Shown here: positions 1 through 42,659 of the stretch, piece after piece | Layout: every line of letters begins with the position of its first letter | Position numbering within the stretch: the first letter of the stretch is position 1 | Source of the DNA: a phage | Sequence record: PZ386954.1 | Strand: one strand, 5' to 3' | Length of the DNA: 42,659 nt | Notes under the pieces: generated by a model | What the model saw: the letters and a program-made list of their open reading frames with translations, nothing else | What the model was told of the DNA's origin: nothing | Database searches by the model: none | Program-made: the position numbers and the translations under genes

Positions 1-1737
1 ATGGCAGGAATCGTTCGCGCTCACTACGAGAACAACTTCCCGCTGTTCCTGCATGACTACTTCGCATGGCTGGGCTTTGACCTCACTGAAATGCAGCTCG
101 ACATTGGCCGCTACATGGCCGACAGGACGCTCAAGAACAAGTGCGTCATGGCGCAGCGTGGTGAGGCTAAGTCCACCATCGGCATTGCCCGTGCTCTGTA
201 CGAATTTGTGCAGATGCCGAACGCCACTGTGCTGCTGGTCTCCGGTTCGGATGACTATGCTGGCACGCTCTCGCACGCTATCGTGTCTGCCATCATGCAA
301 TGGGACAGACTTGAATGGCTGCGCCCGGAGACTCGCGCTGGCGCACGTACGTCATACACTGACGGCTTTGACGTGCATCACGCGTTCCGTATCCCTGACA
401 AACAGCCCTCTGTAAAAGCGGTAGGTATCTTCGGCCAGTTGCAGGGGAACCACGTATCGCTGTTGATTGCCGATGACGTGGAGACTACCAGTAACGGTAG
501 CTCTCCTGCCAACCGCGCCCGTATCAACACCCTGACCAAAGAGTTCGCGGCTATCGCCAACGATGGTGCAGAGATTCTGTACCTCGGCACCCCGCAGACT
601 CAGGACTCCATCTACAACACGCTCCCGCAGCGTGGCTTCGACGTTCGAATCTGGCCCGGTCGTTTCCCTACGCCGGAAGAAGAAGAACGGTACGGCGGCT
701 GTCTGGCCCCGTGGATTAAGCAGAAGATGGAAGGCCACCCGGAACTGCGTACTGGCTACGGTATCCTTGGGAACCGTGGTGCTCAGACTGACCCTCAGCG
801 TTATTCTGAGGAGAAGCAGCTCCAGAACGAGCGAGATTATCAGCAGGCAGGCTTCCAGTTGCAGTTCATGCTGGATACGTCGCTGTCTGATGCGCTCAAA
901 CAAACGTTACATCTCAGAGACTTAATCTTCTTCCACGGCTCTACGCAGTCTGCGCCAGAGGTTCTGCACTGGTCGAACCACCCGCGCCATGCCGCCGAGC
1001 TGCCACTGGATTTCCCACTTGCTCGCGCTCAGCTATTCTTGGCTGCTGACTTCTCGGACACGTATGTACCATTCGAAAATACCTCGGCGTTTCTTGACCC
1101 TGCTGGTGGTGGGTCGGACGAATCAGTTATCATCGCCACAGCTTCTGTCGGCCCGTTTATCCACGTCATTGGTATGCACGTCTACCACGGCGGCCAGACG
1201 GAGGAGAATATCAAGGCGGCGGTAGAGTGGCTGTCTGAGGTTGGCGTTAAACGGCTGGTCATTGAGGATAACATGGGCCACGGCACTGTGACCAACATGT
1301 ACCGAGGTGAGATTAAGCGGCAGAGCCTGACCATTGGCTGCGAAGGCGTGTACTCGTCCGGCCAGAAAGAGGTGCGTATCATCAACCGCCTCGGCCCAAT
1401 CATGCAGCGCCACCGTGTCGTTGTGCATTGGTGCGTTGTTGAAGAAGACCTGCGGCTGTGCCGGGGGATGAATAACGGTGGTCGAGAGTTCAGCCTGTTC
1501 TGGCAGCTCCAGAACCTGACCCAAGACCGTCAATCAATCCCTCACGATGACCGTATTGAAACCCTATCTGCTGCCGTGTACCTGCACGCTGAGGTGCTAC
1601 AGCAGGACGAACATGAAGAAGCTGCCAAGCGCGAGACTGCTGCTGCACGAGAGTTCCTTGCCAACCCAATGGGTTACGACGACTCGAAGTGGCGCAGCCA
1701 TAAACCTGTGCGCGGCGTGCGACGGAGACTACGTTAA
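1..1737 (+). CDS. terminase large subunit (T7 gp19-like DNA maturase B); start may lie upstream across the window junction (in-frame ATG at 42636)
   Basis: 578-aa ORF; GFQLQFMLDTS...LHLRDLIFF and C-terminal HDDRIETLSAAV resemble T7 gp19 (LQFMLNPNLSD, LAHDDRLDALA); directly follows the small-subunit gene when the window is circularised. Confidence 0.9.
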   Translation: MAGIVRAHYENNFPLFLHDYFAWLGFDLTEMQLDIGRYMADRTLKNKCVMAQRGEAKSTIGIARALYEFVQMPNATVLLVSGSDDYAGTLSHAIVSAIMQWDRLEWLRPETRAGARTSYTDGFDVHHAFRIPDKQPSVKAVGIFGQLQGNHVSLLIADDVETTSNGSSPANRARINTLTKEFAAIANDGAEILYLGTPQTQDSIYNTLPQRGFDVRIWPGRFPTPEEEERYGGCLAPWIKQKMEGHPELRTGYGILGNRGAQTDPQRYSEEKQLQNERDYQQAGFQLQFMLDTSLSDALKQTLHLRDLIFFHGSTQSAPEVLHWSNHPRHAAELPLDFPLARAQLFLAADFSDTYVPFENTSAFLDPAGGGSDESVIIATASVGPFIHVIGMHVYHGGQTEENIKAAVEWLSEVGVKRLVIEDNMGHGTVTNMYRGEIKRQSLTIGCEGVYSSGQKEVRIINRLGPIMQRHRVVVHWCVVEEDLRLCRGMNNGGREFSLFWQLQNLTQDRQSIPHDDRIETLSAAVYLHAEVLQQDEHEEAAKRETAAAREFLANPMGYDDSKWRSHKPVRGVRRRLR

Positions 1738-2405
1738 TGTCCTTGATTACCATCACTGACCAACAGCGGTACGACATCGGCTACCGCGCCAACATTGCTG
1801 CGAACCTTACGCAGCGTTTCGTGAACAACACGACCACTATCACGGCAGCTCAGGCTGCTGACATCGACACGGCCATCCAGCAGCTCATGACAGCGTTGGA
1901 AGCGGCTGGGTATAGTTCCGTACCGGAAGGCTCAGTAATCGTCGCAGACGGCGCTACAGCGACTGTAGTGAACCAAGACGGCACTGTGTCCAAGTCGGGT
2001 ACGGTTGAGGTCGATGGCTCTACTTATCAGATTCGATTCCCGGTGACTGTCGGTATGAAGTCCAACGGTGACTCAATCTCTGTGCAGAATGTGAACGGTG
2101 CCGCTGGCATTACGTCCACTTCCTTCGTGAACAGCAACGGTGTGCTGCTGGCAGCCCGGCTCCCGGCGACGGTGGCCTGCATCGCCAGCGGTAACGGTAT
2201 CCAGATTCGCAACTCTGCGGGCACGGCTATCGCTAACGCCTCCATCACGGTTTCCAACGGCGTTATTGCGTACGGCACCTTCCCGGCGACCATCGCTGCT
2301 GTGGCTAACGCCGCTGCACTACAGGTTCCGGTGACTGGCACTTACACCGACACTGCAACCTTCACTGTCGCTGGTGGCGTTATCACTGGCATTACCCTCT
2401 CTTAA
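1737..2405 (+). CDS. beta-rich Gly/Thr/Ala/Asn/Val-rich protein, possibly a virion or tail-associated adhesin-like protein
   Basis: 222-aa ORF; ATG overlaps terminase stop (TAATG); low-complexity beta-strand-like composition; no catalytic motif recognised. Confidence 0.5.
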   Translation: MSLITITDQQRYDIGYRANIAANLTQRFVNNTTTITAAQAADIDTAIQQLMTALEAAGYSSVPEGSVIVADGATATVVNQDGTVSKSGTVEVDGSTYQIRFPVTVGMKSNGDSISVQNVNGAAGITSTSFVNSNGVLLAARLPATVACIASGNGIQIRNSAGTAIANASITVSNGVIAYGTFPATIAAVANAAALQVPVTGTYTDTATFTVAGGVITGITLS

Positions 2406-2416
2406 GGAGAATCTTT

Positions 2417-2611
2417 ATGGCACTTGTTGACTCTACCGCTGCTGAACGTGCGGAGTTCGTGGCAGCCTGTAATATGGCGGCCAAGTATCTGAACGTTTGG
2501 ACGGAAGACTACTTCTTCGACACCACCAACACCGAGCTGGTTGCTTACTACCAGACGTTCGTGACCCGTGTACAAACGGCACTCACCAACCTCACTAACG
2601 GCGGCGCGTAA
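2417..2611 (+). CDS. hypothetical protein (64 aa)
   Basis: ATG preceded by AAGGAGA Shine-Dalgarno; no TM segment or motif recognised. Confidence 0.5.
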   Translation: MALVDSTAAERAEFVAACNMAAKYLNVWTEDYFFDTTNTELVAYYQTFVTRVQTALTNLTNGGA

Positions 2612-2621
2612 GGAGTAGCGT

Positions 2622-3110
2622 ATGAAACTGTCTCGGCTAATGGCCGGGGCAGTCCTATCAGCGTCGCTGACTCTGACGGGCTGCTCCGCAACTAGCGCAC
2701 TGTCTGCTGTAACTTCGGCTGTATCTCCCAACAAGCCGGAACTGACGGCTCAAGTAGGTGCAGAGAATACGAAGCAAGGTATCGGTGTGACTGCGAAACA
2801 GTCCGACGAAACAGAAGTCGGTGACGTATCAGGCAACGCGAAAGTGGATACCGCTAAGCAGGGTTCGAATGGCACTTCCGTCAAGGACGTTACAGGAGGC
2901 TCTGTAAACGCTTCTAAGCAGGGGTCGCAAATGACCCAAGGAAACGTACAGGCTCGCACAGTAATCGTCTCACAGAGCGACCCACGCAGTCTCCTGTGGG
3001 CTTTTGGCATGGGCCTTACATGTATCCTTGGTTTAGTCATGTGGTTTGTACCATCTCCGTGGAAAAGGAAAGTGAAAGATGACGGAAGCAAAGAAGGAGC
3101 CAACTCCTAA
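2622..3110 (+). CDS. lipoprotein with C-terminal transmembrane segment; candidate unimolecular spanin
   Basis: N-terminal signal peptide with lipobox LTGC; periplasmic region with repeated AKQG/SKQG units; C-terminal hydrophobic helix LLWAFGMGLTCILGLVMWFV followed by KRKVKDD; SD AAGGAG upstream. Confidence 0.6.
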   Translation: MKLSRLMAGAVLSASLTLTGCSATSALSAVTSAVSPNKPELTAQVGAENTKQGIGVTAKQSDETEVGDVSGNAKVDTAKQGSNGTSVKDVTGGSVNASKQGSQMTQGNVQARTVIVSQSDPRSLLWAFGMGLTCILGLVMWFVPSPWKRKVKDDGSKEGANS

Positions 3111-3462
3111 CATCCACTCGCGTATGGGTGCAGTGGAGGCTCGTATGCAATCCGTAGAACTTCGACTCGACAAGCACGAGGTACAAATCGCCACTCTTGA
3201 AAAGGGCGATGCTGCAATGCTGGCCAAGCTCGCGGAGAACGATACCCGCTGGCAGACCGTTCAGCAGCAGCTCCTTGTGGTTGAGCAAATTCAGGACATT
3301 CAGAAGACTATGAGCCATATCGGTAAGCTGTTTACGGCGGCGGCTCACGCTGTCAAATGGTGTCTCTTAACCGCATCCCTGTGTAGCGGTATCTACTTAG
3401 CGATTAAGGCTGGCGACCTCACGGCTCTCCAGTCCTTTATCACGACTATCTTGGGGATGTAA
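3079..3462 (+). CDS. membrane protein with N-terminal coiled-coil-like region and C-terminal hydrophobic segments; holin candidate
   Basis: 127-aa ORF with SD AAGGAAAG; C-terminal KWCLLTASLCSGIYLAIKAG...FITTILGM hydrophobic; sits immediately upstream of endolysin with overlapping stop/start. Confidence 0.45.
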   Translation: MTEAKKEPTPNIHSRMGAVEARMQSVELRLDKHEVQIATLEKGDAAMLAKLAENDTRWQTVQQQLLVVEQIQDIQKTMSHIGKLFTAAAHAVKWCLLTASLCSGIYLAIKAGDLTALQSFITTILGM

Positions 3463-3998
3463 TGACTAACTTTGAAATCTGTATGCGGTTCACCGGGCTG
3501 GCAGAAGGCGGTTACGCCAACCTGCCCGGCGACACCGGAGGGGAAACGAATCATGGAATTAGTGACGCTCGTGATGGAAAGCTGGATGGTAGAGCTTGCG
3601 GTGTCCCTACTGGGCTTGGCGGCACTATTTGTGTGCCTATCCGCGACCTCACCAAAGCGCAAGCCGAAGCAATCTATCGACGGGACTACTACAGCCCCAT
3701 CCGAGGTGACGAGCTTCACCCTGCGATTGCATGTGCCGTGTTCGACTACGGCGTTAACTCAGGTGTCTCCCGTGCGGCGAAAGCTCTACAGCGGGTATGC
3801 GGCGTTGCACAAGACGGGGTTATTGGCCCTGCTACCGTGGCAGCAGCCAAACGTCTGGAACCTCACTCCGCAGCAGCAGCCATCTGTGACCTTCGTATTG
3901 CGTTCCTAAAGGCTTCTACAGCCCCAACAATCGTTCGGTATAGGGATGCCTTGGTAGCTCGTGCAAAACGCTGTAGCGCTTACTGTGCGACGCTGTAG
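3462..3998 (+). CDS. endolysin, glycoside hydrolase family 108-like N-terminal domain plus peptidoglycan-binding C-terminal domain
   Basis: N-terminal FTGLAEGGYANLPGDTGGETNHGI matches the GH108 EGGY...D.GG.T..GI signature; C-terminal ...VAQDGVIGPATVAAAKR resembles PG_binding_3; no signal or SAR segment. Confidence 0.85.
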   Translation: MTNFEICMRFTGLAEGGYANLPGDTGGETNHGISDARDGKLDGRACGVPTGLGGTICVPIRDLTKAQAEAIYRRDYYSPIRGDELHPAIACAVFDYGVNSGVSRAAKALQRVCGVAQDGVIGPATVAAAKRLEPHSAAAAICDLRIAFLKASTAPTIVRYRDALVARAKRCSAYCATL

Positions 3999-4194
3999 GG
4001 GTATCCGAAAGCTGAGGCAATGAACAGGCCGTGGGTGCAATACCCCGGCTTGAAAATTGACTATTTGTACGTGCCCCTCCCTCGACCCAAATGACCGCGC
4101 GTACCCCCATGACGTGTGCGCGGTTTAGCCTCGCGACGTGCGCGGTATTGTCTCGCGTGCGCTGCGCGGCGCGTCGAAAGGATTGCCTGCGTTC

Positions 4195-4600
4195 GGTATA
4201 GCTCGTGCGTGTCGCGTTTCATCGTCTGCCGTGTGGCGTGCTGTGCGCTGTCCTGCTGGCTGTGCTGTGTGCCTGCTGTGTGGGCTATCGGTGGCGGTGT
4301 GGTGCTGTCCTGTGGGGACGCTCTGCGCTGGCTGTGCGGTGCTGTGCGCTGCGCGTGGTCGGGCGGGTATCTGTCTCTTTTCGTGGCGCGGCGTGGTGCT
4401 GTGTGGTGGCGGTGGTGGCGGTGGTGCTGTCCTGTCTGCTGGTCTACTGTCTGCGCCTCCAGCTCTGCGCGTCATGCTCTGCTCCTGTCTGTCACCTGTC
4501 CTACTGCCTTCACGTTCTGCCGTCTGTCAGTCCTACGGCCTGCCATCCGTCATCCGTTCGGCGCTCGCTTGTTTCGGCTGCGCCGCGCTCGCTCTGCGTA
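4195..4600 (+). repeat. non-coding, extremely A-depleted (G/T/C-only) tract with short degenerate repeats (GCTGTGCG, GGTGGCGGTGGTG, CTGTC); probable genome-terminus or terminal-repeat region
   Basis: by direct count only 4 A residues in 4201-4440; overlapping ORFs in all frames here are low-complexity composition artefacts. Confidence 0.7.
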
Positions 4601-4605
4601 TCTAG

Positions 4606-4634
4606 CGATACTATATCACTATAGACACTTTCAT
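4606..4634 (+). promoter_or_regulatory. conserved element CGATACTATATCACTATAGACACTTTCAT; contains TCACTATAG identical to T7 promoter -8..+1; inverted near-identical copy at 25549-25580
   Basis: TCACTATAG at 4616-4624; about 130 bp upstream of the first sigma70 promoter, a T7 phiOL-like position. Confidence 0.45.
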
Positions 4635-4760
4635 TTACTTATTGATTTATAAGGATTTATTTACTGTATTCAATCGGTATTCTATCCAGTGTTAGGATTA
4701 TCTAATCAAACTTTAATCCTAATGATTACAGTAACTTATCACTTTTCTTGAAAATAATAC

Positions 4761-4789
4761 TTGCAAAGGTATTCGGTATTTGCTGTAAT
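4761..4789 (+). promoter_or_regulatory. sigma70-type early promoter P1 (TTGCAA-N17-TGcTGTAAT)
   Basis: -35 TTGCAA 4761-4766, 17-bp spacer, extended -10 TGc + TGTAAT 4784-4789, AT-rich upstream (AAAATAATAC). Confidence 0.7.
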
Positions 4790-4866
4790 TCATCTCGCCG
4801 GACAACACAGCGTCAACGTGTTGGACGGTGTAGGACGGTAACACTGCTCTTTAACAATCTGGTGTG

Positions 4867-4895
4867 TTGACAAGGCAAGCTCACTATGCTGTAAT
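4867..4895 (+). promoter_or_regulatory. sigma70-type early promoter P2 (TTGACA-N17-TGcTGTAAT)
   Basis: -35 TTGACA 4867-4872, 17-bp spacer, TGcTGTAAT ending 4895. Confidence 0.75.
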
Positions 4896-5004
4896 GCTTC
4901 CACGTCAGCCAGACAAGCCAAATAGTGATGGATAAACACGTTAACACCCACGCAGGCTAACTGGTACGGTTTAATTAACTCTGAACGGGCGCTGATTAAA
5001 TCGG

Positions 5005-5033
5005 TTGACAGGATGAAACGAGTATGCTGTAAT
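5005..5033 (+). promoter_or_regulatory. sigma70-type early promoter P3 (TTGACA-N17-TGcTGTAAT)
   Basis: -35 TTGACA 5005-5010, 17-bp spacer, TGTAAT 5028-5033. Confidence 0.75.
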
Positions 5034-5085
5034 ACACACCAGATTGACAGGGCAGCAAGCCAGTCAGTCAGAAGTAAAAAGGTAG

Positions 5086-5114
5086 TTGACAAGCTGAATA
5101 CGATGTGATGTAAT
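5086..5114 (+). promoter_or_regulatory. sigma70-type early promoter P4 (TTGACA-N17-TGaTGTAAT)
   Basis: -35 TTGACA 5086-5091, 17-bp spacer, TGTAAT 5109-5114. Confidence 0.75.
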
Positions 5115-5570
5115 CAGCACCGAGTTGAAAGGATGGAAAGCATCCTGCTCTGAGTGAACGCAAACTGGCCGCGTAGTGTCACGGCTCACTGGGTATCCGC
5201 CGCAGGTTGGAACTGGGTGAGGCATCGCCGAAAGGCAACGGTATCGCAACAATGCTAACGCCGTAGGGGTAGCGCCTGATGCAAGGTAACGGAGAAGCGC
5301 GATAGACGCAGCGCAGTATCAGCACAATACCAAACGTCTTATAAGGCGCGGAGTGAAGCGGGTAGGTAGGCAAGCTGGTAACGGTGAGCCGGACTGCTGG
5401 AGGACTCCTGAGAGTGGATGCAGACAATATCCACGGCGCGAAATGGGCGGGGCGATTTTTCAGGGTAGTGAATCCGACAAGCCAATCAATGCCAACGAGT
5501 GCAGACTGTACGGCGCGTCACAATGGGTTCACTATCCACCTGAAAATAGCCAACAACTGGAGAAATTAAT

Positions 5571-5960
5571 ATGTACCGTATCTATGCAAGCGCATATCGT
5601 CAGGGCAACGCTGAGTCAGTCAATCTGGCGCTTCATTGCAAGGCACTGCGAACGGTGCAGGACATGTTCGGAGTGGTTCCGGTCACACTGACAGGCAAGT
5701 TCGACAATGCGTATGAGTTAAGCATGGTCTTCCCTGTCGATGGAATCTACGAAATCCGACAGGCTGTTAAGCTGTTTTGTAAAGCCTTCGAACAGGACTG
5801 CATCATGGTAGTGACCAAAGACGACGATGCAATCTTCATGGACTCACCGTATCCGGGTAAGCCTGCTGGCAAGCTGGTCAGCAAGACTAACGAGGAAATG
5901 GAAGCCGGGCAGCATACCGCTTGGACTTACGATGGTGAGCAATTTTGGGTAGTGGAGTAA
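5571..5960 (+). CDS. first early protein (129 aa), function unknown
   Basis: ATG with GGAG Shine-Dalgarno; first ORF downstream of the early promoter cluster. Confidence 0.65.
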   Translation: MYRIYASAYRQGNAESVNLALHCKALRTVQDMFGVVPVTLTGKFDNAYELSMVFPVDGIYEIRQAVKLFCKAFEQDCIMVVTKDDDAIFMDSPYPGKPAGKLVSKTNEEMEAGQHTAWTYDGEQFWVVE

Positions 5961-6133
5961 GGAGCATGACTATGTTCACTGCACTGTGTGTTATTGCGGC
6001 GGCGTGTTGGGTTATTGACCAGCGCCTGCCTAAGCGAGCCTGATATGTGGGACTTACTGGTAGCGTTATTCTGGTTCGTCTTTGCAGGCTTGTGGATTTA
6101 CTGGCTGACTCGTCCCAAATTATGGTGACTGCC

Positions 6134-6157
6134 TAATGCGTCTTGCGAGGCGCATTG
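6134..6157 (+). other. intergenic RNA hairpin, 8-bp stem, loop TTGCGA (UGCG tetraloop if closed by U-A)
   Basis: AATGCGTC / TTGCGA / GGCGCATT inverted repeat; no downstream U-tract. Confidence 0.55.
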
Positions 6158-6192
6158 TGAAGTAACCAACCAACAACCCGACGAGGTGTATC

Positions 6193-6720
6193 ATGACTAC
6201 TGTTAAATATACTGCATTCAAAGACGCTGCCGCTCTGGACAAGGCCATTGAGTCTACCGTCAAGAAGGCGCACTCACTGCGTACCGACATCCAGAACGTT
6301 GCTGTCGGCATCATCCTGCACGCTTACCATCACGGCGACTACACTCGTGCTGAATCCTTCGTGAATCAGCTCGGTCAGGGTGTCCGTGGCAAGGCGCTGG
6401 TAGACTGGTTCGTCAAGTTCGGCGGCCTGATTATCGGTGAGAACGGCGGGAAACAGGGTTTCATTGGCTGGCAGGGCGCTGAGTATATCAAGGCGAACAT
6501 TGACACGGCCAAAGCCACTATGTGGTGGAGCCTGAAACCGGAGCAGACCTTCGAAGGCTTCGACCTGCAAGATGCGCTCGAAAAGCTGATTGCCAAAGCT
6601 GAGAAGGCGCTGAACAAGGCCAATGAGCTGCGTCACGAAGGCAAGGACGAAGACGCGAACAAGGTAGTGGTGCCGCAGAACGTCCTCGACCTGCTGCGCA
6701 AGGCTAAACAGGCTGCCTAA
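6193..6720 (+). CDS. early protein (175 aa), C-terminal coiled-coil-like region, function unknown
   Basis: ATG with GAGG SD; follows conserved hairpin. Confidence 0.65.
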   Translation: MTTVKYTAFKDAAALDKAIESTVKKAHSLRTDIQNVAVGIILHAYHHGDYTRAESFVNQLGQGVRGKALVDWFVKFGGLIIGENGGKQGFIGWQGAEYIKANIDTAKATMWWSLKPEQTFEGFDLQDALEKLIAKAEKALNKANELRHEGKDEDANKVVVPQNVLDLLRKAKQAA

Positions 6721-6795
6721 GCGGGATTGACTCAAGCCAGTGTCAAGGCGCTGGCTTTATGGCAATTCTGCCCCAACCTATTCGGAGTATTACCC

Positions 6796-7077
6796 ATGAC
6801 TATCAAAACTGTAACTGCATTCGTGACCAAGAAAGCTGGCGAACTGTATGGCTTCGCTGTTTCCCTGAACGAAGGCCAGTACCTGCACCACGTCCGTGAA
6901 GAAGGCGAGCCGACTGAGGCCGTAGCCATCCTCGAAACGTTGCAGGGTATCCCGCTGCCGCACGAGTTCATCATCATGCTCGCTGAGCAGGACGAAGACG
7001 ACCTGCGACTGCGCCACGGTGACGACCTGACGATTGAAGAAATCGGCACGTTCGAAGCAGAAGTAGACGACGAGTAA
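6796..7077 (+). CDS. small acidic early protein (93 aa)
   Basis: ATG at 6796 with GGAG SD 8 nt upstream (track ORF 6727 begins at TTG); D/E-rich, C-terminal EAEVDDE. Confidence 0.6.
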   Translation: MTIKTVTAFVTKKAGELYGFAVSLNEGQYLHHVREEGEPTEAVAILETLQGIPLPHEFIIMLAEQDEDDLRLRHGDDLTIEEIGTFEAEVDDE

Positions 7078-7086
7078 GCGTTGTCC

Positions 7087-7112
7087 TGCTGCATCCTTGC
7101 GAGGGTGCAGCG
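7087..7112 (+). other. intergenic RNA hairpin, 10-bp stem, loop TTGCGA, followed by conserved leader cassette
   Basis: TGCTGCATCC / TTGCGA / GGGTGCAGCG; then GGCAATAGTGCC mini-hairpin and ...CCGAGGGTTTTAATATG. Confidence 0.6.
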
Positions 7113-7148
7113 TGGCAATAGTGCCTTACTCAATCCGAGGGTTTTAAT

Positions 7149-7490
7149 ATGAGCATCAAACTTGTAATCCTGACCAACATCGCAGCTTCCGCATTCGGCG
7201 CAGACGTACCGGAAGAAGCGCGTACTGCTGAGTGGGTGGCGTTCACCTCCGACGACGAGGGCTACCTGATTGCAGGCCGCAACCGCGACGGCGACTCTGC
7301 CGAGGACATCGTGGCGCACTTCGACGCTGACGAAGGCTTCGCTGGGTTCGCAGCTTCTGGCCTGCCGCTGGAACTGTTCGGCATGATGAACGGCGTGCCT
7401 TTCATCGACCGTGAGAAGCTGGGCGCAGACGTGTCTGTCACCGAGCTGAAAGTGTACGGCGAAGAAGATGACGTAGACTTCTCTGCGTGA
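7149..7490 (+). CDS. small acidic early protein (113 aa)
   Basis: ATG after conserved leader cassette with GAGG SD; strongly D/E-rich. Confidence 0.65.
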   Translation: MSIKLVILTNIAASAFGADVPEEARTAEWVAFTSDDEGYLIAGRNRDGDSAEDIVAHFDADEGFAGFAASGLPLELFGMMNGVPFIDREKLGADVSVTELKVYGEEDDVDFSA

Positions 7491-7497
7491 TACCTTA

Positions 7498-7519
7498 CTG
7501 CCTCGTTGCGACGGGGCAG
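7498..7519 (+). other. intergenic RNA hairpin, 8-bp stem, loop TTGCGA, followed by conserved leader cassette
   Basis: CTGCCTCG / TTGCGA / CGGGGCAG; then GGCAATCATGCC and ...CTGAGGATTTATTATG. Confidence 0.6.
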
Positions 7520-7555
7520 TGCGGCAATCATGCCCCAATCTACTGAGGATTTATT

Positions 7556-7831
7556 ATGTCCACTATCAATGTGTTTTCCCTGAATAACGGCGGTCTGGCT
7601 TTCATCGTTGGCGAGACTGTTGACAATGCACCTTCACTGGGTGTGCAGCCGAAGCCGGACGCAAGCCATGACGAGGTGATTGGCGAGGTGCGCGAGGCGC
7701 TGGAAGACCTCGGCGGTATGCTGATTGCCATTCAGGGTGGCAAGCTGTCGGTTGAAAAGCTGAATGCACTGGAGCCTCGCTTCATCACCAGCTTTGAAGC
7801 TGACAACGTAGACGCGGCTGACTTCGAGTAA
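7556..7831 (+). CDS. small acidic early protein (91 aa)
   Basis: ATG after conserved leader cassette; D/E-rich, ends ...NVDAADFE. Confidence 0.65.
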   Translation: MSTINVFSLNNGGLAFIVGETVDNAPSLGVQPKPDASHDEVIGEVREALEDLGGMLIAIQGGKLSVEKLNALEPRFITSFEADNVDAADFE

Positions 7832-7866
7832 GCCGACCACTAACCCACCAGTAACAGGAGAACAAC

Positions 7867-8103
7867 ATGGCTAAGTTTGAACTGGTACGCTTCACCGACC
7901 CGAACGATGGTGAAGTAACCTATGCACAATTCGCTGACGACCGCCAGCAGGTGGCAGTGTACACCAGCAAGACCTTTGCTTTCGAACAGTTCGGTGAGGA
8001 ACTGCACTTTGACAGCGTGAGCTACGTGCTGCTGTCCGGTGGTGAGTACGCCGATGCAGTGCAGGCCGCACTGGATGAAGGTGAAGTCATCAAGACTGCG
8101 TGA
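7867..8103 (+). CDS. small acidic early protein (78 aa)
   Basis: ATG with AGGAG SD; leader ...CTAACC...AACAACATG shared with the gene at 9073. Confidence 0.6.
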   Translation: MAKFELVRFTDPNDGEVTYAQFADDRQQVAVYTSKTFAFEQFGEELHFDSVSYVLLSGGEYADAVQAALDEGEVIKTA

Positions 8104-8110
8104 TTTCTGT

Positions 8111-8134
8111 CAGCCCATCCATAGCGGTGGGCTG
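8111..8134 (+). other. intergenic RNA hairpin, 9-bp stem, loop CATAGC, followed by conserved leader cassette
   Basis: CAGCCCATC / CATAGC / GGTGGGCTG; then GGCAATCATGCC and ...CTGAGGGTTTTACCATG. Confidence 0.55.
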
Positions 8135-8171
8135 TAGGGCAATCATGCCACAACTAACTGAGGGTTTTACC

Positions 8172-8456
8172 ATGGCTAAAGTAACTGCATACTACTCCGC
8201 ACAAGAGAAAGACATCGTGGCTGTTGTTGGTGACGGCTTCGAAGAAGGCAACTATGCGCTGTGCATTTCCGGCTGCAAAGAAGTACCGAAGCTGAACACG
8301 GTTGATGATGCTGTGGCTGCGCTGCCGTCGCTGCAAGCTGACATCGAACGCATGGGTGAGCTGGCCTTCCTGCTGCACGGTGGTTCGCTGAACGCTACTG
8401 CTTCGGTTGACATGCCTGCCAAGGGCTACGAAGAAGTCGGTAGCTTCGAGGTCTAA
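8172..8456 (+). CDS. small acidic early protein (94 aa)
   Basis: ATG at 8172 directly after conserved leader cassette with GAGG SD. Confidence 0.6.
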   Translation: MAKVTAYYSAQEKDIVAVVGDGFEEGNYALCISGCKEVPKLNTVDDAVAALPSLQADIERMGELAFLLHGGSLNATASVDMPAKGYEEVGSFEV

Positions 8457-8458
8457 GC

Positions 8459-8794
8459 ATGGCGTTGCATCCGGTCAAGGTATTCCGTGGGCCTGACATT
8501 ACGGATGGGCAAGACGTGGCGGTACTGCTGTACCGCCTGCCCGATGGTCAGGAAGGGCTGGTCGTCATCGACCAGATTGAAATCTTAGGGCAGCAGATGT
8601 TGACGAGTGAGGCGAGCGACGAGCAAATCATCGAACGCTTCAAGGCGTACGCCGGGCGCAGGCCATTCATCATCGACCTGCTTAACGAGCTGCACTACAG
8701 CGCCGCGCCGCTGGCTATCCAGACGTGGCTCAAGATTCTCACTCCCATCTACGAGGGTGAGATGTATCTGTTTGGTATTGACAACGAGGAATAA
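8459..8794 (+). CDS. early protein (111 aa), function unknown
   Basis: ATG 2 nt after upstream stop with GAGG SD. Confidence 0.6.
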   Translation: MALHPVKVFRGPDITDGQDVAVLLYRLPDGQEGLVVIDQIEILGQQMLTSEASDEQIIERFKAYAGRRPFIIDLLNELHYSAAPLAIQTWLKILTPIYEGEMYLFGIDNEE

Positions 8795-8796
8795 TC

Positions 8797-9042
8797 ATGG
8801 GTAAGAAAGTAACTTTGAAAGTAGTTAAGCGCCGCCCCGGATTCACCGTGGGTACTGAGTACCCGGCAGTGCTGATTGCTGAGGGCGAGAATCTGGTCAA
8901 GGCATTCCCTAAGCTGGCCTCGGTGTACGGCAAGGGCGCTGAGGATGTGGCAGGCTACGAAACTGTAGCCGTACTGGACGAGCGTGGCCATCCGTGTGAC
9001 TTCTTCACGCAGGGCTATCACGACTGGTTCGAAATCGTTTAA
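8797..9042 (+). CDS. small early protein (81 aa), paralog of the product of 9073-9315
   Basis: shares TVGTEYPAVLIAEGENL with TIGKEYAALLVEAGEEI in the next gene; GAGGA SD. Confidence 0.65.
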   Translation: MGKKVTLKVVKRRPGFTVGTEYPAVLIAEGENLVKAFPKLASVYGKGAEDVAGYETVAVLDERGHPCDFFTQGYHDWFEIV

Positions 9043-9072
9043 CCAACCACCTAACCAAGAGAGGGTAACAAC

Positions 9073-9315
9073 ATGGCACGTTCTATTCTGATTCGCATCA
9101 TCGGCCACACCGCACAGCCGTCCCATTTCTCCGGCGCAGTGCGTGACACTACCATCGGTAAAGAGTACGCCGCTCTGCTGGTTGAAGCTGGCGAAGAAAT
9201 CCCGGACGGCTGGGAAACTGACGAGCAAGGCATCGCGTTTGTTGATGACGTGGGTGATGACTGCTTCGCATACAGCTCGGCGCACCTCGGACACACCATC
9301 GAAATCGTCGAGTGA
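9073..9315 (+). CDS. small acidic early protein (80 aa), paralog of the product of 8797-9042
   Basis: conserved block with the previous gene; GAGGG SD. Confidence 0.65.
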   Translation: MARSILIRIIGHTAQPSHFSGAVRDTTIGKEYAALLVEAGEEIPDGWETDEQGIAFVDDVGDDCFAYSSAHLGHTIEIVE

Positions 9316-9321
9316 TAAGCT

Positions 9322-9345
9322 ACAGCCTCTGCTTGCGGGGGCTGT
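9322..9345 (+). other. intergenic RNA hairpin with CTTGCG-containing loop
   Basis: ACAGCCTC...GGGGCTGT inverted repeat downstream of the stop at 9315. Confidence 0.5.
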
Positions 9346-9371
9346 GTCATTATCAAACGAGCGAGGTGAGC

Positions 9372-9524
9372 ATGAGCGGCAGCACATACAATGCGCACGC
9401 CAACCAGATAAGCTACGCAGGGTACTGCGCACTGGGTGGGGCGAGCAACCCGAACCTAATGAGCCGGGCGGTGTATCTCGGCGGTCACTACATGCACCAC
9501 GAATACTATTTAATCAGGGGGTAA
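9372..9524 (+). CDS. small protein (50 aa), Tyr/His/Gly-rich, function unknown
   Basis: ATG with GAGGTGAG SD; short, so uncertain. Confidence 0.4.
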   Translation: MSGSTYNAHANQISYAGYCALGGASNPNLMSRAVYLGGHYMHHEYYLIRG

Positions 9525-9526
9525 CT

Positions 9527-9811
9527 ATGGTACTGGCATCTGAAAGTATTATCGAACAGGCTGGCGCAATCCGTGAAGCTGAGCATCTGCGTGGGGTAGC
9601 CGCAACGCTCGGTCACTGTGCTGGCAACGGCGGTCTGCGTGGGCATTCAGTCGGCGGCGTATTTCCCTGCGTGATATTCTCGCGGGGCAACCCACATGAA
9701 CACCTCGACTGGTGCTTCCTCGCACCGAACGGCGACGAGTTCGACGGCTTCGTAAGTTATGAAGATGCGTATGCAGCCGCGCAGGTATGGCTGGAACAAC
9801 GAGAGGTGTGA
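9527..9811 (+). CDS. hypothetical protein (94 aa)
   Basis: ATG with AGGGGG SD; tightly packed with neighbours. Confidence 0.55.
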   Translation: MVLASESIIEQAGAIREAEHLRGVAATLGHCAGNGGLRGHSVGGVFPCVIFSRGNPHEHLDWCFLAPNGDEFDGFVSYEDAYAAAQVWLEQREV

Positions 9812-9813
9812 GT

Positions 9814-10113
9814 ATGAGTAAGTGGAAAGATAACGTAGCCAAGCTACAGCGTTGGTTGGTCGATGCCTTTGGCGCACCGCCAGCCCCTGTGCATGACGAC
9901 TCGCCGTTCCAATACGTCGAGAAGAAAACGCAGGAGCTTAAGCTGGGTGACTACGTGGTAGCATACGGCGGTTACATCCAGCGCATCGGTGCCGTGGAGT
10001 ATGACGGCAGCCGACTGGTCGTAACCAAGTTAGGGCATGGGCCTGAGCGTGAGTGGCAGGCGTACGAAGATGACGAGTTCACCGTCCGTATTCTGAAAGA
10101 GGATAACAAATGA
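9814..10113 (+). CDS. hypothetical protein (99 aa)
   Basis: ATG at 9814 with GAGAGG SD (track ORF extended upstream). Confidence 0.55.
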   Translation: MSKWKDNVAKLQRWLVDAFGAPPAPVHDDSPFQYVEKKTQELKLGDYVVAYGGYIQRIGAVEYDGSRLVVTKLGHGPEREWQAYEDDEFTVRILKEDNK

Positions 10114-10622
10114 TTGACTTCAAAACTTTTAACCCGAAGCAGTTGGAAGTGATTAAGCTGCTGGCTGCACACATCGACAGCGAGCCTATGCTCAGTGAGC
10201 TGGTAGAGTTCAAGGGTGGCTACCTGCCGAAGCAAAGTTACATCGGCGCGGTGCGTGCCGGGCGCGAGGGTATGCTGGACATTGTTCCGGCCACTCGTAC
10301 TGGTGCGCTGCTGGCACGCAACGTCAGCGTCATCATCGGCATGAACATGCGAGCTGCGCAGGCAGACGGTGACGAGGAGTTGCAGGTCGAGCTGCGTCTG
10401 GCTGGTAAGATGGCAGCGCAGGCTATGTCCTCGGTTGATATTGCTGAGAAGTATCACGACTGGTACATGGCGTGCTCCAATGTGCCGGGGGATATTAGCG
10501 AGACGGCGCTGGGTCTGCTGTTCGTGGGCGAGTTCATTGACACAACGATGCGTACTATCAAGGGCAACGTTGAGCAGATGATTCGTGCAATGCTGGAGTC
10601 GAAGAATGCAACGCGACACTAA
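10110..10622 (+). CDS. hypothetical protein (170 aa)
   Basis: ATG overlapping upstream stop; AAGAGGA SD. Confidence 0.6.
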   Translation: MIDFKTFNPKQLEVIKLLAAHIDSEPMLSELVEFKGGYLPKQSYIGAVRAGREGMLDIVPATRTGALLARNVSVIIGMNMRAAQADGDEELQVELRLAGKMAAQAMSSVDIAEKYHDWYMACSNVPGDISETALGLLFVGEFIDTTMRTIKGNVEQMIRAMLESKNATRH

Positions 10623-10776
10623 GCTGGCCGTAGTCAAATCACCCACCGGATTATTCTGGTGGGTTGTTAATAAACTCCAGCCGAATAAACCTTTGGCTGT
10701 GCGTGACACAAAGTGGGAAGCCGAGAGTAAACTCGAAGACCTGCAACGCATAGTGCGTAATGTTATTCCGGTGTAG
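10606..10776 (+). CDS. hypothetical small protein (56 aa)
   Basis: ATG at 10606 with GGAG SD; overlaps end of upstream gene. Confidence 0.4.
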   Translation: MQRDTKLAVVKSPTGLFWWVVNKLQPNKPLAVRDTKWEAESKLEDLQRIVRNVIPV

Positions 10777-10786
10777 TCATCTACTC

Positions 10787-10811
10787 ATGCCTGTTATTAT
10801 TTAGCAGGCAT
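10787..10811 (+). terminator. hairpin with AT-rich loop at the early/middle boundary, directly upstream of the ATGAAGGTGTCTATA motif
   Basis: ATGCCTG / TTATTATTTAG / CAGGCAT. Confidence 0.35.
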
Positions 10812-10830
10812 TATGAAGGTGTCTATATTG
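10812..10830 (+). promoter_or_regulatory. copy of the ATGAA(A/G)GTGTCTATA motif family, candidate phage-RNAP promoter or regulatory box
   Basis: TATGAAGGTGTCTATATTG, 18 of 20 identical to the 25549 copy; about 20 nt upstream of the 10850 gene. Confidence 0.4.
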
Positions 10831-10849
10831 GCCAACGTGAGGATGAAAT

Positions 10850-11053
10850 ATGTTCCGAGTTATATTGTTGTTCCTGTTCCTCGTTATTATTTGGGGAGCT
10901 TTATGGATGGCGCTGGCAGTGTTCGCACTGATACCAGCCATCGGTGAGTCGGCTACTTCTTCGGTGGGTACGCTGCTCGGTATGCTGGTAGGCTGGGGCT
11001 TGATGCACGTAAGCCTGAGCGTAGGTCAGAGCCGGAGGTGGATTAGATGGTAA
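10850..11053 (+). CDS. small membrane protein (67 aa)
   Basis: highly hydrophobic, predicted TM helices; GAGGATGA upstream. Confidence 0.55.
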   Translation: MFRVILLFLFLVIIWGALWMALAVFALIPAIGESATSSVGTLLGMLVGWGLMHVSLSVGQSRRWIRW

Positions 11054-11487
11054 AGCCTAAGTACAAAATCGGTGACGAGATTGTAGGTCACAACGACACT
11101 GGCACCCGGTCAGGTAAGCTGGGTATCATCGCATGGGTTAACCCTGACCGCCGAGCATGGGAGCGCAGTGGTGAGACCCGCTACATCGTGAGCTGGATTG
11201 GTGAGCGGCTGAATGCACAGCCGGACATCAGCCACTACAAGTCTGATTGGCTGGAGGATAACACCAGTCTGGTCAGCCGCAAGCCAGAAGACCGGGGCCG
11301 CTACATGTGCTTGGTCGAAGGCAGCAATGCACCGCCGAAGGTTGAGCACATCACTGAACTGGATGCGCGGGAAGAAGCTGAGCGTTTGGCTGAGCGCAAC
11401 GGAGGTACTGTCCGTGTGCTGCAAGTTGTAGCCAGCGTGAAGATGAAGAAGAAGATTCAGTACATACCAGAGTGGGATAACGAATGA
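11047..11487 (+). CDS. hypothetical protein (146 aa)
   Basis: ORF with SD; no motif recognised. Confidence 0.6.
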   Translation: MVKPKYKIGDEIVGHNDTGTRSGKLGIIAWVNPDRRAWERSGETRYIVSWIGERLNAQPDISHYKSDWLEDNTSLVSRKPEDRGRYMCLVEGSNAPPKVEHITELDAREEAERLAERNGGTVRVLQVVASVKMKKKIQYIPEWDNE

Positions 11488-12194
11488 TGAAATCAGTGAG
11501 CAACGACGAGTGGCCGGAGCTGGCGAAGCGTCTGCCAGTAGGACAAAAGCGAAGGACGTTTCACAGTTGCTCGCGGTCATTCAGCAAGACCAACTTTGAG
11601 TATGGCCGTGCGCCGGATTACATCTGGTGCAAGTGCCATCGCTGTGGGTACAGCCGCAAGCATGACCTGACCCATGCAGTGTACGTACCGCCAGCCGAGG
11701 TGCAGGTGAAGGTGCCGACTGATGTTGTGCCTATCACTGAGGTGATTGCCAAGCAGCCCCGCCTTCTCCTGCCTGTGCTGGAGCGCGAGAACCTGATGCC
11801 GCACCTGTCTATCCTGACTGCAAGCCCAACGTATGGCAGGCTGTATCTGCCGGACGACACGGGCAGCTACTGTGGTCTGGATTACACCGGGCGGCAGTTC
11901 ATACCATGGCGCTCACCGCACAAGCATAGCTTGGCGATGAAGGTACACCCGCGAGGTGAGGCTGAGACGAATTGCCTGTGGGTATACGGTGAGGTGGACG
12001 AGTATCTCCAGCAGGTACGTGACGGGGGCAACTGTGCTTTCGTGCCGAACGTGGATGACACGACATTGCAGGCACTGGTAAGTGTGACGCTGGCCTATGG
12101 CTACAACCTCGTGGTCATCTGCCACCACCCAAGTGCTCAACGTATCCGCAGGGAACTGCGTGTGGTAGGGCGAGTGCAGATAGTAGGAGAGTGA
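11484..12194 (+). CDS. zinc-finger DNA replication protein, possibly DNA primase
   Basis: H-x-C...C-x-C-x2-C cluster (HSCSRS...CKCHRCGY) near the N-terminus; position immediately upstream of the helicase; no clear TOPRIM motif. Confidence 0.4.
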   Translation: MMKSVSNDEWPELAKRLPVGQKRRTFHSCSRSFSKTNFEYGRAPDYIWCKCHRCGYSRKHDLTHAVYVPPAEVQVKVPTDVVPITEVIAKQPRLLLPVLERENLMPHLSILTASPTYGRLYLPDDTGSYCGLDYTGRQFIPWRSPHKHSLAMKVHPRGEAETNCLWVYGEVDEYLQQVRDGGNCAFVPNVDDTTLQALVSVTLAYGYNLVVICHHPSAQRIRRELRVVGRVQIVGE

Positions 12195-12195
12195 T

Positions 12196-12624
12196 GTGCT
12201 TGAGTGTATTGACCACGGCCAGAAGGGTAATGCTAATGGCTACGGATATACCAGCCGCTATGTAGATGGCAAGCGGGTAGTGGTTGGGCTGCACCGCGCA
12301 GCTTACTGCGATGCGCATGGCCTGCCTTACTCTGCAATCAAGGGCAAGGTGGTCATGCACCGTTGTGATAACCCACGCTGTATCAACCCTGACCATCTGG
12401 TGTTGGGTACACAGGGAGACAACATGCAGGACATGATGGGCAAACGCCGACACCACAAGGGTGAGGCAACACCGCACGCCAAGCTGACGAGTGAGCAGGT
12501 CGTGCTTATCCGTAAGCTGTACGCTGAGGGCGGCGTAACCCAACGTGAACTTGCGTTGGAGTTCGGTGTATCCCAAACGAATATCAGTGCCATCGTAAGG
12601 GGAGAAACTTTCAGTGTTGGATAA
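12196..12624 (+). CDS. HNH homing endonuclease with C-terminal helix-turn-helix
   Basis: GTG start; HRCDNPRCINPDHLVLGTQGDN HNH motif; C-terminal QRELALEFGVSQTNISAIVRGE; inserted between the zinc-finger gene and the helicase. Confidence 0.8.
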   Translation: MLECIDHGQKGNANGYGYTSRYVDGKRVVVGLHRAAYCDAHGLPYSAIKGKVVMHRCDNPRCINPDHLVLGTQGDNMQDMMGKRRHHKGEATPHAKLTSEQVVLIRKLYAEGGVTQRELALEFGVSQTNISAIVRGETFSVG

Positions 12625-13879
12625 ACTGTTGTTAACGGTGATGCGCGAGCGCGGGAAATACAACTCCCTGCGACACGCCATCCCGGAAGATACAATGAGC
12701 CAGACCACGGGCTATATGCTGCGTGCTTACGGCTCATACTTTGACGCGTTCCCGGACAGTGACTTCATTGACATTGAGACACTGGGTACGCATGTTCGTT
12801 TGAAGACAGGCAGCACGCCTGAACAGATGGCAGCCTTCGATTCGTTGTGCGCTCAGCTCAAAGAGTACAAGCCAACGAAGGAGCAGAAGGAGGGCATCCT
12901 TGACCAGCTCGTAGAGTTGGACACTGCTGGTCGTGCGAACCTGCTAATGCAACGGTACGATAATGGTGAAGAACTTGATATTATCTATGAGCTTGGCCGT
13001 CTGGCTGAGGGCGCACGCCGCAGTCGGGGTCAATCATCCGTTACCGATTACGTCGATGACGATGTTGTTGACATTATTAATCGGACTGATGATGACCAAG
13101 GCTTTAAGTTCGGTCTCATGTGCCTGCAAGATAGCGTACGCGTACTGCTTCCCGGCGACTCCGTTGCAATCGCTGCCCGACCTGACAGTGGGAAGACCAG
13201 CTTCATCGCGTTTAACCTTACGCGAATGGCGGCGACAGCAGCGAAGCTCTATCCGGGCAGACCAATCCTGTGGTTCAACAACGAAGGTCAGGGCATCAAC
13301 ATCATCCCGCGCATCTATCAGGCGGCGCTCAACTGTACGCTCCCGGAACTGAAAGAGCTGGGTGAGGACAGAGGCAAGCTGCACGCTGCGTATGCCAAAG
13401 CACTGGGTGCGCCAGCCAATGTGATTCGTGTTAAGGATATGCACGGCGCGACGCTGGCGAAAGCTGAGCAGGTTATCGAAGCGATGAACCCGTGCATCGT
13501 GGTGTGGGATATGCTTGCCAACTTCAAGCTGTCTGTGTCTGACCCGTCAAGCAACAAGGCGAGTCAGGTCGAGCAGCTATGGCAGGAGGTACGTGAGCTG
13601 GCAGTGCGCCACAACTTTGTGTCGCTGGCTACGGTTCAGGTATCTGCTGATGGTGCCGATGATATGTTCCCGGCACTGGATGCGCTCAAGGATTCCAAGA
13701 CTGGTATCCAAGGGGCGACTGATGTTATCGTGATGCTCGGCAGTGTGGATGACCCATCACTGGCGGCGCGGCGCGGTGTCAGTACGCCGAAGAACAAACG
13801 CCAGATTGCTGGGCGTCCAAGCAACGTGCGGTCGCAGGTACACTTCTTTGCTGACCGCTGCCAATACGAGGATATGTAA
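12614..13879 (+). CDS. replicative DNA helicase (DnaB/T7 gp4 helicase-like)
   Basis: Walker A IAARPDSGKTSF and Walker B-like CIVVWDML; start uncertain (GTG 12614 or ATG 12641). Confidence 0.7.
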   Translation: MLDKLLLTVMRERGKYNSLRHAIPEDTMSQTTGYMLRAYGSYFDAFPDSDFIDIETLGTHVRLKTGSTPEQMAAFDSLCAQLKEYKPTKEQKEGILDQLVELDTAGRANLLMQRYDNGEELDIIYELGRLAEGARRSRGQSSVTDYVDDDVVDIINRTDDDQGFKFGLMCLQDSVRVLLPGDSVAIAARPDSGKTSFIAFNLTRMAATAAKLYPGRPILWFNNEGQGINIIPRIYQAALNCTLPELKELGEDRGKLHAAYAKALGAPANVIRVKDMHGATLAKAEQVIEAMNPCIVVWDMLANFKLSVSDPSSNKASQVEQLWQEVRELAVRHNFVSLATVQVSADGADDMFPALDALKDSKTGIQGATDVIVMLGSVDDPSLAARRGVSTPKNKRQIAGRPSNVRSQVHFFADRCQYEDM

Positions 13880-14241
13880 TGAGCCATTTGAAGGTAGGTG
13901 ACCGAGTAGTAAACATTGATGCACGCAGTGTGCATTACGGTGCGAAGGGTACTGTGGTTGACATCAACGACAAGTACGTGAGCATTGACCGCGACGATGG
14001 TGCGCGTGGTTCTGGTATCAGTGGCTCGTGGACTGCACGCCATGCGTCGTGGGCGCTGATTGGTGACGCTCCGCATGTAGCAGCCACGCCTGAACCGGAG
14101 GCGACTGCCGAGGACTGGAGCTACGCTGAGGCTGAGCGTCTGTACCAAGCAGCGTGCGATGCCATGTCAGTGTACAACCAGTACGTTGAGCGTAAGCCGA
14201 CGACCAGCTACCTGCCCGGCAGCGTGCCGAGTAAGTGGTGA
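13879..14241 (+). CDS. hypothetical protein (120 aa)
   Basis: ATG overlapping helicase stop (TAATG); N-terminal KVGDRVV...GTVVDI KOW/SH3-like feel. Confidence 0.55.
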   Translation: MSHLKVGDRVVNIDARSVHYGAKGTVVDINDKYVSIDRDDGARGSGISGSWTARHASWALIGDAPHVAATPEPEATAEDWSYAEAERLYQAACDAMSVYNQYVERKPTTSYLPGSVPSKW

Positions 14242-14361
14242 GGGGCCGCAGCTATCGCCGTTGCTCTTGCGGCGGCAGTCTGCTGGCTGAGCAGACCAAG
14301 GGCAAGGCCACTGGCAAGACGCTGGTGATTTACGAATGTGAAAAGTGTGGAGTAAAGCAGT

Positions 14362-14553
14362 ATGGAAGAACGCACGTATCGAGCGGCACCCTTAAACCAA
14401 CGTGAGCAAGCAACCATCCGGGCGCAGTACCGGAAGGGTGATGCGTTCCGTGGTGCCGAGGCGCTGGCCGAACGTTTCAATGTGCCGCCTGCTGATGTGG
14501 TGGCAGTGGTGAACTTCACTTATCGCAAGGGGAAACAGAAGCATGATAAGTAA
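14362..14553 (+). CDS. hypothetical small protein (63 aa)
   Basis: ATG with GGAG SD; stop overlaps next gene. Confidence 0.5.
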   Translation: MEERTYRAAPLNQREQATIRAQYRKGDAFRGAEALAERFNVPPADVVAVVNFTYRKGKQKHDK

Positions 14554-15226
14554 TGCAGAAGTCAAGCGCGTATGGGCAGAGGACATCTGCCGTCTGCTGC
14601 AATCACATGAGCTGAACTTTGTGGTTGCCGGGGGAGGGGCAAGGGATACAGCGCTGGGTGTTGAGCCGAAGGACTATGACATCGTGGTCTTCGGTTGGGG
14701 TGGGGATGTAAGCCGCGTGGTCGGTAGATTGGAATGGTTGGACACCAACCTCGAAGCGTATGCCAAGCAGCACAACCTGCCGTATGAGTACATGCCAAGC
14801 TACCACGACGCAGCCGAGGGCGGCGACTTCGGTTCCCGTCTGTACGGTGTGTTCAAGCTCGGCCCGGTTGACATCATCATTAGTAAATGTGGCTGCTGGT
14901 CACAGGTGCTGAGCGAGTTCGACTTCAACCTGAACCAGTTCTACTTCCCGTCCAGTATCCCGCGATACTCCGGGCAGTACAGCCGTGACCCCGGTGAGTT
15001 CATGGCGTACCCGTACGAGCCGAAGCTAACAGCCGAGGACGTGCAGTGGTATCCGGCGCTGGCCAGTCTGGTTGAAAGCTACGACGACCTGCTGACTCTC
15101 CGTGTCTGCCGACCGGATGCCAGCCTGAGTCGTGTGGCCTACATGCTGGAGAAGCACGAGACACACCGCGAGCGCATCGAAGCATACGTCAATCGTATGC
15201 CAGACCATTTGGGTGGCACAGCATAG
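14543..15226 (+). CDS. nucleotidyltransferase, class II CCA-adding enzyme / poly(A) polymerase head-domain-like
   Basis: FVVAGGGARDTALGVEPKDYDIVVFG parallels E. coli Cca [25 protein letters not shown] (GG.(V/A)RD...D.D); 227 aa, head domain only. Confidence 0.7.
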   Translation: MISNAEVKRVWAEDICRLLQSHELNFVVAGGGARDTALGVEPKDYDIVVFGWGGDVSRVVGRLEWLDTNLEAYAKQHNLPYEYMPSYHDAAEGGDFGSRLYGVFKLGPVDIIISKCGCWSQVLSEFDFNLNQFYFPSSIPRYSGQYSRDPGEFMAYPYEPKLTAEDVQWYPALASLVESYDDLLTLRVCRPDASLSRVAYMLEKHETHRERIEAYVNRMPDHLGGTA

Positions 15227-15236
15227 CGGGGGATGA

Positions 15237-17702
15237 ATGGCAATAAGAGCACAGGTAATCGACGTTGAGACTGAGAACCATGAGTGGTATGGGGAGCTGG
15301 CATCGCCGCGCTGCCCGGATAACTATGTGGTTATGCAGGGCCAGCGTGACTGTGTGCTGACCAAGGATGGCTGGGTATTCTACGAGCGCGAGGAGTATCG
15401 GTACAGTTCTCGTGAGGACTGGTTGCAGAACAAGAGTCTGCACCTGCATCCTGACACGAACATTCTGGTAGCTCACAACGCGCCGTATGAATTGAGCTGG
15501 TGGTTCGAGCATTACGGTGACGAGTTCATTGCCTTCCTCAAACGAGGTGGCCGTGTATTCTGTACCGCGTATGCTGAGTACCTGCTGACGCATCAGCAAT
15601 CCCAGTACCCATCCTTGAACGAGACAGCACCGAAGTATGGTGGTACTCACAAGGTGGATGCAGTCAAGGCAATGTGGGAGTCAGGCTACCTGACCAGCCA
15701 GATTGACCCTGAGCTGCTGAGCGAGTATCTGTCCGGGCCGTCCGGGGATATTGAGAACACGACCAAGCTGTTCGTTGGTCAGTGGGCTGAACTGACAAAG
15801 CAGGGCATGTTGCCGATGGCACTGACCCGCTTCGAAGGTATGCTCATGTGGGCGTACATGATGCACGCTGGTCTGCATGTTGACCGCGAGGTAGCCGAGC
15901 GCAACCGTCGCGAGTTACAGGATGCAATCAGTGGGCTGACTGAAACGCTGCTGAGTTACCTGCCAGCCGACATGCCGAAGGAAGCGCGTGAGCAATTCAA
16001 GTTCACGTCAGCTTATCACATGAGCGCCTTCGTGTTCGGTGGTGTGATGAAGTACAAGGCGCGAGTCGAGCGCCGGGATGCCGAGGGCAATCTCATTTAC
16101 GTGAAGGTGGATGCACCACTGTTCAAGCGAGGCAAGGACAAGTGGCTCAAGCATACCAGCGAGTGTGAGTGGGATGACGAGACTGGGTTGTGGTATGACC
16201 CGGTTGAGAAGGTACACCAGACTATCTACACCAGCGGCAAGCACAAGGGCGAGCCGAAGTTTGAGAAGCTGGCTACCGACGAGGTGGATACCAAGTGGGG
16301 TGAGGTGCTGTTCCGTATGCCGGGGCTTCTGCGTGTGCAGGATAAACGAGCGAAGGAGATTGCAGACAACCTCGAATGGGAAGACCCGAAGAAGCCGGGC
16401 GAGTATCTCCGGCGCACAGGTGATTGGGTAGGTAAGCGTAGGCTGGCCGATGGTTCCCCGGTATTCAGTACGGCGGGTGAGGTGCTGGACATTCTGGCAG
16501 CTCGTAAGATTCCCGGCGTGGTGGAGATTGCTGACCGGGCCAAGGCACAGAAAGACCTCGGCACCTACTACCTCAGCGAGACGTTCGATGAAGAAGGTAA
16601 CGTGACTGGCCAGTCGGGGATGATGCAGTTCATCCAGCCGGACAGTATCGTACACCACACCATCAACATGACCGCGACCGAGACGACGCGCTTATCTTCG
16701 GCGCGACCGAACAGCCAGAACTTGCCACGTAAAGGTACGAGTAAGGTTAAGCAGATGTTCACCTCCCGCTTTGGTGAAGGTGGCCGCATCGTTGAAGCTG
16801 ACTACTCGGCACTGGAAGTGGTGGGGCTGGCCGGGTTCAGTAAGGATAAGAACCTGATTCGTGCATTGCTCGATGGTATCGATATGCACTGTATGCGATT
16901 GTCAGCTCAGCTCAACGAGCCGTACGAGGACGTGCTTAAGAAGTGCAAGGATGAATCCCATCCTGACCATGCACGGTACAGTCAGATGCGTACTGACATT
17001 AAGCCGAAGGCGTTCTCATACCAGTACGGTGCAACAGCGCGAGGTATTGCTTACTCGACTGGTTGCTCAGAGGAAGAAGCGCAGGCGTTCATCGACAACG
17101 AGAAGGGTCTGTTCCCGGAAGTTGAAGAATGGTTCGACGCGGTTATCTTCCCTGCCGTAGAGAAAAGTGGACAGAGCAATGTATTCAAGGAGCAGGACGA
17201 GAACGGGCGGTGGCAGGTGTATCGCCGTGGTCACTTCCGTTCGCCGGGTGGAACTTGTTATTCATTCCGTCAGTACGAGAAATGGAACAAGGCGGCGCGT
17301 GCTCACCTGATGGAATACAAACCAACTCAGATGCGTAACTATCCTATTCAGGGTGAGACCGCATTTTGGGTACAGGGAATCGGTGGCCTGCTGTTCCGCT
17401 GGCTGCTATCGAACGACTTCTTTGGTGGGCGTGTGGTTCCCATCAACCAAGTGCATGACGCATTCTATTTCGACATTGCACCTGACTGCCCTCACGAGTT
17501 CTTCGTTGGACTCAAGGCAATCATGGAGAGCATCCCGGAATACTATAACCACGTATGGCCAGAGTATAACCTGACAGTGCCGTTCCCGGCAGAGGTGGAA
17601 GCAGGGCCAAGCATGTACGAGAAGCACCACGTAGAGACGACAGCCGATGAAGTGCTGGAGTTTAAGAGACAATTCCTGTTGAGTAAGGGTATCGCATTAT
17701 GA
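15237..17702 (+). CDS. DNA polymerase, family A (T7 gp5-like)
   Basis: 821 aa; DYSALEVVGLA (motif A), KPKAFSYQYGATARGI (motif B), INQVHDAFYFD (motif C), RPNSQNLPRK. Confidence 0.9.
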   Translation: MAIRAQVIDVETENHEWYGELASPRCPDNYVVMQGQRDCVLTKDGWVFYEREEYRYSSREDWLQNKSLHLHPDTNILVAHNAPYELSWWFEHYGDEFIAFLKRGGRVFCTAYAEYLLTHQQSQYPSLNETAPKYGGTHKVDAVKAMWESGYLTSQIDPELLSEYLSGPSGDIENTTKLFVGQWAELTKQGMLPMALTRFEGMLMWAYMMHAGLHVDREVAERNRRELQDAISGLTETLLSYLPADMPKEAREQFKFTSAYHMSAFVFGGVMKYKARVERRDAEGNLIYVKVDAPLFKRGKDKWLKHTSECEWDDETGLWYDPVEKVHQTIYTSGKHKGEPKFEKLATDEVDTKWGEVLFRMPGLLRVQDKRAKEIADNLEWEDPKKPGEYLRRTGDWVGKRRLADGSPVFSTAGEVLDILAARKIPGVVEIADRAKAQKDLGTYYLSETFDEEGNVTGQSGMMQFIQPDSIVHHTINMTATETTRLSSARPNSQNLPRKGTSKVKQMFTSRFGEGGRIVEADYSALEVVGLAGFSKDKNLIRALLDGIDMHCMRLSAQLNEPYEDVLKKCKDESHPDHARYSQMRTDIKPKAFSYQYGATARGIAYSTGCSEEEAQAFIDNEKGLFPEVEEWFDAVIFPAVEKSGQSNVFKEQDENGRWQVYRRGHFRSPGGTCYSFRQYEKWNKAARAHLMEYKPTQMRNYPIQGETAFWVQGIGGLLFRWLLSNDFFGGRVVPINQVHDAFYFDIAPDCPHEFFVGLKAIMESIPEYYNHVWPEYNLTVPFPAEVEAGPSMYEKHHVETTADEVLEFKRQFLLSKGIAL

Positions 17703-18592
17703 CCGCATCTGTATTGAACCGCATGAACTCCATCGTCGAACAGTATGTTGACGAGGAAGAACTTGACTTTAACGAAGCCACGTCTGGTGGTGGTAAGCTG
17801 CTGCCGGAAGGTAAGGCACTGGCACGTCTGGTTGGCTACATTGAAGTGGGGCCGAGCGTAACCAAGCAGGCACCGGACAAGCCGCCTGTCAATAAGTTCT
17901 TCCTCCAGTTCGCGCTGTGGGGCAAGGCCAAGAACGGCGAGACTTACCACGAAGTTGTCAATGGTAAGATGGTGCCGGGCAAGGTGCGCACGCAGTTCAT
18001 CGCTGTGAAGAAAGACCTCAACAGCAAGTCCGGCGCATACAAACTGTTCAAGCGTATGAACCCGGACAAGACTGCGAAGCACTTCGCGCAGCTTCTGAAC
18101 CACACCTTCATCGTTCCGATTATCCACAACGAATCGGGCGAGGGTGAGAACAAGAAGGTGTACGCCAACATCGACCTTGAGAACATCATGCTCGCGGTTG
18201 ACCCGGTGACTGACCAGCCGTACCCGGTGCCGGAGGTTGAGGACGAGACTCTGTTCAAGCTGTTCCTGTGGAACCGTCCGACCAAGGAAGACTGGGAATC
18301 CCTGTACATCGAAGGCAAGAACGACGATGGTAAATCCAAGAACTGGATTCAGGATAAGCTGCTGGAATCTCCAGAGTTCCCCGGCTCTCCGCTTGACCTG
18401 CTGCTGAATGGTGCAGGTGCTGGCTCAGCGATTGCCGAGCTGCCGGAGCTGGGCGACGTGGGTGCGCCGGAGGAAGTGGCCGAGGTCAAGGAAGAAGTGA
18501 AGGAGCTGGAGACGGCTGGCGCTGCTGACAAGACCAGCACCAAAGAGCCGGACGTAACTGGTGACGCTGACTTCGGGCTGCCGAGTCTGTAA
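17699..18592 (+). CDS. hypothetical protein (297 aa) with acidic C-terminal region
   Basis: ATG overlapping DNAP stop (ATGA); C-terminal EVKEEVKELE...DADFGLPSL. Confidence 0.6.
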   Translation: MTASVLNRMNSIVEQYVDEEELDFNEATSGGGKLLPEGKALARLVGYIEVGPSVTKQAPDKPPVNKFFLQFALWGKAKNGETYHEVVNGKMVPGKVRTQFIAVKKDLNSKSGAYKLFKRMNPDKTAKHFAQLLNHTFIVPIIHNESGEGENKKVYANIDLENIMLAVDPVTDQPYPVPEVEDETLFKLFLWNRPTKEDWESLYIEGKNDDGKSKNWIQDKLLESPEFPGSPLDLLLNGAGAGSAIAELPELGDVGAPEEVAEVKEEVKELETAGAADKTSTKEPDVTGDADFGLPSL

Positions 18593-19017
18593 TGGATTGC
18601 ATAGACCACGGTAAACGCGGCAACCACTTTGGCTACGCCACCACCACGAGGACGGTAGGTGGCAAGCGCCGGGCTGGTATCAAGCTGCATCGTCTGGTCT
18701 ACTGTGAAGCGCATGGCCTGTCTCTCCTTGACATTGAGGGGCAGGTCGTGCGCCATACCTGCGACAACCCGCGCTGCATTAACCCCGACCACATGGTACT
18801 CGGTACTCACCAAGACAATGTGGCCGACCGGGTAGCGCGTGGCCGTGGGGCAGTAGGCGTGAGGAATGGCAGAGCCGTACTGTGTCCCGCCGTAGTGGAC
18901 GCAATCCGTAGCCGCTATGCGAATGGCGGCATCAAGCAATCTGAGCTGGCTGAGATTTATGGCGTGAGTCAAACGCAGGTCAGCCGCATAGTGAGGGGAG
19001 AGTCATGGGAAAGTTAG
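18592..19017 (+). CDS. HNH homing endonuclease, paralog of 12196-12624
   Basis: MDCIDHG...HTCDNPRCINPDHMVLGTHQDN; C-terminal ELAEIYGVSQTQVSRIVRGE. Confidence 0.8.
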   Translation: MDCIDHGKRGNHFGYATTTRTVGGKRRAGIKLHRLVYCEAHGLSLLDIEGQVVRHTCDNPRCINPDHMVLGTHQDNVADRVARGRGAVGVRNGRAVLCPAVVDAIRSRYANGGIKQSELAEIYGVSQTQVSRIVRGESWES

Positions 19018-19979
19018 ACAGGCTACTCGCCAGAGCGGAGGTGGAACCTGACCAGTTTGATGGTTACGTGTCTGGTCGTATTCTGCTGTGTGATGCTGAC
19101 TCGACAGTCTACGTTGCGGCAGCAACCACGAAGAACATCGAGACAGCGAAGACGCGGTTCTGTTCCGGGGTGCTGACTGCTAAGTTCCTCGCCAATGCTC
19201 AGTCAGTCCGTATCGAGTTGACCGCTGCGGAGTGTACGAAAGCTGGACGGTACAAGCTGCGTGGGGCCAAGCTGTATCAGGGCAACCGAGACAAAGACCG
19301 CAAGCCCGGTCTGGTCGAGCCGTTGCGTAAGGCGATTGGCCGGAATATGTTCAACGTTCCTGATGGCGAGGATTGGTACGTCCACCTGAACTTCGAGTTC
19401 GAGGCAGACGACACCTTAATCATGGATGCGTGGACGATTGGCATTAACGATGCAGTAATCTACAGCGCGGATAAAGACCTGCGCTGCTGGCCGGGCAGGT
19501 TCCTCGACCCATACGATAACAAGGTACTGGAGCCATGCAAAGGTGTCGGCACATTGTGGTGGCATGAAACCAAGAGTGACAAGTCGCTCATTGGCCATGG
19601 CCCGATATTCTTTTGGGCGCAGATGCTGATGGGTGACACGGCAGACAACATCGCTGGTGTCAAGAAACTTGGCAAGCAGGCAGCTTACAATATGCTGAAC
19701 GCGTATCAGGAAACTGATGACGAGTCGGCAGTGGCTGAGCTGGTGCTGAGGGAATACATGGTGCGTGACCAGAACCCATGGCCAGAGGCTGTTGCCTTGT
19801 GGCTGTACCGCACGCCGACCTACTCATTCGCAGCTCACTTGAATACGCTGACCTTGAGCAAGGAGCTGCGTATCTGGTTGCATAAGAAATTGAATGAGGA
19901 ATGGTATGCGGAAAGTGACTGGCGCGACCTTGTTGCAGATGCGGAAGAATGCGATGGGTTATCCTTGCCCACTCTGTAA
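19005..19979 (+). CDS. 5'-3' exonuclease (T7 gene 6-like, FEN/H3TH)
   Basis: H3TH motif MGDTADNIAGVKKLGKQAA (GD..DNI.GV...G). Confidence 0.8.
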   Translation: MGKLDRLLARAEVEPDQFDGYVSGRILLCDADSTVYVAAATTKNIETAKTRFCSGVLTAKFLANAQSVRIELTAAECTKAGRYKLRGAKLYQGNRDKDRKPGLVEPLRKAIGRNMFNVPDGEDWYVHLNFEFEADDTLIMDAWTIGINDAVIYSADKDLRCWPGRFLDPYDNKVLEPCKGVGTLWWHETKSDKSLIGHGPIFFWAQMLMGDTADNIAGVKKLGKQAAYNMLNAYQETDDESAVAELVLREYMVRDQNPWPEAVALWLYRTPTYSFAAHLNTLTLSKELRIWLHKKLNEEWYAESDWRDLVADAEECDGLSLPTL

Positions 19980-20286
19980 TGAGCCGATGGTAGACCTCAA
20001 GCTCATGGTTGTTGACCACGACCATGTGAGTGGGGAGATTCGCGGAGTCATCTGTCGCTGGTGTAATGCTCAGCTCGGTAAGGTAGAGAACTCTGCCAAC
20101 CGAGCGAAGCGCCAGCGTACTGTGGATGATTGGCTGGACAGTGCCATCGAGTGGCGGCGTAAGCAACACACTGGTCTGATGTACCCAACGCACAAGACCG
20201 AGGCAGAGAAGAAGGCGGCAGTAGCCGACAGACGTAAGAAGGCAGCAGCCGCGAAAGCGCGAGCCTTATTGACTAAGGGGAAATGA
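19894..20286 (+). CDS. endonuclease VII-family junction-resolving enzyme; true start may be 19906 or 19954
   Basis: CPLCNEP...VVDHDHVSGEIRGVICRWCNAQLG matches the C..C...DHDH..G..RG..C..CN..LG signature. Confidence 0.7.
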   Translation: MRNGMRKVTGATLLQMRKNAMGYPCPLCNEPMVDLKLMVVDHDHVSGEIRGVICRWCNAQLGKVENSANRAKRQRTVDDWLDSAIEWRRKQHTGLMYPTHKTEAEKKAAVADRRKKAAAAKARALLTKGK

Positions 20287-21410
20287 TGACCAAGTTAACG
20301 AATCACCAACTCAAAGAAGACATTGCCGAAGGGCTTGGCACTAAAGCCATTGCGGATAAGCACGACATGACCGAGAGTGCTATCCGATACCGGAAGCGCC
20401 AGCTCGCCAAGAGCGGCTGGAGTCCTGAGCACGACATGACGAAGGAGGTGCCGGAGCCGTACGCGGTCAAGGGTACGTCCACGCTGTACGATAAGGACGG
20501 CAACGTTGTCATGCAGTGGGTGAAGACTGCGCTCGACCGTGAGCAAGAGCTGGCCATGTTGCAGGCAGCAGTTGATGCAATCAGTGAGAGCATCGTGCCG
20601 GAGCCGCCGCGCTTGTATGCAGGTCGCACAGCGCCAGCCGATTTGCTTAACCTGTTCGTCCTGACTGACTACCACCTCGGTATGCTGGCATGGGCAGAGG
20701 AGACTGGCGACGACTGGGATATGAAGATTGCGGAAGACCTGCTGGTCAAGTGGTTCGCCGCCGCCATCGACAGTGCGCCGCCAGCTCAGGTTGCTATCTT
20801 CGGACAGCTCGGTGACTTCCTGCACTGGGATGGGTTGGATGCAGTAACGCCATCAAGTGGTCATGTGCTGGATGCCGACACGCGATTCCAGAAGCTGGTG
20901 CGTGTGGCCATTCGAGCGCAGCGCCGCATCATTGGTATGCTGCTGGAGAAGTTCCCGCAGGTTCACGTAGTGTGTGCCGAGGGCAACCATGACATGGCCA
21001 GCTCAATCTGGATGCGAGAGCTGCTGCATGTGCTGTACGCCGACGAGCCGCGTGTCACTGTTGACCGCAGCCCCGACCCGTACTATTGCTATGAGCATGG
21101 CGAGACGGCGCTGTTCTTCCACCATGGTCACAAGCGTAAGGCAGAACAACTGGAGACTGTACTGGTATCCAAGTTCCGCGAAGTGTATGGCCGAACCAAA
21201 CACGCTTATGCACACGTTGGCCACCTGCATCACAAGAAGGTATTGGAGTCTGGTGTCATGGTTGTCGAGCAGCACCGTACGCTGGCGGCGAAGGATGCCT
21301 ATGCTTCTCGTGGTGGTTGGCTGAGTGAGCGCAGCGCGAGCGTGATTACGTATCATGCCCGGTACGGTGAGGTCGCACGATTCACCATTAGCCCGGAGAT
21401 GTTAGAGTGA
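20283..21410 (+). CDS. calcineurin-like metallophosphoesterase with N-terminal helix-turn-helix domain
   Basis: motifs DYH, GDFLHWDG, EGNHD, HHGH, GHLHH in canonical order; N-terminal AIADKHDMTESAIRYRKRQLAKSG HTH-like. Confidence 0.7.
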   Translation: MMTKLTNHQLKEDIAEGLGTKAIADKHDMTESAIRYRKRQLAKSGWSPEHDMTKEVPEPYAVKGTSTLYDKDGNVVMQWVKTALDREQELAMLQAAVDAISESIVPEPPRLYAGRTAPADLLNLFVLTDYHLGMLAWAEETGDDWDMKIAEDLLVKWFAAAIDSAPPAQVAIFGQLGDFLHWDGLDAVTPSSGHVLDADTRFQKLVRVAIRAQRRIIGMLLEKFPQVHVVCAEGNHDMASSIWMRELLHVLYADEPRVTVDRSPDPYYCYEHGETALFFHHGHKRKAEQLETVLVSKFREVYGRTKHAYAHVGHLHHKKVLESGVMVVEQHRTLAAKDAYASRGGWLSERSASVITYHARYGEVARFTISPEMLE

Positions 21411-21625
21411 CACGAACCCTGTACCAAGAAGATGTGGTGCAGCTTAAAGAAGATGGCCTCTCGATTGAGTGGGAGGCCAACACTCAGGTTGAGCTGTACA
21501 AAGATGGCACCGTCTGTATTTCTCAGGACGGTGAGGAAGTCTGGTTGCCTTGGGCGTACGTCCGAGATATTATCTTTGCTCTTGAGGAAGCACACGATGC
21601 ACATGAAAGACACCGTAGTAGTTGA
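21407..21625 (+). CDS. hypothetical small acidic protein (72 aa)
   Basis: GTG start overlapping upstream stop (GTGA); overlaps next gene start by 29 nt. Confidence 0.4.
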   Translation: MTRTLYQEDVVQLKEDGLSIEWEANTQVELYKDGTVCISQDGEEVWLPWAYVRDIIFALEEAHDAHERHRSS

Positions 21626-22100
21626 CTTGGATGGTACGCTGGCTGATGGCCGCTGGCGTTTGCACCTGCTGCCTCCACCGGAGCGTCGGCACCTTGATGA
21701 AGCGTGGGCCGAGTTCAACTTGGCTGGCGCTGACGACCCTGCGTTTCAGGACACGATTGACATTGTGAACGCTCTGGCCCTCACGTATCGCATTGTCATC
21801 CTGACCGGACGCGGAGCCGTGGCCCGTGAAGTAACAGAGCAGTGGCTCGATGAAGCTGGTGTGGTTTACGACAAGCTAATCATGCGGGAGATTGGTGACT
21901 GCCGTAAGGACACTGAGATGAAGCGTGCAGCGCTGGAGGACATCGGCATTGAGAACATCGTGTGTGCCTTCGACGACCTGCCCCACATCGTGGACTTCAT
22001 GCGTGGCCTCGGCATCACAGTGTATGAAGTGACCCGGTACGAGGACAACCATGAGTATGTCCACGCCAATGCCAAATACGATGGAGACAAAGATGAGTAA
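21597..22100 (+). CDS. HAD-superfamily phosphatase
   Basis: N-terminal VVVDLDGTLADG (DxDGT motif I); ATG at 21597 with GAGGAAG SD; track ORF extended upstream. Confidence 0.65.
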   Translation: MHMKDTVVVDLDGTLADGRWRLHLLPPPERRHLDEAWAEFNLAGADDPAFQDTIDIVNALALTYRIVILTGRGAVAREVTEQWLDEAGVVYDKLIMREIGDCRKDTEMKRAALEDIGIENIVCAFDDLPHIVDFMRGLGITVYEVTRYEDNHEYVHANAKYDGDKDE

Positions 22101-22671
22101 GAAGGGTAAGCAGTTTATCTTAGACCCGTCCCGTAATTGGGGTACTGGCACACTGCTGAGCGACATTGCTGAGCAGGGTATCATCCTGACGTACGACGAG
22201 CCGTATGACGTGCCGAACGATAGCCGGGACTACTACACCTGCGTGAAGGATGGTAAGACTCACCTGCTTGTGCTGGAGCCTTACGAGGTGAAGGAAGTCG
22301 AGACTGCATTCATCCCGGTTGACCCGTACGACCCGGCCTCTGATGTTGAGGTGGCCGTGGCCAAGAGTGCCGGGCCGGGCGGTATGAAGTTCGACGGCGG
22401 CAAGCCCCGCATGTCCTTGTTGTTCGATGGCTGCCCGAATGCGCTGGAGGCTGTGGCCAGCGTGCTCACCTTCGGCGCAGAGAAGTATGCAGCCCACTCG
22501 TGGCAGACTGTACCGGAAGGTGAGGAACGCTACAAGTCGGCGCTGCTCCGGCACCTGACGGCGGTGGGCAAAGGTGAGGAACTGGATAGCGAATCCAACC
22601 TACACCATCTGGCGCACGCCGCGTGCAATGCGCTGTTCATTCTGGAACTCGAATTAAGGAAACGCAAATGA
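22093..22671 (+). CDS. conserved phage protein; C-terminal domain resembles the family sometimes annotated dATP/dGTP diphosphohydrolase N-terminal-like or DUF
   Basis: KFDGGKPRMSLLF...ALEAVASVLTFGAEKY...RYKSALLRHL...HHLAHAACNALFILE; assignment from memory of the family, not searched. Confidence 0.5.
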   Translation: MSKKGKQFILDPSRNWGTGTLLSDIAEQGIILTYDEPYDVPNDSRDYYTCVKDGKTHLLVLEPYEVKEVETAFIPVDPYDPASDVEVAVAKSAGPGGMKFDGGKPRMSLLFDGCPNALEAVASVLTFGAEKYAAHSWQTVPEGEERYKSALLRHLTAVGKGEELDSESNLHHLAHAACNALFILELELRKRK

Positions 22672-22844
22672 GTGTTTTACTTTGGATTGTAGCTGTGGTA
22701 TGGTTTGCCCTGTTCTCTGTTGTCTGTCTGGCCGCGTGCGACCAGTACAACAAGACGCACGTTGACAGGTCTGGTGCAGCAGGCTTTATCCTGTGGTTAT
22801 TTCTGGCTGTCATCCCCGCTGTTCTGTTTGCCTGTCTTGCGTAG
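22668..22844 (+). CDS. small two-TM membrane protein (58 aa)
   Basis: ATG with AAGGAAA SD; two hydrophobic helices separated by DQYNKTHVDRSG. Confidence 0.5.
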   Translation: MSVLLWIVAVVWFALFSVVCLAACDQYNKTHVDRSGAAGFILWLFLAVIPAVLFACLA

Positions 22845-22852
22845 GAGGTTGT

Positions 22853-23086
22853 ATGAGTCGTTATCAAAGAGCCATTGAGGACACAGTGGTTGACCGTAAA
22901 GTGTGCGGTGCCTGCATGGGTAGCGGCACCTACCGTGGCATGTTGATTGGTGGGCAGGTAGTCCTGATGGATTGCGAAGCCTGCGGCGGTACGGGTACGA
23001 ATGACCCGGCACTGCAACATTCTGTACTGAGTGACTTGGGCCAGCGCAAACAAGCGCAGCCGGGATATGACGAACCAACGGAGTAA
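22853..23086 (+). CDS. small zinc-finger protein with two CxxCxGxG motifs (DnaJ Cys-rich-like)
   Basis: CGACMGSGT and CEACGGTGT; AGGAGG SD; immediately upstream of RNAP. Confidence 0.6.
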   Translation: MSRYQRAIEDTVVDRKVCGACMGSGTYRGMLIGGQVVLMDCEACGGTGTNDPALQHSVLSDLGQRKQAQPGYDEPTE

Positions 23087-25521
23087 TGATGGACTTACTT
23101 GCAGAGCAGATTCGACTTGAAGAAGAAGCACGAGCCAGACACCGCGAGGGCTGGCTGGATAATATCAAAGAGGCGATGGCCAGTGGCCGGGCCGGGTCGG
23201 TGCCGTTGCTCCAGCGTATGATGGTAGAGGCGTATCCTCTTGTCGAAGCTGCGATGCAAGAAACCCTGAGCGAAACGACCCGTGGATATGGTGCGCAGTA
23301 CCGGACGTACATGCGTGAGATTGGCACCAAAGCGTGTGCCTCTCTCGCACTGAGCATGGCGGTGTCCGGTGCTGCGTCGGAGCAGGCGGTACTGAGTCTG
23401 CTCAAGAGCATGGGCAAGGCACTGATGGCTGAGGTGGTGTACCTCCGGGCGAAGCAGACCGGGCCACAGCAGGCGGCGTACATGGAGCGCGTTAAGCAGG
23501 ACGTGAAGAAGTCTCGCTCGAAGTCAGCGAACCACGTTTACAATAAAGCGCGTGCGTCGGCGGCGAACGTTGGGGTGGAGATTGATGTGCTACCGCAGCG
23601 TGCGCTGATTACCATTGGCAAGTTGATGATGAAGTGCGTCGAGCCAACTGGTCTGGTGTCTACGATTCGCGTCGGCGGCAACCAGCGCCAGCGCGGTACG
23701 GCACACTTCGCACTGCATGAAGATGTGCTGGCTACGATGAATGACTGGCTGGACATGCCGCGTGCCGATGGCATGTGCTGCCCACCGCTGATTATCCCAC
23801 CGAAGCAGATTGCCCCGAATGGTCGCAGTGGTATGTGGCATTCCGATGGGCAGGCAGCGATGTACCGGGTAATGAGTCGCATGAACCACAAAGGGTATCG
23901 TGCATTGAACGTTGACCCGACCCCCGTTATAGAGCCGTGTATGATGCTCAGCAGCGTTCCGTACCGAGTTAACCCAATGGTACTGGAGTTCCTGCGAACG
24001 AACCGTACAGGCGTTATGGGGCTGCCTGTGCCACCTCGTGAGCCTACACTTCCGTTTACCATCCCCGCTGGTGTGAGCTTTGCGCAGTACATCAGCAAGT
24101 TCCCACCAGAGATGCAGCAGCAGATGGATGCCGAAGCTCATGAGTACAAGGTGAAGACTCGCTTGTATTACAATGAGTTGCGTAAGTTCACGTCGCAGAT
24201 GCTGGCGTTGAATGGTGCAGTCAAAGAGGCAGACAGGTATGCGCAGTACGATAGGATTTATCTCCCGACTTACGCCGATACGCGGGGCCGAATTTATTAT
24301 TCTTCGACCCTTAACCCTCAGTCTATCGACGCGGTGCGAGCGCTGCTTGAGCTTGCGGAACCAGTGGCTCTCGGAAGCGAGGGGCTATTCTGGCTCAAGG
24401 TTCATGTTGCGAATTGCTTCGGCTACGACGCAACAGACTTCGACGACCGGGCGGCGTGGACGGACAAAACACTCCCCCGACTACGTGAGGCGTGCCGTCT
24501 TCCAGAGGCATTTGATTCGTTCTGGTCTGAGGCCGATAGCCCTATCTCAGCGTGGGCTGCATCTGTTGAACTCATTCGAGCTATCGACAGCGGAAGTCCT
24601 GAGACTTATCCCTGCCGAGTGGTTACGCAGTGGGATGCTACATGTTCAGGTCTCCAACACCTCAGCGCAATGTTACGCGATGAAGTTGGGGGTGCTGCTG
24701 TCAATCTTATCAATAGCGTGGGGCGAAAGGCAGACATATATCTCAAGACGGCAGCAGCGGCGATGCAGGCTCTTGAAGATAGTGAAGCGCAGTCACCGAC
24801 GCAGATGGGTACGTGGCTTGTTTCAATCGGCATTGTCCGGGCTATGGCCAAGAAGCCAGTGATGACCTACGTGTACGGGGCAACCCGTCACGGTATGGTG
24901 GACTACTACTGCCTGTACCTGCGAGAGAACCGGGTCAAGCTGCCGGACGGCAAGAGCCTACTGGAGTGTGCGCAGTTCATCGCAGAGTTCATGTGGAATG
25001 CAATCCCGCGTGTCGTGCCGAAAGCGGCAGAGCTGATGGCGTGGTTGCAGGCTATCGCGGTGGAGGCGGCGGCTAACGGCGAGTACGTGGAAATCATTGC
25101 GCCGTCAGGGTTGCGGGTGGTTAACCTGTACCAAGCCAGCAAGGAGACGATGCTCAACAACATCAACCTCATGGGTATCCACAGCATTAAGCTGCGCGAG
25201 TATCTGGACAAGCCGGACGGCAGGAAGTGCGCTGCTGCGATTGCTCCTAATTTCGTACACGCTATGGATGCCAGCCACATGATGAAGGTGTTGTGGGAGA
25301 TGTGGAATAACGGGGTGTTCATGGTGTCCATCCATGACTCGTTCGGTGTTGCTGCTGCTCATGCCGGGTTACTTCACAAGGTCATTCGTGAAAAGTTCGT
25401 GCAGATGTATGAGCAACATGACCCAATTCAACAACTTGCTGTGCGATACAATGCTGTTGCACCTGAACGGGGCAATCTGGACATCCAGCTTGTGAAACAA
25501 TCAAGCAAGTTTTTCTGCTGA
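23086..25521 (+). CDS. single-subunit DNA-dependent RNA polymerase (T7 gp1-like)
   Basis: 811 aa; catalytic VSIHDSFGV motif and overall T7-class RNAP layout; located directly before the structural genes as in phiKMV-like phages. Confidence 0.9.
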   Translation: MMDLLAEQIRLEEEARARHREGWLDNIKEAMASGRAGSVPLLQRMMVEAYPLVEAAMQETLSETTRGYGAQYRTYMREIGTKACASLALSMAVSGAASEQAVLSLLKSMGKALMAEVVYLRAKQTGPQQAAYMERVKQDVKKSRSKSANHVYNKARASAANVGVEIDVLPQRALITIGKLMMKCVEPTGLVSTIRVGGNQRQRGTAHFALHEDVLATMNDWLDMPRADGMCCPPLIIPPKQIAPNGRSGMWHSDGQAAMYRVMSRMNHKGYRALNVDPTPVIEPCMMLSSVPYRVNPMVLEFLRTNRTGVMGLPVPPREPTLPFTIPAGVSFAQYISKFPPEMQQQMDAEAHEYKVKTRLYYNELRKFTSQMLALNGAVKEADRYAQYDRIYLPTYADTRGRIYYSSTLNPQSIDAVRALLELAEPVALGSEGLFWLKVHVANCFGYDATDFDDRAAWTDKTLPRLREACRLPEAFDSFWSEADSPISAWAASVELIRAIDSGSPETYPCRVVTQWDATCSGLQHLSAMLRDEVGGAAVNLINSVGRKADIYLKTAAAAMQALEDSEAQSPTQMGTWLVSIGIVRAMAKKPVMTYVYGATRHGMVDYYCLYLRENRVKLPDGKSLLECAQFIAEFMWNAIPRVVPKAAELMAWLQAIAVEAAANGEYVEIIAPSGLRVVNLYQASKETMLNNINLMGIHSIKLREYLDKPDGRKCAAAIAPNFVHAMDASHMMKVLWEMWNNGVFMVSIHDSFGVAAAHAGLLHKVIREKFVQMYEQHDPIQQLAVRYNAVAPERGNLDIQLVKQSSKFFC

Positions 25522-25525
25522 TAAA

Positions 25526-25577
25526 TAGTGATATGTATCATTGACTTATATGAAAGTGTCTATAGTGATATGTATCA
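25526..25577 (+). repeat. 15-bp direct repeat TAGTGATATGTATCA, two copies (25526-25540 and 25563-25577)
   Basis: read directly in the RNAP-to-late-gene intergenic region. Confidence 0.8.
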
Positions 25578-25580
25578 CGC
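25549..25580 (+). promoter_or_regulatory. conserved element TATGAAAGTGTCTATAGTGATATGTATCACGC, candidate phage-RNAP promoter or regulatory box
   Basis: 22-nt perfect inverted match to 4613-4634; first 13 nt ATGAAAGTGTCTA also occur at the start codon of the 25839 gene. Confidence 0.45.
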
Positions 25581-25632
25581 TACCGGTAGCCCCGTCAGTG
25601 GCGGGGGTTACTGCCACTAAGAGAGGATTGTA

Positions 25633-25824
25633 ATGGGTAAAGAATCTCCATTAGAAAGAGTATCGTTCACTAAAGCTCAGTTAGCTCTACTGGAAAAACA
25701 CTTCGGAACTTGGGCGGCAGTAGGTAAGACTGTAACCCCTGATACAAACCTGCCACTGATTAACAGAGAAGCTGGTAAACAAGATGTTATCGACTTCATC
25801 CGTGAACGTGTCATTGGATTGTAG
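25633..25824 (+). CDS. hypothetical small protein (63 aa), first gene of the late region
   Basis: ATG with GAGAGGA SD. Confidence 0.6.
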   Translation: MGKESPLERVSFTKAQLALLEKHFGTWAAVGKTVTPDTNLPLINREAGKQDVIDFIRERVIGL

Positions 25825-25838
25825 GGAGAGTTGTCGGT

Positions 25839-26258
25839 ATGAAAGTGTCTACTATGGGAAATACATCACACACGACAATGCCACTCGACATTCGCCGTGC
25901 TGTGGCCGAGGGCATTCAAGCCGAGCGGCCATGGTCTGACTTATCTCCCGATGTGATTGTTGACAGCATGTACGAGGCCACCGCCTCCGGTTGTGTTGAC
26001 GTTTACATCACTGATGATGACAACAGCCTTATGGCCGTTGCGCACATCGGCAGGTTATTCGATATTCATGTGGGCGAGATGGTGGTCGTTATGGCCTCAT
26101 ACGTCTGGCCCCCGTACAGAAACCGTGGAGTGATGCGTGCCATCCTCCGTGTACTCAAAGACGTGGCCCGTTCAGAGGGTGTGCGTTGGTGCGGTTACTC
26201 CCATATGGTGCGGCCTTACGTTCAGGAGTACCGCTTCATTGATTTGGAGAAACCGTAA
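25839..26258 (+). CDS. hypothetical protein (139 aa), possible minimal GNAT-like acetyltransferase fold
   Basis: YVWPPYRNRGVMRAILRVLKDVARSEGV resembles the GNAT acetyl-CoA-binding R-x-x-G-x-(G/A) region; weak call. Confidence 0.4.
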   Translation: MKVSTMGNTSHTTMPLDIRRAVAEGIQAERPWSDLSPDVIVDSMYEATASGCVDVYITDDDNSLMAVAHIGRLFDIHVGEMVVVMASYVWPPYRNRGVMRAILRVLKDVARSEGVRWCGYSHMVRPYVQEYRFIDLEKP

Positions 26259-26518
26259 TGGGTAGCGTAGGCAAAGTATTCAAGGGCATTGGCTCGGTCT
26301 TCGGGCTGGGTAGCCAAAAGCCTCAGTACACTATCAAGACTGACCCGGCGCAGGTGAAGGCAGAAACGATGCAGGCTAACCTTGCAGCCGACCTCGCTGG
26401 TGAGAACACCCCAACCATTCAGGCAGGTGGCCAAGTAAGCTCGGCCTCTGATACGCTGGGTGGTCGCCGCCGTCGCACCGGAACTGGTGTGGCAAGTAAC
26501 CTCGGCATTGGGAGCTAA
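26258..26518 (+). CDS. small Gly-rich basic protein (86 aa), probable virion protein
   Basis: ATG overlapping upstream stop; position just before the portal gene. Confidence 0.55.
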   Translation: MGSVGKVFKGIGSVFGLGSQKPQYTIKTDPAQVKAETMQANLAADLAGENTPTIQAGGQVSSASDTLGGRRRRTGTGVASNLGIGS

Positions 26519-26520
26519 GC

Positions 26521-28086
26521 ATGACTCAAGACGCGCAGAACGTCAGCTATGAGTCTCTGTGGCAGAAGTACCGGGATAGCAACGTTGTCACCAAAGCGCG
26601 GGAATACAGCCGCTATACACTGGCCAAGCTGGTGAGCGAGTATGACCGCAGTGACGTGGACGACATGAACCGCCAGCAGATTACTCGTGATTACCAGTCT
26701 GTCGGCGCTCTGCTCGTCAACAACCTAGTTGCCAAACTGGGTGAGTTCCTGTTCCCGGCTTCCGCTCGATTCGTGAAGCTGAAATTAAACAAGGTGTCTG
26801 ACCAACAGCGGCAGTCTATGTCGCAAGTTAATCAGGCGCTTATCACTATTGAAAAGGCCATCGTAGACAAAGCCAAAGAGAATGGCGGCTACGCTGACCT
26901 GCTCCAAGCAATTGCCCAACAAGCTGTGACCGGAAACGCCGCGCTGTACCGCGATATGGAAACTGGTTCGTACCGAGTGTACGGATTGGAATCCTTCGTG
27001 GTGCAGCGCGACGGTCGTGGCGTTGTGGTGGATGCTATCGTGAAGGAGCGCATCCAGTGGGATTCTCTGCCCAAGGACTTTCAGAATGAACTGAACTCCA
27101 AAGGCTTCCGCTGCGGTGGGAACAAACGCGTATGGCTGTACACTCGTGTGCTCCGCGTCCAGAAGGACAGTGGCACGTACGGCTATGAAATCACGCAGCA
27201 GATTGGTAACTACCAAGGTTGCGTCTATACCCCCGGTAAGGATTACTACCCTGAAAAAGTCTGCCCATGGTTATTCCCAGTGTGGTCTTTGAAGTCTGGC
27301 GAGCATTACGGTCGCGGGATTGTCGAAGACCACGCTGGGGATTTCGCACGTCTGTCCATGCTGTCTGAGCACTCAGCTCTGTACATGCAGGAAGCGCTGC
27401 GCGTGCTGTGGATGCTCACTGGTTCTGGCGGCAACGTCGATGACATTGAGAGCGCAGAGACTGGTCAGGTCATTCCACTCCAGAACGGCACATCGCTGTC
27501 CGGCTTGGAGGTCGGGGATTACCAGAAAGTTCAACAGGCCCGTGACGAAATCAACCAGATTGTGCAGCGACTGGCGCAAGCCTTCATGTACACTGGCGAG
27601 TTCCGTGACTCCGAACGTACCACCGCCACCGAAGTGCAGCAGGTAGCAACCAGCGCCGAACGTGGGCTGGGTGGCCCGTACTCAATGCAGGCTAAGACCC
27701 TCCAGATTCCTCTGGCGTACGTCCTGCTCGCGGAGATTGACGAGTCCACCGTACCTGACATCGTAGGCAATATCCTGTCGCTTCAAGTTGAAGCTGGTCT
27801 GGATGCCCTCGGTCGCAGCATTGAAGCAGAGACGCTGATTCGTGCGCTCTCTGACTCGCAGGCAGCAATGGTTGCTGTCCAAAATATTAATGGCGTTGCT
27901 AACACCATCGACCCACAGAAAGTCCTTGAGGTTATCTTCGCATCCAACGGTGTTGCGCTTGACGACTATCGTAAGTCGGCACAAGACTTGGCCCAAGAAG
28001 GGCAGGCCATCGACAATGCAGCGCAGGCTGCCGCAGGCGTTCAGCCGGGCGCGGTCGATGTAGCGCCTAACATCGCACAGATTTAA
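26521..28086 (+). CDS. portal (head-tail connector) protein
   Basis: 521 aa; position and size match T7 gp8-class portals; precedes scaffold and capsid. Confidence 0.85.
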   Translation: MTQDAQNVSYESLWQKYRDSNVVTKAREYSRYTLAKLVSEYDRSDVDDMNRQQITRDYQSVGALLVNNLVAKLGEFLFPASARFVKLKLNKVSDQQRQSMSQVNQALITIEKAIVDKAKENGGYADLLQAIAQQAVTGNAALYRDMETGSYRVYGLESFVVQRDGRGVVVDAIVKERIQWDSLPKDFQNELNSKGFRCGGNKRVWLYTRVLRVQKDSGTYGYEITQQIGNYQGCVYTPGKDYYPEKVCPWLFPVWSLKSGEHYGRGIVEDHAGDFARLSMLSEHSALYMQEALRVLWMLTGSGGNVDDIESAETGQVIPLQNGTSLSGLEVGDYQKVQQARDEINQIVQRLAQAFMYTGEFRDSERTTATEVQQVATSAERGLGGPYSMQAKTLQIPLAYVLLAEIDESTVPDIVGNILSLQVEAGLDALGRSIEAETLIRALSDSQAAMVAVQNINGVANTIDPQKVLEVIFASNGVALDDYRKSAQDLAQEGQAIDNAAQAAAGVQPGAVDVAPNIAQI

Positions 28087-28096
28087 TGGAGAATAC

Positions 28097-29329
28097 ATGT
28101 TTGGTGAATCCCAACCTACTGCCGCACCCGCTCCCCAAAACGTACCCGCTGGCCCGACCTATGCTCCCTCTGGTCACAGCGGTAATGATTATGGTGGAAG
28201 CCCACAGGTGGTACAGAACCCAGCGTTAGGCCGTCTCGGTACGCCAATCGAGTTACCTCGTGGTGGTGCTACCCCGCAGCCTGCGCAGCCGTTCGGACAG
28301 CAGCCGGGCCTGATTCCTTATCAGGAGCAGAATCCGTATGCACAGCCCCAACAGGGAAACCCAAGTCCTTACGCACCCGTACCTCAGCAGAACCCGTATG
28401 GTGCTCCGCAGCAGACCTCTCCGTTTGCGGCACCACCAATTCCGGTTAATGGGTATCAGAATCCGGGCGCAACGCCTCCGGGCCAAGCGGCTCCGGCACA
28501 ACAGTTCCAACAGCCAGTAGCTCCGCAGCCATATGCTTTCGACCCGTATGGTCGTCAGCCGGGCGCACAGCCGCAGGCACAGCAGCCTCAACAGCAGCAG
28601 CCGCAGCCATTCCAACAGTTGCAGCAGCAGCCGGGCCAGCCTCCACAGCAGTTCCAGAATCCCAACCTCACGGCTGAGAAACTGGCTACTCAGGAAGGTG
28701 GCTTGACCTCCGAGCAGGTTGCTCAGATTTTCCCGGACGATACCAGTCGCGCCGTATTCCAAGGCATGGACACCATTGCCCGTGGCCAGAACATCGACCT
28801 GCTTGCAGCGTTCGGTTCGGCTTACGAGCGTCGTGACCCGTCTCTGGTGAACGACCGCTATCTGGCTCAGTTCGACCCACAGACTGTATCAATCCTCAAA
28901 GGTCAATTCGGCGCACTGGTTGCGGCTGGTCAGCAGCGTGACGCTGCAATCGAGCAGCAGGTTTATCAGATGGCTGGTGGCGAGGAGCGATGGGGTCTGG
29001 CTGTACAGGCATTCAACACCGCCGCCGACAAAGGCACGGTCGATGCCGTTGTAGCGGCTGTGAACTCCGGCGACCCTAATCAGGTGCGTCTGGCAGTGAA
29101 CACCATTCTCCAGTTCGCTGGTTCCGCAGGGAATATGATTCAGCGTTCTGGTCAAACTTTGACGCCTAATGGTGGCGGTCAAGCACCTCGTGAGGTTATG
29201 ACCAACGAGGCATTCCGTCAGCATCTTGGCTGGCTTGAGCAGGCGCATCCTGTTGGTTCCCCGGAATACAACAAGCATTACGCCGTACTGGTAGAGCAGC
29301 GCCGTCAGGCTAAAGCTCAAGGTTACTAA
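28097..29329 (+). CDS. scaffolding protein with an unusually long Pro/Gln-rich low-complexity N-terminal half
   Basis: 410 aa between portal and major capsid genes; N-terminal ~200 aa dominated by P, Q, G, A, Y. Confidence 0.7.
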   Translation: MFGESQPTAAPAPQNVPAGPTYAPSGHSGNDYGGSPQVVQNPALGRLGTPIELPRGGATPQPAQPFGQQPGLIPYQEQNPYAQPQQGNPSPYAPVPQQNPYGAPQQTSPFAAPPIPVNGYQNPGATPPGQAAPAQQFQQPVAPQPYAFDPYGRQPGAQPQAQQPQQQQPQPFQQLQQQPGQPPQQFQNPNLTAEKLATQEGGLTSEQVAQIFPDDTSRAVFQGMDTIARGQNIDLLAAFGSAYERRDPSLVNDRYLAQFDPQTVSILKGQFGALVAAGQQRDAAIEQQVYQMAGGEERWGLAVQAFNTAADKGTVDAVVAAVNSGDPNQVRLAVNTILQFAGSAGNMIQRSGQTLTPNGGGQAPREVMTNEAFRQHLGWLEQAHPVGSPEYNKHYAVLVEQRRQAKAQGY

Positions 29330-29349
29330 TTTCTTCGTAAGGATTTTCC

Positions 29350-30342
29350 ATGGCTGATAACACCTATACCCCAAATCAGTTCCGTCCACACTGGGGTGGC
29401 GCGAACTCTGATAACGACATCCACCTTGAGGTGTATGACCGTGATGTTCAAACCCAGTTCATCTACAACTCCATCTTCCGTTCCGGTCTGACCAACTTCA
29501 AGTCTGTGGCTAACCAGTCCAACACTTGGCGTGGCGACCGTCTCGGCTCTGTGACTGTTAAGGGTCGTCGCTCTGGCGAGGCGCTGGACAACCAGCCAGT
29601 TCGCTCTGAGAAACTGATTGTCACTGTGGATACCGTGTCTTACATCCGTATCCCGATTGACTATCAGGACGACTGGACTGCGCCGGACTTCCGCGCTGAG
29701 CTGACCCGTAACATGGGTACTGCACAGGCGAAGGCGTTCGACCAAGCGCACGTCATCCAGCTCCAGAAGTCTGCTGACTTCGTGCCTCCGGCTTCTCTGG
29801 CTGGTGCGTTCAACGCAGGTATCAAGGAGCAGGTCACTCTGACTGGCACCGTGGCATCTGAGGAAGATGATGCGTCTGCGCTGGTACACGGCCACAAGAA
29901 AGCTATCGAGGCGTTCATTCGCCGCGATGCTGACCTTGGCCGACTGGTTACGCTGATTGACCCGGCGTGGTTCAGCATTCTGCTGGAGCACAAGAAACTG
30001 ATGAACGTTGAGTTCACTGGTGGTCGTGGTGTCAACGACTTCGCAATGCGTCGTGTTGCGTATGTCAACGGTATCCGTATCATCGAGAGCAACGCGTTCC
30101 CGCAGGCGGCAATCACCGACCACATCCTCGGCCCTGACTTCAACGTCACCGCCGACGAGATTCAGCGCAAGATGATTATCTTCGACCCGTCTCTGGCTCT
30201 GGTCACTGTCGAAGCCCAGCCGCTGTTCAACCGCGTATGGGATGACGAACGTGAACTGACCAACGTTCTGGATAGCTTCCACATGTACACCGTGGGTCAG
30301 CGTCGTCCAGACGTGGTTGCTGTAGTTACCACTGAGTCCTAA
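29350..30342 (+). CDS. major capsid protein
   Basis: 330 aa; T7/phiKMV-like capsid size and position; followed by terminator-like hairpin. Confidence 0.85.
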   Translation: MADNTYTPNQFRPHWGGANSDNDIHLEVYDRDVQTQFIYNSIFRSGLTNFKSVANQSNTWRGDRLGSVTVKGRRSGEALDNQPVRSEKLIVTVDTVSYIRIPIDYQDDWTAPDFRAELTRNMGTAQAKAFDQAHVIQLQKSADFVPPASLAGAFNAGIKEQVTLTGTVASEEDDASALVHGHKKAIEAFIRRDADLGRLVTLIDPAWFSILLEHKKLMNVEFTGGRGVNDFAMRRVAYVNGIRIIESNAFPQAAITDHILGPDFNVTADEIQRKMIIFDPSLALVTVEAQPLFNRVWDDERELTNVLDSFHMYTVGQRRPDVVAVVTTES

Positions 30343-30352
30343 TGGTAAACTC

Positions 30353-30375
30353 GAAGCCCTTCTCTGAGGGGCTTC
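30353..30375 (+). terminator. hairpin downstream of the major capsid gene (T7 Tphi-like position)
   Basis: GAAGCCC(TT) / CTCTG / (A)GGGGCTTC stem-loop followed by U-rich TATGATTAT. Confidence 0.45.
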
Positions 30376-30398
30376 TATGATTATCACTGGGAGGTTTT

Positions 30399-30947
30399 AT
30401 GACTCTACTCGAAGCAGTCAACATTGTTCTTCGAGCATTGTCTGAACACACTGTATCATCCACCGAGATTCGAAACCCGTCCGTTACCCTTGCACTTGAC
30501 AAGATTGGTATCGCACAGGAAGAAGTTCTCACTGATGGTTGGTGGTTCAACAATATTCGAATCACCATCCCCCGCGAAACGGATGGTCGTGTCAAATACC
30601 CCGCCGACGCATTGAGCTTCATCCCTGATGGGTTTGAGTGTATCGTGCGTGGCGGGTATCTTTACAACGCTAATTCCCAAACCTTTGTTTTTACAGAAGA
30701 TGTTCCGGGATTGGTGACTTACGATTTAGGCTGGGATGACCTACCCAGTCCGGTACAACGACTCGTTGCATATCAAGCAGCTATCTCCGCGTACTCGGAT
30801 GACATGGGTGACAATCCCCCGGCCAGTGTTACTGGTGGTTATGCCATGGCCCTGCAACAGTGCCAGTCTATCCATACCCGCCAGCGTCGATTCAATGCTC
30901 GCCAGCGCAAGAGCTGGTGGCGCTATGAGAGTGCTCGGAGAGGATAA
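30399..30947 (+). CDS. tail tubular protein A (T7 gp11-like)
   Basis: 182 aa; conserved position after capsid; GGAGG SD. Confidence 0.8.
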   Translation: MTLLEAVNIVLRALSEHTVSSTEIRNPSVTLALDKIGIAQEEVLTDGWWFNNIRITIPRETDGRVKYPADALSFIPDGFECIVRGGYLYNANSQTFVFTEDVPGLVTYDLGWDDLPSPVQRLVAYQAAISAYSDDMGDNPPASVTGGYAMALQQCQSIHTRQRRFNARQRKSWWRYESARRG

Positions 30948-33391
30948 TGCCAGTATACCAAGGCGCTTATAAATCCATCCTCGGCGGCGTGAGCCAGCAG
31001 GTCTATACTGACCGCCAGCTATCGCAGGTTGAGGAACAGGTCAACATGACCTCTGACACCGTGCGTGGCCTGCGTAAACGCCCCGGCACCCGACTACACC
31101 GTACTGTGGATTCCACTAACGCGAACGTCTGGAGCCTTGGTAACTTCGGCCACCTGCGATTCACTACCACAAACTTAGGTTGGGGCATCACCACGTTCAT
31201 CGTGAATACGAAGACCGGGTATGTCACCGCCATTGTCGAGACGGAGACTGTCCAGTTCATGGGCCAGTCCTCGTACCTCGTCACGAACAACCCCGACGAC
31301 ATCGTGTTCGCTACCGTAGGCAACACCATGTACGTTGCCAACTGCTCCAAGCTACCAGTGCTTCTGGAGAACGAGACGCGTATGAATCCGGGTCGCCGGG
31401 GTTACTTCTTCGTGCTGGCTGGCGGCTACGGCAAGCAGTACACCGTTCGCGTTGAGACGAGCGGGGGCGCTGTGTCAGCCTCTTACACTACGCCTAACTC
31501 TGGCGATACGGGCGCTTCGGATAAGGCCACACCAGAGTACATCATTGGTCAGTTGAAGACTCAGCTCGACGCTGCCGTTGGCGGCGCTACCGGGCTGGAG
31601 GTTGTGCAGGTGGATGGTGCGTACATGTACCTCCAGACCACTGCCGCATACACTGACCTGAACGTCTCCACCAACACTGGCTCCAGCTACGCGATTGCCT
31701 CGAACACCCACCGTGTTGACCTGACCACCAAGCTCCCGGCACGTCTGCCGACTCAGGCTGGTGGCTTCATCATGACCGTAGGTGATGACAGCTTCGCACA
31801 GTATTTCCAGTGGGATTATGCCAACTCGCGCTGGGTGGAGAAAGGTGCTTGGGGTTCCCCGACCGGGATTAACCCAAGCACAATGCCGCTGGTGTTCAGC
31901 ACGACTTCGACCACCAACCAGCACACGTTCGCCCAAGGCTCATGGCCGGGCCGACTGGCTGGCGACGACAAGACCAACTCAATCCCAGCATTCACTGATG
32001 CTGATGGTGTGGGTATCACTGGTCTGGCTTCGTTCCAAGGTCGCCTGATTGTGTTCTCCGGCCCGTACATTACCATGGGTTCCAGCAACAAGGAAGACAG
32101 AACCAACTTCTTCCGTACGACTGTGACGCAGGTACTGGACGACGACCGCATTGAGTTCACCGCAACCAGCTTCGCCGGGGCATCGTTCCGGTACGGCATC
32201 CCGTTCAACTCTGACCTGATTCTGGCCAGCGAGGAACACCAAGCCGTTATCCCCGGACGTAACCAAATCCTTACGCCGAACAACGCCACTGCTGTGTTGA
32301 CCTCGACGTACCAGATGGACACTGGCGTAGCGCCGACCACTTCTGGCCGCAGCCTGTATTACGCGTACCCGCGCTCGAACAGCTCATTCTCCATCAAGGA
32401 GATGCTGCCGTCCGGCTACACGGATTTGCAGTACGTGAGTCAGGACGTGACCGACCACCTGCCGACCTATCTGGAAGGGGCCAACTCGTACATCTCTGCC
32501 AGCACCACGAACAACATCGTTGTGTTTGGCTCAACCACTGAGAAGTCCACGCTCTACGTGAACGAGTACCTGTGGTCAGGTGACGAGAAGGTGCTGTCCT
32601 CTTGGCATCGCTGGGAGGTGTACGGCACTGTGCAGGCTGCGTGGTTCGTTCGTGAGGTGCTGGTGCTCTTGGTTGAGCAGCAGGGCCACATGAACCTGCT
32701 CACGCTGTCCATGCGAGATTCCCCTGACCCGACTGACCCGGCGCGATTCCTCCCGGCCATTGACTACGCCCAGTTGATGACTGTGACGAACCCGGCCACG
32801 GACAGCTCGTACATTCAGTTTGCTGCCACTGGCGAGCAGAAGGCGCTGTGGGACATTATCCAGTACCGCTACCAGACTGAGGGCAACTGGGACTTCATGA
32901 CGAACGTAGTGCCGTCTGGCAACTACATCGGGGCTGAGGTCGGGGTTAAGTCCATCGACACCACGAACCGACGCGTGTACCTCCAGCCTTCGTACGGCAG
33001 CAGCTCACTGTATGTGGGCCTGCGATTCACTGCCCTGTTCAGCCCTACGCCTCCGCGTGTGTTCAATCAGGACGGCTCGTACATGGACGTGAACAAGATG
33101 ATCATCATGCACTACAACTTCACGTTGCGGTACACGAGCCTGTTCAACATCACGGCCAGCGACCGGGGCGCGTACTCGGCACTGAACATCATCAGCAGCC
33201 CTATCCGGTACACCAGTAAAGAGCTGGGTCTGGAGTCTGCGATGTTGGCCAAGCGTGCGCACTTGAAGGTTCGCATGGGTCTTGAAGTGGAGTCCAGCAG
33301 CATGGTCGTGGATTCGTCTACGGCAGGCGACCTGAACATTCAGGGGCTTGGCTACTACATCAAGTTCTACAACAAAGTTCGGAGAATTTAA
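30947..33391 (+). CDS. tail tubular protein B (T7 gp12-like)
   Basis: 814 aa; ATG overlaps upstream stop; conserved position and size. Confidence 0.8.
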   Translation: MPVYQGAYKSILGGVSQQVYTDRQLSQVEEQVNMTSDTVRGLRKRPGTRLHRTVDSTNANVWSLGNFGHLRFTTTNLGWGITTFIVNTKTGYVTAIVETETVQFMGQSSYLVTNNPDDIVFATVGNTMYVANCSKLPVLLENETRMNPGRRGYFFVLAGGYGKQYTVRVETSGGAVSASYTTPNSGDTGASDKATPEYIIGQLKTQLDAAVGGATGLEVVQVDGAYMYLQTTAAYTDLNVSTNTGSSYAIASNTHRVDLTTKLPARLPTQAGGFIMTVGDDSFAQYFQWDYANSRWVEKGAWGSPTGINPSTMPLVFSTTSTTNQHTFAQGSWPGRLAGDDKTNSIPAFTDADGVGITGLASFQGRLIVFSGPYITMGSSNKEDRTNFFRTTVTQVLDDDRIEFTATSFAGASFRYGIPFNSDLILASEEHQAVIPGRNQILTPNNATAVLTSTYQMDTGVAPTTSGRSLYYAYPRSNSSFSIKEMLPSGYTDLQYVSQDVTDHLPTYLEGANSYISASTTNNIVVFGSTTEKSTLYVNEYLWSGDEKVLSSWHRWEVYGTVQAAWFVREVLVLLVEQQGHMNLLTLSMRDSPDPTDPARFLPAIDYAQLMTVTNPATDSSYIQFAATGEQKALWDIIQYRYQTEGNWDFMTNVVPSGNYIGAEVGVKSIDTTNRRVYLQPSYGSSSLYVGLRFTALFSPTPPRVFNQDGSYMDVNKMIIMHYNFTLRYTSLFNITASDRGAYSALNIISSPIRYTSKELGLESAMLAKRAHLKVRMGLEVESSSMVVDSSTAGDLNIQGLGYYIKFYNKVRRI

Positions 33392-33392
33392 T

Positions 33393-34133
33393 ATGGGTTG
33401 GGCAGCTTTTGCTAAAGCTGGTGCCGACGCTACGAACTCCTTCATCACCACCTATGCTCAAGGACGAGCAGAGCGTGCGCAGATGAAGGCGGTTCAGGCA
33501 GAAAACGAACGCCTGAACAAGCAAACGTGGCAGGCAATGGGCCAGCGCATCAACACCGTGAATCTCCAGCGCGGCCTGCTCCGGCAGCAGACTGGCACCG
33601 ACCTGTACAATATCAACAAGGAAGCTAACCGGGCATCCGGCGCGAGCATTAACAATGCCGCCGCTGCCGGGATTGAAGGTGCCTCTGTGGACGAGGCGGT
33701 CACGGACATCAGCCGCCAGAATCAGGAAAGCCAAGCGCAGACCCGGTTCAATGAGCAGATTCAGGAGATGAACCTCGACACCAGTATCAACGACATCATC
33801 GACACCGCCGTCGCAGCTCAGCGTTATTCGCAGAAGCCAGCGAGCAACAGCATGATTGTGGGCCGCGCCATTGGCGTGTCTGCTATGCAGTTTGCTTCGA
33901 GCCTCGCGCAGACCAGCTTCGACTACATGCCGACTGAGGGTGCGAAGGGTACGGGTACACAGAGCGGCAGTGCTGGCGCTACAGCGTCAACGTTCGATAA
34001 CCTCGGCTCCAGTACAGCGAGTTATGGAACAACTAACTGGATGCAGAAGGCTGGGGAATTTAACCCTGTGCCTGCGCAGTATCAATCAAATCGTTACATG
34101 GGCTACGGCTCAGGTTCAATCTTTGGGGGCTAA
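33393..34133 (+). CDS. internal virion protein A
   Basis: ATG at 33393 with GGAG SD; first of three consecutive internal-virion-protein-sized genes. Confidence 0.65.
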   Translation: MGWAAFAKAGADATNSFITTYAQGRAERAQMKAVQAENERLNKQTWQAMGQRINTVNLQRGLLRQQTGTDLYNINKEANRASGASINNAAAAGIEGASVDEAVTDISRQNQESQAQTRFNEQIQEMNLDTSINDIIDTAVAAQRYSQKPASNSMIVGRAIGVSAMQFASSLAQTSFDYMPTEGAKGTGTQSGSAGATASTFDNLGSSTASYGTTNWMQKAGEFNPVPAQYQSNRYMGYGSGSIFGG

Positions 34134-34135
34134 TC

Positions 34136-36832
34136 ATGGCTACTATGCGTGACCAGCGTGGCGCTAACCTTAATGCTGCGCAGCAGGGATTACCAAGTGT
34201 GCAGCAGGCGCAGACTCCGTTTAGTCTCGCAGGCCGCGATACTCGCATCGACACGTTTCCTACCGAGTCCATTCAACGCGTACTGAACATGGCCAGCGCA
34301 CTTGCTGGCCGTGTCACTGAGCGTGTGAACGAGGAAGAATACCTCAAGGGGGCTAACGCCGCCGCGAGTGGCAAGGCTGTCGAGGATTTGGATTCGAACT
34401 GGCTTACCGCTCAGTTCCAGAAAGCTGGTTACAACGACCAGTACAAACGAATGGAAATGGCGAAGGTCGCCTCAGACATCTCGGCTAACATGCCGCAGTA
34501 TGCGAAGATGGCACCCGACGAGTTCTTGAAGGTGGTGGACGAGAAGACCACTGGCCTGTTCGAGAACACTGATGGTATGACGCTGAACGGGCGTAAGTCA
34601 CTGCTGGAGAACCAGCTCACGTTCAGCAACACCCTTATCCGTACGCAGGCTGCCCAGCATGGTAAGTATCTGGTTGAGCAGCGTGCGGCGATGTACAACA
34701 CGCAGGGTAACACTCTAGTTACTCTGGCGGCTCAGGCCAAGGCCACTGGCGATGGCGGCGCGTACGCTAACGCTACGGCAGCAACCATGGCATGGGCCAA
34801 GTCTATTCTGGCAGACGACAAGCTGCCACTGGAGACTCGCCGGACGCAGGTGACTTCCATGATGGGGCTGATGCTCCAGCAGGATTTGCGTACCCCGGTC
34901 GAGACTGCTGTGAACTCCGGGCTATTCAACGAGCTGCCTGCCGACGATTTGGCCAAGCTGCAAGGTCAGATTCGTGAATCCAAATCTCGTACTGAGGTTC
35001 AGGATAACATGGGTCTGCTGGCGCAGAAGGGTCAACTTGATGCGCGTCAGGCAGTATTCGGTGACGTTACGCCGGAACAGTACACGCAGACGCTCCAGCA
35101 GATGGTGGACAATAAGCTGATTAGCGCTGGTGGTTTCAGCTCTGCTATCGAGTCCTTCTACAAGGATTACGCCAAGCAAGCCAAGGCCAGCCAGCTCGGT
35201 CAGGCTTACGCCACCGGGAACCAGACGTACATGCTCCAGCAGGGCGCGAGTGAGCAGGATGGTGCTGACGCATTCATCAAGGCTCGCATGAAGCAACCGG
35301 GCGCGACGGCAAGTTCCGTGGCGTTCGACCTGCTGCAAGTGGGTGCGCAGACTGGCTTCCCTTCTGCGTACAAGTCTGCTGCCAAGTTGATTGAACCATC
35401 CCTGTCGAACTTCGGCACCGTGGATGAAATGAACCCTGACGCTGCCCGTACCGTAACCGGGCTGATTGACCGTGTAACCGTGGCCGAGAATCAGGGTGAC
35501 AAGACTGCATGGACTAAGCTCCTGTCCGGTCTGTCAGAAGAAAACCAAGAGAAGATGGTGTACATGCGCGAGCAGATTAAGGCTGGCCGCACCATCGACC
35601 AAGCTGGTCAGGGTTACATCAAGCAGCAGCAGGACTACGCTGGCTTGACCCCGGCACAGAAATCTCAAATCCTCACGCAGCGTCAATCTGACGTTAACTC
35701 TGTGGTGAATGGGCTGGAGGCTCAGGGCTTCCTCTCTCGCACTTGGCAGGGTCTGGCTGGTCTGTTCTCAGATACTCAGCAGAACCTGTTCCAAGCACGC
35801 GTCGCATCTGGTGACATTACTGCCGCGCAGGAAATGTCGGAGGTGTCTGCCGCGTACCGCGAGGAGCTGCAAGCTGTAGTCCTCAAGAACCCGAACGTGA
35901 CGAAGGATGGTATGGAAGCACTCGCATCTGCGAAGCTGGCCAACCGTGTCCTGCGCGTCGGTGAAACCACATTCAGCCCCGGCTCTGTGCTTATCGCACC
36001 GAGAGGCCAAACTGTTCAGTCTATGCTCGGCTTGCCTGCTGACGTAGCCCCCGACCGTATCGGTCGCGCTATCGCCGCACTTGACCAGACCAAGGCACCA
36101 GAAGGCTTCGAGTCGTCCTACTCGTTTATGCCAGATGGCTCTCTGAACGTTCAGTTCTTCAACAAGCAAGGTGACGTTTCCCCGAACTCGGTACGCATTC
36201 TGCCGCAGCTCGTGCAGGAACGCATCCGTGAAGACGACCGTGCAGCAGCCACTGCCAACAACGAAGTGTATGGCGACGGGAAACTCTTTGTTGATAAGAC
36301 CAGTAACGTGGGTATCCGCGTGAATGGCGTTAATACTGCGGGGGTAGACGAGCAGCGTATGCTTGTTGCCCGTGGCAAACTGATTGACTTCGAAGGTATC
36401 CGCAGCACCACCTACCGCGACAGCACTGGCGTACAGACTAACGGTGTCGGTATCTCCGACCGTAGCCCGTACTTTGCCCAAGGCCAAGCGTCTGGTATGA
36501 AAGGCGGTACTGAGTGGTCGCCGCGAACTATCCACGATACGTTCGTGCAACACACCAACATGGTAGCCCGGCAGATGCCCGGCACTGCTGCTGCACTGGG
36601 GTGGAGTCGTGATAACGATGCCCAGTTCCAGTTCATGATGCAGATGGGTTATCAGGCAGGTTCAAGCTGGTATCGTACCGATGGTGCGTACAGCAAACTG
36701 GCTGATGCAATCCGTGTTGGCGACCAAGAGAAAGCTGTGCAGGCTCTGGCTGCGACCCCGGCTTATAAGCTGTCGCAGGACGAGCGTAAGCAGTATTACG
36801 TCCAAACTCTACTCGCAGGTATGCAGGAATGA
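34136..36832 (+). CDS. internal virion protein B (T7 gp15-like)
   Basis: 898 aa; synteny. Confidence 0.75.
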   Translation: MATMRDQRGANLNAAQQGLPSVQQAQTPFSLAGRDTRIDTFPTESIQRVLNMASALAGRVTERVNEEEYLKGANAAASGKAVEDLDSNWLTAQFQKAGYNDQYKRMEMAKVASDISANMPQYAKMAPDEFLKVVDEKTTGLFENTDGMTLNGRKSLLENQLTFSNTLIRTQAAQHGKYLVEQRAAMYNTQGNTLVTLAAQAKATGDGGAYANATAATMAWAKSILADDKLPLETRRTQVTSMMGLMLQQDLRTPVETAVNSGLFNELPADDLAKLQGQIRESKSRTEVQDNMGLLAQKGQLDARQAVFGDVTPEQYTQTLQQMVDNKLISAGGFSSAIESFYKDYAKQAKASQLGQAYATGNQTYMLQQGASEQDGADAFIKARMKQPGATASSVAFDLLQVGAQTGFPSAYKSAAKLIEPSLSNFGTVDEMNPDAARTVTGLIDRVTVAENQGDKTAWTKLLSGLSEENQEKMVYMREQIKAGRTIDQAGQGYIKQQQDYAGLTPAQKSQILTQRQSDVNSVVNGLEAQGFLSRTWQGLAGLFSDTQQNLFQARVASGDITAAQEMSEVSAAYREELQAVVLKNPNVTKDGMEALASAKLANRVLRVGETTFSPGSVLIAPRGQTVQSMLGLPADVAPDRIGRAIAALDQTKAPEGFESSYSFMPDGSLNVQFFNKQGDVSPNSVRILPQLVQERIREDDRAAATANNEVYGDGKLFVDKTSNVGIRVNGVNTAGVDEQRMLVARGKLIDFEGIRSTTYRDSTGVQTNGVGISDRSPYFAQGQASGMKGGTEWSPRTIHDTFVQHTNMVARQMPGTAAALGWSRDNDAQFQFMMQMGYQAGSSWYRTDGAYSKLADAIRVGDQEKAVQALAATPAYKLSQDERKQYYVQTLLAGMQE

Positions 36833-39800
36833 TTATCACACAAGAATCGCTCGACAAGTTCATGGCTCCCAAGCAGGGGGCCAACGCTCCCTCGCTGGTT
36901 ATTCCAGCTCCCGTAAAGACTGCTGACCTCAGCACTCCACTGCAAGATGCCACTCGTCAGGGTGCCGTCGAGCAGTTCGACAAGATGCAGGAACTGGAAG
37001 CAACTCCGATGGCCACGGCGTTGAGTGCTTCTGTGAAGAACTGGGACACCACCCAGCTCTTTGATGCCGCGTTCAACAAGCCCACCTTCCAAGCTGACCC
37101 GGACTTCAAGCCCAACGAGGCATTGCAGAACGTACAGTTCCCGGTGGGTGCAGATGACCGGACGTTCCTGTTCAAATCCAAATCCATGGACGAGTTCAAC
37201 TGGCGTACCCAGCAGCTCCAAGAGATGCGAGAACGTACCCAGTTGGCTCACACTGCGCCAGTGATGAACGCAGTGCTGCAATTCGCTGACCCGCTGTACC
37301 TTGCTACTGACCTGCTCTCGATGGGAGCAGGCACTGCCCTGAAACTTGGTCGCCTTGGAACCGCTGCCGTAGGCGCGGCGTCCACTGCTACGCTGATGAA
37401 CACCATCGGTAGCGAGGCTCGCCCAGTATCTCAGAACGAGATTATCTTTGCGGCTGCCCTGCACGGGGCGGCCACCACTGCATTCTATCGCCCCGCCGCT
37501 GCGCCAGCCCGTCGCCTTGATGAGCTGTCGCCAGAGGAATTTGCGGCTGAGATGCAGCGCCGTAACGGTATTGACCCGAACAACCCGCCGCAGTTTGACC
37601 CGAACAACGCCATGTCTCCGCTGGCAATGTCCCTCGGTGTCGGCCCTCGCGGTGCCACTGTAGTTGACGAAGTACCGGAATCCATTCGGGCTGCGGCTCA
37701 GCGTGGACTCGACCTCGCACGCCGTGGTGAGCAGACCAACCCTAAGCGTCCATTCCTTGAGTGGTCACTGTTCAAGTCGTTCAGTCAGCATTCTGAGGAA
37801 TCCAGTGCGTTGGCCGGGCGACTGCTGGACGACCCACTGAACCCGAACATGACCTCTGCTGCTGCAATCCAGCGCGAGACTCAGGCTCGCTTCGGTGTGC
37901 TGCTGAACCAGTATGAAGACACCCTGCGCCATGCCCTGACCACTGATGGCTGGAGTAACATCCGGCGCTTCCGTGACCCGGTTGGCTATCGCCGGGCGCA
38001 GCAGGAGTTCGAAGCTGCTGTTCGTCTTGAGCTGGACAAGCGCATGATTGACAACAACTTCCGTGGCGCTAACCCGAGTGTGGCCGCTGCCGCCGACCGA
38101 CTGGGCGAATACTCTCGCGCCGTGGGCCGGGAGCTGGAACGCAAGGGGATGGTTGAGCCGGGCTTCGTGGAGAAGAACCCGTACTACTACCCTCGCCGGA
38201 TGAACGTGACCAAGGTTGAGCAGGCTGAGCAGTTGCTCGGCAAGAAGCCATTCATGAAGCAGATGACGACTGCTGTGCAGCGCGGTATCGGTACTGACCG
38301 TCCGACTGCCAACGTCATTGCCCATGCTATGGTGGAGCGTGCCCGCCGCAAAGGTTACGGTATCGACAACTCCGGTACGATTATCAACAAGGAGGGCCGC
38401 GATGAGCTGCTCGAAATCATTGAGAACTCGAAAGGACTCGACGAGGCTGCCAAGGCCCGTGCTTCCGCACTCCTTCGTGAATCTGGCTCGGACGCTGGCC
38501 GACCGTCGATGCTTAAGAGCCGTATCAACATCGACATGATGCACCAGCTCGGCCCTAACTTGCAGGTGCGTGACCTGTTCGATGACAGCATCACCAGTAT
38601 GATGGACAGCTACAACCGCCGCATTACTGGGCGACTGGCTCTGCATGAGGCTGGACTGGGTACTGACGCCGAACGCGCTGCTGCTCGTGAGGCTCTGGCC
38701 AAATCCATCAAGGATGGTACGGCTCGTCGTCAGGCGCTGGGGCAGTATGACAACATCATGGCTTATTACCAAGGTGCGCCAGTTGGTGAGGAAATGCCGC
38801 AGTTCATGCGTCAGCTCTCTGCACTGACTCAGGCTACTGGTCTGGCTGCATCTGGTCTGTGGCAGTTGGTGGAATACGGCACGATGATGCAACGTTTCGG
38901 GGCAGTCAATACGTTTCGCGCCATGATGCGTACAATTCCCGAAGCACGCGCACTATTTAAGCAAATGAGGGTGTCTACTAAGGAAGGTCGTCAGTTGGCA
39001 CTTGATGCCGAGGAAGCTCTGACTGCGGCGGTTGCGAGTGATATTCGTATGCGCCCAATCATGCAGCACTATGAAGATATGTTCTCTGCGGATAAGTCAC
39101 CGTGGGTTATGCGTCTTGAGCACGCCCGTGATGCTACCATGTTCATCAACATGCAGAAATACATCCACTTCCACCAGACCCGTACCAACGCTGCGCTCGT
39201 GATGCAGACTCTGCGTAAGGCTGCCGAAGGTGACGCCAAGGCTATTGCCGCGATGAAAACCTATGGTGCCAATGAGCAGCTTCTGAACGACATTCGCAAG
39301 CAGGTCGGGCAGCATGGCACCAAGCCAGACGCTTGGGACGAGGGCGTGTTCAACCGCTCCCGTATTGTCATGATGAATGCCATGGATGACGCCATTGTTC
39401 GCGCCCGTGTGGGTGAGCTGCCTGCGTTTGCAGAGTTCAGCACGCTCGGTAAGTTCCTGTTTACGTTCCGTCGATTCGTAGCGGCTACGCACAACAAGAC
39501 ACTGGTGGGTACGTGGAATCGTGAAGGTGCTCGCGGAATGGCTACGCTCATGGCGTATCAGTATCCGCTGGCGATGATGGCCACCGCAGCCAACAACGTG
39601 ATTTCTGGCAAGGCTTTCTCCGACCCGGAAACCATGGCACCAAATAAGCTGGCTGGGCAGGCACTGAACTATCTTGGTGCTATCGGCTTTGCCTCCGAGT
39701 TCACTGGTGTCCTGACCGGGCAGCAGCGTAGCTTCGGTGCGCCGGGCCTGTTGTTCCTCGACCGTGCCTACGGCGTGGCAGGTGCAGCTACCAATGCTGC

Positions 39801-39939
39801 TGGCGGTGTGTTGACTGGGGATGCTGACCAAGCCATCTCCGGTGCTCGCAAGGCGGCGGGTAACGTCATCCAAGCAATCCCACTCATCTCCATTGTGCCG
39901 GGCGTCCGAGCACTCAACGAAGCAGTTAAGGGTGAATAA
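36829..39939 (+). CDS. internal virion protein C (T7 gp16-like)
   Basis: 1036 aa; overlapping stop/start with neighbours; synteny. Confidence 0.75.
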   Translation: MIITQESLDKFMAPKQGANAPSLVIPAPVKTADLSTPLQDATRQGAVEQFDKMQELEATPMATALSASVKNWDTTQLFDAAFNKPTFQADPDFKPNEALQNVQFPVGADDRTFLFKSKSMDEFNWRTQQLQEMRERTQLAHTAPVMNAVLQFADPLYLATDLLSMGAGTALKLGRLGTAAVGAASTATLMNTIGSEARPVSQNEIIFAAALHGAATTAFYRPAAAPARRLDELSPEEFAAEMQRRNGIDPNNPPQFDPNNAMSPLAMSLGVGPRGATVVDEVPESIRAAAQRGLDLARRGEQTNPKRPFLEWSLFKSFSQHSEESSALAGRLLDDPLNPNMTSAAAIQRETQARFGVLLNQYEDTLRHALTTDGWSNIRRFRDPVGYRRAQQEFEAAVRLELDKRMIDNNFRGANPSVAAAADRLGEYSRAVGRELERKGMVEPGFVEKNPYYYPRRMNVTKVEQAEQLLGKKPFMKQMTTAVQRGIGTDRPTANVIAHAMVERARRKGYGIDNSGTIINKEGRDELLEIIENSKGLDEAAKARASALLRESGSDAGRPSMLKSRINIDMMHQLGPNLQVRDLFDDSITSMMDSYNRRITGRLALHEAGLGTDAERAAAREALAKSIKDGTARRQALGQYDNIMAYYQGAPVGEEMPQFMRQLSALTQATGLAASGLWQLVEYGTMMQRFGAVNTFRAMMRTIPEARALFKQMRVSTKEGRQLALDAEEALTAAVASDIRMRPIMQHYEDMFSADKSPWVMRLEHARDATMFINMQKYIHFHQTRTNAALVMQTLRKAAEGDAKAIAAMKTYGANEQLLNDIRKQVGQHGTKPDAWDEGVFNRSRIVMMNAMDDAIVRARVGELPAFAEFSTLGKFLFTFRRFVAATHNKTLVGTWNREGARGMATLMAYQYPLAMMATAANNVISGKAFSDPETMAPNKLAGQALNYLGAIGFASEFTGVLTGQQRSFGAPGLLFLDRAYGVAGAATNAAGGVLTGDADQAISGARKAAGNVIQAIPLISIVPGVRALNEAVKGE

Positions 39940-42320
39940 TGGCGAACAGCTATAATACTTACGTGGCGAACGGTTCACAGACCGCATTCCTCGTCACGTT
40001 CGAGCAGCGCGTGTTCACTGAGATTCAGGTGTACCTCAACTCCGAACTCCAGACGAGCGGATACACCTACAACTCTGTGACCAAACAGATTGTCTTTGAC
40101 ACCGCCCCGCCAATCGGGGTGATTGTCCGACTCCAACGCTACACCTCCGATATTCTGCTTAACAAGTTCGGTCAGGACGCTGCCTTCACGGGCAGCAACC
40201 TCGACGAGAACTTCGAGCAGATTCTGTTTAAGGCTGAGGAAACTCAGGAAGCATGGCTCGCGCCGCTTGACCGTGCCGTCCGTGTTCCGAACTCCGAAGT
40301 CTCCATCAACGCTTTACCGAACGTCGCTGGTCGCCGCAACAAAGCACTGGGCTTTGATAGTAATGGCCAGCCGTTCATGATTCCTCTGGTTGATATTCCT
40401 GACTCCGCGCTGGCTATTGCACTCGCAATGAATGACGGCGGTAAATGGATTGGTACACTGGGCGGCGGTACGTTCCTCGACCGTCAGGATACTGTGTGCC
40501 TGTCAGAGTTCACCAACAACACTGGTTACGCGTCAGTTAGCGCTGCTGTGCAGGCTTGCTTTGACTATGCCGCAGCCAACAATAAAGTAGTGGATGCTCG
40601 CGGCTGGGTAGGCACGCTAAACGCCAACGTCACGATGACAAATATTGAGGTTGTCGGCGGTACGTGGAAAGGCACATCTGACGTGTTTATCGTTAACTCG
40701 CTGTTCCGCAACTTCGAGATTAATAACCTGCGCCTGCGTCCATATGGCGGCGATGTTCGTATCCGCTATGGCTTATTTGATGGTAAGCCCACGCTGAGTA
40801 AAGTGGCGAGCATTATGCTCCAAGCTATCCCAGCCGCTGGCACCATTGAGGTCACAGATTGCGAGTTCCGAAATGGTCTATATGGTATCTTGCAGCAAGG
40901 CACTGGCGAGGTGATGACGCGTGGCCTGTTTCGTAACCTGTCGTTCTATGACATGGGTGGTGATGGGATTGAGCTGAACGTTGTGCAGAAACACTACGAT
41001 GATGGCTGTCTAATTGAGAACATCGTTCTTGAGAACATAGACAGTACAGGTCAGGCACCTATCAATAACTCCAACTGGGGTATCGGTATTGGTGTGGCTG
41101 GTAGTTCTCCATATGGTTTGGATACTCCAGACAGCTATTATGCCAAGAACATTACCATTCGCAACGTCAAGGCACGACGCTGCCGTCAGGTTGTTCACTT
41201 TGAGCAGGTTCGTGATTCGCTTATCGAGAACATCGACGGCGACCCCGACCAGAACGTGTCTAACGGCTCCGGCCTGACTATGGCCACTGTGCTGTGCTAC
41301 GGTGCGCGTCGCGTTACCATCAACGGTGTACGCGGTGAACCAGTGGTCACAGAGGGTACTGACCCGCATAGCATCCGCATTGTGATGCTGGAGTGGGGTA
41401 CTAACGCCGGGATTGGCGCACGCGGGCCATGTCAACACATGACTGTGCGCAACGTGTCATCCCGTAATGGGCGCTTCTATGCTGGCGTAGGCTGTCAGGC
41501 TGTAGGGCTAGACAATACAGCAACGTTCGAGAACATCGACTGCTATAACTTCCGAGTGTTCGGCGTAGCGCGTGAACTTAATCTAGCCAACATCACCTGC
41601 ACAGTGTTTGACTGTATCGGCGATGATTCTGCTGGCGGTACTTCGTCCAACGGGTATCTGGCTGTCGGTCGCACAACGCTCAATATGACCAATGTTAACG
41701 CACTGTCTGAGGACTTGGTAGCCAATCAGGGCTGGAGCCGCTGTGCATACTCGTATGTGTCCAGCGTGGCATCCAACGTGTACGCACGTCCGTATCCCCG
41801 CCAAGGGATTGATGGTGGCATTGGTGTACCTGTGCGGCCCAGCAACCGTGTGTACGTGATGCCGGATGCTGCTGATGTGAATATCACAGACTGGGATGGT
41901 ACTCAGTTCCCTGCCGGACGAGAGTTCGTAGAGGGTGACTTGATTATGCGTACTGATGGTAAGTTCTTTACGGTAACTCGCAGTGGTGCCTATATTCCAG
42001 CTATTGCCGAATATCGGGTCAAAGCTGCGGCAGCAGGTCAGACGTACCTCGCCAGCAATTACCCTATGGATGGTAACAAAGGGTCAATGGTTTGGATTTA
42101 CAGATACATGCTGACGCCCGGCACCCATATCAATATTCCGGGAGCTGGTGCAGGCGGCGGAGTATTACATACCACCATTGCTCGCGGCCCGTACCGTACG
42201 GACGTGAACAACCCTACCAGTGAGATTCGCGTCGGCATTAGTGACCCTATCGTCACAGCTATCCCGGCAGGTACTCAGCTATCCGCCACGTACCCAATCT
42301 CGTTCCGTACACCAACATAA
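39939..42320 (+). CDS. tail fibre / tailspike with T7 gp17-like N-terminal anchor and parallel beta-helix-like C-terminal region (possible polysaccharide depolymerase)
   Basis: 793 aa; N-terminal MANSYNTYVANGSQTAFLVTF...; C-terminal recurring N-I-x-I-x-N-V rungs (ENIVLENID, NITIRNVKA, MTVRNVSS, FENIDCYNF). Confidence 0.75.
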   Translation: MANSYNTYVANGSQTAFLVTFEQRVFTEIQVYLNSELQTSGYTYNSVTKQIVFDTAPPIGVIVRLQRYTSDILLNKFGQDAAFTGSNLDENFEQILFKAEETQEAWLAPLDRAVRVPNSEVSINALPNVAGRRNKALGFDSNGQPFMIPLVDIPDSALAIALAMNDGGKWIGTLGGGTFLDRQDTVCLSEFTNNTGYASVSAAVQACFDYAAANNKVVDARGWVGTLNANVTMTNIEVVGGTWKGTSDVFIVNSLFRNFEINNLRLRPYGGDVRIRYGLFDGKPTLSKVASIMLQAIPAAGTIEVTDCEFRNGLYGILQQGTGEVMTRGLFRNLSFYDMGGDGIELNVVQKHYDDGCLIENIVLENIDSTGQAPINNSNWGIGIGVAGSSPYGLDTPDSYYAKNITIRNVKARRCRQVVHFEQVRDSLIENIDGDPDQNVSNGSGLTMATVLCYGARRVTINGVRGEPVVTEGTDPHSIRIVMLEWGTNAGIGARGPCQHMTVRNVSSRNGRFYAGVGCQAVGLDNTATFENIDCYNFRVFGVARELNLANITCTVFDCIGDDSAGGTSSNGYLAVGRTTLNMTNVNALSEDLVANQGWSRCAYSYVSSVASNVYARPYPRQGIDGGIGVPVRPSNRVYVMPDAADVNITDWDGTQFPAGREFVEGDLIMRTDGKFFTVTRSGAYIPAIAEYRVKAAAAGQTYLASNYPMDGNKGSMVWIYRYMLTPGTHINIPGAGAGGGVLHTTIARGPYRTDVNNPTSEIRVGISDPIVTAIPAGTQLSATYPISFRTPT

Positions 42321-42330
42321 GGAGAACCAC

Positions 42331-42636
42331 ATGGCATCCGTGAATAAGCAGCTCGACGGGCTGCACCGGATGCTGGTGGAGTATCTGTCCGACCGCTTGG
42401 CCGACGCTCGTAGGAAAGATGAACATGGTAATATCATCGAACCTATGGCGGCGGCTGAGCTGTCCGTACTTCGCCAGTTCCTGAAAGACAACGGTATTCA
42501 GGCTGATAAAGACCACGCAGATGACCTGCTGGCGCTGCAAGAGCAACTGAATAACGAAAAGACCGAGGCAGGTCGTAAGGATATTATGACCGCTGCCATT
42601 AACTCAATCGCAGAAGATAGCGGGATGATGCACTAA
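42331..42636 (+). CDS. terminase small subunit (DNA maturase A)
   Basis: 101 aa; GGAGAA SD; immediately upstream of the terminase large subunit across the window junction. Confidence 0.7.
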   Translation: MASVNKQLDGLHRMLVEYLSDRLADARRKDEHGNIIEPMAAAELSVLRQFLKDNGIQADKDHADDLLALQEQLNNEKTEAGRKDIMTAAINSIAEDSGMMH

Positions 42637-42659
42637 TGGATTTACAACGCCGCATGGTG

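Follow-up and report, generated by a model that had tools for sequence, protein, structure and literature searches.

Two small related genes of the HNH endonuclease type lie inside the replication module of a T7-like phage, one of them between the primase and helicase genes. The locus raises the question of whether these genes are mobile elements, how the two copies are related to each other, and whether the first of them has divided what is a single primase-helicase gene in T7. The analyzed window (PZ386954.1, the whole stretch of 42,659 nt) is a complete, circularly permuted genome of Bonnellvirus, a T7-like podophage genus of the Autographivirales.

The nearest deposited relative is the Escherichia phage altidsur (MN850568; 95.6% identity, 40.6 kb aligned), and the replication modules of the two phages are ~98–99% identical over most of their length. 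The window is permuted relative to altidsur and appears to open 24 nt inside the large terminase gene; according to the alignment to altidsur, TerL spans the window ends, from about 42636 to 1737, so that its start would fall at ~42636. Just four segments of 20 nt or more remained unaligned between the window and altidsur, and the sites of the two HNH genes are among them. The two further segments, 41204–42251 and 6029–6130, have no nucleotide similarity to altidsur. The 1-kb segment 41204–42251 is located in the C-terminal part of the tailspike gene (39939–42320), which is consistent with a swap of the receptor-binding domain. In addition to altidsur (L001), the comparison included phages LF82-23 (L002) and mellemsur (L006), the metagenomic contigs L003, L004, and L005 (automated assemblies; L005 is short), and a more distant phage, L012.

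The HNH proteins

The two genes were identified by ORF, Pfam, and PHROG analyses:

12196..12624, + strand: HNH-1, free-standing gene encoding HNH_3 and HTH domains; 142 aa, GTG start
18592..19017, + strand: HNH-2, free-standing gene encoding HNH_3 and HTH domains; 141 aa, ATG start

The earlier note had described both ORFs as paralogous homing endonucleases that share an N-terminal motif, a core motif, and a C-terminal HTH, and all these elements are present. The N-terminal motif is M(L)ECIDHG in HNH-1 and MDCIDHG in HNH-2, and the core CDNPRCINPDH is found in both. Alignment of the two proteins confirmed their homology (BLASTP, 73/139 identities or 53%, one gap, E 4e-49). A tblastn search found no third copy of the gene in the window, so that exactly two are present.

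According to the Pfam analysis, both proteins contain the HNH_3 domain (PF13392, His-Me finger clan; 33.4 bits for HNH-1 and 35.3 bits for HNH-2 at a cut-off of 24.8) and a C-terminal HTH_3 domain (HNH-1 residues 105–138, 26.0 bits; HNH-2 residues 110–138, 25.5 bits; cut-off 23), which presumably supplies sequence recognition. The zinc-binding loop region of homing endonuclease (PF05551, cut-off 27) was recognized in HNH-1 with 30.4 bits, and HNH-2 scored just under the cut-off (26.4 bits). Both proteins matched the PHROG family phrog_59, annotated as HNH endonuclease (E 2.5e-32 and 1.7e-29, respectively).

An alignment of 55 family members contains 13 invariant columns (C4, Y16, H33, H55, C57, D58, N59, C62, P65, H67, G71, N76, and D79), all of which are kept in HNH-1 and HNH-2. 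The sequence-only PDB search with HNH-1 as a query recovered HTH proteins alone, and the homing endonucleases I-PpoI and I-HmuI were reached only via the family profile and structure comparison. The family profile matches I-PpoI with E 7.5e-4, gapless over vrHtCDNprCinPeHLvlGthqdN, so that H55 aligns to H98 and N76 to N119 of I-PpoI. The H98Q and H98A mutant chains of I-PpoI score lower, which indicates that H55 is aligned to the I-PpoI general base. By analogy with I-PpoI, we take H55 to be the general base and N76 a metal ligand; the first zinc site is presumably formed by C57, C62, and H67, probably together with C4. The HNH proteins are predicted to have the beta-beta-alpha-metal fold, and the best Foldseek matches in the structure comparison were to I-PpoI.

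Proteins almost identical to those of the window occur elsewhere. In the large protein database, P0001 is 99% identical to HNH-1 and P0049 is 98% identical to HNH-2, and the HNH-2 proteins of L004 and L005 both show 98% amino acid identity with that of the window. Among deposited phages, neither protein exceeds ~52% full-length identity. A literature search found no dedicated study of Bonnellvirus HNH genes.

Insertion sites and the primase-helicase boundary

Comparison of the flanking genes with those of relatives defined both insertion sites, since altidsur contains precise empty sites. The neighbors named in the earlier note were correct according to Pfam and PHROG: the primase and helicase genes at site 1, and a hypothetical gene and the exonuclease gene at site 2. 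All four flanking genes are complete ORFs, and they are adjacent in the empty alleles. The features of site 1 are as follows:

11484..12194, + strand: DNA primase gene, upstream of HNH-1 (phrog_8634, E 1.4e-72)
12185..12203, + strand: translation start captured by HNH-1 (sequence, alignment)
12204..12613, + strand: segment without altidsur counterpart (alignment)
12614..12625, + strand: rebuilt helicase start GTGTTGGATAAA, overlapping the HNH-1 stop TAA (12622–12624)
12614..13879, + strand: DnaB-like replicative helicase gene, downstream of HNH-1, probable target gene (Pfam DnaB_C, phrog_19, PDB 2vye)

Primase identity rests on annotation transfer, since PHROG matches are its sole identification: the 11484–12194 product has no Pfam match, shows a weak N-terminal match to phrog_47 in addition to phrog_8634, and yielded no solved relative in the PDB sequence search.

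In altidsur, the junction reads AGGAGAG TGA T GTG CTT GAC AAG CTG, that is, the primase stop codon, one nucleotide, and the helicase start codon. The same order (primase TGA, 1 nt, helicase GTG with its own Shine-Dalgarno sequence) was found in mellemsur and L004, which are also empty at site 1; the HNH-1 gene is absent from altidsur and mellemsur. In the window, the AGGAG Shine-Dalgarno sequence (12185–12189) and the primase stop TGA (12192–12194) are followed by GTGCTTGA (12196–12203), which is the helicase start in relatives empty at site 1 and here opens HNH-1. The insertion comprises 418 bp (the offset from 12196 to 12614) between the imperfect 8-bp repeats GTGCTTGA and GTGTTGGA, and positions 18569–18576 of altidsur align in BLAST with both 12196–12203 and 12614–12621. 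At the other end of the cassette, the TAA stop of HNH-1 is embedded in the helicase codons GAT AAA (GTG TTG GAT AAA CTG). The rebuilt start GTGTTGGATAAA differs from the empty-site allele GTGCTTGACAAG by four nucleotides, all of them synonymous, and the helicase N-terminus MLDKLLL is kept. This recoded start is present in both HNH-1-positive genomes and missing from three empty ones.

The proposed division of a T7-type primase-helicase by HNH-1 found no support, since all the HNH-free relatives that were examined already have two distinct genes. HNH-1 does sit exactly between the primase and helicase ORFs, and genes fractured in association with homing-endonuclease genes (HEGs) are known from elsewhere (PMC2677866). 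In contrast, separate genes are present in HNH-free altidsur, mellemsur, and L004 and in three other genera, where primase and helicase genes are adjacent with no HNH gene between them, namely, GAP227 (Cronosvirus), Ptacy1537 (Ahphunavirus), and LIMEzero (Waewaevirus). The helicase has ~160 residues before DnaB_C and matches, from residue 94, the bacterial DnaB-type 2vye, its sole solved sequence relative; homology with T7 gp4 was not recovered at E <= 0.001. An origin of the two genes by insertion of HNH-1 into one T7-gp4-like gene is hardly credible on this evidence, which contradicts any recent event of this kind. As judged from the sequence comparison, the boundary between the two genes existed before HNH-1 was inserted there and was not produced by the insertion.

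The features of site 2 are the following:

17699..18592, + strand: conserved hypothetical gene, upstream of HNH-2 (phrog_862)
18593..19048, + strand: site-2 replacement block, 456 bp in place of 81 bp of altidsur (24548–24628)
19005..19979, + strand: 5'-3' exonuclease gene, downstream of HNH-2, probable target gene (phrog_107, E 2.9e-57)
19005..19048, + strand: recoded exonuclease 5' end, MGKLDRLLARAEVEP versus MSRLKRLLHNAEELD in empty alleles
19049..19500, + strand: divergent exonuclease tract, 90% identity to altidsur and 95.8% to mellemsur-type phages

The exonuclease scored under the cut-off for the Pfam family 5_3_exonuc. The ATG of HNH-2 overlaps the stop codon of the upstream gene (TAATG), and the first 13 nt of the exonuclease gene overlap the 3' end of HNH-2. 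The replaced 81 bp of altidsur consist of a 37-nt hairpin spacer and the first ~15 exonuclease codons. The HNH-2 gene is absent from altidsur and L003 and carried by L004 and L005; the recoded exonuclease start was found in all HNH-2-positive genomes and is missing from four HNH-2-less ones. Thus, the short recoded flanks co-segregate with each HEG.

The hairpin conserved in the spacer of empty site-2 alleles is GGCAC-AGGGAC-GTGCC in altidsur (L001:7678–7714) and GGCCAC-AGGGAC-GTGGCC in L003 (14758–14793), with a stem one base pair longer. It is gone from HNH-2-carrying genomes, the deletion lying at 18592/18593 of the window. Candidate roles for it are those of a terminator, a cleavage site of RNase III, and an element of a promoter. 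An endonuclease VII ORF (19894–20286; Pfam PF02945, E 1.3e-13) shares 86 nt with the 3' end of the exonuclease gene. As called mechanically, this ORF encodes 130 aa, compared with 110 aa for the CDS annotated in altidsur, and the real start is therefore probably internal.

The tract 19049–19500 is a possible co-conversion tract. It was rejected as proof of co-conversion: 18% of 200-bp bins genome-wide are as divergent from altidsur as this tract, which is also present in genomes that lack HNH-2.

The conserved C-terminal residues V-R-G-E are encoded in both cassettes by codons reading AGGGGAG, a purine run just 5' of the downstream start codon. The resulting Shine-Dalgarno-like sequences are AAGGGGAG (12597–12604) within HNH-1 and GAGGGGAGAG (18993–19002) within HNH-2, and AGGGGAG may serve as the ribosome-binding site of the downstream gene.

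Distribution, mobility, and relation of the two copies

All four combinations of presence and absence were found: altidsur has neither gene, with base-precise empty sites; L003, the contig of P0001, has HNH-1 only and an empty site 2; L004, the contig of P0049, and also L005 have HNH-2 only, with site 1 empty; and the window has both. HNH genes are missing from both sites in 19 of the 20 deposited relatives whose sequences span most of the module, which indicates that the genes are dispensable. Among deposited Bonnellvirus genomes, an HNH gene at site 1 is found in LF82-23 alone, where it is another member of the family with 48% identity, and site 2 is without an HNH gene in all of them.

The HNH-1 genes of the window and L003 differ at one of 429 nt (428/429 identical, 99.8%), whereas the primase and helicase flanks of L003 have 10–20 differences per 100 nt from those of the window. 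The block of high identity stops within ~20–30 bp of the gene on either side. Such a near-identical gene on diverged flanks suggests a recent, element-specific horizontal transfer, and the sequence data indicate that HNH-1 has moved horizontally in recent time.

An opposite reading is that the HNH genes are ancestral and that the empty sites arose by precise deletion with no mobility at all. Presence and absence alone give no direction, and the imperfect 8-bp repeat beside HNH-1 could mediate such a deletion. This explanation is nevertheless very unlikely: the empty state prevails among the deposited relatives and is also found in GAP227, LIMEzero, and Ptacy1537; HNH-1 is far more alike than its flanks, pointing to transfer; and deletion of HNH-2 could not regenerate the hairpin spacer and the different exonuclease N-terminus of the empty site 2.

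HNH-2 gives no such sign of recent transfer. The genes of the window and L004 differ at 28 nt (6.6%), similar to the divergence of the backbone. Of the codon changes separating the window from L004, 25 are synonymous and 3 nonsynonymous; the corresponding counts for L004 versus L005 are 21 and 0. This synonymous excess indicates purifying selection on a functional protein.

Taken together, the comparative data make it very probable that both ORFs are free-standing homing-endonuclease genes of the HNH_3/His-Me-finger family, which would act as follows. In a mixed infection with a HEG-less Bonnellvirus, the enzyme would nick or cut the HEG-less allele at the point of insertion or close to it; the target of HNH-1 would be the junction of the primase stop and helicase start, and that of HNH-2 the spacer and the 5' end of the exonuclease gene. 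The cassette would then be copied in during recombinational repair off the HEG-carrying genome, which would itself be immune, since its site is physically divided and the neighboring sequence recoded. Three features may limit the cost for the phage. The cassettes have no promoter, and their translation is coupled to that of the upstream gene (TGA-T-GTG for HNH-1, TAATG for HNH-2); each rebuilds the start of the essential gene that follows it; and the V-R-G-E codons of the cassette itself provide that gene with a Shine-Dalgarno-like sequence. From these comparisons we infer the cleavage specificity, the target positions, and homing at the present day.

Alternatively, the two genes could be decaying or domesticated relics, now immobile or co-opted, for example, as HTH regulators or as general nucleases aiding replication or recombination, with presence and absence produced by ordinary phage recombination. 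HNH-2, which is as diverged as the backbone between the window and L004, fits such a view, and mosaic patches are common in these genomes. Moreover, sharing a site does not make family members more similar than occupying different ones, so that no clear coupling of site and specificity is seen. On the other hand, all invariant catalytic and zinc residues are intact in both proteins, HNH-2 is under strong purifying selection, the genes are dispensable, and the near-identity of HNH-1 on diverged backbones is hard to explain without element-specific transfer. We consider the relic explanation unlikely.

It was also considered that both HEGs, as the ends of an island, drive, in mixed infections, the preferential inheritance of the whole 6-kb core replisome block between them (helicase to DNA polymerase, 12.6–18.6 kb) by marker exclusion and not just of themselves, with the recoded starts as the immunity determinant. 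The block is 98.7% identical to that of HEG-less altidsur and thus gives no sign of having moved with the HEGs, which makes such an island decidedly improbable.

As for the relation of the two copies, the term paralogous used in the earlier note stands insofar as HNH-1 and HNH-2 belong to one diversified family, as judged from their sequences, and does not stand in the sense of a recent duplication. Nucleotide similarity between the genes is 71% and confined to 123 nt. In the neighbor-joining tree (unbootstrapped), HNH-1 groups with the site-1 gene of LF82-23, and HNH-1 and HNH-2 are not sisters. Since there is little nucleotide similarity, the genes are not sisters in this tree, and each occurs alone in other genomes, independent acquisition is likelier than duplication within the genome.

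Site-specific lineages, considered in view of this grouping and of the position of P0051 at site 2, were rejected as well: pairwise identities among these HNH genes are 39–56%, with 48.5% and 54.7% for same-site pairs versus 52.5% and 56.1% for different-site pairs. Site 2 of L012 is occupied by a family member with 55% identity, again with an overlap of 13 nt. Other close relatives are located between terminase subunits or in early regions.

At least four positions in the Bonnellvirus replication module are used by the HNH family. L004 contains a 148-aa member (1382–1828), 56% identical to HNH-2, just upstream of the primase gene, at the position taken in the window by an unrelated ORF of 146 aa (11047–11487), and a 121-aa member with a shorter N-terminus (5154–5519) between the nucleotidyltransferase and DNA polymerase genes. 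Site 2 of mellemsur (L006:7716–7913) and LF82-23 (L002:7974–8171) is occupied by a 65-aa ORF, 97% identical between these two phages, which overlaps the exonuclease start and is unrelated to the HNH family (the equivalent region of the window is about 18593–19005).

Comparison with known systems and significance

A close parallel in way of life is provided by mobA–mobE of phage T4, which are free-standing HNH genes, MobE being characterized (PMC2988022, PMC2790892). Like HNH-1 and HNH-2, the mob genes are stand-alone genes with a C-terminal DNA-binding region, are located between conserved genes of nucleotide or DNA metabolism, have no promoter of their own on the polycistronic transcript of the host phage, and occur sporadically among relatives. 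A GUG start has been predicted for mobA, as in HNH-1 (PMC2988022, PMC2790892). Unlike the T4 genes, those of the window encode much smaller, putative endonucleases of the HNH_3 subfamily with an I-PpoI-like zinc motif and reside in a T7-like podophage; their cassettes run into the gene downstream and recode its start.

With regard to the protein itself, the closest resemblance is to I-HmuI in domain architecture and to I-PpoI in the motif of the active site. I-HmuI of Bacillus phage SPO1 (PDB 1U3E) is a nicking enzyme encoded in the group I intron of the DNA polymerase gene. It shares with HNH-1 and HNH-2 the N-terminal HNH and C-terminal HTH at an identity of ~21%, whereas HNH-1 and HNH-2 are free-standing between complete ORFs and interrupt no gene. 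I-PpoI of Physarum (PDB 1A73/1CZ0) shares the gapless motif HxCxNxxCxNPxHL(x6)DN of the active site and first zinc site. The second zinc site of I-PpoI is absent, as HNH-1 has no cysteine after C62 and HNH-2 has the non-conserved C98 only. Unlike I-PpoI, which is encoded by a eukaryotic rDNA-intron gene, HNH-1 and HNH-2 are free-standing phage genes whose products contain an HTH DNA-binding module.

Among the Autographivirales, HNH_3 proteins of the same size with 42–52% identity are found in Klebsiella KP34-like phages (Drulisvirus), LF82-23, and Acinetobacter Friunavirus; like HNH-1 and HNH-2, their genes often adjoin those of helicase, DNA polymerase, or exonuclease. The IPA-HNH class of ICP1-like phages is defined by a C-terminal AP2 domain (Barth et al. 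2023, PMC10448857). An N-terminal HNH, a position beside replisome genes, and the frequent presence of several genes per genome are features in common with HNH-1 and HNH-2. Nevertheless, the latter do not belong to this class, since Pfam shows no AP2 match and HTH_3 instead. A role as a terminase-associated packaging factor similar to HK97 gp74 was rejected, since the HNH genes lie within the replication module, at 12.2 and 18.6 kb, and not by TerL.

Free-standing HNH HEGs beside replication genes are common in phages, and their presence here is unsurprising. As far as the sequences indicate, HNH-1 and HNH-2 are a well-known kind of phage selfish element for which the comparative evidence of mobility is unusually clean. 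They offer a natural set of alleles (both genes, HNH-1 only, HNH-2 only, and neither) with base-exact junctions in a phage group previously isolated on E. coli K-12, which would allow homing, co-conversion, and target-site immunity through synonymous recoding to be tested directly in a small genome of the T7 type. They also illustrate how compact such cassettes may be, the start of a downstream essential gene being borrowed and then rebuilt. For annotation, the comparison corrects the view that primase and helicase became separate genes in this phage group through a HEG insertion.

Follow-up and report, generated by a model that had tools for sequence, protein, structure and literature searches.

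A small predicted zinc-ribbon gene conserved in Bonnellvirus phages and mostly skipped by annotation, and an already catalogued zinc-finger gene ahead of the phage RNA polymerase gene

The window, that is the whole analysed stretch of 42,659 nucleotides, is a complete Bonnellvirus genome (about 42.7 kb; Autographiviridae) with a phiKMV-like layout, which across positions 13600-15300 is 99% identical to Escherichia phage mellemsur. In the DNA replication gene block a small ORF on the plus strand (14235-14405) is located between a hypothetical gene of 120 amino acids (13879-14241, plus strand), the product of which has an SH3-like N-terminal domain scoring under the Pfam cutoff, and a gene of 63 amino acids (14362-14553, plus strand), which matches PHROG 31596, a family of unknown function, at E 9.6e-38 and shows a pN/pS of 0.18. 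The small ORF encodes 56 amino acids from GTG 14235 or 55 amino acids from GTG 14238 and ends with TGA 14403-14405; its translation from GTG 14238 is exactly the peptide quoted in an earlier note on this DNA. As described there, the ORF overlaps its neighbours on both sides. Upstream, the TGA of the 120-amino acid gene (14239-14241) is part of the sequence GTGGTGA (14235-14241, plus strand), in which the two candidate GTG starts lie across this stop, and downstream 44 nt (14362-14405, plus strand) are shared, in a second frame, with the first 15 codons of the 63-amino acid gene, the ATG of which, at 14362, and the GGAG Shine-Dalgarno sequence of which (dG -5.9) both lie within the small ORF. 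The unique, non-overlapped part of the gene comprises 14240-14361 on the same strand. The encoded 56-amino acid protein is small (6.1 kDa) and strongly basic (pI 9.8, 11 lysine and arginine versus three aspartate and glutamate residues), with Cys10, Cys12, Cys35 and Cys38 arranged as CxC and CxxC.

An ORF of 55 to 56 codons is by itself not beyond chance, as in the six frames of the window 219 ORFs reach 60 amino acids or more, for about 50 genes. The comparative data come from the window and 16 relatives with the ORF, which together provide 13 distinct sequences. In all 13 the ORF is open, ungapped and of equal length, while the two other plus-strand frames over it are closed in all 13. The pN/pS in its own frame is 0.21-0.22, against 1.1-1.7 in those alternative frames which are open in any sequence (1.1-1.6 for the other two on the plus strand), such that each of the remaining five frames is either closed or has a pN/pS of at least 1. 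Variable columns are distributed over the codon positions as 5/7/18, a third-position excess (at least 18 of 30 variable columns) with a binomial P of 0.0025. Open frame, third-position excess and pN/pS therefore take the small ORF beyond chance. An antisense gene at 14208-14519 was considered and ruled out, the antisense ORF being broken by stops in six relatives. The evidence for a product is comparative sequence; the Bonnellvirus papers found make no mention of the ORF.

The same data bear on the possibility that the 120-nt stretch between the neighbouring genes is a non-coding spacer or a regulatory element such as a promoter, a terminator or an RNA structure, with an accidental ORF. That the stretch is a gap in most annotations, that a Shine-Dalgarno sequence is absent and that synonymous divergence is below that of the neighbouring gene (pS 0.22 versus 0.43, about half) would fit such an element, and the low pS may indicate an extra nucleotide-level constraint on the small ORF. 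However, purifying selection is specific to one frame and goes along with the surplus of third-position changes, every carrier has the ORF open with the other frames closed or unconstrained, and phage LIMEzero preserves it at 44% amino acid identity. Furthermore, no sigma-70 promoter, terminator or Rfam family was found inside the ORF, where neither the promoters annotated in LIMEzero nor the window's own TATGAARGTGTCTATA motif occurs. By these comparative data a non-coding nature of the stretch is largely refuted and appears very improbable, while 14235-14405 is likely a genuine accessory gene restricted to the lineage of Bonnellvirus and Waewaevirus, which encodes a strongly basic 6-kDa mini-protein with a predicted one-zinc ribbon.

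The earlier note had placed the start at GTG 14238. Such a codon is present, but the in-frame GTG at 14235 is the likelier start, since phage Lidtsur has the sequence ATGGTAA at this junction, in which ATG takes the place of the 14235 codon and the 14238 codon is GTA, which is no start codon; the gene thus probably starts at 14235 and encodes 56 amino acids. A Shine-Dalgarno sequence was not found before either start (duplex dG -3.2/-3.0 versus a random mean of -3.0), whereas the neighbouring genes show duplex values of -5.1 to -10.9. Lack of a Shine-Dalgarno sequence together with the overlap of GTGGTGA with the upstream stop suggests translational coupling of the small ORF to the 120-amino acid gene, and LIMEzero has an equal GTGA overlap of start and upstream stop. 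Ribosomes which terminate on the 120-amino acid gene would reinitiate on the small ORF at low efficiency, with GTGGTGA as the presumed termination-reinitiation site, on a transcript probably shared with the primase, helicase and polymerase genes. Weak expression is predicted from the GTG start devoid of a Shine-Dalgarno sequence.

The architecture of the junction, with the small ORF in the -1 frame relative to the 120-amino acid gene and beginning exactly at the stop of that gene, could alternatively be taken to indicate programmed frameshifting at GTGGTGA, by which the zinc ribbon would become a C-terminal extension of the 120-amino acid protein. In the window, however, TAA 14232-14234 closes the frame of the small ORF just before 14235, so that only TGG-TGA is open to slippage, and an X_XXY_YYZ heptamer is absent from the junction. 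As Lidtsur possesses a proper ATG at this place and LIMEzero retains the overlap of start and stop despite a different upstream sequence, frameshifting is scarcely credible.

Coupling also raises the possibility that only the act of translating the small ORF matters, in that it delivers ribosomes to the 63-amino acid gene or tunes its initiation, with a functionless peptide as by-product. The location of the Shine-Dalgarno sequence and the ATG of the 63-amino acid gene within the small ORF, the presumed coupling of the ORF's own start to the 120-amino acid gene and the viability of phage LF82-23, which has a plain AGGAG spacer in place of the cassette, are in line with this proposal. On the other hand, a pure coupling device would fix length and frame, but not residues, while purifying selection acts on the amino acids of the small protein (pN/pS 0.21), in which the four cysteines are invariant and basic residues are conserved, which makes a role of translation without a functional peptide quite improbable. 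Within the 44-nt overlap one frame has a pN/pS of 0.92 and the other of 0.78, in agreement with what dual coding should produce. The C-terminal tail of the small protein, which is encoded by the overlap, is of low confidence in the AlphaFold2 (AF2) model (pLDDT 52-59), and by its look the last 14 codons may be a tolerated read-out tail rather than a part of the fold.

Conservation of the cysteines among relatives, the test set by the earlier note, was observed for Bonnellvirus, in the copies of which all four cysteines are invariant, while LIMEzero differs. The LIMEzero homologue, an unannotated ORF at the matching position with 44% identity, has a first knuckle of the form CxxC and a second in which the fourth cysteine is replaced by aspartate (C..D); used as the query in a 2.3-Gb search it retrieved the ORFs of Bonnellvirus with E values from 5e-6 to 4e-4. 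Homologues outside Bonnellvirus and Waewaevirus were not found. When IMG/VR, JGI metagenomes and GTDB genomes were scanned, matches were confined to the same phage lineage or absent. A word-indexed search of 5.8 billion proteins recovered the orthologues of Lidtsur and Kc261 and nothing else, and from 1.84 billion representatives an exhaustive HMM search returned, besides the family itself, just two repeat proteins as spurious matches.

The description of the ORF as unannotated is accurate for mellemsur, aldrigsur, J8-65 and RZ4, in which, as in other close relatives, it is left as a gap, but fails for the Lidtsur RefSeq record (YP_009821622.1; UniProt A0A4D6DZ23), Kc261 (QQM15412.1) and ROV85 (WXX18593.1), where it is annotated as hypothetical. 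Two of these records, Lidtsur RefSeq and Kc261, list the zinc-ribbon ORF and omit the overlapping, equally real 63-amino acid gene, because the 44-nt overlap is disfavoured by gene callers, as is a GTG start which lacks a Shine-Dalgarno sequence. Among the relatives, LF82-23 lacks the small ORF: the segment corresponding to 14240-14361 of the window is replaced by about 13 nt, with the junction TGGTAA-AGGAGAACACG-ATG. In a flanking-gene tree (helicase segment in frame) LF82-23 is nested within the clade of carriers, and its lack of the ORF is, judged from this placement, a secondary loss; two more distant IMG/VR relatives are also without the ORF. Since a viable isolate has lost it secondarily, the small gene is dispensable and not essential.

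The AF2 model of the 56-amino acid protein displays four beta-strands with both cysteine pairs in hairpin turns (pLDDT 67), a generic zinc-ribbon topology in the model, with zinc binding predicted from the motifs; CxC, the first knuckle, is an atypical one. Searches of Pfam, PHROG, NCBIfam and PADLOC gave no match above cutoff. The best PHROG match was phrog_3221 (function unknown, E 0.028), and RNHCP (PF12647; 18.5 bits versus a gathering threshold of 24), Ribosomal_L44 (PF00935; 15.2 versus 25 bits) and DUF1922 (PF09082; 13 versus 30 bits) all scored below their thresholds. A PDB profile search yielded nothing significant, the best matches being unrelated proteins at E 0.84-9.3, and Foldseek against BFVD recovered the Lidtsur orthologue only, with all other matches at E >0.1. 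A stand-alone primase zinc-binding domain was rejected as an identity of the protein (hhalign probability 0.65%); the 236-amino acid primase of the phage bears its own HxC...CxCxxC site. An internal paralogue in the genome was likewise dismissed, the best match (E 0.043) being the cysteine-driven similarity to the zinc site of a 77-amino acid gene product discussed below.

What the small protein may do has to be derived from its charge and fold class. Conserved basic residues are located ahead of the first cysteine pair (RR), in a lysine-rich loop and behind the second pair (QYGR). Since a conserved basic surface is combined with a zinc ribbon, nucleic acid binding is the most likely single activity, an assignment which nevertheless remains tentative with charge and fold class as its basis; the protein would then bind nucleic acid in replication or in middle-gene expression. 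The main alternative, possible but doubtful, is binding and inhibition of a host protein, whereby the gene product would serve as a host-takeover or anti-defence factor. Its target would be, for example, a nuclease, a defence sensor or the host RNA polymerase, and it would be of use in some hosts only. Patchy presence among the phages and dispensability are typical for host-specific accessory genes, LF82-23, grown on E. coli LF82, is without the gene, and several weak viral fold matches that fall short of significance bear the label 'restriction alleviation protein' (Lar-type zinc ribbons). In T7-like phages the products of small accessory genes scattered through the replication genes frequently bind host proteins, with T7 gp5.5, gp5.7 and gp5.9 as examples, which also fits inhibition of a host target. 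Conversely, the protein resembles no known inhibitor in Pfam, PHROG, NCBIfam, PADLOC or the PDB, the fold matches besides the Lidtsur orthologue all lie at E >0.1, and the candidate for host RNA polymerase shut-off in this phage group is a Rac-like GNAT protein encoded after the RNA polymerase gene. A more elaborate version, in which the 56-amino acid protein acts as a lineage-specific factor on a host nucleic-acid enzyme or defence sensor, was gained once in the common ancestor of Bonnellvirus and Waewaevirus, acquired its C-terminal tail by overprinting and was shed when not needed, as in LF82-23, is rather unlikely. If true, it would be a compact case in which a new accessory gene has been fitted in between two that are older.

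The earlier note suggested for small zinc-binding proteins of T7-like phages, and hence for both proteins considered here, an action on host RNA polymerase or transcription, an idea which the host-target alternative above takes up in a broader form. We know of no established basis for the premise that such proteins often target the host RNA polymerase; the textbook inhibitors of the host enzyme, T7 Gp2 and Gp5.7, are not zinc proteins. The small protein is without a homologue of known function at the sequence or fold level, similarity to characterised phage inhibitors of host RNA polymerase or transcription factors was not found in Pfam, PHROG or NCBIfam, and no result links either the small or the 77-amino acid protein to the host RNA polymerase, so that this part of the note was not borne out. 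In the phiKMV group the GNAT protein Rac has been named as the factor which inactivates the host RNA polymerase, with LIMEzero ORF36 listed as a Rac homologue (PMC7552054). By position and annotation the counterpart of ORF36 in the window is the GNAT gene at 25839-26258.

The 77-amino acid gene (22853-23086, plus strand) is preceded by an AGGAGG Shine-Dalgarno sequence and starts with ATG 22853; its stop TAA at 23084-23086 overlaps the ATG, at 23086, of the phage single-subunit RNA polymerase gene (23086-25521, plus strand) in TAATG. The presence of two DnaJ-type CxxCxGxG motifs in a gene directly before the RNA polymerase gene, as reported in the earlier note, was confirmed. The motifs read CGACMGSG and CEACGGTG and are predicted to form a single DnaJ-type zinc site, and in relatives the gene is always found directly upstream of the phage RNA polymerase gene. 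The AF2 model of the protein (pLDDT 53) is too poor for a fold search. The protein belongs to a catalogued family, as its residues 1-63 match PHROG 6060 'anti-termination protein Q-like' over profile positions 1-61 of 61 (E 3.6e-15), and the same name is used in RefSeq for J8-65 gp27, LIMEzero ORF32 and the Lidtsur homologue. No paper searched contains the phrase 'anti-termination protein Q-like', and neither of the two small proteins is discussed in the Bonnellvirus and LIMEzero papers.

If the name is taken literally, the 77-amino acid protein would be a Q-type transcription antiterminator. Besides the PHROG 6060 match, its residues 13-51 align by hhalign to residues 113-154 of lambda Q with a probability of 83% (E 8.9e-6), and the aligned segment of Q touches DNA and the zinc-binding domain of the RNA polymerase beta' subunit (PMC9388147). 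Lambda Q is composed of a four-helix body, a helix-turn-helix and a zinc-ribbon arm, the latter (residues 114-152) providing the contacts to DNA and to the beta' zinc-binding domain (PMC9388147). However, just the 39-residue zinc arm is aligned, with cysteine and glycine motifs dominating, while the four-helix bundle with its helix-turn-helix and the N- and C-terminal segments which contact the beta-flap are absent from the 77 amino acids. Pfam Q families are not matched at E <=1 in any of the seven members of the family, and the late genes lie downstream of the phage's own RNA polymerase gene and of a phage-type promoter motif. A Q-type antiterminator thus appears unlikely, and the alignment to the lambda Q arm is the sole transcription-related lead. 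The 'Q-like antiterminator' label reflects a 39-residue zinc motif only and does not constitute a functional assignment.

The small gene is real, conserved and mostly skipped by annotations, while the 77-amino acid gene is already catalogued. The value of the finding lies mainly in annotation, as a conserved small gene under selection goes unannotated in about three quarters of the genomes deposited for the genus. The small accessory genes of phages, a source of useful host-interaction factors, gain a further orphan mini-protein, and with LF82-23 a natural knock-out is at hand which eases testing. The current understanding of T7-like and phiKMV-like phages is unchanged by the small gene and the 77-amino acid gene.

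In comparison with known systems, the 77-amino acid protein resembles the arm of lambda Q in possessing two CxxCxGxG-type motifs which flank a beta-hairpin, but lambda Q has 207 amino acids with a four-helix body and a helix-turn-helix, both missing from the 77-amino acid protein, and by its sequence membership in the lambda Q family is not indicated. The DnaJ cysteine-rich domain (PF00684) differs in having four motifs, two zinc centres and an attached J domain, as opposed to the two motifs of the 77-amino acid protein, which scores 20.5 versus 32.7 bits with DnaJ_CXXCXGXG and thus below the cutoff; the best E value with this profile among the seven members of the family is 2.5e-4. Bacillus subtilis anti-TRAP (PF15777) is similarly small and also has two CxxCxGxG motifs, with the 77-amino acid protein reaching 12 versus 32 bits (PF15777) and 10.5 versus 65 bits (NF058604), respectively. 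For the small protein, the modules nearest in kind are generic Cys4 zinc ribbons such as TFIIS domain III (1tfi), Rpb9 (1qyp), Elf1 (6ir9_M) and African swine fever virus (ASFV) C122R (8q3b_I). Small stand-alone zinc-finger regulators of phages are represented by Mu Com, P2 Ogr and P4 Delta, which provide no more than a lead. Like the small protein, Com, which binds RNA, and Ogr, which binds RNA polymerase, are phage-encoded basic Cys4 proteins, of about 60-70 amino acids, but the small protein matches no Pfam family of the Com, Ogr or Delta type at E <=1. Its orthologues in Lidtsur, Kosakonia virus Kc261 and Pantoea phage ROV85 are 80-87% identical, show no functional difference from the protein of the window, being merely annotated as 'hypothetical protein', and share its position, its length and its four cysteines.

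The 42,659-nt sequence is a complete, circularly permuted Bonnellvirus genome (Autographiviridae; an Escherichia phage). Its layout is phiKMV-like, the DNA-metabolism block ending with the RNA polymerase (RNAP) gene, and all genes are on the plus strand. Over 13600-15300 it shares 99.2% identity with Escherichia phage mellemsur, and about 15 further members, with Escherichia, Enterobacter, Kosakonia, Cronobacter and Pantoea as hosts, match at 78-87%. As a six-frame translation of the genome yields 219 ORFs of 60 aa or more, the length of the small zinc-ribbon ORF (up to 14405) is alone not beyond chance, and it is the comparative evidence that is decisive for its being more than that. In an ungapped alignment of the counterparts in 14 relatives from GenBank or IMG/VR and in two metagenome contigs, the ORF is open, of equal length and with an identical stop in every carrier, while the other two plus-strand frames are closed in each. 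Variable columns in the non-overlapped part, 14241-14361, fall 5/7/18 at codon positions 1/2/3 (P = 0.0025 in a binomial test for 18 or more of 30 at third positions), and pooled pairwise pN/pS is 0.21-0.22 in the ORF frame versus 1.1-1.6 in the other plus-strand frames, with 0.18 for the accepted 63-aa gene as comparison. Of the minus-strand frames, just one has a comparably low ratio (0.32), and it is closed in every sequence; a long antisense ORF at 14208-14519 was rejected, with a ratio of 1.72 and stops in six relatives. The earlier note had pointed to conservation of the cysteines among relatives as a check, and all four are invariant throughout the genus. With its open frame in all carriers, its low pN/pS and its third-position excess, the ORF is shown, as far as sequence comparison reaches, to be a coding gene under selection.

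Translation from GTG 14238 reproduces exactly the peptide quoted in the earlier note, and the overlap with both neighbours is equally borne out: the ORF starts over the TGA 14239-14241 of the upstream 120-aa gene (GTGGTGA), ends with TGA 14403-14405 and shares its last 44 nt with the 63-aa gene beginning at ATG 14362. The start is indeed a GTG; its position, however, is most likely the further in-frame GTG at 14235, one codon before 14238, which would give 56 aa, because Escherichia phage Lidtsur has ATG at the equivalent codon and GTA, unable to initiate, at the equivalent of 14238. Neither candidate start has a Shine-Dalgarno sequence (duplex with the 16S 3' end of -3.2/-3.0 kcal/mol versus a random-position mean of -3.0), whereas neighbouring genes reach -5.1 to -10.9. 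Initiation by termination-reinitiation coupling is suggested by the way the start overlaps the preceding stop: GTGGTGA here, ATGGTAA in Lidtsur and GTGA in Pantoea phage LIMEzero (genus Waewaevirus; NC_015585). A frameshift fusion to the 120-aa protein is unlikely, since TAA 14232-14234 shuts the frame just before the start and a slippery heptamer is absent. At the other end, the TGA arises from CGT-GAG (Arg-Glu) codons of the 63-aa gene, and the synonymous T is retained in 16/16 carriers; Escherichia phage LF82-23, which lacks the ORF, has CGA at about 14765 and thus an open frame at this point. This hints, weakly, at selection on the stop position itself. The 120-aa protein (13879-14241) shows below-cutoff, weak SH3-like/Tudor-like matches at its N-terminus (Xrn1 SH3-like, E 6e-5; phage ProQ C-terminal-like, E 0.049) and matches PHROG 19629 with its C-terminal 46 residues; the zinc-ribbon gene may have a nucleic-acid binder as its neighbour.

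That the ORF is unannotated, as the earlier note had it, is true of mellemsur, aldrigsur, megetsur, HHU8, smaasur, usur, forsur, glasur, J8-65 (GenBank and RefSeq) and RZ4, but not of Lidtsur RefSeq, Kc261 and ROV85, which list it as 'hypothetical protein'; a UniProt entry and a BFVD model also exist. The 63-aa gene (14362-14553) matches PHROG 31596 (E 1e-37) and is under purifying selection, yet is omitted from Lidtsur RefSeq and Kc261, while in most other records it is the zinc-ribbon ORF that is left out, and ROV85 alone has the two together. Both genes are real, and the 44-nt overlap evidently drives gene callers to pick one of the two.

LIMEzero carries an unannotated homologue at the equivalent position (9637-9810, in the gap between ORF19 and ORF20), with 44% identity over 52 residues, and a tblastn search of 2.3 Gb with it as query hits the Bonnellvirus ORFs at E 5e-6 to 4e-4. 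Its two knuckles read CxxC and C..D, Asp taking the place of the fourth Cys (YECTEDG). The two genera share RR ahead of the first Cys, YEC in the second knuckle and QYGR behind it. Matches among 5.8 billion clustered proteins were confined to Lidtsur and Kc261, an exhaustive profile search of 1.84 billion representatives returned only the own family and two spurious repeat proteins, and no homologue was found in GTDB genomes, nor in IMG/VR and JGI metagenomes outside the same phage lineage. Three relatives lack the ORF. LF82-23 has about 13 nt instead of 14240-14361 (junction TGGTAA-AGGAGAACACG-ATG), and in two IMG/VR contigs, whose nucleotidyltransferases show 69% and 64% identity, the upstream gene runs directly into the 63-aa homologue. 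A neighbour-joining tree of three flanking proteins, with rough distances and an arbitrary root, places LF82-23 deep within the carrier clade and the two contigs outside Bonnellvirus and LIMEzero. One gain and one recent loss would be the simplest history, and with LF82-23 nested among carriers the gene is therefore a discrete, dispensable cassette. It sits in the replication block and is naturally missing from a viable phage. The practical yield is corrected annotation and an accessory gene that is easy to test, with a deletion control occurring in nature. In the same block, the primase and helicase genes are separated by an HNH homing-endonuclease gene (12196-12624; HNH_3 and helix-turn-helix), whereas in mellemsur, the closest relative, they are direct neighbours; LF82-23 has an endonuclease at the equivalent position, and the gene looks like a mobile insertion.

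The small protein (6.1 kDa, pI 9.8, K+R 11 versus D+E 3) is modelled by AlphaFold2 from a 3-sequence alignment as four beta-strands (2-9, 15-22, 29-35, 41-44) with the Cys pairs in hairpin turns, at moderate model confidence (pLDDT 67; overprinted tail 52-59), and its topology is with moderate confidence that of a zinc ribbon. Against viral models, Foldseek matched only the Lidtsur orthologue, all else having E >0.1; the best Pfam matches, RNHCP, ribosomal L44e and DUF1922, were each below cutoff; no paralogue was found elsewhere in the genome, and a relation to the phage primase zinc site was rejected. The protein would bind one zinc in the ribbon fold and would be made at a low level via coupling to the 120-aa gene, presumably from a transcript shared with the replication genes; no terminator-like site was found near the ORF. 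From charge and fold class we guess, tentatively, at nucleic-acid binding as the leading role, with binding of a host protein somewhat less probable and the remainder falling to another or no independent function. An action on host RNAP, as proposed in general for such proteins, finds no support here, as nothing links this protein to it. This protein and the 77-aa protein are, by what their sequences reveal, small, lineage-restricted, predicted zinc proteins of a kind common in phage genomes.

The 77-aa gene (22853-23086) is as it had been described: an AGGAGG Shine-Dalgarno sequence precedes ATG 22853, CGACMGSG and CEACGGTG occur in the protein, and the TAA overlaps the RNAP ATG at 23086. The RNAP gene follows it immediately in 9/9 loci checked, LIMEzero and two more distant IMG/VR contigs among them, so that its conservation reaches further than that of the zinc-ribbon gene. 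Given this fixed position and the TAATG overlap, a role tied to the phage RNAP would be a reasonable hypothesis. Two further reading frames lie ahead of it. The 206-aa product of 22051-22671 matches the dATP/dGTP diphosphohydrolase N-terminal domain (PF18909, E 5e-33) and also PHROG families named 'endolysin; inhibits RNA polymerase' (phrog_5033, E 2e-47), a name that looks misleading. A 58-aa ORF (22668-22844; MSVLLWIVAVVWFALFSVVCLAACDQ...FILWLFLAVIPAVLFACLA) that contains a pair of hydrophobic, membrane-like segments and whose ATG overlaps the stop of the 206-aa gene (ATGA) is situated between the 206-aa and 77-aa genes; it was found in IMG/VR 2751185941 (97%) and weakly in IMG/VR 2228664000 (37%), not in J8-65, LF82-23 or LIMEzero, and family searches gave no match.

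The motif TATGAARGTGTCTATA occurs four times in the genome versus 0.26 expected: exactly at 10812-10827 (+), ahead of the replication block, and 25549-25564 (+), directly past the RNAP gene, with two mismatches at 25838-25853 (+) and with one at 4620-4635 (-). At places equivalent to the exact copies, the LIMEzero annotators list 'phage specific promoters', which differ in sequence, and the copies here are candidate phage-RNAP promoters.

The 77-aa protein matches PHROG 6060, 'anti-termination protein Q-like' (E 3.6e-15), a name also used in RefSeq and the LF82-23 record. Pfam DnaJ_CXXCXGXG matches 7/7 family members below cutoff (20.5 versus 32.7 bits), the Pfam Anti-TRAP match is weaker still, and the AF2 model is poor (pLDDT 53). 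In a profile comparison (probability 83%), only lambda Q residues 113-154 align, with residues 13-51; residues 114-152 of Q form the zinc-ribbon arm, which contacts DNA and the RNAP beta' zinc-binding domain (PMC9388147). Membership of the Q family was rejected, because Q's four-helix body, helix-turn-helix and flap-contacting termini have no counterpart in the 77-aa protein, and the name over-interprets a shared zinc motif. The suggestion that the 77-aa protein acts on host RNAP or transcription thus goes as far as this motif-level lead, the Q zinc arm, and nothing further. Two genes past the RNAP gene, a 139-aa GNAT acetyltransferase (25839-26258; Pfam Acetyltransf_1, E 7e-5) would correspond, by position and the J8-65 annotation, to LIMEzero ORF36, listed as a homologue of Rac, the trigger of host RNAP alpha-subunit cleavage in phiKMV-like phages (PMC7552054, Table A1). 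In LUZ19, whose genes upstream of RNAP are not established as homologues of the 77-aa gene, a toxicity screen of fifteen genes, including those flanking the viral RNAP gene, found only Gp4, Gp5 and Gp28, the GNAT protein Rac, to be toxic (PMC7552054).

Follow-up and report, generated by a model that had tools for sequence, protein, structure and literature searches.

A phage-restricted, minimal class II-type nucleotidyltransferase that is probably not a CCA-adding enzyme in the strict sense

The small nucleotidyltransferase (NTase) of phage PZ386954.1 shows a class II-type head domain in its fold, in the homology of its motifs A and B and in its invariant catalytic residues, its gene is strongly constrained, and its family is restricted to phages; the Arg-Arg pair, the EDxxR motif and the body and tail of the class II enzymes have been lost. 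From sequence and structural models we consider the protein homologous to the heads of class II (CCA-adding/poly(A) polymerase) enzymes, and its motifs indicate that it is not a canonical CCA-adding enzyme. As an observation the gene adds little, since the family is already annotated (phrog_1614, RefSeq, UniProt) and was published and discussed in 2020 as a putative tRNA nucleotidyltransferase. What the analysis adds is that this label deserves suspicion: the catalytic core is kept, but the residues for the choice of ribose and of C or A are lost in every member, and the common designation "tRNA/CCA nucleotidyltransferase" is, judged from the sequences, probably wrong in the strict sense.

The window, which is the whole stretch of 42,659 nucleotides that was analysed, is the complete, permuted genome of a Bonnellvirus-type Autographiviridae coliphage, with the taxonomy taken from phage J8-65. 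A 5-kb probe matched 26 records and was 99.1% identical to Escherichia phage aldrigsur; the NTase of phage mellemsur is 100% identical to the one studied here. No tRNA genes are encoded by the phage in the whole window. The open reading frame that the preliminary description had picked out for its class II head motif is real, the peptide quoted there corresponds to residues 26-51, and the gene and its elements are collected in Table 1. The overlap with the stop of the preceding ORF suggests that the two may be translationally coupled. The sequence of that short ORF is helix-turn-helix-like. Compared with J8-65, the NTase gene has a dN/dS of 0.124 at a dS of 0.85, and the adjacent DNA polymerase gene, which served as control, has 0.085. 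At 0.12, the NTase gene is under purifying selection.

Table 1. Features of the NTase gene, its upstream region and its product, with positions in the window
Feature	Position	Strand	Remarks
63-aa ORF (phrog_31596)	14362..14553	+	stop overlaps NTase start by 11 nt; homologs J8-65 gp16 and LIMEzero gp20
Shine-Dalgarno-like AAGGGG	14527..14532	+	10 nt 5' of the NTase ATG; read from the sequence
NTase gene, 227-aa minimal class II-type nucleotidyltransferase (phrog_1614)	14543..15226	+	start codon ATG at 14543 and stop codon at 15224-15226
Motif A, residues 26-51, FVVAGGGARDTALGVEPKDYDIVVFG	14618..14695	+	D44 and D46 as metal carboxylates, after a predicted GG turn for nucleotide binding
Beta-hairpin, residues 100-114, with K105 and candidate third carboxylate D110 (V-D-I)	14840..14884	+	strands 100-106 and 109-114 confidently modelled
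Variant motif B, residues 125-134, EFDFNLNQFY	14915..14944	+	aligns to class II RRDFTINA; x-Phe for Arg-Arg
C-terminal element, residues 186-207, L-x3-R190-x-D192-x4-R197...K204	15098..15163	+	helix 195-207 in the model; conserved basic face

In PHROGs the protein matches phrog_1614, "nucleotidyltransferase", over its full length (residues 6-224, E 1.6e-42, 147 bits), and the same label is given in RefSeq to the orthologs of J8-65, Lidtsur and LIMEzero and in UniProt to the gene. The identity is 84% to J8-65 gp17 and 40% to LIMEzero gp22, and structure comparison in BFVD gave a TM of 0.73-0.82 to the LIMEzero NTase. Family members are 153-254 aa long. With tblastn, relatives were found in 212 phage records, from podophages with Pseudomonas, Vibrio, Klebsiella, Escherichia, Proteus, Yersinia, Pantoea and Pectobacterium as hosts, and a scan of IMG/VR yielded 74 loci, nearly all of them on contigs of 39-47 kb. 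The same fold occurs in a viral structure library in many podophage proteins of 145-254 aa, where the labels vary between "nucleotidyltransferase", "poly A polymerase head domain" and "tRNA nucleotidyltransferase". The small NTases of Autographiviridae (LIMEzero gp22, J8-65 gp17 and PP47 gp28) belong to the same family, with a shared fold, size range and location in the replication module, and nothing essential sets the protein of PZ386954.1 apart from them; its own subgroup is the longest, with 222-229 aa against a family median of 185 aa, and has insertions at residues ~85-99 and ~145-185.

No cellular relative of the NTase was found in a scan of 100,044 bacterial and archaeal species genomes, and protein searches with the family reached phage-sized contigs only; the family is phage-restricted. 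It is not strictly confined to podophages of about 40 kb, because a distant member of 175 aa lies on a 146-kb IMG/VR contig (L082, 4941-5468); its motif B reads V-D-Y-N-L-S and not F-D-F-N-L-N. Many family members (homologs P0017, P0025 and others) carry the precomputed Pfam accession PF26128, of which a literature search found no mention; it may stand for a Pfam family newly set up for just these NTases. Evseev et al. 2020 (PMC7693777) described proteins of the family, including gp28 of Pectobacterium phage PP47, as putative tRNA/CCA nucleotidyltransferases on the basis of homology modelling, with a tree rooted on the LIMEzero protein, and reported them from 37 of the 46 Autographiviridae that infect Pectobacterium, against just 60 among more than 500 others. 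We found no biochemical or genetic characterisation of small phage NTases in the literature, and the LUZ19 homolog appears in one evolution study only through a list of its mutations.

The protein has the alpha/beta NTase fold of the Pol-beta superfamily, and the signature hG[GS]-x9-13-Dh[DE]h of that superfamily is present as A29-G30-G31, 12 residues and D44-Y-D46-I. Motif A, GGGARDTALGVEPKDYD, aligns with motif A of Cca and PcnB, which in class II reads GGxVRDxxLG...DxD. A profile search of the PF01743 type, which had been proposed in the preliminary description, missed the threshold (14.6 bits against a gathering threshold of 23) and covered motif A alone; relatives reach 12-21 bits, and the distant family members, at 18-21 bits, are still below it. 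The class II homology itself stood up in profile-profile comparison, where hhalign against an alignment of class II heads and necks gave a probability of 96-97% and E values of 7e-9 to 5e-11. That alignment comprised 11 sequences, namely Cca and PcnB of E. coli together with five CCA enzymes from phages and four orthologs of Cca, and the phage-encoded enzymes were used to build it because a protein search with E. coli Cca had given close orthologs only. Against PcnB alone, hhalign aligned residues 10-136 (87%, E 4e-6) and placed EFDFNLNQFYF on RRDFTINSLYY. The NCBIfam models for PcnB and Cca gave E values of 0.001-0.1 with the NTase, and when the family profile was run against PDB sequences the top ten were PcnB and CCA-adding enzymes (E 0.009-0.2).

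Structure comparison, like the profiles, supports homology in the head domain. Of the protein's 227 residues, only around 137-147 can be superposed on the heads of class II enzymes, which are 340-520 aa long; the head therefore resembles class II, while body and tail are missing, just as the preliminary description had said of a protein of this length. It had also reckoned with placement in an unrelated family or a lack of catalytic carboxylates; neither was seen, as class II heads are the best relatives and both aspartates of the DxD are invariant.

Conservation was analysed in 98 unique family sequences with a median identity of 28% to the NTase of PZ386954.1. Eight residues, G30, G31, R34, D35, D44, D46, D110 and D127, are invariant in all 98, and F126, N129 and N131 are conserved in 97. 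K105 is conserved in 93 of the sequences, and R99, K43, K204 and L186 in more than 90% each. In the C-terminal element, position 197 is always basic (98/98), position 204 is so in 94/98 and position 190 in 92/98, and position 192 is acidic in 84/98. From the alignments, the family signature can be written as GGxxRD...DxD, V-D-I, x-F-D-[FYC]-N-[LIMV]-N and R-x-D-x4-R. D44 and D46 are the predicted metal-binding pair. D110, on the modelled strand V109-D110-I111, is most probably the third catalytic carboxylate. Two other candidates for this position came from hhalign, E82 from the alignment to PcnB and D95 from the one to the class II profile; their poor conservation (26/98 and 43/98) led us to reject both. 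The C-terminal element may be what is left of the class II neck/motif D helix, although the alignment of the neck shifts between hhalign modes. An intact catalytic set together with strong constraint argues for an active enzyme, and with a dN/dS of 0.12 we think that the NTase very probably is one.

The features that give class II enzymes their specificity are a different matter. Motif B in class II is DxxRRD, where "RRD" recognises ribose, and it is preceded by the BxA motif and a flexible loop; poly(A) polymerases (PAPs) have in addition the signature [LIV][LIV]G[RK][RK]Fx[LIV]h[HQL][LIV] (PMC2910056). EDxxR, the motif D, serves as an amino-acid template for CTP and ATP; under functional selection neither its D nor its R could be substituted (PMC11784652). 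We scanned 36 family proteins and 68 proteins from viral contigs for these motifs with regular expressions, and compared them with the 7 class II references that could be scored. All 7 references have the RR ahead of the motif B Asp, and none of the family proteins do (0/36 and 0/68, or 0/104); an x-Phe stands there instead in 36/36 and 68/68, and the D-F-N-L-N core is kept. An [ED]DxxR at +37 to +45 after motif B is likewise present in 7/7 references, against 1/36 and 1/68 family proteins (2/104), both with the motif misplaced; the single case among the 36 lies 75 residues past motif B, beyond the +37 to +45 range. The region of motif D is filled by a family-specific element, R190-x-D192-x4-R197. 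The PAP signature is present in PcnB and in 0/36 family proteins, and the NTase of PZ386954.1 reads D-F-G-S-R-L-Y-G.

In the region of the BxA motif and flexible loop, D110 and D127 are separated by 16 residues, compared with about 33 in class II, and an alternative hhalign register puts R99 and K105 in this region, with no conserved basic-x-acidic triplet. For motif C, the spring element (DxxGxxxDxxxG), hhalign sets SSIPxxxG against the class II xIDPxxG, in an alignment that is unstable and in a segment that is deleted in short members. The neck, body and tail domains that bind tRNA are absent from this protein of 227 aa, as they are from a family with the median length given above. Compared with CCA-adding enzymes of class II from E. 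coli (Cca), B. stearothermophilus (1MIV) and T. maritima (3H37), the phage NTase lacks the RR of motif B, EDxxR, body and tail, and the neck is only vestigial in most members; compared with PcnB (poly(A) polymerase I, 3AQL), it lacks the PAP signature and the basic RNA-binding C-terminal half. By these motifs, the protein does not qualify as either a CCA-adding enzyme or a PAP. PcnB has a pI of 9.7 and the phage NTase one of 4.9. Acidity was tried as an argument against RNA binding and abandoned: the family has a pI of 4.3-6.5, yet the head and neck of E. coli Cca are also acidic (pI 5.3), and charge is therefore non-discriminating. S. pneumoniae has a stand-alone protein, NP_344798.1 (2LA3), named "CCA-adding enzyme head domain", which is cellular and only 12% identical to the phage NTase.

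The role we consider most likely, and favour tentatively, is untemplated addition of nucleotides to the 3' end of an RNA, be it tRNA or another, with a non-canonical specificity. To our knowledge, every characterised class II enzyme extends RNA 3' ends, and for this reason an RNA 3' end is the likeliest acceptor. MenT-like small NTases without RNA-binding domains can act on tRNA ends. The NTase would have descended from the class II (bacterial CCA-adding/poly(A) polymerase) lineage as a head domain with a short C-terminal helical remnant, and would be expressed alongside the DNA-metabolism (middle) genes. D44, D46 and D110 would bind two Mg2+ ions, and the GG turn, R34, K43, R99, K105 and the basic helix with R190, R197 and K204 would hold the NTP and the acceptor end. 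In a two-metal transfer, an NMP would then be moved without template onto a nucleic-acid 3'-OH, presumably the RNA 3' end of a host tRNA or another RNA in the infected cell, as repair or as tailing. Since the Arg-Arg, EDxxR and the body and tail that measure tRNA are missing, CCA would not be made by the canonical mechanism, and the specificity for nucleotide and acceptor probably differs from that of class II and is possibly relaxed. The preliminary description had listed tRNA repair, RNA tailing and nucleotide-signal synthesis and called none of them established, which was a correct judgement.

A bolder reading, possible but in our opinion unlikely, is that the NTase is a phage-only class II offshoot that has been re-tooled, with an invariant Phe in place of the ribose-sensing arginines and with the base template gone, so that it adds dNMP or arbitrary nucleotides to an unconventional acceptor. 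It may tail phage DNA 3' ends inside the replication module, or it may rebuild or cap tRNA 3' tails by a non-CCA route and in that way evade cutting, extension or pyrophosphorylation of tRNA ends by the host.

The first of these options touches on a dNTP-using, terminal-transferase-like enzyme acting on DNA 3' ends in replication, end protection or repair of the phage genome, to which we give a small chance. Both ribose-recognising arginines are replaced in every member, the invariant Phe (97/98) adjoins the motif B Asp, and the gene always lies inside the replication module beside a polymerase, helicase or primase. Against this, class II enzymes are not known to work on DNA, the protein has no DNA-binding domain, and a steric gate at F126 is no more than a prediction from sequence. 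The position in the module moreover varies, and T7-like phages keep unrelated accessory genes there too. Bonnellvirus and Waewaevirus have the order helicase, small ORFs, NTase and DNA polymerase; Ghunavirus WRT has lysozyme, NTase and primase-helicase; and in Klebsiella phage phi1_146033 and Vibrio phage OWB the NTase is downstream of the DNA polymerase. The DNA-metabolism/replication module is the sole constant of the location across the phages compared. The preliminary description placed the gene just upstream of the DNA polymerase, which is true here, with a gap of 10 nt between the NTase stop and the polymerase gene, but because the position varies among phages this adjacency is not a family trait. 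A functional tie between NTase and DNA polymerase was considered from their adjacency and dropped, as the neighbours differ among the Bonnellvirus, Ghunavirus, Klebsiella and Vibrio phages.

Nucleotidylation of a small molecule, or synthesis or modification of a nucleotide signal, for instance by a counter-defence enzyme, is also rather doubtful, since such folds score lower than class II heads and the motif B homology points specifically to the class II enzymes that act on RNA ends. None of the defence NTase models of PADLOC (MenT/AbiEii, CD-NTases and others) gave a match at E<=1 with six diverse family members. The MenT/AbiEii toxins belong to a different family (DUF1814), with no PADLOC or Pfam match to the phage NTase, and they are cellular toxins with antitoxins, whereas the NTase is a solitary, phage-only gene.

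That the NTase is a genuine CCA-adding enzyme, which restores CCA on host tRNAs damaged by host nucleases as many database labels would have it, seems improbable to us. CCA-adding enzymes are its nearest relatives in sequence and structure, full-length CCA enzymes are encoded by large phages, the role has been proposed (Evseev 2020, PMC7693777), and there are immune systems that hit tRNA 3' tails, such as Cas12a3 (PMC12851939) and toxSAS (PMC11559606). The RRD ribose sensor is however missing in 104/104 family members and EDxxR in 102/104, with the other two misplaced; a body or tail that could anchor the tRNA elbow is missing, and the PF01743 threshold is not reached. The full-length phage CCA enzymes (428 phage records) come from large, tRNA-rich myoviruses and jumbo phages and stand apart as a group. 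Because the ribose (RRD) and base (EDxxR) motifs fail, canonical CCA synthesis is the least likely of the roles in the preliminary description.

Still less probable is nucleotidylylation, e.g. AMPylation, of a host or phage protein. Protein modification is known from minimal Pol-beta NTases, among them MNT antitoxins and GlnE, and the NTase is small, acidic and devoid of a nucleic-acid-binding module, but Pfam, NCBIfam and PADLOC show no specific resemblance of it to those families, and enzymes acting on polynucleotide ends are its best relatives. That the NTase is a remnant without catalysis, left to bind a nucleotide or a partner protein, is hard to believe, even if several class II specificity motifs are gone, given metal-binding and GG residues invariant in 98/98 sequences at ~28% median identity and a dN/dS of 0.12.

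Being phage-restricted, strongly constrained, host-biased and present in more than 200 therapeutic-type podophages, the NTase is a reasonable candidate for a new RNA-end, DNA-end or counter-defence activity, and it is small enough for quick biochemistry.

Some other genes of the region should be mentioned. The gene at 21432-22100 (+), called "polynucleotide kinase" in relatives, encodes only a PNKP-type HAD 3'-phosphatase domain (PF25109, residues 60-201) without a kinase domain, and its true start may be internal. This phosphatase and the NTase were considered as a pair for 3'-end repair, and the idea was rejected: the phosphatase is found in 1,230 phage records and the NTase in 212, with a different host spectrum, which gives no support to a specific pairing between them. 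The end of the phosphatase gene overlaps with the gene at 22051-22671 (+), whose product of 206 aa begins with a domain of the dATP/dGTP diphosphohydrolase N-terminal type (PF18909, E 5e-33). The PHROG labels for relatives of this protein conflict, with endolysin/RNAP inhibitor on one side and pyrophosphohydrolase on the other.

Two genes 5' of the NTase, at 13879-14241 (+), a protein of 120 aa has weak, sub-threshold matches to Xrn1 SH3-like (E 6e-5) and Phage_ProQ_C_like (E 0.05); this small protein could bind RNA and would then be a possible substrate-binding partner of the NTase. The 56-aa ORF at 14235-14405 (+) starts with GTG, overlaps its neighbours and is unannotated in J8-65. It has a CxC and a CxxC pair, is zinc-ribbon-like with a weak RNHCP match (E 0.002), and may be either a small zinc-ribbon protein or spurious. 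Right after the DNA polymerase, at 17699-18592 (+), lies the gene for a conserved 297-aa protein (phrog_862, E 4e-76; LIMEzero gp24) with no Pfam domain and an acidic, low-complexity C-terminus. The replication module also contains two paralogous homing-endonuclease genes of the HNH_3 and helix-turn-helix type, 12196-12624 (+) at the junction of primase and helicase and 18592-19017 (+) at the junction of the phrog_862 gene and the exonuclease. In J8-65 neither site is interrupted, which points to recent mobile insertions.

Follow-up and report, generated by a model that had tools for sequence, protein, structure and literature searches.

The closest described counterparts of the phage enzyme analysed here are Mre11, SbcD and T4 gp47, metallophosphoesterase nucleases that carry a capping domain and a Rad50-binding C terminus. 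Other metallophosphoesterases include the λ phosphatase NinI; the phosphodiesterases of the MJ0936/YfcE type and of class III (Rv0805, CpdA and GpdQ); and the PolD DP1 proofreading exonuclease with the inactive B-subunits of eukaryotic polymerases. A GDxxDRG signature is typical of the clade that holds λ phosphatase and Clostridium thermocellum Pnkp (CthPnkp). In CthPnkp, the metallophosphoesterase is genetically linked to kinase/phosphatase end healing, being joined in one protein with a kinase and a ligase. Both its metallophosphoesterase domain and λ phosphatase have 2′,3′-cyclic phosphodiesterase activity (PMC2190708).

For the phage family PHROG 704, labelled 'DNA repair exonuclease', Pfam and NCBIfam offer no curated model, no structure has been solved, and a literature search found no functional or biochemical study. 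A 2026 viral-fold preprint discusses Mre11–Rad50 fusions and solo components, the architecture of a helix-turn-helix (HTH) joined to a metallophosphoesterase being absent from it, and the gene goes unmentioned in the Bonnellvirus paper. Here we analyse a member of this family encoded in a phage sequence of 42,659 nucleotides (PZ386954.1; the window). We propose, with a probability of roughly one half, that it is a stand-alone, Rad50-independent DNA nuclease of the Mre11/SbcD/gp47 type, probably Mn dependent, for end processing in phage replication or recombination. Such an enzyme would offer small phages (T1-like, Jersey-like, Kagunavirus, Bonnellvirus and lambdoid prophages) a compact, head-guided alternative to the Mre11–Rad50 machine, and its confirmation would turn a widely used label into a tested one. 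The abundance of a family for which we found no biochemical study is what keeps it worth pursuing.

Gene and family membership

The gene is a + strand open reading frame of 375 codons from an ATG at 20283 to a stop codon ending at 21410, with a ribosome-binding site (AAGGGG) on its 5′ side. It is tightly packed among its neighbours, its ATG overlapping the stop of the endonuclease VII gene (ATGA) and its own stop overlapping the GTG of the following frame (GTGA). The genes of the locus are:

19005–19979, + strand: FEN-like 5′–3′ exonuclease, equivalent of phiKMV gp22 (phrog_107, E = 2.9e-57; 5_3_exonuc)
19894–20286, + strand: endonuclease VII, equivalent of phiKMV gp23 (PF02945, E = 1.3e-13; annotation of the close relative LF82-23); the actual start probably lies 3′ of 19894
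20283–21410, + strand: HTH–metallophosphoesterase, complete frame of 375 amino acids plus stop, member of PHROG 704
21407–21625, + strand: 72-residue frame (orf72) that overlaps the metallophosphoesterase stop, conserved in close relatives only
21597–22100, + strand: HAD phosphatase of the PNKP 3′-phosphatase type, a possible partner (PF25109, E = 1.3e-14; phrog_415, E = 2.6e-55); start taken from the LF82-23 annotation
22051–22671, + strand: protein with a dATP/dGTP diphosphohydrolase N-terminal domain, equivalent of phiKMV gp25 (PF18909, E = 5.4e-33)

The protein matches the PHROG 704 HMM from end to end (E = 8.7e-147; residues 3–374 on profile positions 2–389 of 390) and is 99.5% identical to an annotated 'phosphoesterase' of Escherichia phage altidsur (Bonnellvirus). 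It is not new, being a near-identical copy of that Bonnellvirus gene, and nothing about it is new in kind: PHROG 704 is among the larger phage enzyme families, and homologues are found in 2047 phage records and 4928 clusters at 50% identity. Its score against Pfam Metallophos (PF00149), 16.0 bits, falls below the cut-off of 21.5, and 10 of 40 relatives match that model at E ≤ 0.01. Because of this sub-threshold score, which reflects a Pfam model that is too distant, the superfamily assignment rests on the motifs, the PHROG 704 match and the fold, and it is motifs and fold that decide membership. Neither NCBIfam nor PADLOC gave a match, a phmmer search of PDB sequences found nothing, and the family profile retrieved only Mre11 and GerE from the PDB, all non-significantly.

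Domain architecture and catalytic motifs

Along the 375 residues, the following elements are recognized:

20301–20411, + strand: three-helix head, residues 7–43, HTH of the LuxR/GerE/sigma-70 region 4 type
20421–20441, + strand: conserved linker S47-P-E-H-D-M-T53, with P48 and H50 at least 90% conserved in the family alignment (A1)
20460–20585, + strand: conserved β-hairpin (residues 60–84) and helix (86–101), with G64, S66, G73, W79 and K81 invariant in alignment A1
20643–21407, + strand: metallophosphoesterase catalytic core, residues 121–375, without a capping domain
20667–20675, + strand: motif I, D129-Y-H131 in TDYHLG, aligning with GDWHLG of T4 gp47 and SDWHLG of Thermotoga maritima Mre11
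20811–20825, + strand: motif II, G177-D178-F-L-H181, with G177 invariant, aligning with GDLLH of T. maritima Mre11
20982–20993, + strand: motif III, G234-N235-H236-D237, aligning with GNHD of gp47 and Mre11
21120–21131, + strand: motif IV, H280-H281-G-H283
21219–21230, + strand: motif V, G313-H314-L-H316, aligning with GHFH of gp47

The core has the metallophosphoesterase β-sandwich fold and an intact motif set. D129, H131, D178, N235, H236, H281 and H316 are invariant among 40 relatives at 36–58% identity, and H181, D237 and H314 are conserved in at least 90% of them. A reading of the letters alone (the sequence-only reading) had described an HTH-like segment followed by a metallophosphoesterase at 20283–21410, with the motifs DxH, GD, GNHD, H and GHxH; both the two-part architecture and the canonical order of all five motifs are borne out. 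Shuffling the protein 200,000 times never reproduced the ordered pattern, and of the window's 66 open stretches that reach 150 residues or more, only one has it.

The HTH is recognized at the level of the family. An AlphaFold model places head helices at residues 7–15, 20–26 and 31–43, and when the heads of 25 members are aligned, the resulting profile matches the DNA-binding domains of the LuxR/FixJ/NarL group (FixJ, E = 8e-4; NarL, 3e-3), with individual relatives reaching Pfam GerE (2.4e-8) and Sigma70_r4_2 (1.5e-9); the window protein alone does not reach the Pfam HTH thresholds (best HTH_23, E = 0.094). Conservation is far stronger in the catalytic core than in the head, which is swappable or lost among relatives: a zinc-ribbon-like head replaces the HTH in about 4% of them, the conserved linker following either type, and the homologues of Campylobacter phages have no HTH and keep the β-hairpin and helix. 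The gene is real, and it encodes a putative DNA-binding head joined to a two-metal phosphoesterase that is apparently active.

Relation to known phosphoesterases

The phosphoesterase core most resembles the nuclease core of Mre11, SbcD and T4 gp47. An hhalign comparison of the family profile with a gp47 profile, which is shallow and built from close relatives only, gives an alignment that spans the entire catalytic core at a probability of 83%. The corresponding values are 0.6% for λ phosphatase and 2.6% for CpdA, with no profile similarity to the latter beyond motif V; E. coli SbcD was not recovered. The interpretation in the sequence-only reading is partly supported: of the activities that it had offered, these comparisons favour the repair nuclease and speak against the protein phosphatase.

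The protein differs from gp47, Mre11 and SbcD at both ends. It ends about 25 residues past the stretch aligned to gp47 residue ~220 of 338, so that the capping domain and the Rad50-binding region are missing, and the AlphaFold model contains no additional C-terminal domain; at its N terminus it has the extra HTH, linker and β-hairpin. No Rad50/SbcC/gp46 partner is annotated in LF82-23, in eight annotated distant neighbourhoods or among the annotated recurrent neighbour clusters.

Other likenesses are more distant. Phosphodiesterases of the MJ0936/YfcE type and of class III have no DNA-binding head. The OB fold and the D-family polymerase partner of PolD DP1 and the polymerase B-subunits are absent here. 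The polymerase of this phage is annotated just as DNA polymerase. The locus recalls CthPnkp in that the metallophosphoesterase can be followed by a PNKP-type HAD phosphatase, in some phages together with a P-loop kinase; CthPnkp, however, belongs to the λ-phosphatase-like clade and is a fusion, whereas here the genes are separate and linked in a minority of loci.

Proposed mechanism and alternatives

In the proposed nuclease, D129, H131, D178, N235, H281, H314 and H316 would form a two-metal centre (probably Mn2+), with H236 as the transition-state histidine. The enzyme would hydrolyse phosphodiester bonds in DNA, its presumed substrate, as an exonuclease and/or a single-strand or structure-specific endonuclease, while the small LuxR/sigma-r4-type HTH may hold it on DNA, a task that would fall to a zinc ribbon or be dispensed with in some relatives. 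Its gene is probably transcribed together with those of the FEN-like exonuclease and endonuclease VII and coupled to them in translation. The likely task of the enzyme would be to serve replication, recombination or repair of the phage by trimming or opening DNA ends and intermediates, and possibly to hand ends on to the downstream PNKP-type 3′-phosphatase.

Related loci were gathered with alignment A1. Outside the window, the metallophosphoesterase gene adjoins recombination genes or a phosphatase of the PNKP type. Such a HAD phosphatase follows it directly in 13 of 83 loci, which come from several unrelated groups of phages (Bonnellvirus-like, Kagunavirus, Webervirus and others); start and stop overlap in some of these, and a P-loop kinase is next in nine. 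The protein could then be the end-healing half of a split polynucleotide kinase-phosphatase, a 2′,3′-cyclic phosphodiesterase or 3′-phosphoesterase for broken RNA or DNA ends that the HAD 3′-phosphatase (and elsewhere a P-loop kinase) would make ligatable again, for example once anticodon nucleases or nicking defences of the host have cleaved them. The activities of the CthPnkp domain and λ phosphatase supply a precedent, and a DNA ligase lies near the Campylobacter phage homologues. We nevertheless consider this account rather unlikely: 70 of the 83 loci have no HAD or kinase neighbour, motif II lacks the arginine of the GDxxDRG type, similarity to λ phosphatase is negligible in hhalign, no RNA ligase is annotated in LF82-23, and T4-type HAD Pnkp already handles 2′,3′-cyclic ends. 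Also rather unlikely is a small-molecule phosphoesterase acting on dNDP/dNTP, on dinucleotides or on signals made of cyclic (oligo)nucleotides, which would shape nucleotide pools or blunt signalling-based defence and use its HTH for regulation or localization. A head that can be an HTH or a zinc ribbon argues for a polymer substrate, the profile sides with gp47 over CpdA, the gene belongs to the DNA-metabolism module rather than to the early genes for host takeover, and neither a PADLOC match nor anti-defence literature on the family was found.

The HTH is of the type found in transcription activators, in lambdoid contigs (17 of 80) a Q-like antiterminator comes directly after the gene, and T1-like phages carry the gene just upstream of the lysis cassette. 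These observations would suit a regulator whose HTH binds specific phage or host DNA or RNA polymerase and whose phosphoesterase serves as sensor or enzymatic switch (a 'trigger enzyme'). Yet the head is much less conserved than the core and can be exchanged or lost; no operator-like inverted repeat was found in 25 loci with an upstream gap; and the gene is within 10 nt of the upstream frame in 41 of 80 loci, so that we regard a regulator as very unlikely. Scans for sigma-70 promoters and terminators around the gene gave nothing above shuffled expectation. A doubtful variant would anchor the protein to DNA or RNA polymerase as a trigger or counter-defence enzyme that, instead of serving repair, hydrolyses dNDP/dNTP species or a nucleotide signal in cooperation with two neighbours, the HAD phosphatase and the dNTP pyrophosphohydrolase; on the phage side, it would mirror the bacterial defence in which a calcineurin-like protein and a HAD protein deplete dNTPs, the swappable head setting the place of action. 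Those lambdoid contigs also place the gene between NinG and Q, NinI's position in the nin region, and the superfamily is common to both proteins, as a Ser/Thr/Tyr protein phosphatase like NinI would predict. The window protein, however, has none of the PPP signatures (GDxHG, GDxVDRG, GNHE) and no PPP profile similarity, belongs to another clade and a different PHROG, and has an HTH that NinI lacks, which makes a protein phosphatase extremely unlikely.

Gene order compared with phiKMV

The gene lies in a module whose order recurs in phiKMV: exonuclease, endonuclease VII, then the metallophosphoesterase or phiKMV gp24, dATP/dGTP pyrophosphohydrolase and RNA polymerase. Two other proposed links were set aside. 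orf72 is not a conserved partner, as it is confined to close relatives and the small downstream frames of other phages are unrelated to it. For the frequent upstream neighbour c6 (DUF6378-like), hhalign found no relatedness to the dGTP_diPhyd protein. phiKMV gp24 (phrog_403; 348 residues), an exonuclease of the RNase_H_2 superfamily, is similar in size and fills the same slot; with an hhalign probability of 0.65% and an RNase_H_2 fold, it is a positional analogue only and not a distant homologue.

Gene and active site

The HTH-metallophosphoesterase is encoded by one long ORF at exactly 20283-21410 (+) in the ORF listing of the window. Its ATG overlaps the stop codon of an endonuclease VII gene (ATGA), an AAGGGG ribosome-binding site lies upstream and the following ORF opens with a GTG that shares bases with the gene's own stop (GTGA), placing the gene within a translationally coupled operon. 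Scans for sigma-70 promoters and terminators around the gene gave nothing above shuffled expectation. The gene shares its operon with recombination and replication nucleases, and the gene order in the window is:

17699-18592 (+): phrog_862 protein
18592-19017 (+): HNH endonuclease (HNH_3 8.7e-9, HTH_3 1.4e-5; phrog_59)
19005-19979 (+): FEN-like 5'-3' exonuclease
to 20286 (+): endonuclease VII, directly upstream of the HTH-metallophosphoesterase
20283-21410 (+): HTH-metallophosphoesterase, 375 aa
21407-21625 (+): 72-aa ORF
21597-22100 (+): PNKP-type HAD phosphatase
22051-22671 (+): dATP/dGTP-diphosphohydrolase-domain protein (PF18909 5.4e-33)
22793-23086 (+): small zinc-finger protein, 97 aa, followed by the RNA polymerase gene

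The two-metal site is intact. All five metallophosphoesterase motifs occur in order, as the sequence-only reading had noted: D129-Y-H131, G177-D178 (then H181), G234-N235-H236-D237, H280-H281-G-H283 and G313-H314-L-H316. Shuffling the protein 200,000 times never preserved this ordered pattern, and of the window's 66 open stretches with a length of 150 aa or more, just 1 contains it. The motif residues are all invariant in 44 relatives at 55-93% identity; among 40 relatives at 36-58% identity, D129, H131, G177, D178, N235, H236, H281 and H316 are still invariant, and conservation is 90% or higher at H181, D237 and H314.

Relationship to nuclease metallophosphoesterases

The protein scores 16 bits against Pfam Metallophos, under the 21.5 cut-off, has no match in NCBIfam and is matched end to end by PHROG 704 ("DNA repair exonuclease"; E 8.7e-147). 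An AlphaFold2 model built on a 44-sequence alignment (mean pLDDT 79.6, pTM 0.73) contains three N-terminal helices (residues 7-15, 20-26 and 31-43), a conserved linker, a beta-hairpin (60-84), a helix (86-101) and an alpha/beta core running from residue 121 to the C terminus. The metallophosphoesterase fold is nearest to nuclease members: the structure list is headed by Mre11 (3qg5_C, 13.2), MJ0936 (13.1), PolD DP1 (12.6) and SbcD (12.2), followed by GpdQ (11.4), Rv0805 (11.2) and the protein phosphatases PP5 and PP1 (about 8).

The clades that the sequence-only reading had named for comparison (Mre11/SbcD, lambda phosphatase and cyclic-nucleotide phosphodiesterases) were set against the family by profile-profile alignment with hhalign. 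T4 gp47, which is SbcD/Mre11-like, was recovered at 83% probability (E 8.7e-6, 184 aligned columns) and a small gp47 alignment at 79% (E 1.5e-5). The alignment covers motif I (TDYHLG versus GDWHLG) and then motifs II, III and V, and extends past motif V (family TLAAKDAYASRGGW versus gp47 TLTAGDENDPRGFW). Matches to E. coli SbcD (2.6%) and E. coli CpdA (2.6%) were confined to motif III and motif V, respectively, and that to lambda NinI (0.6%) was not meaningful. The T. maritima Mre11 motifs SDWHLG, GDLLH, GNHD and GHIH stand in register with the family profile in a match that is not significant. By these comparisons, the family appears to be a distinct clade whose nearest characterized relatives are Mre11/SbcD/gp47-type nucleases, by a modest margin whose thinness is shown by E. 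coli SbcD not being recovered.

The protein ends about 25 residues after the equivalent of gp47 residue ~220 (of 338), and it therefore has no capping or Rad50-binding domain. No Rad50/SbcC/gp46-like gene was found in the genome of a close relative or in any neighbourhood examined. As both the capping domain and the Rad50 partner, which help to define the Mre11 family, are absent, we do not file the protein as an Mre11/SbcD family member; it is predicted most likely to work like the Mre11 nuclease core. Its combination of head, linker, hairpin and Mre11-like core, lacking a capping domain and Rad50, is unlike that of characterized nucleases.

A modular DNA-binding-type head

The HTH fusion proposed from sequence is real and supplies a DNA-binding-type head. 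The window protein's own head falls under the Pfam threshold (best HTH_23, E 0.094); a profile built by aligning the heads of 25 members, searched against the PDB, finds LuxR-type DNA-binding domains (FixJ 8e-4, EsrB 2.7e-3, NarL 3e-3), and single relatives match GerE (2.4e-8), Sigma70_r4_2 (1.5e-9), HTH_1, HTH_8 and others in Pfam.

This head is modular. Among the 269 members retrieved, it is helical with a median length of 54 aa; in 10 of them (P0037, P0051, P0073, P0080, P0082, P0086, P0099, P0107, P0113 and P0115) a four-cysteine CxxC...CxxC zinc-ribbon-like head replaces the HTH while the S-P-E-H-D-M-T-type linker is kept. The Campylobacter phage homologues (about 310 aa) are headless and retain the beta-hairpin, and conservation is much higher in the catalytic core than in the head. 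That a conserved hydrolase bears an exchangeable nucleic-acid-binding module speaks for a polymer (DNA) substrate, or for an activity localized on DNA, and against a dedicated sequence-specific regulator. A few other members (for example, P0128) appear to bear two HTH units.

Distribution and genomic context

The window is ~93% identical in nucleotide sequence to the Escherichia phages megetsur, mellemsur, HHU8 and LF82-23, podophages of the genus Bonnellvirus (Autographivirales; Autoscriptoviridae; Stentvirinae) with phiKMV-like organization, and a product of the related phage altidsur annotated "phosphoesterase" is 99.5% identical to the window protein. Searching with tblastn found homologues in 2047 phage records (1948 near full length), including T1-like Drexlerviridae, Webervirus, Kagunavirus, Jersey-like Salmonella phages, Vibrio phages, N4-like roseophages, Rhodobacter phages and Campylobacter phages. 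Names given to the product in these records include "DNA repair exonuclease", "calcineurin-like phosphoesterase", "HTH-type regulator/nuclease SbcD" and "HTH luxR-type domain-containing protein". An exhaustive HMMER search returned 4928 clusters (50% identity) at E <=1e-3 and 1227 at <=1e-30, and members are also present in the genomes of proteobacteria, where they seem to lie in prophages. Both the family and the HTH fusion are thus catalogued already, the window gene being a near-identical copy of an annotated one. The fusion does lie outside the phiKMV gene set, as had been noted, but it is not unusual, an impression that arose from comparison with T7 and phiKMV only. Our literature search found no experimental work on the family, and its residual interest is that it is abundant, yet has no curated domain model, structure or biochemistry.

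In phiKMV, the backbone is the same: gp21 (phrog_862), gp22 exonuclease, gp23 endonuclease VII, gp24, gp25 dATP/dGTP pyrophosphohydrolase and gp26 RNA polymerase. The gp24 slot (phiKMV locus, 8460-9506) encodes a 348-aa RNase_H_2-superfamily protein (phrog_403, "DNA polymerase exonuclease subunit"), whereas in the window it is occupied by the HTH-metallophosphoesterase, the 72-aa ORF and the HAD phosphatase, which are non-orthologous occupants. Considered as a homologue, gp24 was rejected, having an RNase_H_2 fold and no similarity (hhalign 0.65%). That the slot is shared with an exonuclease of different fold is a hint, not proof, that the two may do analogous jobs. gp24 also carries a C-terminal zinc-ribbon-like tail.

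Across 83 loci, family neighbourhoods are highly varied. The commonest neighbour is a PNKP-type HAD phosphatase, which comes immediately after the gene in 13 loci and is itself followed in 9 of those by a P-loop kinase (Kagunavirus, Webervirus and others). The window's HAD 3'-phosphatase domain stands alone, without a kinase; in Kagunavirus and Webervirus (compared loci L003, 6122-7164, and L004, 5120-6186) the same HAD gene precedes a separate P-loop kinase-like gene, which amounts to a T4-Pnkp split in two, with the order of its parts reversed, directly after the metallophosphoesterase. Many of 80 IMG/VR contigs with a family member are lambdoid nin-like regions: 20 contigs have NinB/Orf and 11 have NinG/Rap upstream of the gene, and 17 have a Q-like antiterminator downstream. 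The equivalent lambda position holds NinI, an unrelated phosphatase/metallophosphoesterase, so that two different superfamily clades have been recruited to one nin slot. Elsewhere, the gene accompanies VRR-NUC, helicases and a lysis cassette (T1-like phages), RusA and DNA ligase (a Campylobacter phage), or thymidylate synthase, dCMP deaminase and dNTP pyrophosphohydrolase (an N4-like roseophage).

Proposed function

We propose that the HTH-metallophosphoesterase is a Mn-dependent DNA phosphodiesterase, an exonuclease and/or endonuclease, that would act without a Rad50 clamp and be kept on DNA by its head. It would process DNA ends or intermediates in phage replication, recombination or repair, possibly making ends ready for the 3'-phosphatase (and kinase) encoded alongside. 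We give this reading as a whole a probability of about 0.5.

Of the functions offered by the sequence-only reading, the gp47 match favours, by its modest margin, the nuclease-like repair enzyme. A protein phosphatase is highly improbable: the superfamily is shared and NinI occupies the corresponding nin position, but hhalign to NinI gave 0.6% and the PPP signatures, GDxVDRG and GNHE, are replaced by GDFLHWDG and GNHD. The cyclic-nucleotide phosphodiesterase CpdA scored below gp47 in hhalign (2.6%), and a small-molecule nucleotide hydrolase or anti-signalling enzyme is unlikely; dNTP-pyrophosphohydrolase neighbours recur and a calcineurin-like and HAD pair that degrades dATP provides a precedent, but neither PADLOC nor the literature gave a link, and the head is modular and of DNA-binding type.

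Similarly doubtful is an end-healing 2',3'-cyclic or 3'-phosphoesterase partner of a split Pnkp, to which the HAD/kinase linkage points; that linkage is restricted to a minority of the loci, and the protein lacks a motif II of the lambda-phosphatase/CthPnkp type. The HTH type and the location beside Q or a lysis cassette would suit a regulator or "trigger enzyme", a role that we consider improbable given a variable, dispensable head and no conserved operator-like repeat found upstream of the gene.

Other features of the window

The 141-aa HNH endonuclease (18592-19017) has a C-terminal HTH and, as LF82-23 has just a 198-nt hypothetical ORF at its place, looks like a homing-endonuclease insertion, which is probably one reason why close relatives leave 6% of the 8-kb query uncovered. 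The 297-aa product of 17699-18592 (+; phrog_862) is conserved with phiKMV gp21 and weakly matches the NGO0469 phage replication-initiation family (E 3.8e-4, far under cut-off). The 72-aa ORF overlaps both the metallophosphoesterase stop codon and the HAD gene start, narrowly passes the Pfam threshold for an integrase C-terminal DNA-binding (SH3-like) domain (22.1 bits versus 21) and is kept in close Bonnellvirus-like relatives only.

In the 206-aa product of 22051-22671 (+), the C-terminal half is the dATP/dGTP diphosphohydrolase N-terminal domain and the first ~100 residues have no match. Related genes recur at a distance of 1-3 genes from the metallophosphoesterase in several proteobacterial loci, in a Vibrio phage and in an N4-like roseophage. 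The label 'endolysin; inhibits RNA polymerase', given to two PHROGs that match PF18909, appears to be wrong. The 22793-23086 (+) protein, directly upstream of the RNA polymerase gene, carries CxxC/CxxCxGxG repeats, and its LF82-23 counterpart, annotated 'anti-termination Q-like protein', has a below-threshold match to the DnaJ central zinc finger (2.5e-4).

At 4001-5000, the AT skew is strongly negative (-0.26) compared with near zero elsewhere, and two short imperfect tandem repeats occur (4116-4157 and 4240-4278). LF82-23 has a ~1.5-kb gene-annotation gap at 4327-5844, roughly comparable by record coordinates, and the region may be a genome end or an early-promoter region.

Follow-up and report, generated by a model that had tools for sequence, protein, structure and literature searches.

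Two overlapping genes in the middle (DNA-metabolism) gene block of a T7-like coliphage, itself from an established genus, encode ordinary members of protein families already known. Judged by sequence, the first product is a HAD phosphatase and a phosphatase-only relative of Pnkp, and the second is a predicted DUF5664-family (Pfam PF18909) (d)NTP pyrophosphohydrolase. On balance, they probably act as separate, coupled enzymes, a Pnkp-type 3'-phosphatase and a (d)NTP pyrophosphohydrolase, which together with the product of an upstream metallophosphoesterase (MPE) gene would process breakdown products and condition the dNTP pool. What is new here is modest: a recurring cassette in which MPE is followed by HAD and then by either a dNMP kinase or PF18909, a single HAD::PF18909 fusion, and systematic misannotations.

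The stretch of DNA analysed (42,659 bp, hereafter the window) is a complete, circularly permuted podophage genome of the genus Bonnellvirus (Autographiviridae). Over a 2.8-kb region around both genes, Escherichia phage mellemsur is 92.5% identical to the window, while the other 'sur' phages, J8-65 and Kosakonia virus Kc261 are 83-92% identical. Both genes are carried by these Bonnellvirus relatives as well, and an IMG/VR contig of 42,657 bp encodes HAD and PF18909 proteins with 99-100% amino-acid identity to those of the window. All genes of the window lie on the + strand, and they follow the same order as in mellemsur, J8-65, and LIMEzero: primase, helicase, nucleotidyltransferase (NTase), DNA polymerase, a 297-aa protein, 5'-3' exonuclease, endonuclease VII, MPE, a 72-aa ORF, HAD, PF18909, two small ORFs, and RNA polymerase. 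What the original prediction had regarded as an unusual density of end-processing genes is the standard middle-gene block of this clade. Between 19894 and 23086 the genes overlap by 4-8 nt, and a scan for promoter-like and terminator-like sites found no excess over shuffled sequence; both observations are consistent with co-expression. Among the 20 other ORFs scanned with Pfam, an S-adenosylmethionine lyase, two HNH endonucleases, and a GH108 endolysin were recognized. A search of NCBIfam was uninformative for all the genes considered here. The features are collected in Table 1.

Table 1. Positions of the genes, domains, and motifs discussed in the text (window coordinates).
Feature	Position	Strand	Description
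GH108 endolysin gene	3462..3998		Pfam scan
MPE gene	20283..21410	+	375 aa; N-terminal HTH and calcineurin-like metallophosphoesterase; conserved upstream partner of HAD
72-aa ORF	21407..21625	+	between the MPE and HAD genes; function not assigned
HAD gene	21597..22100	+	167 aa; kinase-less Pnkp-type (DxDxT) phosphatase by Pfam, PHROG, and PDB profile
HAD motif I	21624..21638	+	D10-L-D12-G-T14
HAD motif II	21804..21812	+	T70-G71-R72
HAD motif III	21921..21923	+	K109
HAD motif IV	21972..21977	+	D126-D127
PF18909 gene	22093..22671	+	192-aa protein
N-terminal domain of PF18909 protein	22093..22380	+	SH3/KOW-like beta-barrel, residues 1-96; lineage-variable
C-terminal domain of PF18909 protein	22381..22671	+	PF18909/DUF5664 (dGTP_diPhyd_N) four-helix domain; predicted (d)NTP pyrophosphohydrolase
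PF18909 motif	22387..22410	+	KFDGGKPR
PF18909 motif	22606..22647	+	HLAHAACNALFILE

Both genes are real, lie where the original prediction had placed them, and contain the motifs it had quoted. The ATG at 21597 is most likely the start of HAD, favoured by GAGGA 8 nt upstream and by the fit to the N-termini of 44 homologues. The expected resemblance of the HAD protein to polynucleotide or nucleotide phosphatases was borne out by profile searches. It matches PF25109 (HAD_PNKP, the Pnkp phosphatase domain) with 56.5 bits (E 4.5e-15) against a curated cut-off of 27.6 bits, over profile positions 2-139 of 143, and phrog_415 with E 1.9e-54. The matches of the window protein to the class-B acid phosphatase and generic HAD models of Pfam are weaker and sub-threshold. 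When a profile of 45 homologues was searched against all PDB sequences, the Capnocytophaga gingivalis Pnkp1 (4xrp, 5e-19) was the best solved-structure match, followed by T4 Pnk (5uj0, 6e-12; 1ltq, 9e-11), and the first match beyond Pnkp domains was a hypothetical protein at 2.7e-3. Apart from Pnkp phosphatase domains, no protein of solved structure was strongly similar to HAD in this search.

The catalytic residues point in the same direction. D10, D12, T14, R21, R72, R97, D101, R103, D105, K109, and D126 are invariant among the 45 homologues, T70 and D127 are kept in 90% or more, and in HMMER alignments the motif residues fall on T4 D165, D167, S211, R213, K258, D277, and D278. In the T4 enzyme, Das and Shuman described a nucleophile, D165, and an acid/base, D167, with S211 and K258 contacting the phosphate and D278 binding Mg2+, and the phosphatase, whose active site is 3'-specific, accepts 3'-dTMP (PMC3592404). 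The nucleophile, the acid/base, the Ser/Thr, the Lys, and the DD pair of this DxDxT fold family are thus kept in HAD, while the insert between motifs I and II is longer than in T4 Pnkp. Also missing is the N-terminal P-loop 5'-kinase: no family match to such a domain and no GxxxxGK[ST] was found in the HAD protein, all 167 aa of which are accounted for by HAD, so a bifunctional Pnkp was ruled out. The homologues among the top-ranked matches listed also contain HAD-type Pfam domains only and are ~160-240 aa long. The family was found in 1,276 phage records, mostly of Klebsiella, Escherichia, and Streptomyces phages. A PNKP-related HAD protein working without a kinase domain has a precedent in the stand-alone DNA 3'-phosphatase of yeast Tpp1 type, a eukaryotic DNA-repair enzyme. 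Our literature search found no functional study of a stand-alone phage HAD phosphatase or of these Bonnellvirus genes.

The small ORF that separates HAD from MPE overlaps the MPE stop in GTGA and the HAD start by 29 nt. It is annotated in mellemsur and J8-65 and kept in the Bonnellvirus relatives with 46-100% amino-acid identity, and its match to the short IN_DBD_C model of Pfam is marginal (22.1 bits against a cut-off of 21, with 21 residues matched). The upstream MPE itself bears the label 'DNA repair exonuclease', an Mre11/SbcD-like label.

For the PF18909 gene, 22093 is a likelier start than the earliest ATG in the ORF (22051), as GGAGA lies 5 nt upstream and ATGAGTAA overlaps the HAD stop as in mellemsur; the overlap amounts to 8 nt. 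The KFDGGKPR protein had been noted as carrying a domain common in phages, and the profile search identified this domain as PF18909, formerly DUF5664 and named 'dATP/dGTP diphosphohydrolase N-terminal', with 113.4 bits (E 5.4e-33, curated cut-off 27). The family comprises 25,727 cluster representatives at E<=1e-3 and occurs in 781 phage records. The domain occupies the C-terminal 96 residues and has 35 invariant columns among 57 Autographiviridae sequences, whereas the N-terminal ~95 residues are wholly different between Autographiviridae genera. An AlphaFold2 model (pLDDT 86.8) shows an SH3/KOW-like barrel at the N-terminus and a four-helix unit at the C-terminus. The protein had no match among PDB sequences, and a Foldseek search of the PDB returned nothing significant, with weak SH3-like matches to the N-terminal domain only. 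In the comparison with the all-alpha NTP pyrophosphohydrolases (MazG, HisE, dimeric dUTPase, AF0060), no Pfam MazG match and no evident EExxE...ExxD motif were found, and hhalign, with a probability of 0.3%, showed no relationship to phage MazG-like proteins.

The prediction of enzymatic activity comes from a characterized homologue. The purified DUF5664 protein of Arthrobacter phage Wayne converts dATP, dUTP, and dGTP into dNMP and PPi in a Mn2+-dependent reaction, with a kcat of 0.48 s-1 for dATP and no activity on ribonucleoside triphosphates (2026 NAR, PMC12884076). A DUF5664-DUF550 fusion of phage SH-Ab 15497 is cited in the same paper as a dATP/dGTP pyrophosphohydrolase. The Wayne protein (ALY10775.1) is 43% identical to the window protein over 77 aa (E 1e-10), and K131, Y132, W137, Y147, R153, H154, D165, and E167 are common to both. 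In Wayne, Ala stands in place of H175, which never varies within the Autographiviridae clade, and N179 also differs. The two proteins share their layout of an N-terminal extension and a C-terminal PF18909 domain (residues 98-195 of 198 in Wayne), although the N-terminal domains are unrelated. Substrate specificity cannot be transferred at 27-43% identity, and it may differ between the window protein and the enzymes of Wayne and of Acinetobacter phage SH-Ab 15497 (the fusion called 'MazZ'). These two phages make Z DNA and carry PurZ, DutZ, and DmtZ, whereas PurZ, Dut, and NDT homologues are absent from the window, and tblastn with Wayne PurZ0 and DmtZ-DutZ gave nothing below E 0.27. A Z-genome (2-aminoadenine) pathway was ruled out by the lack of PurZ and Dut, and the DUF5664 enzyme would therefore belong here to a phage with ordinary DNA.

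The co-conservation of the genes was followed in 80 IMG/VR viral loci seeded on HAD and 80 seeded on PF18909. MPE lies directly upstream of HAD in 44 of the 80 HAD-seeded loci, and the slot after HAD is occupied by a dNMP kinase (PHROG 139) in 35 and by PF18909 in 20, but never by both (0/80). The loci divide into MPE-HAD-dNMP kinase (35/80), MPE-HAD-PF18909 (8/80), HAD-PF18909 with no detectable MPE (12/80), MPE-HAD only (1/80), and HAD alone (24/80). Annotated examples of the first arrangement are Webervirus PhiKpNIH-2 and Kagunavirus fKuEco01, and the exchange of the last gene is seen between ECBP5 (MPE-HAD-dNMP kinase-DNA ligase) and its relative Nufs112 (MPE-HAD-DUF5664-DNA ligase). The P-loop protein that follows HAD in T1-like phages matched PHROG 139 'dNMP kinase' only, and Pfam and PDB were uninformative as to polynucleotide kinase or dNMP kinase. 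MPE, then HAD, then dNMP kinase or PF18909 is thus a recurring cassette found in three phage lineages. Nevertheless, a dNMP kinase and a dNTP pyrophosphohydrolase drive opposite fluxes, so the shared slot defines no single pathway.

Seen from PF18909, HAD is immediately upstream in 31 of the 80 loci and absent from 47, the upstream side being incomplete in the other two (2/80). The HAD-less loci have a 3'-5' exonuclease upstream in 20 cases, in 10 of which a small protein with marginal MazG/PRA-PH similarity sits between. The upstream neighbour is MPE in 6 loci and an unassigned 402-aa protein in 5, and nothing was recognized in 17. In Autographiviridae that lack HAD, the gene ahead of PF18909 encodes the weakly MazG/PRA-PH-like protein, the exonuclease, or MPE. 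Wherever both genes are present they are adjacent and on the same strand with HAD first, in 20/20 HAD-seeded and 31/31 PF18909-seeded loci, and neither set contains a locus with the two apart. Such adjacency may be inherited synteny in the colinear Autographiviridae genomes. A direct HAD::PF18909 fusion of 267 aa (P0372) lies between endonuclease VII and RNA polymerase on one metagenomic contig from a single sample. HAD without PF18909 and PF18909 without HAD are both common in phages, and NTase occurs together with HAD only in Bonnellvirus/LIMEzero-like loci, apart from three weak matches (28-31% identity; loci L023, L046, and L109). The linkage of NTase, MPE, HAD, and PF18909 proposed originally thus failed the co-conservation check that the prediction itself had named, and a fixed four-gene system was ruled out by the lack of NTase co-conservation.

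From these data we infer the following course for the two translationally coupled enzymes. HAD would be a Pnkp-type phosphatase without a 5'-kinase, a DxDxT phosphomonoesterase dependent on Mg2+, in which Asp10 forms the aspartyl-phosphate intermediate and Asp12 serves as the general acid/base. It would take off the 3'-terminal phosphate, either at the ends of DNA or RNA or on 3'-phosphorylated (deoxy)nucleotides. The PF18909 protein would convert selected dNTPs to dNMPs and PPi. Along with MPE, they would process nucleic-acid breakdown products and ready the deoxynucleotide pool for phage DNA synthesis. This role is favoured by the recurrent neighbours of HAD, which are deoxynucleotide enzymes and nucleases and not RNA-repair components, and by the lack in the window of the kinase and ligase needed for heal-and-seal. 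The original prediction had offered nucleotide-pool manipulation alongside repair, and that part is retained: it is supported for the PF18909 gene by the characterized DUF5664 homologue, and it also fits the neighbours of HAD elsewhere. Some points stand against the favoured role. The known phage nucleases in such a pathway leave 3'-OH, which gives a 3'-phosphatase no obvious place, and HAD and PF18909 are often apart, with a single fusion only.

The other part of that prediction, RNA/tRNA repair, fared less well. In this scheme HAD would heal the 2',3'-cyclic-phosphate or 3'-phosphate ends of host-cleaved tRNA, helped by a CCA-adding-like NTase and MPE. The nearest solved relatives of HAD are indeed RNA-repair enzymes, namely T4 Pnkp, the phosphatase of which heals RNA>p ends (PMC3592404), and Pnkp1 of the Pnkp1-Rnl-Hen1 system, and the NTase shows a weak PolyA_pol/CCA-type head motif and nothing further. 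However, Pnkp1 joins kinase and phosphatase in one protein and acts together with a ligase and Hen1, and none of these partners is present in the window; nor does the genome encode a partner RNA ligase as in T4. Neither a polynucleotide kinase domain nor one of an RNA or DNA ligase was detected by Pfam in the 20 other window ORFs, none is annotated in J8-65, and tblastn of phage dNMP-kinase-like and ATP-dependent ligase proteins against the window gave no match. HAD alone would therefore leave 3'-OH/5'-OH ends, and ATP-dependent ligases of the conventional kind are not known to join such ends unless a 5'-kinase acts as well. An RNA-repair operon of the T4 Pnkp-Rnl or Pnkp-Hen1 type was ruled out, as the 5'-kinase and ligase are not co-encoded. 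Moreover, most HAD-bearing phages have no NTase, and the recurring neighbours of HAD are deoxynucleotide enzymes. The NTase itself was found in 212 phage records, almost all of them 39-46 kb long, and adjoins the DNA polymerase gene where annotation was shown. As the four genes do not travel together and no kinase or ligase is found, RNA/tRNA repair is poorly supported and we regard it as improbable. The chance that the PF18909 protein regulates lysis or RNA polymerase is smaller still. The label 'endolysin; inhibits RNA polymerase' on PHROG 5033 and 2252, copied in many Vibrio and Pseudomonas phage records, speaks for it, as does the position of the RNA polymerase gene 0.4 kb downstream with two small ORFs between. 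Pfam, however, detects PF18909 only and no amidase or lysozyme domain in the 192-aa protein, a GH108 endolysin is encoded elsewhere in the phage, dNTP pyrophosphohydrolase activity was measured for another member of the family (PMC12884076), and the family is also found in phages with no match to a phage RNA polymerase in the fetched locus.

The remaining alternatives take the two proteins as partners in destruction. PF18909 might convert a specific (d)NTP to (d)NMP, which HAD would irreversibly turn into nucleoside. The target would be a nucleotide to be got rid of, for instance dUTP, dITP, or a dNTP that the host favours. The strict adjacency, the translational coupling with its short overlap, the natural fusion P0372, and the HAD homologues that pass the Pfam class-B acid phosphatase/nucleotidase model all agree with such a sequence of steps. 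Yet the HAD-first gene order is opposite to the reaction order, the dNMP kinase, which is the commoner partner of HAD, would compete for dNMP, the Pnkp-type active site is 3'-specific in T4, and the fusion is a single one; we consider the two-step route unlikely. Alternatively, the pair could act in counter-defence by destroying immune or stress nucleotides that are pyrophosphorylated or bear a 3'-phosphate, for example (p)ppGpp, (p)ppApp, toxSAS-pyrophosphorylated tRNA 3' ends, or cyclic-oligonucleotide breakdown products. A 3'-phosphatase and a pyrophosphohydrolase would supply the chemistry needed, and both genes are accessory and patchy in distribution, as is often the case for anti-defence genes. 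They lie, however, within the replication/nuclease block among DNA-metabolism neighbours and not among early genes, no homology to known anti-defence proteins was found, and the Wayne enzyme does not act on ribonucleoside triphosphates (PMC12884076), which leaves counter-defence a doubtful proposition, about on a par with repair. A broader version, in which HAD and PF18909 form a coupled and sometimes fused device that irreversibly destroys one nucleotide class (a specific dNTP, degraded as far as the nucleoside, or 3'-(pyro)phosphorylated alarmone, toxin, or immune nucleotides), is likewise rather unlikely. If true, phages would have in it a modular system, not described before, that controls the nucleotide pool or counters host defence, seated in the dNMP-kinase slot of MPE-HAD-X and common to Autographiviridae, Drexlerviridae, and Guernseyvirinae.

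The reading as separate coupled enzymes bears on annotation as well as on biology. The label 'polynucleotide kinase' given to the HAD family is wrong, since neither the window gene nor the homologues examined have a kinase domain, and many PF18909 genes are labelled 'endolysin' in public records; both labels mislead functional prediction. The presence of a Pnkp-type 3'-phosphatase beside deoxynucleotide enzymes in three lineages raises the question of which 3'-phosphorylated substrate arises in T7-like and T1-like infection. As a predicted DUF5664 enzyme is found in a phage with ordinary DNA, the family would not be specific to 2-aminoadenine genomes, and outside the Z-genome phages PF18909 possibly sanitizes the nucleotide pool in the manner of a dUTPase.

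The metallophosphoesterase (MPE) gene, the Pnkp-type HAD phosphatase gene and a third gene, encoding either a PHROG-139 dNMP kinase or a PF18909 (DUF5664) protein, form a conserved cassette in the order given, which is common to Drexlerviridae (Webervirus), Guernseyvirinae (Kagunavirus) and Autographiviridae. The kinase and PF18909 share one slot, and the two occurred together in none of the 80 loci examined. In ECBP5 and Nufs112, the cassette is followed by an ATP-dependent DNA ligase gene. The HAD version of Tempevirinae stands alone, with neither MPE, kinase nor PF18909 among its neighbours, and carries an extra 17 aa at the N-terminus and ~60 aa at the C-terminus (..FVGSKDSLVNASFTRGIAYDVVSYHDKSFIVHDDSGCAW..).

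HAD and PF18909 were found directly fused on one metagenomic contig, in a protein which lacks the variable N-terminal barrel. The fusion could be real, or a 1-nt assembly error at the overlapping stop/start could have produced it.

Features of the window and of the comparison loci (L-numbers) from other phages and metagenomes
Feature	Location	Detail
MPE-HAD-kinase/PF18909 cassettes	L163:2827-5061; L164:2874-5040; L168:3314-6580; L167:3480-6637	
HAD phosphatase, 236 aa	L162:3947-4657	Tempevirinae (Warwickvirus)
HAD::PF18909 fusion, 267 aa	L165:6001-6804	Autographiviridae contig, Logan SRR7122376
MazG/PRA-PH-like proteins, 74-94 aa	L119:9465-9734; L134:9592-9816; L148:9757-9984; L157:9655-9939	
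S-adenosylmethionine lyase family protein, 129 aa	window 5571..5960	early; Pfam PF23780, 1.4e-27
HNH_3 + HTH homing endonuclease, 142 aa	window 12196..12624	between primase and helicase
Small protein	window 13879..14241	Xrn1 SH3_12 match below cut-off, 6e-5
phrog_862 protein, 297 aa	window 17699..18592	after DNA polymerase
HNH_3 + HTH homing endonuclease, 141 aa	window 18592..19017	between 297-aa protein and 5'-3' exonuclease
Small protein	window 21407..21625	IN_DBD_C match marginal, 9e-5
N-terminal barrel of PF18909 protein	window 22093..22380	predicted structure model

Elsewhere in the window, the PF23780 match of the early protein is of the T3 SAMase type, an anti-restriction function. The first early gene of J8-65, gp01, also encodes 129 aa at a similar position and is labelled 'SAM-dependent methyltransferase' in RefSeq. 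The C-terminal tail of the phrog_862 protein is acidic (..DVTGDADFGLPSL), and NCBIfam gives the protein a weak match to a phage replication-initiation family; it may be a T7 gp2.5-like single-stranded DNA-binding protein. The replication block also holds several small proteins or domains that look SH3/KOW-like: the two tabulated small proteins and the barrel. The two HNH genes, paralogues at 53% identity, look like mobile insertions because the relatives mellemsur and J8-65 annotate none at either corresponding site; in both, the primase/helicase junction is gapless and a 65-aa ORF occupies the second site.

PF18909 proteins in PHROG 5033 and 2252 are labelled 'endolysin' or 'endolysin; inhibits RNA polymerase', and the same labels appear in many Vibrio, Pseudomonas and Xanthomonas phage records. 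No lytic domain was found in the PF18909 protein of the window (22093..22671), and the 'endolysin' label has apparently spread from record to record as an annotation error. In Autographiviridae relatives that lack HAD, with PF18909 identities of 50-70%, the gene immediately 5' of PF18909 encodes a MazG/PRA-PH-like protein, an arrangement present in 10 of the 80 PF18909-seeded loci. Its EExxE...EAxD motif was seen in the alignment, with marginal Pfam E-values (2e-4 to 4e-3). The pairing recalls the way in which DUF5664 is fused to DUF550 in Z-genome phages.

Follow-up and report, generated by a model that had tools for sequence, protein, structure and literature searches.

The closest described system is Rac, the gene product gp28 of phage LUZ19 (Ceyssens et al., 2020; PMC7552054). 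Here, expression of Rac alone led to the cleavage of the α subunit of the P. aeruginosa RNA polymerase at Gln244/Glu245, by which the C-terminal domain is lost. Rac itself does not act as a protease in vitro. When the residues of the predicted acetyl-CoA pocket (Q-Y-V...A-R) are replaced by alanine, α is no longer cleaved, and upon Rac expression lysine acetylation rises; neither the acetylated substrate peptide nor the responsible protease was identified (PMC7552054). Furthermore, the cleavage depends on host proteases as well as on the Pseudomonas linker sequence EEQ/EDE and is restricted to Phikmvvirus, since LKA1, which harbors a GNAT homolog in the same genomic slot, leaves α intact (PMC7552054). 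The growth of P. putida was not affected by Rac.

A second example, cited in PMC7552054, is the prophage GNAT AcrVA5, which acetylates Cas12a. Being a small GNAT of a mobile element that shuts down a host protein through the acetylation of lysine, it is a precedent for the action proposed below. However, no specific similarity to the protein described here was detected, the top fold matches do not include it, and its genomic context is different.

The window, the whole stretch of DNA that was analyzed (42,659 nucleotides, PZ386954.1), is a complete Bonnellvirus genome (Autographiviridae) in circularly permuted form. In the region of the GNAT gene it shares ~99% identity with Escherichia phage aldrigsur; the counterpart there, aldrigsur_9, is located between the RNA polymerase and portal genes and labelled 'hypothetical protein'. 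Three GTTGACA-N17-TGTAAT repeats are found at positions 4866, 5004 and 5085 (4866-5114), which are probably strong early sigma-70 promoters; if so, they would mark the left end of the genome and the window would be the permuted whole genome.

The preliminary description had placed an open reading frame of 139 amino acids between the genes of the phage RNA polymerase and the portal protein, and this arrangement was confirmed (Table 1). Compared with orthologs of 72-98% protein identity, the gene has a dN/dS ratio of 0.09-0.18, which indicates that it is genuine and subject to strong purifying selection. Its stop codon overlaps the start of the downstream gene (TAATG at 26256-60), and the gene of the 86-aa protein is translationally coupled to it. 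A scan for sigma-70 promoters around the GNAT gene found none, and one terminator-like hairpin within the reading frame (25974) did not exceed chance level.

Table 1. Coordinates of the features of the GNAT locus within the window.
Feature	Coordinates	Strand	Remarks
Phage single-subunit RNA polymerase	23086..25521	+	Left edge of the conserved block; annotations of aldrigsur/Lidtsur
111-nt intergenic region	25522..25632	+	Two palindromic 15-mers, GC-rich hairpins; fold z = -3.55
ORF of 63 aa, in the position of LUZ19 gp27	25633..25824	+	phrog_6575, E 1.2e-4
Shine-Dalgarno core GGAG	25825..25828	+	10 nt 5' of the ATG; read from the sequence
Rac-family minimal GNAT-fold protein, 139 aa	25839..26258	+	ATG to TAA ORF, 139 codons, stop included
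Residues 75-79, D-I-H-V-G	26061..26075	+	β3/β4 turn; most conserved motif of the family
Residues 88-100, YVWPPYRNRGVMR	26100..26138	+	End of β4, pyrophosphate-binding loop, start of α3; GNAT motif A
Residues 116-122, RWCGYSH	26184..26204	+	Strand β5, with the conserved S/T-H of the family at its end
Small virion protein of 86 aa, homologous to LUZ19 gp29	26258..26518	+	phrog_35536 'virion structural protein', E 4.9e-47
Portal protein	26521..28086	+	Right edge of the conserved block; annotations of aldrigsur/Lidtsur

Upstream of the coding string, the intergenic region contains the palindromic 15-mer TAGTGATATGTATCA in two exact copies at 25526 and 25563, which flank TTGACTTATATGAAAGTGTCTA and are followed by the GC-rich hairpins. 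The core 'ACTTA.ATGAAAGT.ACTG' of this gap is conserved in Lidtsur and J8-65. The region may serve as a transcription signal for the string of the gp27-like, GNAT and virion protein genes, and could act as a promoter or terminator of the phage RNA polymerase or as an operator. A 14-mer, TATGAAAGTGTCTA, is present in this region (25549-25562) and again across the start codon of the GNAT gene (25838-25851), 289 nt apart, and the same resemblance is seen in Lidtsur and J8-65. As a promoter motif throughout the window the 14-mer was rejected, with 6 loose matches against 1.8 expected.

The small neighboring genes are homologous to those of LUZ19. The 63-aa ORF matches LUZ19 gp27 weakly in BLASTP (E 0.014), and its position is conserved in Bonnellvirus (Lidtsur), LUZ19 and LKA1. 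For the 86-aa protein, basic at both ends and of low complexity in between, the similarity to LUZ19 gp29 is 40% identity over 55 aa (BLASTP, E 7e-7). The order of RNA polymerase, a 60-80-aa ORF, GNAT, a ~90-aa virion protein, portal, scaffold and capsid is common to LUZ19, LKA1, Lidtsur and the window. Here, a profile-based locus search with the close alignment yielded 6 near relatives, and the wider context was taken from annotated phage records. Like rac, the GNAT gene is located directly 3' of the phage RNA polymerase gene and overlaps the first structural gene.

The relationship to Rac is also found in the protein itself. Among the PHROGs, the protein falls into phrog_3986, the family of LUZ19 gp28 (E 2.1e-35), and the profile of the Bonnellvirus family aligns with LUZ19 Rac with a probability of 98% (hhalign, E 1.8e-13, 108 columns), while pairwise BLASTP with Rac gives E 5e-8 at ~28% identity. 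The protein is 54% identical to LIMEzero ORF36, which is listed in the homolog table of the Rac study (PMC7552054). The Lidtsur ortholog (78% identical) carries the RefSeq name 'GNAT family N-acetyltransferase', and two orthologs are named 'N-acetyltransferase domain-containing protein' in UniRef. Using a distant family member as tblastn query, 153 phage records were obtained, mostly of Pseudomonas phiKMV-like phages and including LUZ19 'gp28: GNAT family N-acetyltransferase'. The gene is thus a new, uncharacterized but ordinary member of the already described Rac family, in which a close ortholog is annotated as GNAT, and not a new kind of enzyme.

In several deposited phiKMV-like genomes (OL802210; PMC7552054, Table A1), the Rac ortholog is labelled 'putative diguanylate cyclase/phosphodiesterase', which looks like a propagated misannotation. 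The family profile also matched a 3393-aa metagenomic protein (P0021) with E 8.5e-40. This was rejected as a homolog, since weak chance matches over 31 repeat stretches had been summed, of the type 'VDVLVTDIHDN' against 'VDVYITDDDN'; it calls for caution with repeat proteins in profile searches.

The preliminary description had called the protein GNAT-like on the basis of a segment resembling the acetyl-CoA-binding motif. This call is supported, and the resemblance goes beyond chance. In the search against GNAT profiles, residues 31-115 match Pfam PF00583 (Acetyltransf_1) with 23.4 bits (E 7.4e-5), which slightly exceeds the gathering cut-off of 20.7 bits; for orthologs the score is 30-31 bits, and they pass PF13508 too. 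Of the 74 members of a family alignment, which were collected by an exhaustive profile search over 1.84 billion representatives, 58 match PF00583 individually, the best of them with E 3.3e-16. A search of NCBIfam with the protein gave no match, and as a single sequence it retrieved nothing significant from the PDB sequences, the best GNAT having an E of ~1. The family profiles, in contrast to the single sequence, do reach solved GNATs among the PDB sequences. Here, the best match is the thialysine N-ε-acetyltransferase 8yv7 (E 1.2e-8, residues 13-121), followed by spermidine/spermine acetyltransferases.

These nearest solved relatives would fit an enzyme that acetylates a small molecule, such as a polyamine or a thialysine-like amine, and not a protein, as would the aminoglycoside acetyltransferases found among the top fold matches. 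However, the similarity is limited to the generic β3-β4-α3 core, and NatD and RimI, both N-terminal acetyltransferases of proteins, score equally well. The Glu/Asp positions that serve substrate binding or catalysis in β4 of SSAT appear not to be conserved in the alignment, and for Rac it is the acetylation of protein lysines that increases (PMC7552054). A small-molecule substrate is for these reasons considered very improbable.

An AlphaFold2 model based on 17 homologs reached a pLDDT of 86.7 and a pTM of 0.82, and its elements are arranged as β1-α1-α2-β2-β3-β4-α3-β5-β6. The canonical order of GNATs is β1-α1-α2-β2-β3-β4-α3-β5-α4-β6(-β7), in which a β-bulge in β4 and the V-shaped opening between β4 and β5 hold the pantetheine and helix α4 helps to hold CoA. 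SSAT and thialysine enzymes have 160-171 aa, with α4 and β6-β7, and carry the catalytic Tyr in α4. The predicted order corresponds to the canonical one from β1 to β5, whereas α4 and the seventh strand are missing from the model. The alignments to Pfam and PDB GNATs, including those to the SSAT/thialysine enzymes (8yv7, 2b3u, 2bei), all end at β5, and the protein terminates 17 residues further on, for which a single strand was modeled. The last 20 residues are of low confidence (pLDDT 54-63). Since the relatives from the profile search nearly all have 134-146 aa and the model of T7 gp7 contains a β5-β6 hairpin as well, the minimal size is a trait of the family and not an artefact of truncation. 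The C-terminal Y-x-x-x-Y-R was considered as a remnant of the α4 helix 'L-Y-x-x-x-G-F' and rejected in favor of a β5-β6 hairpin, which is modeled with a pLDDT of 81-90 in T7 gp7 and likewise, at low confidence, in the window protein. All in all, the protein almost certainly adopts the Rac-family GNAT fold.

The pyrophosphate loop in motif A of GNATs is Q/R-x-x-G-x-G/A and lies between β4 and α3. The segment that the preliminary description had singled out (VWPPYRNRGVMRAILRVLKDVARSEG, residues 89-114, 26103-26180) covers the end of β4, this loop and helix α3, which make up motif A. Its loop reads R94-N-R-G97-V-M99, with the Arg and the first Gly kept and Met taking the place of Gly/Ala at the end. 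Throughout the family, R94 is present in 70, P91 in 67 and G97 in 46 of the 74 members, and position 99 is A/G in 39. The most conserved motif is the β3/β4 turn with D75 (73/74), H77 (69/74), V (70/74) and G79 (74/74). At the end of β5, S/T121 is found in 72 and H122 in 56 members, while the preceding R116-W117-C118 is specific to the Bonnellvirus/LIMEzero clade, in which it is invariant together with W32.

In the alignment with Rac, the motif A segment of Table 1 is the equivalent of the mutated 'QYV...AR' pocket. Here, Q-Y-V...(9 aa)...A/V-R of Rac corresponds to S87-Y88-V89...M99-R100, so that three of five residues (Y88, V89 and R100) are identical, and both proteins share the P-x-Y-R-x-x-G loop. 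They are also alike in the genomic slot, the minimal GNAT architecture and the overlap of the gene end with the first structural gene. They differ in that Rac has 157 aa, whereas the window protein lacks the basic C-terminal tail, in the pocket exchanges Q to S and V/A to M, and in the hosts, which are P. aeruginosa for Rac and Enterobacteriaceae for the phage analyzed here. With respect to the family consensus, the window clade deviates by Q87 to S, A/G99 to M, R123 to M and Y133 to F, the β6 Tyr being present in 72 of the 74 members; R94-x-x-G97, Y88, V89 and R100 are retained. The exchange of Y133 was considered as a loss of a catalytic Tyr, but by strand pairing this residue more likely faces the core. 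These deviations together with the missing α4 leave real room for an altered or lost catalysis.

Based on the homology to Rac, the following mode of action is proposed. A Rac-family GNAT core of ~140 aa without α4, ending in a β5-β6 hairpin and encoded within a tightly packed, translationally coupled string right after the phage RNA polymerase gene, would bind acetyl-CoA in the cleft formed by β4-loop-α3 and β4-β5. It would then acetylate one or more host proteins during host takeover, in the way that has been suggested for LUZ19 Rac. We infer acetyl-CoA binding, catalysis, a protein and not a small molecule as substrate as well as the timing of expression, and assign to an active protein acetyltransferase of host takeover a probability of roughly 60%.

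A narrower version of this proposal would be that the protein acts exactly like LUZ19 Rac, that is, a host factor is acetylated, the C-terminal domain of α is proteolyzed and host transcription is shut off. The homology and the identical slot beside the phage RNA polymerase gene are in line with it, as is the dependence of Rac on its acetyl-CoA pocket (PMC7552054). However, the phenotype is confined to Phikmvvirus and the cleavage needs host proteases and the EEQ/EDE linker of Pseudomonas. The GNAT homolog of LKA1, ORF39 (YP_001522880, Stubburvirus; annotated with 125 aa), occupies the same slot and does not provoke α cleavage, so that the Rac phenotype does not follow from membership in the family. 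In sequence, this LKA1 protein (39% identity over β4-α3-β5-β6, E 6e-13) resembles the window protein more closely than Rac does (E 5e-8). Since in addition P. putida grows normally with Rac, the phenotype cannot simply be transferred to the Bonnellvirus protein, and an identical action is regarded as distinctly unlikely.

A more distant connection leads to gene 7 of T7, which represents the family phrog_2746. Its product gp7 (NP_041992) has 133 aa and is annotated only as 'host range'. This family is the second PHROGs match of the window protein (E 6.7e-11), although limited to residues 48-118 and far behind phrog_3986, and it is matched below 1e-5 by 36 of the 74 relatives. In BLASTP, the window protein and T7 gp7 share 26% identity over 69 aa (E 1e-4). 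An alignment of 11 gp7 members scored 74% against the close family in hhalign (E 2.8e-5, 93 columns; 68-74% across comparisons) and 45% against the broad family with T7 removed, so that the profile-profile support is moderate. Models of gp7 homologs in BFVD, named 'host specificity protein A' and 'host range protein', rank among the best viral fold matches to the window protein (E 1e-5 to 1e-7, TM 0.58-0.68). Furthermore, the AlphaFold2 model of the gp7 family (pLDDT 90.3) displays an order of elements identical to that of the window protein.

On the level of single residues, T7 gp7 resembles the window protein in D-x-H..G, in the Pro before α3 and in the Phe that aligns with residue 133, and D-I-H-V-G is retained in its family as D-I-H-H-K-G. 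On the contrary, the R-x-x-G loop is degenerate ('PEADSKG', with the Arg lost) and the 'Y-T-H-R' motif is not conserved. None of the 11 gp7 members matches a Pfam GNAT family, and the gp7 family alone gave no GNAT signal against the PDB sequences. T7 gp7 is nevertheless quite probably homologous to the Rac-like GNATs. A literature search for the biochemistry of T7 gene 7 or a link between gp7 and acetyltransferases returned nothing relevant, and no paper stating this connection was found.

The position of the genes is similar as well, with the order 7 - 7.3 - 7.7 - 8 in T7 and GNAT - 86-aa virion protein - portal in the window. A 2026 preprint proposed the small pre-portal protein of phiKMV-like phages as functional ortholog of T7 gp7.3, an 'ejection wedge' placed between the portal and the ejection proteins. 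BLASTP detected no sequence similarity between the 86-aa protein and T7 gp7.3, and the equivalence of the two is a proposal resting on the preprint, not on sequence.

Since gp7 lacks the Arg of R-x-x-G but keeps D-x-H-x-x-G, the function shared by both branches need not be acetyl transfer. This opens the view that the window protein is a non-catalytic pseudoenzyme with a GNAT fold, which acts by binding and is perhaps tied to the ejection/portal module and to the infectivity of the particle. The distant kinship to gp7 in sequence, BFVD fold matches and predicted topology, the absence of a GNAT sequence signal in the gp7 branch, the conserved slot upstream of the small pre-portal virion protein and the pocket deviations of the window clade would fit, and the label 'host range' of T7 gene 7 suggests a role in infectivity. 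However, R94-x-x-G97, Y88, V89 and R100 are kept under strong purifying selection, pocket mutations abolish the function of the one member tested (Rac), and the annotation as particle protein belongs to the adjacent gp29-like protein and not to the GNAT protein. A pseudoenzyme is therefore judged unlikely, and an active acetyltransferase is the preferred reading.

A related and equally speculative idea, which we hold to be unlikely, is that the Rac-like GNATs and T7 gene 7 represent one ancient gene of the Autographiviridae, fixed in the slot before the ejection or 'wedge' protein and the portal, with an ancestral role in infectivity or ejection. If true, the ancestral function would be set by the D-x-H-(V)-G turn and the β5-β6 hairpin and not by the acetyl-CoA loop, and it would explain the 'host range' phenotype of T7. 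The cleavage of RNA polymerase α would then be a late specialization of Phikmvvirus, and the Bonnellvirus protein, whose pocket is altered in part, an intermediate.

With the assignment given here, the 'hypothetical protein' of aldrigsur-like coliphages can be annotated as a Rac-family GNAT. The current view of phage biology stays unchanged by this unless the target proves unusual. Nevertheless, a likely enzyme of host takeover is flagged in phages whose hosts, E. coli and Enterobacter, are readily studied by genetics and acetylomics, a setting that could help to find the substrate and the protease pathway behind Rac. For T7 gene 7, a classic gene of this phage, sharing the same truncated GNAT topology and the same slot would offer a first entry point on the level of structure.

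Follow-up and report, generated by a model that had tools for sequence, protein, structure and literature searches.

A probable head scaffolding protein of Bonnellvirus with a long, Pro/Gln-rich N-terminal region predicted to be disordered

The stretch of phage DNA analysed here (sequence record PZ386954.1; 42,659 nucleotides, in the following 'the window') belongs to Bonnellvirus (Autographiviridae) and is 99% identical to Escherichia phage aldrigsur over the 5 kb compared (positions 26000-31000). The gene under study is part of the series portal, scaffold gene, capsid, tail tube A/B (table 1), and the portal-scaffold-capsid order is also found in phiKMV, KpV41, Proteus phage 309 and phiAp1; in aldrigsur, the RNA polymerase gene lies upstream. 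The sequence just 5' of the scaffold ATG is TAATGGAGAATACATG, and the GGAG/TGGAG-spacer-ATG layout is kept in 17/17 relatives. In profile searches, phrog_36307 ('head scaffolding protein') covers residues 1-410 (E 2e-214) and phrog_1018, a profile of 280 positions, matches residues 148-410 (E 8e-14), both profiles being also matched by phiKMV gp31 and KpV41 gp38; Pfam and NCBIfam gave no family match for the window protein or for phiKMV gp31. The corresponding gene product of aldrigsur, aldrigsur_6, is 99% identical and already annotated 'scaffolding protein'. On the grounds of synteny, PHROG matches, annotation in 99%-identical phages and the fold matches to autographivirus scaffolds given below, the gene product is very probably the head scaffolding protein of Bonnellvirus.

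Table 1. Genes and features at the scaffold locus, with positions in the window.
Feature	Position	Strand	Basis or properties
Portal (head-tail connector) gene, 5' neighbour	26521..28086	+	PF12236, E 4e-49
Shine-Dalgarno GGAG	28088..28091	+	ATG 5 nt downstream; portal stop TAA (28084-28086) 1 nt before
Head scaffolding protein gene (probable)	28097..29329	+	410 aa, 43.7 kDa, pI 5.1; ATG start
P/Q-rich, near-uncharged, predicted disordered N-region (residues 1-200)	28097..28696	+	composition, AlphaFold2, Uversky plot
Conserved short linear motif A, VVQNPALGRLGTPIELP (residues 38-54)	28208..28258	+	clade conservation
Pro-aromatic motif cluster (residues 64-151)	28286..28549	+	degenerate ~10-aa units
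Gln/Pro tract (residues 152-190)	28550..28666	+	lowest complexity, most indel-prone part
All-helical scaffold domain (residues 202-410)	28700..29326	+	AlphaFold2, BFVD, tblastn
Conserved C-domain loop, GNMIQRSGQTLTPNGGGQAPR (residues 345-365)	29129..29191	+	predicted unstructured, pLDDT <50
Major capsid protein gene, 3' neighbour	29350..30342	+	phrog_267 'major head protein', E 6e-80

The C-terminal domain is predicted by AlphaFold2 with pLDDT values of 78-92 and with helices at residues 205-348 and 370-407. A fold search in BFVD led to 12 significant matches, which are Autographiviridae scaffolding proteins (E 8e-27 to 9e-4), hits further down, at E ~6e-3, include proteins named 'capsid assembly protein', and tblastn matched scaffold genes in 401 phage records. 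The positions conserved in the family, namely AGG...W and the C-terminal R...K..G, are present in this all-alpha domain: G294 and R402 are invariant in 36 family sequences, G295, W299 and G409 show a conservation of 90% or more, and K406 is invariant in a 22-sequence, mostly clade alignment only. The loop at residues 345-365, the sequence of which is nearly invariant across the Bonnellvirus/LIMEzero clade, could be a site of interaction. To judge from other scaffolds, this helical domain of ~210 aa would be the conserved scaffold proper, which self-associates and binds the coat protein. In the PDB nothing significant was returned by the protein sequence, by a 36-sequence profile or by Foldseek, and no structural template for the family was found; likewise, searches of the PDB and of the searchable literature found no experimental or structural data for the window protein, nor for the N-region of a phiKMV-type scaffold. 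Literature searches on T7 gp9 procapsid structures and on LIMEzero or Bonnellvirus scaffolds, too, yielded nothing specific.

Residues 1-200 contain 22% Q, 22% P, 12% A and 10% G, with D, E, K and R together accounting for ~5%. P and Q jointly reach 44%, as compared with 9.3% across 45 long plus-strand ORFs of the window (binomial tail 7e-38), and the top P+Q fraction in any 100 consecutive residues is 0.56 in the scaffold vs 0.20 in the runner-up ORF. Within residues 1-190 there are 5 D/E (2.6%) and 3 K/R. The AlphaFold2 pLDDT is below 50 for residues 1-201 (31-46 over the N-region, with no secondary structure), the Uversky plot puts the region on the disordered side, and the compositional bias stops at about residue 190-200 as judged from both an entropy/composition scan and the pLDDT profile. 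In the Gln/Pro tract the P+Q fraction rises to 0.70-0.77, with an entropy as low as 2.0-2.2 bits per 30 aa; this tract, which includes the peptide quoted in the first-pass annotation of the window (QPQAQQPQQQQPQPFQQLQQQPGQPPQQFQ, residues 158-187), carries a 1-residue indel with respect to the 99%-identical aldrigsur and larger ones with respect to other relatives.

The first-pass annotation, made from the sequence alone, had read the gene as that of a scaffolding protein, which is borne out by synteny, PHROG and fold matches, and had described its N-terminal half as dominated by P, Q, G and A, of low complexity and intrinsically disordered; the enrichment in P+Q and the two disorder predictions agree with this description. 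Its wording 'prion-like' is apt for part of the picture. With Q+N at ~27% and charged residues at ~5% over 200 aa, the region is long (at least 60 aa), Q/N-rich and charge-poor, and the Gln and aromatic content fit the term, but no low-Pro or Pro-free core of the cross-beta type is found: the 44 Pro of residues 1-190 (22-23%) are evenly distributed, and Pro-free runs extend over no more than 11 aa, or 7 aa inside the Q-rich part.

Conserved short motifs, interrupted by variable P/Q spacers, are found within the N-region. Motif A (consensus in the clade, VVQNPALGxLGTPIELP) was seen in 17/17 aligned full-length sequences and coincides with a small rise of the pLDDT to 46; V39, N41, P42, A43, L44, G45, L47 and P54 are invariant in five members of the clade with an overall identity of 61-66%. 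The Pro-aromatic cluster contains NPY, SPY, NPYG, SPFAAPP, PPGQAAP and F[DN]PYG, and aromatic residues follow each other at distances of 9, 6, 11, 9, 9 and 10 residues. The pattern [NS]P[YF] occurs 4 times vs 0.31 expected, a 13-fold enrichment that was reached in 0/5000 shuffles, and P[YF] 9 times vs 3.7 expected (P=0.005). Invariance in the clade also extends to P91, Y92, N99, P100, Y101, G102, S108, P109, A111, A112 and P114, so that two invariant blocks (residues 39-54 and 91-114) are retained by members with 61-66% identity overall and ~70% in the C-domain. At the DNA level, a weak repeat family (CAGAAYCCG...) is found in the Pro-aromatic cluster with a spacing of 60 and 69 nt.

A survey of 147 sequences, namely 146 representatives of the phiKMV-type scaffolds and the window protein, which belongs to this family by profile match, portal/capsid slot, helical C-domain and Pro-rich N-region, shows a disordered tail at the N-terminus of every phiKMV-type scaffold, from ~40 to 200 aa long and of lineage-specific chemistry. 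The medians of the 146 representatives are 83 aa and 20% Pro, again with low complexity. The N-region of the window protein is the longest of the 147 (200 aa), with Gln at the 91st percentile and aromatics, which amount to 8%, at the 99th; the region had been called Tyr-rich, which is an overstatement (9 Tyr, 4.5%, besides 7 Phe), its aromatic content being high only by comparison with the N-regions of the family. The tail is, thus, an exaggerated variant of a trait that is normal in the family. With phiKMV gp31, KpV41 gp38 and Ralstonia phage phiAp1 gp39 the window protein has in common the gene slot, a homologous helical C-domain (tblastn 22-30% identity, phrog_1018 and fold matches) and a Pro-rich low-complexity N-terminus, gp31 being annotated 'Pro-and Ala-rich protein'. 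In contrast to the median of this type, however, its N-region is 2.4 times longer, has 22% Gln vs 9% and 8% aromatics vs 2%, is less rich in Ala, and carries clade-specific conserved motifs, with ~37 extra residues ahead of the first of them.

The longest N-regions (165-200 aa), unusually rich in Gln and aromatics, are found in Bonnellvirus, in Waewaevirus/LIMEzero and in uncultured relatives. The scaffolds of the Bonnellvirus/Waewaevirus phages (J8-65, Lidtsur, aldrigsur, and ORF39 of LIMEzero) are the same protein including the extension (387-411 aa, 60-99% identity, phrog_36307 spanning the whole length), and the window protein is set apart from them only by single-residue differences and by small indels in the Q/P tract; a discussion of their extension was not found in the searchable literature. 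In P0011, which is more distantly related, the N-region comprises 105 aa rich in P, Q and aromatics, and in P0016, a separately expanded lineage, the N-region is of 141 aa and of different composition.

A two-part organization is also that of T7 gp9 (PF05396/phrog_1052), which occupies the same genomic slot, presumably with the same role, and combines a conserved C-terminal domain with a low-complexity N-terminus of 122 aa that the Pfam domain does not cover; its residues 1-122 are, however, acidic (30% D/E, 3% P, 3% Q), whereas the N-region of the window protein is neutral and P/Q-rich. The sequence link to this experimentally proven scaffold is weak: PF05396 does not match the window protein even at E<=10 (T7 gp9 itself, E 7e-76), phrog_1052 matches it at E 4.8e-4 and 21 bits, and hhalign of the family profile against T7 gp9 gives E 0.0022 and a probability of 13% over 148 colinear columns, this similarity being centred on the AGGxxxW/F motif. 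Since a low-complexity N-terminal tail is already the norm in the family, and only its large size is lineage-specific, the first-pass interpretation was only partly right. The view that such an N-terminus is unusual for T7-like scaffolds is contradicted by the family median for Pro and by the acidic tail of T7 gp9, while the lineage-specific lengthening stands in the comparison with relatives (200 aa vs a median of 83). As to the extension of ~200 aa that had been proposed, the region does span 200 aa, but the net gain in length is ~115-130 aa, given the family median of 83 aa and the match of phrog_1018 from residue 148 onward. Within the clade, the region includes the invariant blocks and is not featureless.

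Bacterial P/Q-rich linkers, such as the P/Q domain of E. coli ZipA, the FtsK linker and the disordered linker of SSB, seem to be of similar composition (Pro/Gln, with or without Gly and aromatics) and presumably behave in a similar way as unstructured tethers, with no homology to the tail; the resemblance serves as a lead only. P22 gp8, which is helical throughout and has no P/Q-rich tail, is a functional analogue with no detectable sequence or fold similarity to the window protein. It acts as a scaffold transiently inside the shell and binds the coat by a C-terminal element, while its remaining parts, flexible and poorly ordered, organize around the portal (PMC12005531).

With respect to the origin of the N-region, a tblastn search of 50,697 phage records matched it in 20 records (18 phages: HHU8 and 17 others that are classified in Bonnellvirus or assignable to it by identity), always in the scaffold gene only; a blastn search of 5,426 E. 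coli genomes gave no match, and among the PHROGs only its own family was matched. A search of a 5.8-billion-protein database with residues 1-190/1-200 had no match at E<=1e-3, a weak negative as it also missed members of the clade itself. A host-derived or shuffled module was, thus, rejected in view of the lack of homologues in other proteins, phages, E. coli and PHROGs. Tandem repeats or slippage were also rejected as the source, the DNA tandem repeat search having returned just a 15-nt unit at 2.3 copies and short degenerate direct repeats. As no N-region match is found outside the clade, and no separate gene intervenes between portal and scaffold in phiKMV, KpV41, Proteus phage 309 and phiAp1, sequence comparison supports an expansion that would have arisen in place.

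The N-region is open in 17/17 relatives checked, as part of an uninterrupted ORF of 387-411 aa, in agreement with the first-pass view of one ORF rather than two. Its dN/dS is 0.15-0.33 (0.04-0.11 in the C-domain), and, being below 1 in the scaffold frame, shows, at the level of substitution patterns, that the region is translated and under purifying selection. Thus, even the most extreme tail retains conserved short motifs and selective constraint. On the other hand, evolution is ~2-3 times faster in the tail than in the C-domain (dN 1.2-4x) and many indels are tolerated there, with up to 47 gap columns vs 0-2; much of the tail may need bulk properties only. These same features, i.e. the higher dN and the confinement of nearly all indels of the gene to the N-region, together with the one-residue Q-tract indel between 99%-identical phages and with the independent expansions of other composition elsewhere (P0016), would fit a tolerated, essentially neutral low-complexity runaway, driven by slippage and drift and constrained only to remain unfolded and harmless. 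The composition of the region could indeed be partly due to mutational bias. Nevertheless, a neutral runaway is unlikely in the light of a dN/dS well below 1, of the invariant blocks, and of a length that stays at 165-200 aa across the clade despite ~50% sequence divergence. Furthermore, a real DNA tandem repeat is lacking, all four Pro codons are used and the share of CAG among Gln codons is 81% in the tail vs 79% in the rest of the gene, and a 600-nt passenger would be costly in a capacity-packed 42-kb genome. That the tail is disordered, functional and lineage-expanded is, instead, likely.

The explanation that accounts best for the whole, and which we hold with moderate confidence, is that of a two-part phiKMV-type scaffold with an expanded disordered N-tail acting as a flexible tether or brush; the tether/polymer brush mechanism specifically is a tentative proposal. 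In the clade, the N-region would have grown in place to ~200 aa, starting from the ~80 aa typical of the family, and would have turned almost uncharged and Pro/Gln-rich, dotted with Pro-aromatic motifs. From the C-domain, bound to the shell, the unfolded tail would project into the lumen of the procapsid as a flexible tether or polymer brush, and motif A may there be offered to a candidate partner, be it portal, internal core, coat protein or a second scaffold molecule. Weak multivalent self-attraction could come from the Pro-Tyr/Phe 'stickers', which are spaced at regular intervals, and could concentrate scaffold and coat at nucleation, and an unfolded, uncharged chain could exit the shell intact during DNA packaging; T7-like phages are not known to use a prohead protease. 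Scaling laws give the tail a radius of gyration of ~46 Å and a contour length of ~72 nm, to be compared with an assumed procapsid inner radius of ~21 nm, and the tail concentration in the cavity is estimated at ~85-125 g/L for an assumed 100-150 copies per procapsid; copy number and radius are those of T7 and enter the estimate as assumptions.

Of all parts of capsid assembly in phages and herpesviruses, scaffolding proteins are the least understood structurally, and their flexible portions, as a rule not visible, tend to be ignored. With E. coli K-12 as host and easy manipulation, the Bonnellvirus/LIMEzero clade offers a convenient system in which tail functions, i.e. partner recruitment, self-association, space filling and exit, are open to study; if the tail turned out to be dispensable, it would be simply a tolerated low-complexity expansion.

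A stronger version of self-attraction, in which a sticker-and-spacer tail drives the liquid-like condensation of scaffold (and coat) into assembly foci, with phase separation as its main function, is quite unlikely. The tail appears similar to prion-like domains of the sticker-spacer kind and to the E. coli SSB linker, which is rich in Gly, Gln and Pro; its net charge is near zero, its Gln content high and its 16 aromatics lie ~9-10 residues apart in the core, while the estimated tail concentration, with the copy number assumed as above, falls within the range of condensate dense phases. Simulations of condensates that accelerate capsid assembly are cited in a 2026 review (PMC13185644). However, this support is purely compositional, and a chain with 22% Pro should be expanded and well solvated; no report of a phase-separating phage scaffold was found in the literature search, and most members of the family manage with a Pro/Ala tail of ~80 aa and ~2% aromatics. 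Distinctly unlikely is also the related idea of a condensate-forming or elastomer-like polymer that nucleates assembly by phase separation, fills the shell as a dense uncharged liquid and is squeezed out at packaging. If true, a scaffolding protein of a tailed phage would for the first time have been shown to act through a condensate, and acidic (T7), Pro/Ala (phiKMV) and P/Q/Tyr (this clade) tails would form a natural series on the tuning of assembly.

Very improbable is an artefact of annotation or sequence, by which the true start would be at about residue 135-200, a second or overlapping gene would be present, or a foreign module (a host mimic) would have been fused. It could appeal to the internal starts called in the RZ4 CDS (277 aa) and in the JGI sequence P0004 (305 aa), and to a 169-aa ORF on the antisense strand at 28253-28762. 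The two tail-less 'short' variants are, however, gene-call artefacts, the full ORF being intact in both genomes, where the portal stop is followed by the same SD-ATG; since some public records truncate the tail in this way, caution is due on the part of gene callers. No in-frame internal start with a conserved SD was found, the sole candidate being a TTG at L203 (AGGA upstream), a residue that is not conserved, and a search for a sigma-70-like promoter inside the gene found none. The antisense ORF was rejected as a gene: it is in exact codon register with the scaffold, so that its stops are possible only from TTA, CTA and TCA codons and it is an artefact of this register, and its extent is not conserved among relatives. 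The dN/dS below 1 in the scaffold frame and the lack of homologues of the N-region in other proteins, phages and E. coli also argue against this explanation.

Finally, that the tail is a true prion or amyloid-forming domain, as its Q+N content, aromatics and few charges might suggest, has a negligible probability, as frequent and evenly spread Pro argues against amyloid or prion behaviour, and the 2P+G value of 0.54 is nearer to the elastomer-like than to the amyloid regime, according to a threshold that reportedly stems from Rauscher et al. 2006.

The window is from a Bonnellvirus (Autographiviridae). Between positions 26000 and 31000 it shares 99.2% identity with Escherichia phage aldrigsur and 83-95% with the other 'sur' phages, J8-65, Kc261, RZ4 and ROV85, and the records of all these phages carry the annotation scaffolding protein for the gene described here. 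The scaffold gene bears the right name and is itself already in public records, and the location given in the first-pass annotation is also borne out, the peptide quoted there being residues 158-187. 3' of the major capsid gene the order is tail tube A, then nozzle (tail tube B).

Scaffold gene, its neighbours and a conserved loop
Feature	Position	Strand	Description
Portal gene	26521-28086	+	upstream neighbour; PF12236
Shine-Dalgarno GGAG	28088-28091	+	5 nt before the scaffold ATG, just past the portal stop codon
Scaffold ORF	28097..29329	+	410 aa, ATG start
C-domain loop GNMIQRSGQTLTPNGGGQAPR	29129-29191	+	residues 345-365; near-invariant in the clade; pLDDT <50 (AlphaFold2, unstructured)
Major capsid gene	29350-30342	+	begins 20 nt past the end of the scaffold ORF

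Residues 1-200 contain 22% Q, 22% P, 12% A, 10% G and about 5% charged residues, and the P/Q bias stops at residue ~190-200. P+Q reaches 44% versus 9.3% over the window's 45 long ORFs (binomial tail 7e-38), and its maximum in any 100-aa stretch is 0.56 in the scaffold versus at most 0.20 in every other ORF, which confirms the low-complexity N-terminal half noted at first reading. In an AlphaFold2 model built from a 22-sequence alignment, residues 1-201 lack secondary structure (pLDDT 31-46) and a helical domain spans residues 202-410 (pLDDT 78-92, loop 345-365 excepted). A charge-hydropathy plot also classes the N-terminal part as disordered, so that prediction agrees with the disorder first proposed. 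Within the C-terminal domain, the loop is a candidate binding site.

Searches with the C-terminal domain (residues 186-410) found scaffold genes in 401 phage records, 22-30% identical in phiKMV-like, KP34-like and further groups, and 170 representatives in a 1.8-billion-protein library. Profile match, synteny, helical C-terminal domain and Pro-rich N-terminus are all present, and the protein belongs to the phiKMV-type scaffold family (phrog_1018, phrog_36307). No solved structure matches it by sequence or fold; the significant matches among predicted viral structures are all named Autographiviridae scaffolding proteins, save one unnamed entry, and are 237-363 aa long with the exception of that of LIMEzero (387 aa). 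Membership in PF05396, the Pfam family of T7 gp9, which the protein does not match, is not demonstrable; weak signals in the comparison with T7 gp9 (phrog_1052, E 4.8e-4; hhalign, E 0.0022, probability 13%) and fold matches that include proteins named 'capsid assembly protein' would fit a remote homology to the T7 gp9 family. One fragment, 75% identical to the C-terminal domain, is deposited as 'hypothetical protein ABER06_12385, partial [Cutibacterium acnes]' (P0005) on a 773-bp contig, most likely a contamination of that assembly.

When the start of the conserved domain was projected onto 146 of the 170 representatives, the N-region was 83 aa long in the median (5th-95th percentile 40-116), and the medians for its composition were 20% for Pro, 17% for Ala, 9% for Gln and 2% for aromatic residues. 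The 322-aa phiKMV gp31, annotated 'Pro-and Ala-rich protein', is P/A/Q-rich in its own first ~120 residues, and in T7 gp9 an N-terminus of 122 aa precedes the Pfam domain, although an acidic one (30% D/E). Thus, a disordered low-complexity N-terminus, at first thought unusual for T7-like scaffolds, is the rule in the family. The lineage-specific traits are the ~2.4-fold greater length and the neutral P/Q/aromatic chemistry: at 200 aa the N-region is the longest of the set, followed by those of the nearest representatives (196 and 165 aa), and it ranks in the 91st percentile by Gln content and in the 99th by aromatic content. 'Tyr-rich' holds relative to the family and not in absolute terms (9 Tyr and 7 Phe). 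No relatives of the N-region are detectable outside its clade (Bonnellvirus, LIMEzero and uncultured relatives), and other genera have no separate gene between portal and scaffold; the more distant P0011 (41% identity in the C-terminal domain) carries a 105-aa P/Q/aromatic tail, and other lineages have tails expanded with other compositions (e.g. the 141-aa tail of P0016). These observations point to a probable expansion in place. The expanded tail, of which no description was found in the literature searched, is best seen as the extreme form of a disordered tail that the whole family has.

In pairwise comparisons, dN/dS (Nei-Gojobori) is 0.15-0.33 for residues 1-190 versus 0.04-0.11 for the C-terminal part, and gap columns number 2-47 versus 0-2; the tail thus changes faster and through indels, yet it keeps its frame and is under purifying selection. 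A near-neutral low-complexity expansion is unlikely. Within the clade, the stretch at residues 38-54 (motif A, VVQNPALGxLGTPIELP) is near-invariant, and block B (PY...QQNPYG...SP[FY]AA.P, residues 91-114) is invariant among sequences 61-66% identical overall. [NS]P[YF] occurs four times (0.31 expected) and P[YF] nine times (3.7 expected), and aromatic residues within 66-120 are spaced by 6-11 residues. The variable, indel-prone part is the Q/P tract (residues 152-190), where a one-residue indel (QQQQPQPF versus QQQQ-QPF; 28580-28610, residues ~162-171) distinguishes the window from aldrigsur despite 99% identity over the 5-kb stretch compared, which suggests ongoing small-scale length change. 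Near residue 11, a 'GF..P' / 'PPG[LIM]'-type motif is found in 37-49 of 140 representatives (about one third) versus 2-8 in shuffles (e.g. P0024, P0041 and P0065, 'VPT.GF.VPP', within P0009-P0155); the pattern was set after the sequences had been inspected and counts only as a lead, perhaps to a linear motif that N-termini share across the family. It suggests a possible common plan of N-terminal peptide motif, Pro-rich spacer and helical domain.

The P22 scaffold binds coat protein via a C-terminal element and is organised around the portal (PMC12005531). In the present protein, the conserved helical C-terminal domain would be the scaffold proper, and in the procapsid lumen the tail most likely serves as an unfolded tether or brush, which would present motif A to a partner, supply weak multivalent Pro-aromatic contacts and exit intact as DNA enters. 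Scaling puts the Rg at ~46 A and the contour length at ~72 nm versus an inner radius of ~21 nm, and the tails alone would amount to ~85-125 g/L in the cavity with 100-150 copies, radius and copy number being T7 values that we assume to apply here. A condensate-forming domain seems rather doubtful.

That the tail is an annotation artefact or a fusion is very improbable; the gene is one ORF rather than two, unbroken (387-411 aa) and with the same stop-SD-ATG junction in 17/17 relatives examined (Bonnellvirus isolates, LIMEzero of Waewaevirus, four uncultured viral contigs and one JGI contig). No internal start with a conserved SD and no internal sigma-70-like promoter were found in the scaffold gene, nor any meaningful DNA tandem repeat in the tail-coding region, where Pro codons are mixed and Gln is 81% CAG, like the rest of the gene. 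A true prion is the least credible reading: interspersed Pro with only short Pro-free stretches speaks against amyloid or prion behaviour, and Pro is evenly spread through the tail (longest Pro-free stretch 11 aa).

The low-complexity N-terminus is mishandled by gene finders. In Cronobacter phage RZ4 (2101-3336) the full ORF is 411 aa with SD-ATG and the public CDS is shortened to 277 aa; in JGI Ga0490018_000022 (2725-3918) the full ORF is 397 aa with SD-ATG and the public call (P0004) is 305 aa. Since each of the two genomes has the long ORF intact, these internal starts, which leave ~280-400 nt labelled 'non-coding', are artefacts. An antisense 169-aa Leu/Arg-rich ORF (28253-28762, minus strand) was likewise rejected as a codon-register effect: it matches the P/Q-rich region codon for codon, stays open only through the absence of TTA, CTA and TCA codons, from which alone stops could arise, and has no conserved extent among relatives.

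Elsewhere in the window, at 4200-4600 (and 4600-4900), ~400 bp nearly without A on the plus strand (AT skew -0.85 and -0.72, GC 0.64-0.67) contain short tandem repeats (GCTGTGCGCT x3.2, GTGGTGGCG x2.7) and are followed by an AT-rich stretch (29% GC) and a TTGACA-containing region; ORFs 4116-4652 and 4138-4605 look like artefacts, and the whole is probably the genome-end or terminal-repeat and early-promoter region.
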